Source: a virus
Lineage: Duplodnaviria > Heunggongvirae > Uroviricota > Caudoviricetes
DNA: 6,641 bases
Virus record (IMG/VR): IMGVR_UViG_2695420589_000005
Direction: 5' to 3' (one strand)
Position numbers and translations under genes: made by a program
Shown: in pieces, positions 1 through 6,641 of the stretch
How the letters are laid out: each line of letters starts with the position of its first letter
Position numbering within the stretch: position 1 is the stretch's first letter
The notes under the pieces: generated by a model
Told to the model about the DNA's origin: nothing
Seen by the model: the letters and a program-made list of their open reading frames with translations, nothing else
The model's database searches: none

Positions 1-41
1 CGCCGGGCATGTGCCAGAATCGCTGATTCAGTCTGTGTCAT
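1..41 (-). CDS. K: tail assembly protein K, 5' fragment (first 13 codons; gene continues beyond window start)
   Basis: ATG at 39-41 (reverse complement), 10 nt downstream of the L stop at 52-54. Hand translation MTQTESAILAHAR matches my recollection of the lambda gpK N-terminus. Position directly after L as in lambda. Confidence 0.65.
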   Translation of the reverse strand, partial: MTQTESAILAHAR

Positions 42-51
42 AAACCGGGAT

Positions 52-750
52 TTACTGCGAAAGTTTATTAATGGAAAGGAAACCGCCAAAATTGCCGACA
101 TTCCTGCGCAGTTCACACCCGCGCATGCACTTGCTGCATCTGTCCTTACGGATATCCGTGGTGGGGTTGTCGAACTCATCCGCCACCGCAGGACCGTTAT
201 ACCCGCATTCATCTCCCCGGTAATCCCACATACAGGTGTTCGCCAGCATGATGCGACCGGGAAACAGCGCCCCGTCCGTCTCGGTCGGTGTAGCCAGCAC
301 AAACGAGGCCGTCATGGCTGTCAGCTGCGACATCTGCTCCACCACCCAGCGGTCACTCAGCTCCTGCTCCGGGTCCGCCTCCGGATTGCCCGCAACGAAA
401 TTCACCGCATCCAGAAAACGGGCATACACCCGGCGGCGGACCACCGTGGCCCCCACCAGACTCTGCAGGTCTTCCGCCATCCCGGTGACCAGACCGAACA
501 GATTGGACACCGTCAGCGACGGTCTGGCACTGCTGCCCCGGCCGTTCATCTCAAAGCCGCTGCCGTCAATCGGGTATGCCTCATACTTACGCCCCTGCCA
601 GGTGACCGGCTCCCCTTTTTCATTCAGCTCATTACAGAAAAAATACCGCTCACCACCCTGTACCGTCAGGTCGATTTCCCAGAGTACCACCCGCGGTGAC
701 TGCTCTGACTTAACCGACTCGTTCAGACTTTCTTCGCGAATATCCTGCAT
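52..750 (-). CDS. L: minor tail protein L (lambda gpL-like), 232 aa
   Basis: Complete ORF in the track, same length as lambda gpL (232 aa) and near-collinear with it from MQDIR... to ...GNFGGFLSINKLSQ, including the Cys-rich C-terminal part. ATG at 748-750 overlaps the M stop (ATGA). AGGTGG Shine-Dalgarno at 758-763. Confidence 0.95.
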   Translation of the reverse strand: MQDIREESLNESVKSEQSPRVVLWEIDLTVQGGERYFFCNELNEKGEPVTWQGRKYEAYPIDGSGFEMNGRGSSARPSLTVSNLFGLVTGMAEDLQSLVGATVVRRRVYARFLDAVNFVAGNPEADPEQELSDRWVVEQMSQLTAMTASFVLATPTETDGALFPGRIMLANTCMWDYRGDECGYNGPAVADEFDNPTTDIRKDRCSKCMRGCELRRNVGNFGGFLSINKLSQ

Positions 751-1079
751 CAGTTCACCACCTGCTTAAACTCCGCGCTGAACTCAACGCGCAACATCCC
801 GACCCGCGCAGACCACCCGGCACAGGTCACCTTTATCTGCCGGTATGCATAGGGTGGCTTCCACAAAAATGCCTTCCAGCCACCGTGCTCTGCCAGGAAC
901 GCTTCCAGATGCCGGGCCTCCTCCCGGGTCACGGAAAGCGTCACCCTGTATGTTTTCAGGTCAGCATTCAGCCCTGCCGCCATACGCTGTGAGTACCCGT
1001 CACCAAAACGCACTTCACGCACCGATGGCTGCGAGTTCACCTCCATATCCGGCTTCACTTTCCAGCGAAAGGTTTTCAT
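750..1079 (-). CDS. M: minor tail protein M (lambda gpM-like), 109 aa
   Basis: Complete 109-aa ORF, same length as lambda gpM, sitting between H and L. ATG at 1077-1079 overlaps the H stop TGA at 1076-1078 (ATGA). Confidence 0.93.
   Translation of the reverse strand: MKTFRWKVKPDMEVNSQPSVREVRFGDGYSQRMAAGLNADLKTYRVTLSVTREEARHLEAFLAEHGGWKAFLWKPPYAYRQIKVTCAGWSARVGMLRVEFSAEFKQVVN
758..763 (-). promoter_or_regulatory. Shine-Dalgarno AGGTGG for L, 7-nt spacer, embedded in the 3' end of M
   Basis: Plus strand ccacct at 758-763; minus strand reads AGGTGGTGAACTG-ATG. Confidence 0.55.
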
Positions 1080-3802
1080 CCACCGCTCCCTGATAACATA
1101 CCGCCATCACGCAACTGCAGCCGGAGTTCATCCTGTGCCCCCTTGCGGGCCATCTCATACACCGCTTTCATCAGCTGCGGCCCTGCCCGCCCGTTGGGGC
1201 CGTCGTTCTGAATCACCACGTGATTGTTCTGATTAAAATTAATGCCTTCAGCCCGCCGCATCTGCGCCGGACTTCCGGCACCGCCGACATAACCACCTTC
1301 CGCATAGCCCCGCATCAGGCGGTACAGATTGCCGACACCAATCCGGCTGGTCGCCTCCTTCGTGAAGACAAACTCCCCGCGATGAACAATCCCCGCAGGT
1401 TCATATTTACCCCCCGTCCCCGTAAATCCCCCGGTCGCGAAATGGAAGTTCGCCGCCGCAGCCTGAATGGCCGTCCCCGTGGAGGCAGACGCACCACCAC
1501 CGAAAGCACCGCCAATGGCGCTGCCGATACTCCCGACTATCCCCACCATCGCCTGCTTCAGAAAAATCTCTGTCAGCATGGACAGCACAGAACGGGTGAA
1601 ACCACGCCAGTTCTGTTCGCTGCCGATCAGCATCGCTGCCATATTCTGTGCAATACCGTCAAAGGTCTGCGTGGCCGCGTTTTTAACCTGCGAAAAACTG
1701 TCCGTCGCACTTTCCGCCCACTCGCCCCAGCCGGACTTCATNNNNNNNNNNNNNNNNNNNNNNNNNNNNNNNNNNNNNNNNNNTCCACGAAGCTGCTCCT
1801 CCGCAGACCAGGTGTTCTTCAGTGCAGATGTGGCCTTCGCCAGCGCAGCCGGATTATCACCGTACACCTCACGAAGGCGCTGCTCTTCCGACTCCCGCTG
1901 CGCCTGACGGTCGGTGAGTCNNNNNNNNNNNNNNNNNNNNNNNNNNNNNNNNNNNNNNNNNNNNNNNNNNNNNNNNNNNNNNNNNNNNNNNNNNNNGCCG
2001 CCTGCTGTGCCAGCTCATTCAGCCGTTTCTGGTGTTCAATCTTGTCGCCCAGCTCAGCCAGCTGGCGTTTGTACTCCAGCGTTTCTTTCTCATGGGCCAG
2101 CAGGGATTTTTCCTGCTCAGATAACTGCCGTTTCGTGGCGGCCTCTTTCAGGACCACATACTGATTTTCCGCTTTCCATAAATCACGGCGCTGCTGGCTG
2201 ATTTTTTCATTCGCACCGCTGTGCTTCTCCAGCGTCCTGAGCTCAGTTTCAAGCGCCAGCAGGGCTGCATGCGCCTGGTCTTCCTGGCGCTCACCGGCAG
2301 ACACCTTCACACCGGACGGCTTTTTCTGCGTCGACTCATAATCCTTTTTTGCCGACGCCATCAGCGTGTTGTAATCCGCCTGCAGGATTTTCCCGTCTTT
2401 CAGGGCCTTATTCAGCTCTTCCTGCCGGGCGGTATATTTCTCCAGTGGCGTCAGCAGGCGCTCATACGCCTTCTGCGCCTCTCCGGTATACTTCAGCTGT
2501 GACGACTCACGCTCAGCCCTGTCCCTTGCCGCCAGTTCACCGGCTTTTTCCATATCCGACTGCAGCGTTGCCGCTGCCAGACCCAGACGGGCATTTTCCC
2601 GGTCATCCCATGCGCCCTGAAGGTTGGCCCGGAAAGAGGAGGTTTTACCGCGGCGCTGGCTCCGACTCTGGTACCACTGCCATTTTTTATCCGCCTCATC
2701 AAATGCCTTCTGCGCACTGGCGAGCATATCCGCTGAGGATTCCGGACGACCGATATCCAGAATGGCATCCCACATCGATTTGAATGCCTTCCCTGTTTTA
2801 TCCGCCCAGGTCTCCAGTGTTCCCATGTTTTCTTTCAGGCGACGGGTCTGCTCATCAAAGCCTTTCGTGGCGATATCGTTCGCCGCCTGCAATGCCCCGG
2901 CCTCGTCTCCGGAACGCTGCAGCTGTGCAACATACGCAATCTGCTCTGCCGTCACGTTACGGAACTGGCGCGCCATCGCCATCAGTCCCGACNNNNNNNN
3001 NNNNNNNNNNNNNNNNNNNNNNNNNNNNNNNNNNNNNNNNNNNNNNNNNNNNNNNNNNNNNNNNNNNNNNNNNNNNNNNNNNNNNNNNNNNNNNNNNNNN
3101 NNNNNNNNNNNNNNNNNNNNNNNNNNNNNNNNNNNNNNNNNNNNNNNNNNNNNNNNNNNNNNNNNNNNNNNNNNNNNNNNNNNNNNNNNNNNNNNNNNNN
3201 NNNNNNNNNNNNNNNNNNNNNNNNNNNNNNNNNNNNNNNNNNNNNNNNNNNNNNNNNNNNNNNNNNNNNNNNNNNNNNNNNNNNNNNNNNNNNNNNNNNN
3301 NNNNNNNNNNNNNNNNNNNNNNNNNNNNNNNNNNNNNNNNNNNNNNNNNNNNNNNNNNNNNNNNNNNNNNNNNNNNNNNNNNNNNNNNNNNNNNNNNNNN
3401 NNNNNNNNNNNNNNNNNNNNNNNNNNNNNNNNNNNNNNNNNNNNNNNNGATCGCATCGGCAAGCCCCCTGAACATGGGGATCATCCCGCCGAAGGAGTCC
3501 TTCACCTGACCGCCCTGTTGCAGCAGGATCAGCCAGGGATTCTGACCACCGGCAAGCTGCGTGGCGATATCCGTAAACTGTGCGGGCAGGGTTCGCATGG
3601 CCGCTTTATACTGCCCGACGGAAATCCCGGCTTTTTGTGCAGCCAGCGCCTGGCGGCTCAGGCCCTGTTCAACAGCACTGGCGGTTTTTCTGGCGTCGGT
3701 ATCCAGACCTGAAAAATGACGCCTTACCCGGCTCATCTGCTCATCGAAACGGACAGCATCCAGACTCAGGTCAATAACAAGATCACCAACCGGCTGGGAC
3801 AT
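1076..3802 (-). CDS. H: tail tape measure protein H (lambda gpH-like); nominally 908 codons, interrupted by three N runs with frame breaks across two of them
   Basis: N-terminus MSQPVGDLVIDLSLDAVRFDEQMSRVRRHF... (ATG 3800-3802). Central segment SGLMAMARQFRNVTAEQIAYVAQLQRSGDEAG...KISQQRRDLWKAENQ... (1997-2992). C-terminal segment ...YGDNPAALA...GSIGSAIGGAFGGG...HVVIQNDGPNGRAGPQLMKAVYEMARKGAQDE... ending at TGA 1076-1078. All three resemble lambda gpH as I recall it. Segments lie in frames 1/0/1 (first-base coordinate mod 3), see findings. Confidence 0.85.
1742..1783. other. run of 42 N (masked or unsequenced) inside H; reading frame preserved across it
   Basis: Directly visible; the H frame is the same on both sides. 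Confidence 1.
1921..1996. other. run of 76 N inside H; reading frame changes across it
   Basis: Directly visible; H-like translation is in frame 0 upstream (1997-2992) and frame 1 downstream (1076-1920). Confidence 1.
2993..3448. other. run of 456 N inside H; reading frame changes across it although the length is a multiple of 3
   Basis: Directly visible; H-like translation is in frame 1 upstream (3449-3802) and frame 0 downstream. Confidence 1.
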
Positions 3803-4062
3803 ATCTCACACCTCCCGGAATCCCCGCTGAAGCCATCATTAATGCGGCATCATCCACCATGACATCCGCCACATCCGCAGACGATAAAATATCGCGCCCT
3901 CCGTCCCCANNNNNNNNNNNNNNNNNNNNNNCGAACCGGACGCCTCCGGCAAGTCCTGCCGCTTTCTGCATCAGCATTTTGTCCTCATCCGGCCTCTCCA
4001 CCTGCTCTTCCTCATGCCGGGGGACAAGCAGACTGAAATCAGAGGGATGCATATCCGGATCG
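3783..4062 (-). CDS. T: tail assembly protein T (C-terminal part of the G-T frameshift product), 3' portion only; 5' part lies in the masked run 4063-4553
   Basis: Only one minus-strand frame (first-base mod 3 = 2) is free of stops across 3786-4062; the other two contain stops (e.g. 3806-3808, 3836-3841, 3850-3852, 3971-3973, 3985-3987). It ends ...AGIPGGVRYVPAGW with TGA at 3783-3785, overlapping the H start. Position between G and H as in lambda. The listed N-terminal Met of the track ORF is not a real start. Confidence 0.6.
3809..3815 (-). promoter_or_regulatory. Shine-Dalgarno GGAGGTG for H, 6-nt spacer to ATG
   Basis: Plus strand cacctcc at 3809-3815 is GGAGGTG on the minus strand, followed by TGAGAT then ATG 3800-3802. 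Lies inside the 3' end of the T reading frame. Confidence 0.6.
3910..3931. other. run of 22 N inside the T 3' region; the single open frame is the same on both sides
   Basis: Directly visible. Confidence 1.
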
Positions 4063-4553
4063 NNNNNNNNNNNNNNNNNNNNNNNNNNNNNNNNNNNNNN
4101 NNNNNNNNNNNNNNNNNNNNNNNNNNNNNNNNNNNNNNNNNNNNNNNNNNNNNNNNNNNNNNNNNNNNNNNNNNNNNNNNNNNNNNNNNNNNNNNNNNNN
4201 NNNNNNNNNNNNNNNNNNNNNNNNNNNNNNNNNNNNNNNNNNNNNNNNNNNNNNNNNNNNNNNNNNNNNNNNNNNNNNNNNNNNNNNNNNNNNNNNNNNN
4301 NNNNNNNNNNNNNNNNNNNNNNNNNNNNNNNNNNNNNNNNNNNNNNNNNNNNNNNNNNNNNNNNNNNNNNNNNNNNNNNNNNNNNNNNNNNNNNNNNNNN
4401 NNNNNNNNNNNNNNNNNNNNNNNNNNNNNNNNNNNNNNNNNNNNNNNNNNNNNNNNNNNNNNNNNNNNNNNNNNNNNNNNNNNNNNNNNNNNNNNNNNNN
4501 NNNNNNNNNNNNNNNNNNNNNNNNNNNNNNNNNNNNNNNNNNNNNNNNNNNNN
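4063..4553. other. run of 491 N covering the 3' end of G, the expected G-T slippery site and most of T
   Basis: Directly visible. Confidence 1.
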
Positions 4554-4824
4554 TGGTGAGCACTTCCTGCTCTATCTTCATCACGGCCTCATTCATTGAC
4601 GGTGACTGCGTTTTCTGTGGATGGTTATGCCACAGGGACATCGCCACCAGAAACGCGCCGGTTCTGACGAGATCTTCCACGCTTACCTGCAGGTTGCCGC
4701 TGGATTCTGCCTGTTCTGCACGCCGTTTCAGGAGGGCAAGATGCTCGATACGCTGCAGCGCAGACAATTCGGAAAGCGTGACAGACACACCGTTATATTC
4801 AAATTGTTCTGTTTTCAGAAACAT
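4554..4824 (-). CDS. G: tail assembly chaperone G (lambda gpG-like), 5' 90 codons; 3' end and the G-T slippery site lie in the masked run 4063-4553
   Basis: ATG at 4822-4824 preceded by GGAGGT (4830-4835) with a 5-nt spacer. Translation MFLKTEQFEYNGVSVTLSELSALQRIEHLALLKRRAEQAES...WHNHPQKTQSPSMNEAVMKIEQEVLT matches the lambda gpG N-terminal region as I recall it. The end coordinate given is the last unmasked base, not the true stop. Confidence 0.85.
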
Positions 4825-4829
4825 GTATT

Positions 4830-4835
4830 ACCTCC
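4830..4835 (-). promoter_or_regulatory. Shine-Dalgarno GGAGGT for G, 5-nt spacer
   Basis: 13-nt V-G intergenic region reads TAA-ACGGAGGTAATAC-ATG on the minus strand. Confidence 0.65.
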
Positions 4836-4837
4836 GT

Positions 4838-5590
4838 TTACCCTGCAGCGCCCGCTTCAGTAACGGTGACTTCAGCCACTGCGGCGAACTGACCATTTCC
4901 GCTCACCACAGGGATCTGCACCTTACCTGTCGCCACGCCGTTTACCGTAATTGTCATATCTTTCACACTAATGGTGGCTTTCGACGGATCGGCGGAAACC
5001 GCTCTGAACGTCTTGTCGGTTGCACTTTCCGGCTCAAAAGAAACCGTCAGGGTGGTTGTTTTCCCTTTTGCCACCGTACCGGATGTCGGCGTCACCTTAA
5101 TCGCACTGACCGGCGTAATTTTGCTGCGTTCTTCCGCTACAGAAGGTTTACCCACGTTAGTGACTTTCACCGTGCGGGTGATCACTTCTTTCGCCGTCAC
5201 GGCCTTACCGATACTGCTGACCCAGCCACGAAACACATCCACCGTGCCATTCGGAAAACGGATTTTATAGGCCCGGACATCGCCGCTTTCAAACCAGCCT
5301 ATAAGCCCTTTCTGGCCTTCCTCTCCCGGTTTCCAGGCCAGCGTAAAACTGGTATCACCTGCAGATTTCTGCCCCTGCCCGGTCGCGCTCCAGTCCGCGT
5401 CTTCATCATCCAGGTAGTTATCATCATAGGATTCAGCCGTCATCTCGCCCGGCGTCAGATCCTTCACCTTAGCCAGTCGCTGCCAGTCATCGTCTGACAA
5501 CGGGTTTGCATAAGCATCAGCCTTGCCGTTGTAAACCCACAGAGTGGTACCGGCACCTTTTACCGGCTCCAGGGGATTTGGTGTTGCCAT
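4838..5590 (-). CDS. V: major tail tube protein V (lambda gpV-like), 250 aa, with C-terminal Ig-like (Big_2-type) domain
   Basis: Complete ORF. N-terminal domain ...[12 protein letters not shown]...[30 protein letters not shown]...[41 protein letters not shown] is highly lambda gpV-like. GAGGA Shine-Dalgarno at 5595-5599. TAA stop at 4838-4840. Confidence 0.95.
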
Positions 5591-5594
5591 ATCG

Positions 5595-5599
5595 TCCTC
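5595..5599 (-). promoter_or_regulatory. Shine-Dalgarno GAGGA for V, overlapping the U stop codon
   Basis: Minus strand reads TGTGAGGACGAT-ATG with ATG at 5588-5590; the U stop TGA is 5598-5600. Confidence 0.55.
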
Positions 5600-5993
5600 A
5601 CATCTCGTATGTAATGGAATAAGTCAGATCCGCAGAGCTCCATAACGCCATATCGTCATCACGACGATACTCATAGCCCTGCGTAACCATCGTGGTAATC
5701 AGTCCTGCCAGTGCAGGGATCGCAGTCATCGCCGGATAAATCCGGCTTTCCATCCACTGATCGAGCTCCGAATCAGGTACCTGTGCCGGTAAAAACACCT
5801 CAATATGCAGTGTGGCCCGCCAGGTATCTGCATCCAGCTCTTCACCGGTATACTCTGCATCCGTCAGATAAACCGCGATCGCAGGAAAATCCTCTTCGTC
5901 AAAAACAACGGGGCGACCATCAAACAGCGTCGCCCCGTGTTCATGCTGCTCGAGTGCATCCAGCACTGCGGCACGAATGTCAGTGTGTTTCAT
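5598..5993 (-). CDS. U: tail tube terminator protein U (lambda gpU-like), 131 aa
   Basis: Complete 131-aa ORF, same length as lambda gpU; [33 protein letters not shown]...[23 protein letters not shown] matches lambda gpU along its whole length. ATG at 5991-5993 overlaps the Z stop (ATGA). Confidence 0.95.
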
Positions 5994-6565
5994 CGTTTTA
6001 TCGCAATCCTCAGTTGTTGTTTCAGCGCGTATGCCAGTTCTTTAGGCAGGCGTTCACGCCGGATACGGTCAACATTCTCATCAAATGCCTGTTTCAGTGG
6101 GGCCGCCATCGGGATTTTCACCACCTGAATGGGAAGGCGATTACGCTTTTTCCTTCCCTTGTCGTCATTGCCCTCCTCATATCTGGCCTGGGGAAGACGT
6201 TGCATAACATGCCAGCGCCCATTATTTAATCGCTGGATAAATGCCCGCTGATAACGATGCTGACCGGCTTTGAGTATGCTGTTCGGACGACGCCCCAGCA
6301 TTCTGATCCCCAGCTTAATCACAGGGAGATCACCGCGGTTAACGATAATTCTGGCATTCGGATTTCTGACCGTCGCCCGTTTCAGTCTGGACCGTTCCTT
6401 TACCAGTTTCCGTCTCACCCTGGTTTCCCGGGCAACCTGTGACGAAGACTGATTAATCGCCGTTGTGGCCACGCGGTTAATGGTCATTGCAGAAGCAGCC
6501 GGAATGGCGTTTTTACGAACCCGGCTCAGATTGTCAATCGCCTGATCAAGCCCTTTTATCGCCAT
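5990..6565 (-). CDS. Z: tail completion protein Z (lambda gpZ-like), 191 aa
   Basis: Complete ORF of lambda gpZ size, located between FII and U as in lambda. ATG at 6563-6565 preceded by AGGGTG (6570-6575). Stop overlaps the U start. Confidence 0.9.
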   Translation of the reverse strand: MAIKGLDQAIDNLSRVRKNAIPAASAMTINRVATTAINQSSSQVARETRVRRKLVKERSRLKRATVRNPNARIIVNRGDLPVIKLGIRMLGRRPNSILKAGQHRYQRAFIQRLNNGRWHVMQRLPQARYEEGNDDKGRKKRNRLPIQVVKIPMAAPLKQAFDENVDRIRRERLPKELAYALKQQLRIAIKR

Positions 6566-6569
6566 AATT

Positions 6570-6575
6570 CACCCT
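6570..6575 (-). promoter_or_regulatory. Shine-Dalgarno AGGGTG for Z, 4-nt spacer
   Basis: Minus strand reads TAA-ACGCAGGGTGAATT-ATG between the FII stop and the Z start. Confidence 0.5.
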
Positions 6576-6579
6576 GCGT

Positions 6580-6641
6580 TTATCGTCGCCGGTTAACTGC
6601 GGGTGGTTGCCCACGGTTGAGCCAGAGATAACAGCTGCCCC
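6580..6641 (-). CDS. FII: head-tail joining protein FII (lambda gpFII-like), 3' fragment (last about 20 codons; gene begins beyond window end)
   Basis: Hand translation of the minus strand gives ...GSCYLWLNRGQPPAVNRRR then TAA at 6580-6582, resembling the lambda gpFII C-terminus (...LWLGRGVPPAVNRRR as I recall). Sits 14 nt upstream of the Z start. Confidence 0.75.
   Translation of the reverse strand, partial: GSCYLWLNRGQPPAVNRRR

What the first reader, a model, noticed from the sequence alone, without database searches (positions are those of the whole stretch)
1921..3448. Tape-measure gene H changes reading frame across two of its three N runs
The three readable H segments are each clearly gpH-like, yet they sit in different frames (first-base coordinate mod 3): 3449-3802 in frame 1, 1997-2992 in frame 0, 1076-1920 in frame 1. 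The 456-N run is a multiple of 3 but shifts the frame; the 76-N run shifts it back. The 42-N run preserves frame. The most economical reading is that N-run lengths are estimated gap sizes, so H is probably intact in the real genome. The alternative, two genuine compensating frameshifts or an insertion hidden in the 456-nt run, cannot be excluded from this window.
Basis: seen in the sequence. Interest (0 to 1): 0.45.

Follow-up and report, generated by a model that had tools for sequence, protein, structure and literature searches.

The report
Scaffold-gap artefact in tape-measure gene
The apparent reading-frame changes in this prophage tail tape-measure gene come from runs of N in a draft assembly that are longer than the real missing sequence; the gene is almost certainly an ordinary intact 857-codon lambda-type gene H.

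Summary
On the minus strand the H segments 3449-3802, 1997-2992 and 1076-1920 are each open in one frame only, and the frame changes across the 456-N and 76-N runs but not the 42-N run. The cause is not biological. The window is the whole public draft contig CXDA01000195.1 (GCA_001258955.1), and that record carries the same five N runs. All six readable segments align end to end, without gaps, to unmasked relatives. The three closest differ by 2 SNPs in about 5.4 kb. In every relative that has both flanks, the real distances under the 42/76/456/22/491-N runs are 15, 56 (55 in four), 350, 1 and 342 (or 333) bases. They never equal the N lengths. The excesses inside H are 27, 20 and 106 bases, which are 0, 2 and 1 modulo 3, and this predicts the observed frame pattern exactly. 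Against lambda gpH the missing pieces are 117, 20 and 5 codons. Filling the gaps from a 2-SNP relative gives one 857-codon ORF. Real frameshifts or a hidden insertion are very unlikely. Low interest.

The parts
1076..3802 (-). Lambda-type tail tape-measure gene H as it appears in the scaffold. It spans 2727 positions because of over-long N runs; the inferred real length is 2574 nt (857 codons plus stop).
   Evidence: ATG at 3802 and stop at 1076-1078. Pfam TMP_2 and Tape_meas_lam_C. 67-86% identity to lambda gpH. Reconstruction with L008 filler gives one 857-aa ORF.
3449..3802 (-). H segment 1, codons 1-118; codon-first-base coordinate is 1 mod 3.
   Evidence: Ungapped match to L001 3992-4452, 459/461 over the whole readable block 3449-3909.
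2993..3448 (.). 456-N scaffold gap. It stands for 350 real bases (H codons 119-235 plus one base of a split codon). The excess is 106, which is 1 mod 3, so the frame appears to shift.
   Evidence: 350 bases between the flanks in 136 of 136 relatives. Lambda gpH residues 119-235 are missing.
1997..2992 (-). H segment 2, corresponding to lambda gpH 236-562; codon-first-base coordinate is 0 mod 3.
   Evidence: 0 stops in this frame against 25 and 11 in the others. 987/996 ungapped to L001.
1921..1996 (.). 76-N scaffold gap. It stands for 56 real bases (20 codons counting the split codons). The excess is 20, which is 2 mod 3, so the frame appears to shift back.
   Evidence: 56 bases in 38 relatives and 55 in 4. 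Lambda residues 563-582 are missing.
1784..1920 (-). H segment 3 (lambda gpH 583-627); codon-first-base coordinate is 1 mod 3.
1742..1783 (.). 42-N scaffold gap. It stands for 15 real bases (5 codons, SWMAG in relatives). The excess is 27, which is 0 mod 3, so the frame is preserved by chance.
   Evidence: 15 bases in 40 of 40 relatives. Filler sequence.
1076..1741 (-). H segment 4, the C-terminal 221 codons plus stop. This is the only part of H called as a gene in the public record.
3910..3931 (.). 22-N scaffold gap inside gene T. It stands for a single base (G in 49 of 51 relatives).
4063..4553 (.). 491-N scaffold gap. It stands for 342 bases: the end of G, the G-T slippery site GGGAAAG and the start of T. 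The excess is 149, which is 2 mod 3.

Best explanation
The window is a short scaffold from a draft short-read genome assembly. It carries the tail module Z-U-V-G-T-H-M-L of a lambda-like prophage on the minus strand. Its five N runs are scaffold gaps whose lengths do not equal the missing sequence: each overshoots, by 20 to 149 bases. Inside H the overshoots are 106, 20 and 27 bases. Because 106 is 1 mod 3 and 20 is 2 mod 3, the H frame appears to jump at the 456-N run and jump back at the 76-N run. Because 27 is 0 mod 3, the 42-N run appears to preserve the frame. The real gene is an intact 857-codon tape-measure gene. Shown here: the Ns are in the public record, the flanks are collinear with relatives, the real distances hold in all relatives, the modulo-3 arithmetic fits, and H is intact in relatives 2 SNPs away. 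Inferred: this strain's hidden bases equal those of its relatives, and the N lengths came from paired-read gap-size estimation.
For:: the window is the complete NCBI WGS contig CXDA01000195.1 (GCA_001258955.1, 6641 nt) with the same N runs, and the gene calls on it stop at the Ns; all six readable segments align end to end, ungapped, at 99-100% to E. coli Ecol_AZ146 (L001); the N runs 42/76/456/22/491 correspond to 15/56/350/1/342 bases; across about 200 fetched loci the flank-to-flank distances are 15 (40/40), 56 (38) or 55 (4), 350 (136/136), 1 (37/37), and 342 (34) or 333 (85). None equals an N length. L008, L035 and L039 differ from the window by 2 SNPs in 5379-5554 compared bases, and their H is 2574 nt, 857 aa, with no internal stop; the missing lambda gpH residues are 119-235, 563-582 and 628-632, that is 117, 20 and 5 codons; the window's own bases plus L008 filler give one 857-aa ORF; in L001 the TMP_2 domain runs without a break across the stretch hidden by the 456-N run. 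(PMC3446322): scaffold gap sizes are estimated from paired-read alignment and are hard to estimate exactly; lambdoid H regions occur at a median of 2 and up to 8 places per E. coli genome, the kind of repeat that fragments short-read assemblies.
Against: The hidden bases of this strain were not seen, so an indel or insertion private to this genome cannot be formally excluded. The assembly method for GCA_001258955.1 was not found, so 'estimated by a scaffolder' is inferred from the non-conventional N lengths and general practice. All five overshoots are positive and at least 20, which points to a systematic bias I could not explain. Hidden stretches are no more and no less variable among relatives than visible ones, so why the gaps fall at these places is unexplained.
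Confidence: 0.95

Rival explanations
1. H is a genuine pseudogene, or a gene split in this strain. The N lengths are right (or right modulo 3), and the hidden stretches contain frameshifting indels, so translation from the ATG at 3802 ends early.
For: Taken literally, the frame from 3802 hits a stop 11 codons into the middle segment, at 2959. Real frameshifts in H do occur in relatives: PhiR5_1 has a net 1-nt deletion near H nt 2234 and H is annotated there as two CDSs. The J gene next to L001's module is annotated as frameshifted.
Against: This would need length changes hidden in each of the five unsequenced stretches, two of them outside H, in a prophage only 2 SNPs from relatives with intact H. 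All 136 relatives have exactly 350 bases under the 456-N run. The 22-N run stands for 1 base, which shows the N lengths are unreliable in general. All readable H sequence, 2152 nt, is free of stops in the homologous frame.
Confidence: 0.02
2. An insertion lies hidden under the 456-N run (and perhaps others), for example a longer tape measure or a small mobile element, so the real H differs in length from its relatives.
For: The N runs make the H span 153 positions (51 codons) longer than in relatives. Tape-measure length varies among phages generally (established knowledge).
Against: The individual excesses (106, 20) are not multiples of 3, so they cannot be in-frame insertions. No relative out of 136 shows any length variation at that site. 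The excess is also seen at the non-H gaps. The Pfam TMP_2 domain spans this site without a break in relatives.
Confidence: 0.02
3. The Ns are not native scaffold gaps. They are masks of altered length applied afterwards to both the window and the stored copy of the record.
For: A tool description says a few stretches of one collection are masked as runs of N. All overshoots are at least 20, which could be padding.
Against: The gene calls on record for CXDA01000195.1 start and stop at the N runs: a 221-aa H fragment starts at the first codon after the 42-N run, and no gene is called for G, T or the rest of H. So the Ns were present when genes were called on the public record. Masking a single base with 22 Ns has no obvious purpose. 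In either case the conclusion about H is the same.
Confidence: 0.03

Closest known systems
Bacteriophage lambda gpH (tail length tape-measure protein, NP_040595.1, 853 aa)
   Same: Same gene order, V-G-T-H-M-L. The readable segments align to gpH residues 1-118, 236-562, 583-627 and 633-852 at 86%, 70%, 67% and 81% identity. Same Pfam domains, TMP_2 and Tape_meas_lam_C.
   Different: The inferred length is 857 aa rather than 853, from small indels in the central coiled region (16 gap positions in the segment-2 alignment). About 70% identity in the middle, typical of lambdoid mosaicism.
E. coli lambdoid prophage tape-measure protein WP_023909007.1 (Ecol_AZ146) and IMG/VR contigs L008, L035, L039
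   Same: 99-100% nucleotide identity across all readable segments, the same module, and H of 857 aa.
   Different: These records have no N runs. There are 6 amino-acid differences from WP_023909007.1 and only 2 SNPs from the IMG/VR contigs.
Estimated-length scaffold gaps in draft assemblies (paired-read scaffolding, as discussed for GapFiller, PMC3446322)
   Same: N runs of irregular length join collinear contigs, some very short (131 and 137 bp). The lengths disagree with the true distance.
   Different: The assembler and scaffolder used for GCA_001258955.1 were not identified. The overshoot is one-sided (+20 to +149) rather than scattered around zero.

Membership tests
Lambda-type tape-measure protein (gpH family) | N-terminal TMP_2 domain (PF06791) | tested here: met
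   Window codons 54-118 match profile positions 2-66 of 208 (E=1.4e-28), then the N run cuts the match. The full domain is present in L001 H residues 54-256.
Lambda-type tape-measure protein (gpH family) | C-terminal Tape_meas_lam_C domain (PF09718) | tested here: met
   Window 1079-1741 translation matches at E=2.6e-18.
Lambda-type tape-measure protein (gpH family) | Position between the G/T chaperone genes and M-L in the tail module | tested here: met
   ORF map, annotation of collinear relatives and the Pfam families of the neighbouring genes in the source record.
Lambda-type tape-measure protein (gpH family) | One continuous ORF of about 850 codons | not testable with these tools
   421 of the inferred 2574 nt are hidden under Ns in this record. 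The ORF is continuous at 857 codons in relatives 2 SNPs away and in the reconstruction.
Scaffold gap of estimated length (assembly artefact) | N runs present in the deposited draft record itself | tested here: met
   CXDA01000195.1 is 6641 nt and is the exact reverse complement of the window as stored, with the same N runs. Gene calls respect them.
Scaffold gap of estimated length (assembly artefact) | Flanks collinear with ungapped relatives, with N length different from the real distance | tested here: met
   End-to-end ungapped alignments; 42/76/456/22/491 Ns against 15/56/350/1/342 bases.
Scaffold gap of estimated length (assembly artefact) | Documented scaffolding step in the assembly method | not testable with these tools
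   No paper or metadata for GCA_001258955.1 or CXDA01 was found.
Programmed or compensating frameshift within H | A frame change at a defined sequence, conserved in relatives | tested here: not met
   Relatives have no frame change anywhere between the flanks: single ORFs, with distances of 350, 56 and 15 bases that keep the frame. The junctions in the window are unreadable.

The most novel reading that the evidence does not exclude
In this particular strain the stretch under the 456-N run (and/or the 76-N run) really differs from all relatives. That could be an insertion or a pair of real frameshifts that splits the tape-measure gene into pieces, giving a defective prophage tail module or an unusual split tape measure.
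Probability: 0.02. Interest if true: 0.3.

Novelty: not a real feature. Interest (0 to 1): 0.03.

Why it matters
It matters only as a caution. N-run lengths in draft scaffolds must not be used for reading-frame or length arguments. Here a run of 22 Ns stands for one base and a run of 456 Ns for 350. Taken at face value the record suggests a 908-codon or frameshifted tape measure. It also turns the canonical -1 G-T frame relation into an apparent +1. In the public record H is reduced to a 221-aa fragment. No new biology follows from this.

Tried and rejected
1. I looked for relatives whose real flank distance equals an N length, which would support a real insertion. None was found among up to 136 loci per gap.

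2. I tested whether the hidden stretches are unusually variable or unusually conserved among lambdoid relatives, which might explain why the assembler broke there. Mismatch rates are 0.04-0.25 hidden against 0.06-0.21 visible, so there is no clear difference. The single base under the 22-N run is G in 49 of 51 relatives. No conclusion follows.

3. I tried to find the source by exact DNA patterns in viral contigs, genome contigs and metagenome contigs. This gave many relatives but not the source. The source was then found by exact look-up of the 221-aa H fragment.

4. I searched the literature for the assembly accession and found nothing.

5. I considered that the constant overshoot of at least 20 reflects a k-mer offset of the assembler (k about 21). 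This is speculation from memory, it was not tested, and it is not claimed.

6. One Pfam call failed because a test sequence was too short.

Full report
**Observation.** The window has five N runs: 1742-1783 (42), 1921-1996 (76), 2993-3448 (456), 3910-3931 (22) and 4063-4553 (491). I translated the readable pieces of the minus strand in all three frames.
- Segment 3449-3802 is open only in the frame whose codon-first-base coordinate is 1 mod 3. It starts at the ATG at 3802.
- Segment 1997-2992 is open only in the 0 mod 3 frame, with 0 stops against 25 and 11 in the other frames.
- Segments 1784-1920 and 1076-1741 are open only in the 1 mod 3 frame.

The pieces are tape-measure sequence. Pfam gives TMP_2 for the first (E=1.4e-28) and Tape_meas_lam_C for the last (E=2.6e-18). 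All four align to lambda gpH at 67-86% identity. The mechanical ORF list shows what a naive reading produces: three overlapping minus-strand ORFs at 2957-3802, 1819-3462 and 1076-1867, each running into Ns.

**Context.** The minus strand carries a lambda-like tail module: Z (5990-6565), U (5598-5993), V (4838-5590), G and T (interrupted by the 491-N and 22-N runs), H (1076-3802), M (750-1079) and L (52-750). This follows from the ORF map, the annotation of collinear relatives and the Pfam labels on the source record's genes.

**What lies under the Ns.** Megablast found thousands of lambdoid relatives. The best E. coli chromosomes are 98.9% identical, yet the 2901-base query spans only 2748 bases in them. 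I aligned each readable segment separately to E. coli Ecol_AZ146 (L001), where H is annotated as an intact 857-aa tape-measure protein. All six segments align end to end, without gaps, at 99-100% identity. The sequence between them in L001 compares with the N runs as follows:

| N run (bases) | Real bases in L001 | Excess | Excess mod 3 |
|---|---|---|---|
| 42 | 15 | 27 | 0 |
| 76 | 56 | 20 | 2 |
| 456 | 350 | 106 | 1 |
| 22 | 1 | 21 | 0 |
| 491 | 342 | 149 | 2 |

The two shifts cancelling out has about a one-in-three chance for arbitrary gap lengths. It is not evidence of compensating mutations.

**How general this is.** Exact-pattern scans of IMG/VR, GTDB genomes and metagenomes brought in about 200 related loci. 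In every locus that has both flanks, the flank-to-flank distances are as follows:

| N run | Real distance in relatives |
|---|---|
| 42 | 15 (40 of 40) |
| 76 | 56 (38) or 55 (4) |
| 456 | 350 (136 of 136) |
| 22 | 1 (37 of 37) |
| 491 | 342 (34) or 333 (85) |

No locus has a distance equal to an N-run length. Three IMG/VR contigs (L008, L035, L039) differ from the window by only 2 SNPs in 5379-5554 compared bases. In each of them H is 2574 nt, 857 aa, with no internal stop.

Against lambda gpH (853 aa) the readable segments cover residues 1-118, 236-562, 583-627 and 633-852. The missing pieces are therefore 117, 20 and 5 codons. That equals 351, 60 and 15 nt once split codons are counted, and it matches the 350, 56 and 15 hidden bases of the relatives. 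It does not match 456, 76 and 42.

**Reconstruction against the literal reading.** Replacing each N run with the filler from L008 gives a 6318-nt sequence in which H is one 857-codon ORF. That ORF has 6 amino-acid differences from the L001 protein. Taking the N lengths literally, translation from 3802 stops 11 codons into the middle segment, at 2959.

**Source of the window.** An exact look-up of the 221-aa H fragment that begins right after the 42-N run found a single contig: NCBI WGS record CXDA01000195.1 of assembly GCA_001258955.1, 6641 nt. The window is that entire record, and the stored copy has the same five N runs. The gene calls on record are Z, U, V, the 221-aa H fragment, M, L and two short opposite-strand ORFs. 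G, T and the first 636 codons of H are not called. So the Ns were present when genes were called, which indicates they belong to the deposited draft.

By established practice, irregular N-run lengths in scaffolds are gap-size estimates from paired reads. [quoted passage not shown] Lambdoid H regions occur at a median of 2 and up to 8 places per complete E. coli genome. That kind of repeat plausibly explains why this short scaffold is so fragmented, but this is inference. A direct test found no difference in variability between hidden and visible stretches.

**Explanation and rivals.**
- **Best explanation (confidence about 0.95).** The frame changes are an artefact of scaffold gaps whose lengths overshoot the real sequence. 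The real gene is an ordinary intact lambda-type H of 857 codons.
- **Genuine pseudogene or split gene (about 0.02).** This would need hidden length changes in all five gaps of a prophage 2 SNPs from intact relatives.
- **Hidden in-frame insertion (about 0.02).** The excesses 106 and 20 are not multiples of 3, and none of 136 relatives varies in length at that site.
- **Masks of altered length applied after deposition (about 0.03).** The gene calls argue against this, and it would not change the conclusion about H.

**Unexplained.** All five overshoots are positive and at least 20 (20, 21, 27, 106, 149). This suggests a systematic bias in the gap estimate. I did not identify its cause.

**Comparison with known things and novelty.** The gene belongs to the lambda gpH tape-measure family on domain content, similarity and gene order. 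ORF continuity cannot be tested in this record, but it holds in near-identical relatives. The frame-change feature is not a biological feature, so I rate it 'not a real feature' with interest of about 0.03. Its only value is as a caution about reading frames or lengths across N runs.

Noticed in passing
window 4063-4553: The 491-N run hides the end of G, the conserved G-T slippery heptamer GGGAAAG (L001 3654-3660) and the start of T. Its excess of 149 bases (2 mod 3) turns the canonical -1 relation of T to G into an apparent +1 in this record.
   Followed up: partly
window 3910-3931: A run of 22 Ns inside gene T stands for a single base, G in 49 of 51 relatives. It preserves the frame only because 21 is a multiple of 3.
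   Followed up: yes
L046 (SFGJ01000115.1) 119-1859: A 2291-nt contig labelled 'MAG: Clostridiales bacterium' is 96% identical to window 1-1741 (E. coli-type lambdoid H-M-L). It is probably a mis-binned contig in that MAG.
   Followed up: partly
L002 (Escherichia phage PhiR5_1, PV340545.1) 4099-6671: H is annotated there as two CDSs (4099-6432 and 6432-6671). Alignment to L001 shows a net 1-nt deletion near H nt 2234, a real frameshift in a relative. The corresponding place in the window is readable and in frame. PhiR12_2_star also shows two H features.
   Followed up: partly
window 1472-1508: A cluster of 13 SNPs against L001 lies in the Gly/Ala-rich C-terminal part of H (GGAFGGGASASTGT against GGAVGGGASASGGT). 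The rest of the segment is nearly identical. It looks like a small mosaic or recombination patch.
   Followed up: no
L028 (IMGVR_UViG_2690316286_000003) 4736-4786 and 8984-9034: The 51-base H 3' pattern occurs twice, 4.2 kb apart, on one viral contig. This could be two tail modules or an assembly chimera.
   Followed up: no
window 4627-4863 (+) and 2269-2502 (+): The public record's gene calls include two short ORFs (78 and 77 aa) on the strand opposite the tail genes, inside G/V and H, with no Pfam hit. They are probably spurious calls made because the real genes are broken by Ns.
   Followed up: no
window 1250: A single base (A) differs from all near-identical relatives, which have C. The A allele is common in more distant lambdoid H genes (83 viral and 80 metagenome matches to the 51-mer).
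   Followed up: partly

What the first reader, a model, noticed from the sequence alone, without database searches (positions are those of the whole stretch)
3783..4824. G-T frameshift chaperone cassette is almost entirely masked, and its frames do not fit a -1 shift at nominal gap length
In lambda-like phages gpG and the gpGT fusion are made in a fixed ratio by a programmed -1 ribosomal frameshift at a slippery heptamer (GGGAAAG in lambda) near the 3' end of G. Here the G start (4824) and the T 3' end (stop 3783-3785) are readable, but the slippery site and most of T lie in the 491-N run. With the nominal coordinates G is in frame 0 and the open T frame is frame 2, which is +1 rather than -1 relative to G. 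Either the gap length is off by 1 or 2 mod 3, or the junction is organised differently from lambda.
Basis: partly seen in the sequence, partly recalled or inferred. Interest (0 to 1): 0.45.

Follow-up and report, generated by a model that had tools for sequence, protein, structure and literature searches.

The report
Ordinary lambda G-T frameshift; gap-length artefact
This is the ordinary lambda-type tail-chaperone gene pair G/T of an E. coli prophage, and the apparent "wrong" reading frame arises only because the runs of N in the window are longer than the DNA they replace.

Summary
At nominal coordinates, G start (4824) to T stop (3783) spans 1042 nt (3n+1), so T sits +1 to G. That offset is an artefact of the N runs.

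Contigs and E. coli genomes match the readable flanks at 99-100% identity. In them the 491-N run stands for 342 nt and the 22-N run for 1 nt. All five N runs in the window are inflated, by 27, 20, 106, 21 and 149 nt. The single-ORF tape-measure gene H also changes frame across them, which serves as an internal control.

The corrected span is 872 nt (3n-1). In every relative with this G type:
- G is 143 aa.
- The lambda heptamer G_GGA_AAG lies in frame at G nt 408-414, 18 nt before the G stop.
- A -1 shift there gives a 290-aa GT fusion that ends at the window's T stop.

G and T match the lambda-specific family models. The 872-nt sequence occurs ungapped at >=99% identity in 854 complete E. coli genome records.

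The window's own masked bases were not recovered, so the slip site is inferred, not read. The cassette is already known; interest is low.

The parts
4838..5590 (-). Major tail protein gene V (250 aa), immediately upstream of G
   Evidence: ORF. Annotated 'phage tail protein' / 'major tail protein V' in relatives.
4831..4835 (-). Shine-Dalgarno GGAGG, 6 nt upstream of the G start codon
   Evidence: Read directly from the sequence.
4554..4824 (-). Readable 5' part of G (codons 1-90 plus 1 nt), a tail assembly chaperone
   Evidence: PF06894 Phage_TAC_2, E = 1.1e-39 on these 90 aa. 100% identical to L012 and 82% to lambda gpG.
4063..4553 (-). 491-N run. In relatives it stands for 342 nt: G nt 272-432 (3' end of G, with slippery G_GGA_AAG at G nt 408-414 and the G stop at 430-432) and the first ~200 nt of the T frame. 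Counted from the G side, the heptamer would fall at about 4417-4411.
   Evidence: Flank mapping to L003 and L012. Heptamer and frames in 19 loci. Not readable in the window itself.
3932..4062 (-). Readable middle part of the T frame (-1 frame of G once gap length is corrected)
   Evidence: 100% identical to L012, L001 and L003. Aligns to the lambda gpGT T domain.
3910..3931 (-). 22-N run standing for a single base (G) in relatives. The excess of 21 nt is frame-neutral.
   Evidence: Flanks map to L001 4722/4720, L003 3563/3561 and L012 11515/11517.
3783..3909 (-). Readable 3' end of T, including stop TGA (3785-3783). It overlaps the H start by 20 nt.
   Evidence: 100% identical to L012.
1076..3802 (-). 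Tape measure gene H, interrupted by three N runs (2993-3448, 1921-1996, 1742-1783). It serves as the internal control for unreliable N lengths.
   Evidence: H-like translations appear in three ORF pieces in two different frames. The real gaps are 350, 56 and 15 nt, against 456, 76 and 42 N.

Best explanation
The region is a canonical lambda-type tail assembly chaperone cassette of an E. coli lambdoid prophage, read on the minus strand.

Inferred from relatives with identical flanks:
- Most ribosomes translating G stop after 143 codons and make gpG.
- At the heptamer G_GGA_AAG, 18 nt before the G stop, a few per cent of ribosomes slip back one base. The P-site tRNA-Gly re-pairs from GGA to GGG and the A-site tRNA-Lys from AAG to AAA.
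- These ribosomes continue in the T frame and make a 290-aa gpGT fusion that ends at the window's TGA (3785-3783).

From the literature on lambda:
- The G parts of gpG and gpGT coat the tape measure protein H.
- The T domain recruits the major tail protein V.
- Neither protein ends up in the virion.
- A fixed ratio of about 30:1 is needed for tail assembly.

Shown here: the apparent +1 relationship of the frames is an artefact. The N runs do not preserve length, and the 491-N run replaces 342 nt.
For: (1) Gene order Z-U-V-G-T-H-M-L on the minus strand, with the same order and annotation in relatives.

(2) All six readable segments align end to end with relatives: 99-100% identity to L003 and 100% to IMG/VR contig L012 over window 457-6641. 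The five gaps are 15, 56, 350, 1 and 342 nt, against 42, 76, 456, 22 and 491 N. L004, L011 and L021-L024 give the same gap sizes wherever they cover the gaps.

(3) H is one continuous 2574-nt CDS in L003. At nominal N lengths in the window it falls into different frames, as predicted by excesses of 106 (= 1 mod 3) and 20 (= 2 mod 3).

(4) In 19 loci G is 143 aa, GGGAAAG lies in frame at G nt 408-414, the fusion is 290 aa and the span is 872 nt.

(5) The site context is almost identical to lambda: TTTCTGCGGGAAAGT(C/G)TTCGACGG. The GT fusion aligns with lambda gpGT along its whole length.

(6) Family matches: PF06894 (1.9e-51), PF06223 (1.5e-13), TIGR01674 (1.3e-49) and TIGR01715 (2.6e-62), the last two being equivalog models.

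(7) The 872-nt reconstruction is present as a single ungapped piece at >=99% identity in 854 complete E. coli genome records.

(8) The mechanism, the 30:1 ratio and the roles in lambda come from PMC5009743 and PMC3296357.
Against: The window's own masked bases were never seen. The source contig was not found in genome contigs, among the viral-contig hits or in metagenome contigs. The slip site and the true gap length in this particular copy are therefore inferred from relatives, not read. No expression data exist for this copy, and a prophage copy could carry a private mutation inside the masked part.
Confidence: 0.95

Rival explanations
1. The nominal N lengths are right. This copy carries about 149 extra bases between G and T and 21 extra in T, so T lies in the +1 frame. 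T would then be expressed differently from lambda, by a +1 shift or independent initiation, possibly around an inserted element.
For: Only the nominal arithmetic: span 1042 = 3n+1. The masked bases cannot be read.
Against: All five N runs exceed the real gap in relatives whose flanks are 100% identical right up to the N boundaries. If the lengths were real, the tape measure gene H would be frameshifted twice, and a 21-nt insertion would sit exactly where one base is missing. Every row listed from the E. coli searches had the compact spacing: 1681 nt in the 25 rows and 6318 nt in the 30 rows. The spans of the unlisted records were not examined. The compact 872-nt form is ungapped in 854 records at >=99% identity.
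Confidence: 0.02
2. The cassette is lambda-like in layout, but this particular prophage copy is defective inside the masked stretch (an indel, a stop, or a mutated heptamer), so no functional GT is made.
For: Prophage tail genes often decay, and the masked 343 bases are unseen.
Against: Everything readable, 5554 nt across eight tail genes, is intact. It is 100% identical to L012 over window 457-6641, where G, the heptamer and GT are intact.
Confidence: 0.03

Closest known systems
Bacteriophage lambda genes G and T (gpG / gpGT, -1 programmed ribosomal frameshift at G_GGA_AAG; Levin, Hendrix and Casjens 1993, as cited in PMC5009743 and PMC3296357)
   Same: Same position between V and H. Same heptamer in the same codon register, with nearly identical flanking nucleotides. 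The G stop lies 18 nt after the heptamer, as in lambda. The readable N-terminal 90 aa of G are 82% identical to lambda gpG, and the reconstructed GT fusion aligns with lambda gpGT along its whole length. Both match the lambda-specific NCBIfam equivalog models.
   Different: G is 143 aa against 140, and GT is 290 aa against 279. The linker just upstream of the heptamer and the C-terminal third of T are diverged (40-60% nucleotide identity in 60-nt windows). T overlaps H by 20 nt rather than 8 nt.
gpG / T genes of E. coli lambdoid prophages as annotated in RefSeq (e.g. WP_000479116.1 and WP_001402970.1 in NZ_CP126952.1), Escherichia phage PhiR12 series, Stx-converting phages
   Same: 99.9% nucleotide identity over the readable parts of the cassette. 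The same 872-nt cassette is found at >=99% identity in 854 records.
   Different: Nothing biological. RefSeq annotates T as a separate CDS from an internal ATG (137 aa), not as a slippage-joined GT product.
Sister variant of the same cassette with A_AAA_AAG (IMG/VR loci L006, L010, L015)
   Same: Same first 74 nt of G, same V, U and Z upstream, same -1 layout (span 863 = 3n-1), and a homologous T domain.
   Different: G is 140 aa with a diverged body. The heptamer is A_AAA_AAG at G nt 399-405, and GT is 287 aa. The window's readable G sequence shows that it is not this variant.

Membership tests
Lambda-type tail assembly chaperone G / GT with -1 programmed frameshift | Two overlapping ORFs located between the major tail protein gene and the tape measure gene | tested here: met
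   V 5590-4838, G from 4824, T ending at 3783, H from 3802. Relatives carry the same annotation.
Lambda-type tail assembly chaperone G / GT with -1 programmed frameshift | Upstream ORF homologous to lambda gpG (PF06894 / TIGR01674) | tested here: met
   The window's own 90 readable residues match PF06894 at E = 1.1e-39. The full-length G of identical-flank relatives matches TIGR01674 at 167.6 bits against a cut-off of 74.45.
Lambda-type tail assembly chaperone G / GT with -1 programmed frameshift | Downstream frame homologous to lambda T (PF06223 / TIGR01715) | tested here: met
   On the reconstructed GT: TIGR01715 at 208 bits (cut-off 77.35) and PF06223 at 51.4 bits. The window's readable T part alone gave no Pfam hit, but it is 100% identical in DNA to L012 and aligns to the C-terminal part of lambda gpGT.
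Lambda-type tail assembly chaperone G / GT with -1 programmed frameshift | Slippery heptamer X_XXY_YYZ in the G frame shortly before the G stop | not testable with these tools
   The site lies inside the 491-N run of the window. In 19 loci with this G type, including those with 100% identical flanks, G_GGA_AAG lies in frame at G nt 408-414, 18 nt before the stop.
Lambda-type tail assembly chaperone G / GT with -1 programmed frameshift | T frame is -1 relative to G (span from G start to T stop = 3n-1) | tested here: inconclusive
   In the window at nominal N lengths the span is 1042 = 3n+1, which does not meet the criterion. N lengths are shown to be unreliable by all five gaps and by the H control. 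With the gap sizes of the identical-flank relatives the span is 872 = 3n-1, which meets it.
Lambda-type tail assembly chaperone G / GT with -1 programmed frameshift | Both gpG and a minor gpGT fusion are produced (about 30:1), and both are required for tail assembly but absent from virions | not testable with these tools
   Known for lambda only (PMC5009743; PMC3296357). No expression data exist for this prophage.

The most novel reading that the evidence does not exclude
The masked stretch of this particular copy really does contain about 150 extra bases between the G body and the T domain, for example a small inserted element. T would then lie in the +1 frame, and GT would be made by a non-lambda route (a +1 shift or separate initiation).
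Probability: 0.02. Interest if true: 0.55.

Novelty: already known. Interest (0 to 1): 0.05.

Why it matters
It matters mainly as a caution. Runs of N in this window do not preserve length, so any frame, spacing or size argument made across them is unsafe. That includes the apparent breaks in the tape measure gene. Biologically the locus is a textbook lambda G/GT frameshift cassette, present almost unchanged in hundreds of E. coli genomes, so nothing new about recoding follows from it.

Tried and rejected
(1) Looking for the window's own source contig in order to read the masked bases. An exact 131-mer (window 5700-5830) gave 0 hits in genome contigs. In viral contigs it gave 21 hits, none of them identical over the whole window. 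L012 is 100% identical over 457-6641 but diverges before an N at its position 8215. A 130-mer from window 1-130 in metagenome contigs returned only mosaic relatives that share the L/M end. The source was not recovered.

(2) A real insertion or a +1 arrangement. Rejected because all five N runs are inflated and H would be frameshifted.

(3) A known RNA family at the junction. Rfam gave only a chance-level lncRNA match, E = 0.17.

(4) A covariation test of the predicted hairpin downstream of the heptamer. Only 7 distinct sequences were available, with almost no variation in the stems, so the test was not informative and was not pursued.

(5) Lambda's own G-T taken as the filler. Rejected, because the window's readable G is only 82% identical to lambda gpG, whereas L012, L003 and similar loci match at 99-100%.

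Full report
WHAT IS IN THE WINDOW. The minus strand carries a lambda-like tail module:
- Z, 6565-5990
- U, 5993-5598
- V, 5590-4838
- a G-like ORF starting at ATG 4824
- a T-like frame ending at TGA 3785-3783
- the tape measure gene H, from 3802 to 1076
- M, 1079-750
- L, 750-52

The window contains five runs of N: 1742-1783 (42), 1921-1996 (76), 2993-3448 (456), 3910-3931 (22) and 4063-4553 (491).

CHECK OF THE OBSERVATION.
- G codons begin at positions = 0 mod 3 and T codons at positions = 2 mod 3.
- On the minus strand that is a +1 offset. The nominal span from G start to T stop is 1042 nt = 3n+1.
- A -1 frameshift cassette must span 3n-1. Lambda's spans 839 nt (9711-10549).

Two details are off.
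- A second N run (22 N) lies inside T and is not mentioned in the finding.
- 'Almost entirely masked' overstates the case: 49% of the nominal positions are N, and about 39% of the real bases are missing.

THE N RUNS DO NOT PRESERVE LENGTH.
- A megablast of 3450-5300 against complete E. coli genomes found 772 records at >=99% identity. In all 25 listed rows the 1851-nt query spanned only 1681 nt.
- The whole 6641-nt window spans 6318 nt in all 30 listed rows of the whole-window search.
- I mapped each readable segment separately onto L003 (E. coli AREA_486; 99.0-100% identity, every segment aligned end to end). The real gaps are 15, 56, 350, 1 and 342 nt, so the N runs are too long by 27, 20, 106, 21 and 149 nt.
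- An exact 131-mer search of IMG/VR returned 21 contigs. L012 matches window 457-6641 at 100% identity. L011 and L021-L024 match all or nearly all segments at 99.8-100%. Wherever they cover a gap, they give the same five gap sizes.
- The excess between G start and T stop is 149 + 21 = 170 = 2 mod 3. This turns a true span of 872 nt (3n-1) into the nominal 1042 (3n+1). The 22-N run is frame-neutral, so the whole discrepancy comes from the 491-N run.

INTERNAL CONTROL. H is one uninterrupted CDS of 2574 nt in L003. It needs no recoding. In the window at nominal lengths, H-like translation appears in three ORF pieces in two different frames: 2957-3802, 1819-3462 and 1076-1867. Excesses of 106 (= 1 mod 3), 20 (= 2 mod 3) and 27 (= 0 mod 3) predict exactly this. 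The frame jump at G-T is therefore the same artefact, not a peculiarity of the G-T junction.

WHAT THE MASKED STRETCH ALMOST CERTAINLY HOLDS.
- In 19 fetched loci with this G type, G is 143 aa. They include all those with 100% identical flanks.
- GGGAAAG lies at G nt 408-414 in the register G_GGA_AAG, and the G stop follows 18 nt later.
- A -1 shift there opens a 290-aa fusion ending at the same TGA as in the window, with a span of 872 nt.
- The local sequence TTTCTGCGGGAAAGTCTTCGACGGCGAGCTGA differs from lambda's at a few positions only. The fusion aligns with lambda gpGT throughout, including ...SAGK|VFDGEL(N/S)FAL(R/K)LAREMGRPDWRAMLAGM....
- The window's readable first 90 residues of G are 100% identical to L012 and 82% identical to lambda gpG.
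- Family models agree. On G: PF06894 at 1.9e-51 and TIGR01674 at 1.3e-49. On the reconstructed GT fusion: PF06223 at 1.5e-13 and TIGR01715 at 2.6e-62. The window's own 90-aa G fragment scores 1.1e-39 against PF06894.
- The 872-nt reconstruction is found as a single ungapped piece at >=99% identity in 854 complete E. coli genome records. Genomes that have it carry a median of 2 and up to 8 copies.

MECHANISM. Shown in relatives by sequence: an in-frame X_XXY_YYZ heptamer identical to lambda's, a nearby 0-frame stop, and an open -1 frame encoding a T homologue.

Taken from the literature on lambda:
- About 4% of ribosomes slip -1 at GGGAAAG.
- This gives gpG:gpGT of about 30:1.
- Neither protein is in the virion.
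- The ratio depends on the U34 modification of tRNA-Lys (PMC5009743; PMC3296357).

Inferred: this prophage copy works in the same way.

An RNA fold of the 100 nt after the heptamer predicts the same two-part hairpin in L012 and in lambda, starting 7-8 nt downstream. Over 100 nt the z-score is -3.65 for L012 and -1.55 for lambda; the 60-nt versions are not significant. Only seven distinct sequences were available, with almost no stem variation, so covariation could not be tested. The stretch also encodes the most conserved part of T. I make no claim about a stimulatory structure. Rfam has no family here.

WHAT REMAINS UNKNOWN.
- The window's own masked bases were not recovered. Genome contigs gave no hit, no IMG/VR hit was identical over the whole window, and the one metagenome scan returned only mosaic relatives.
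- The slip site in this copy is therefore inferred. A private defect or insertion in the masked part cannot be strictly excluded. I put these at about 3% and 2%.
- I also cannot say whether the N runs are scaffold gaps of estimated size or masks of altered length. Scaffold gaps are plausible, because this cassette is repeated within genomes. Either way the lengths are not informative.

COMPARISON AND NOVELTY. This is a member of the lambda G/GT family in every feature that could be tested. It is essentially identical to genes already annotated as 'phage tail assembly chaperone G' and 'phage tail assembly protein T' in hundreds of E. coli genomes. The cassette is already known, and the anomaly is an artefact.

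VERDICT. Interest is 0.05.

Noticed in passing
window 1742-1783, 1921-1996, 2993-3448 (inside H): The three N runs in the tape measure gene are also too long: 42, 76 and 456 N against 15, 56 and 350 nt in relatives. H therefore appears split between two frames at nominal coordinates. Any length or frame argument across N runs in this window is unsafe.
   Followed up: yes
L006 6329-7191 (also L010, L015); mosaic junction at about window 4751: A sister variant shares Z, U, V and the first 74 nt of G with the window and then diverges. Its G is 140 aa, the slippery heptamer is A_AAA_AAG at G nt 399-405 instead of G_GGA_AAG, GT is 287 aa, and the span is 863 = 3n-1. So two different heptamers serve the same cassette within one mosaic phage group.
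   Followed up: partly
L012 11747-11846 (minus strand); lambda L025 517-616: The 100 nt after the heptamer fold into the same predicted two-part hairpin in both phages, starting 7-8 nt downstream. The z-score is -3.65 in L012 and -1.55 in lambda. There was too little sequence variation for a covariation test, and the stretch also encodes the most conserved part of T.
   Followed up: partly
window 4556-5497 (+ strand); L001 3304-4638 (- strand in locus): A long ORF runs antisense to V and G. It is 313 aa in the window, where the N run cuts it, and 444 aa in the unmasked relative. It may simply reflect the absence of stops on the strand opposite a coding region; this was not examined.
   Followed up: no
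window 1472-1508 (3' part of H): Fifteen of the 44 mismatches between the window and L003 are clustered in 37 nt of the Gly/Ala-rich part of H, while L012 is identical there. This may be a small recombination patch.
   Followed up: no
L001 4435-4848; L003 3276-3689: RefSeq annotates T as a free-standing 137-aa CDS from an internal ATG, not as a ribosomal-slippage join with G. The GT fusion is therefore absent from the protein records of these genomes.
   Followed up: no
L012 3517-7139 and 8216-14077, single N at 8215: This IMG/VR contig carries two tail modules in the same orientation. One is about 80% identical to the window and the other 100%, and they are joined at a single N. The window's first 456 nt are not matched at that join. 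It may be a scaffolding join or two adjacent prophages.
   Followed up: no
window 3783-3802: T and H overlap by 20 nt: the H ATG at 3802-3800 lies inside the end of T. In lambda the overlap is 8 nt.
   Followed up: no
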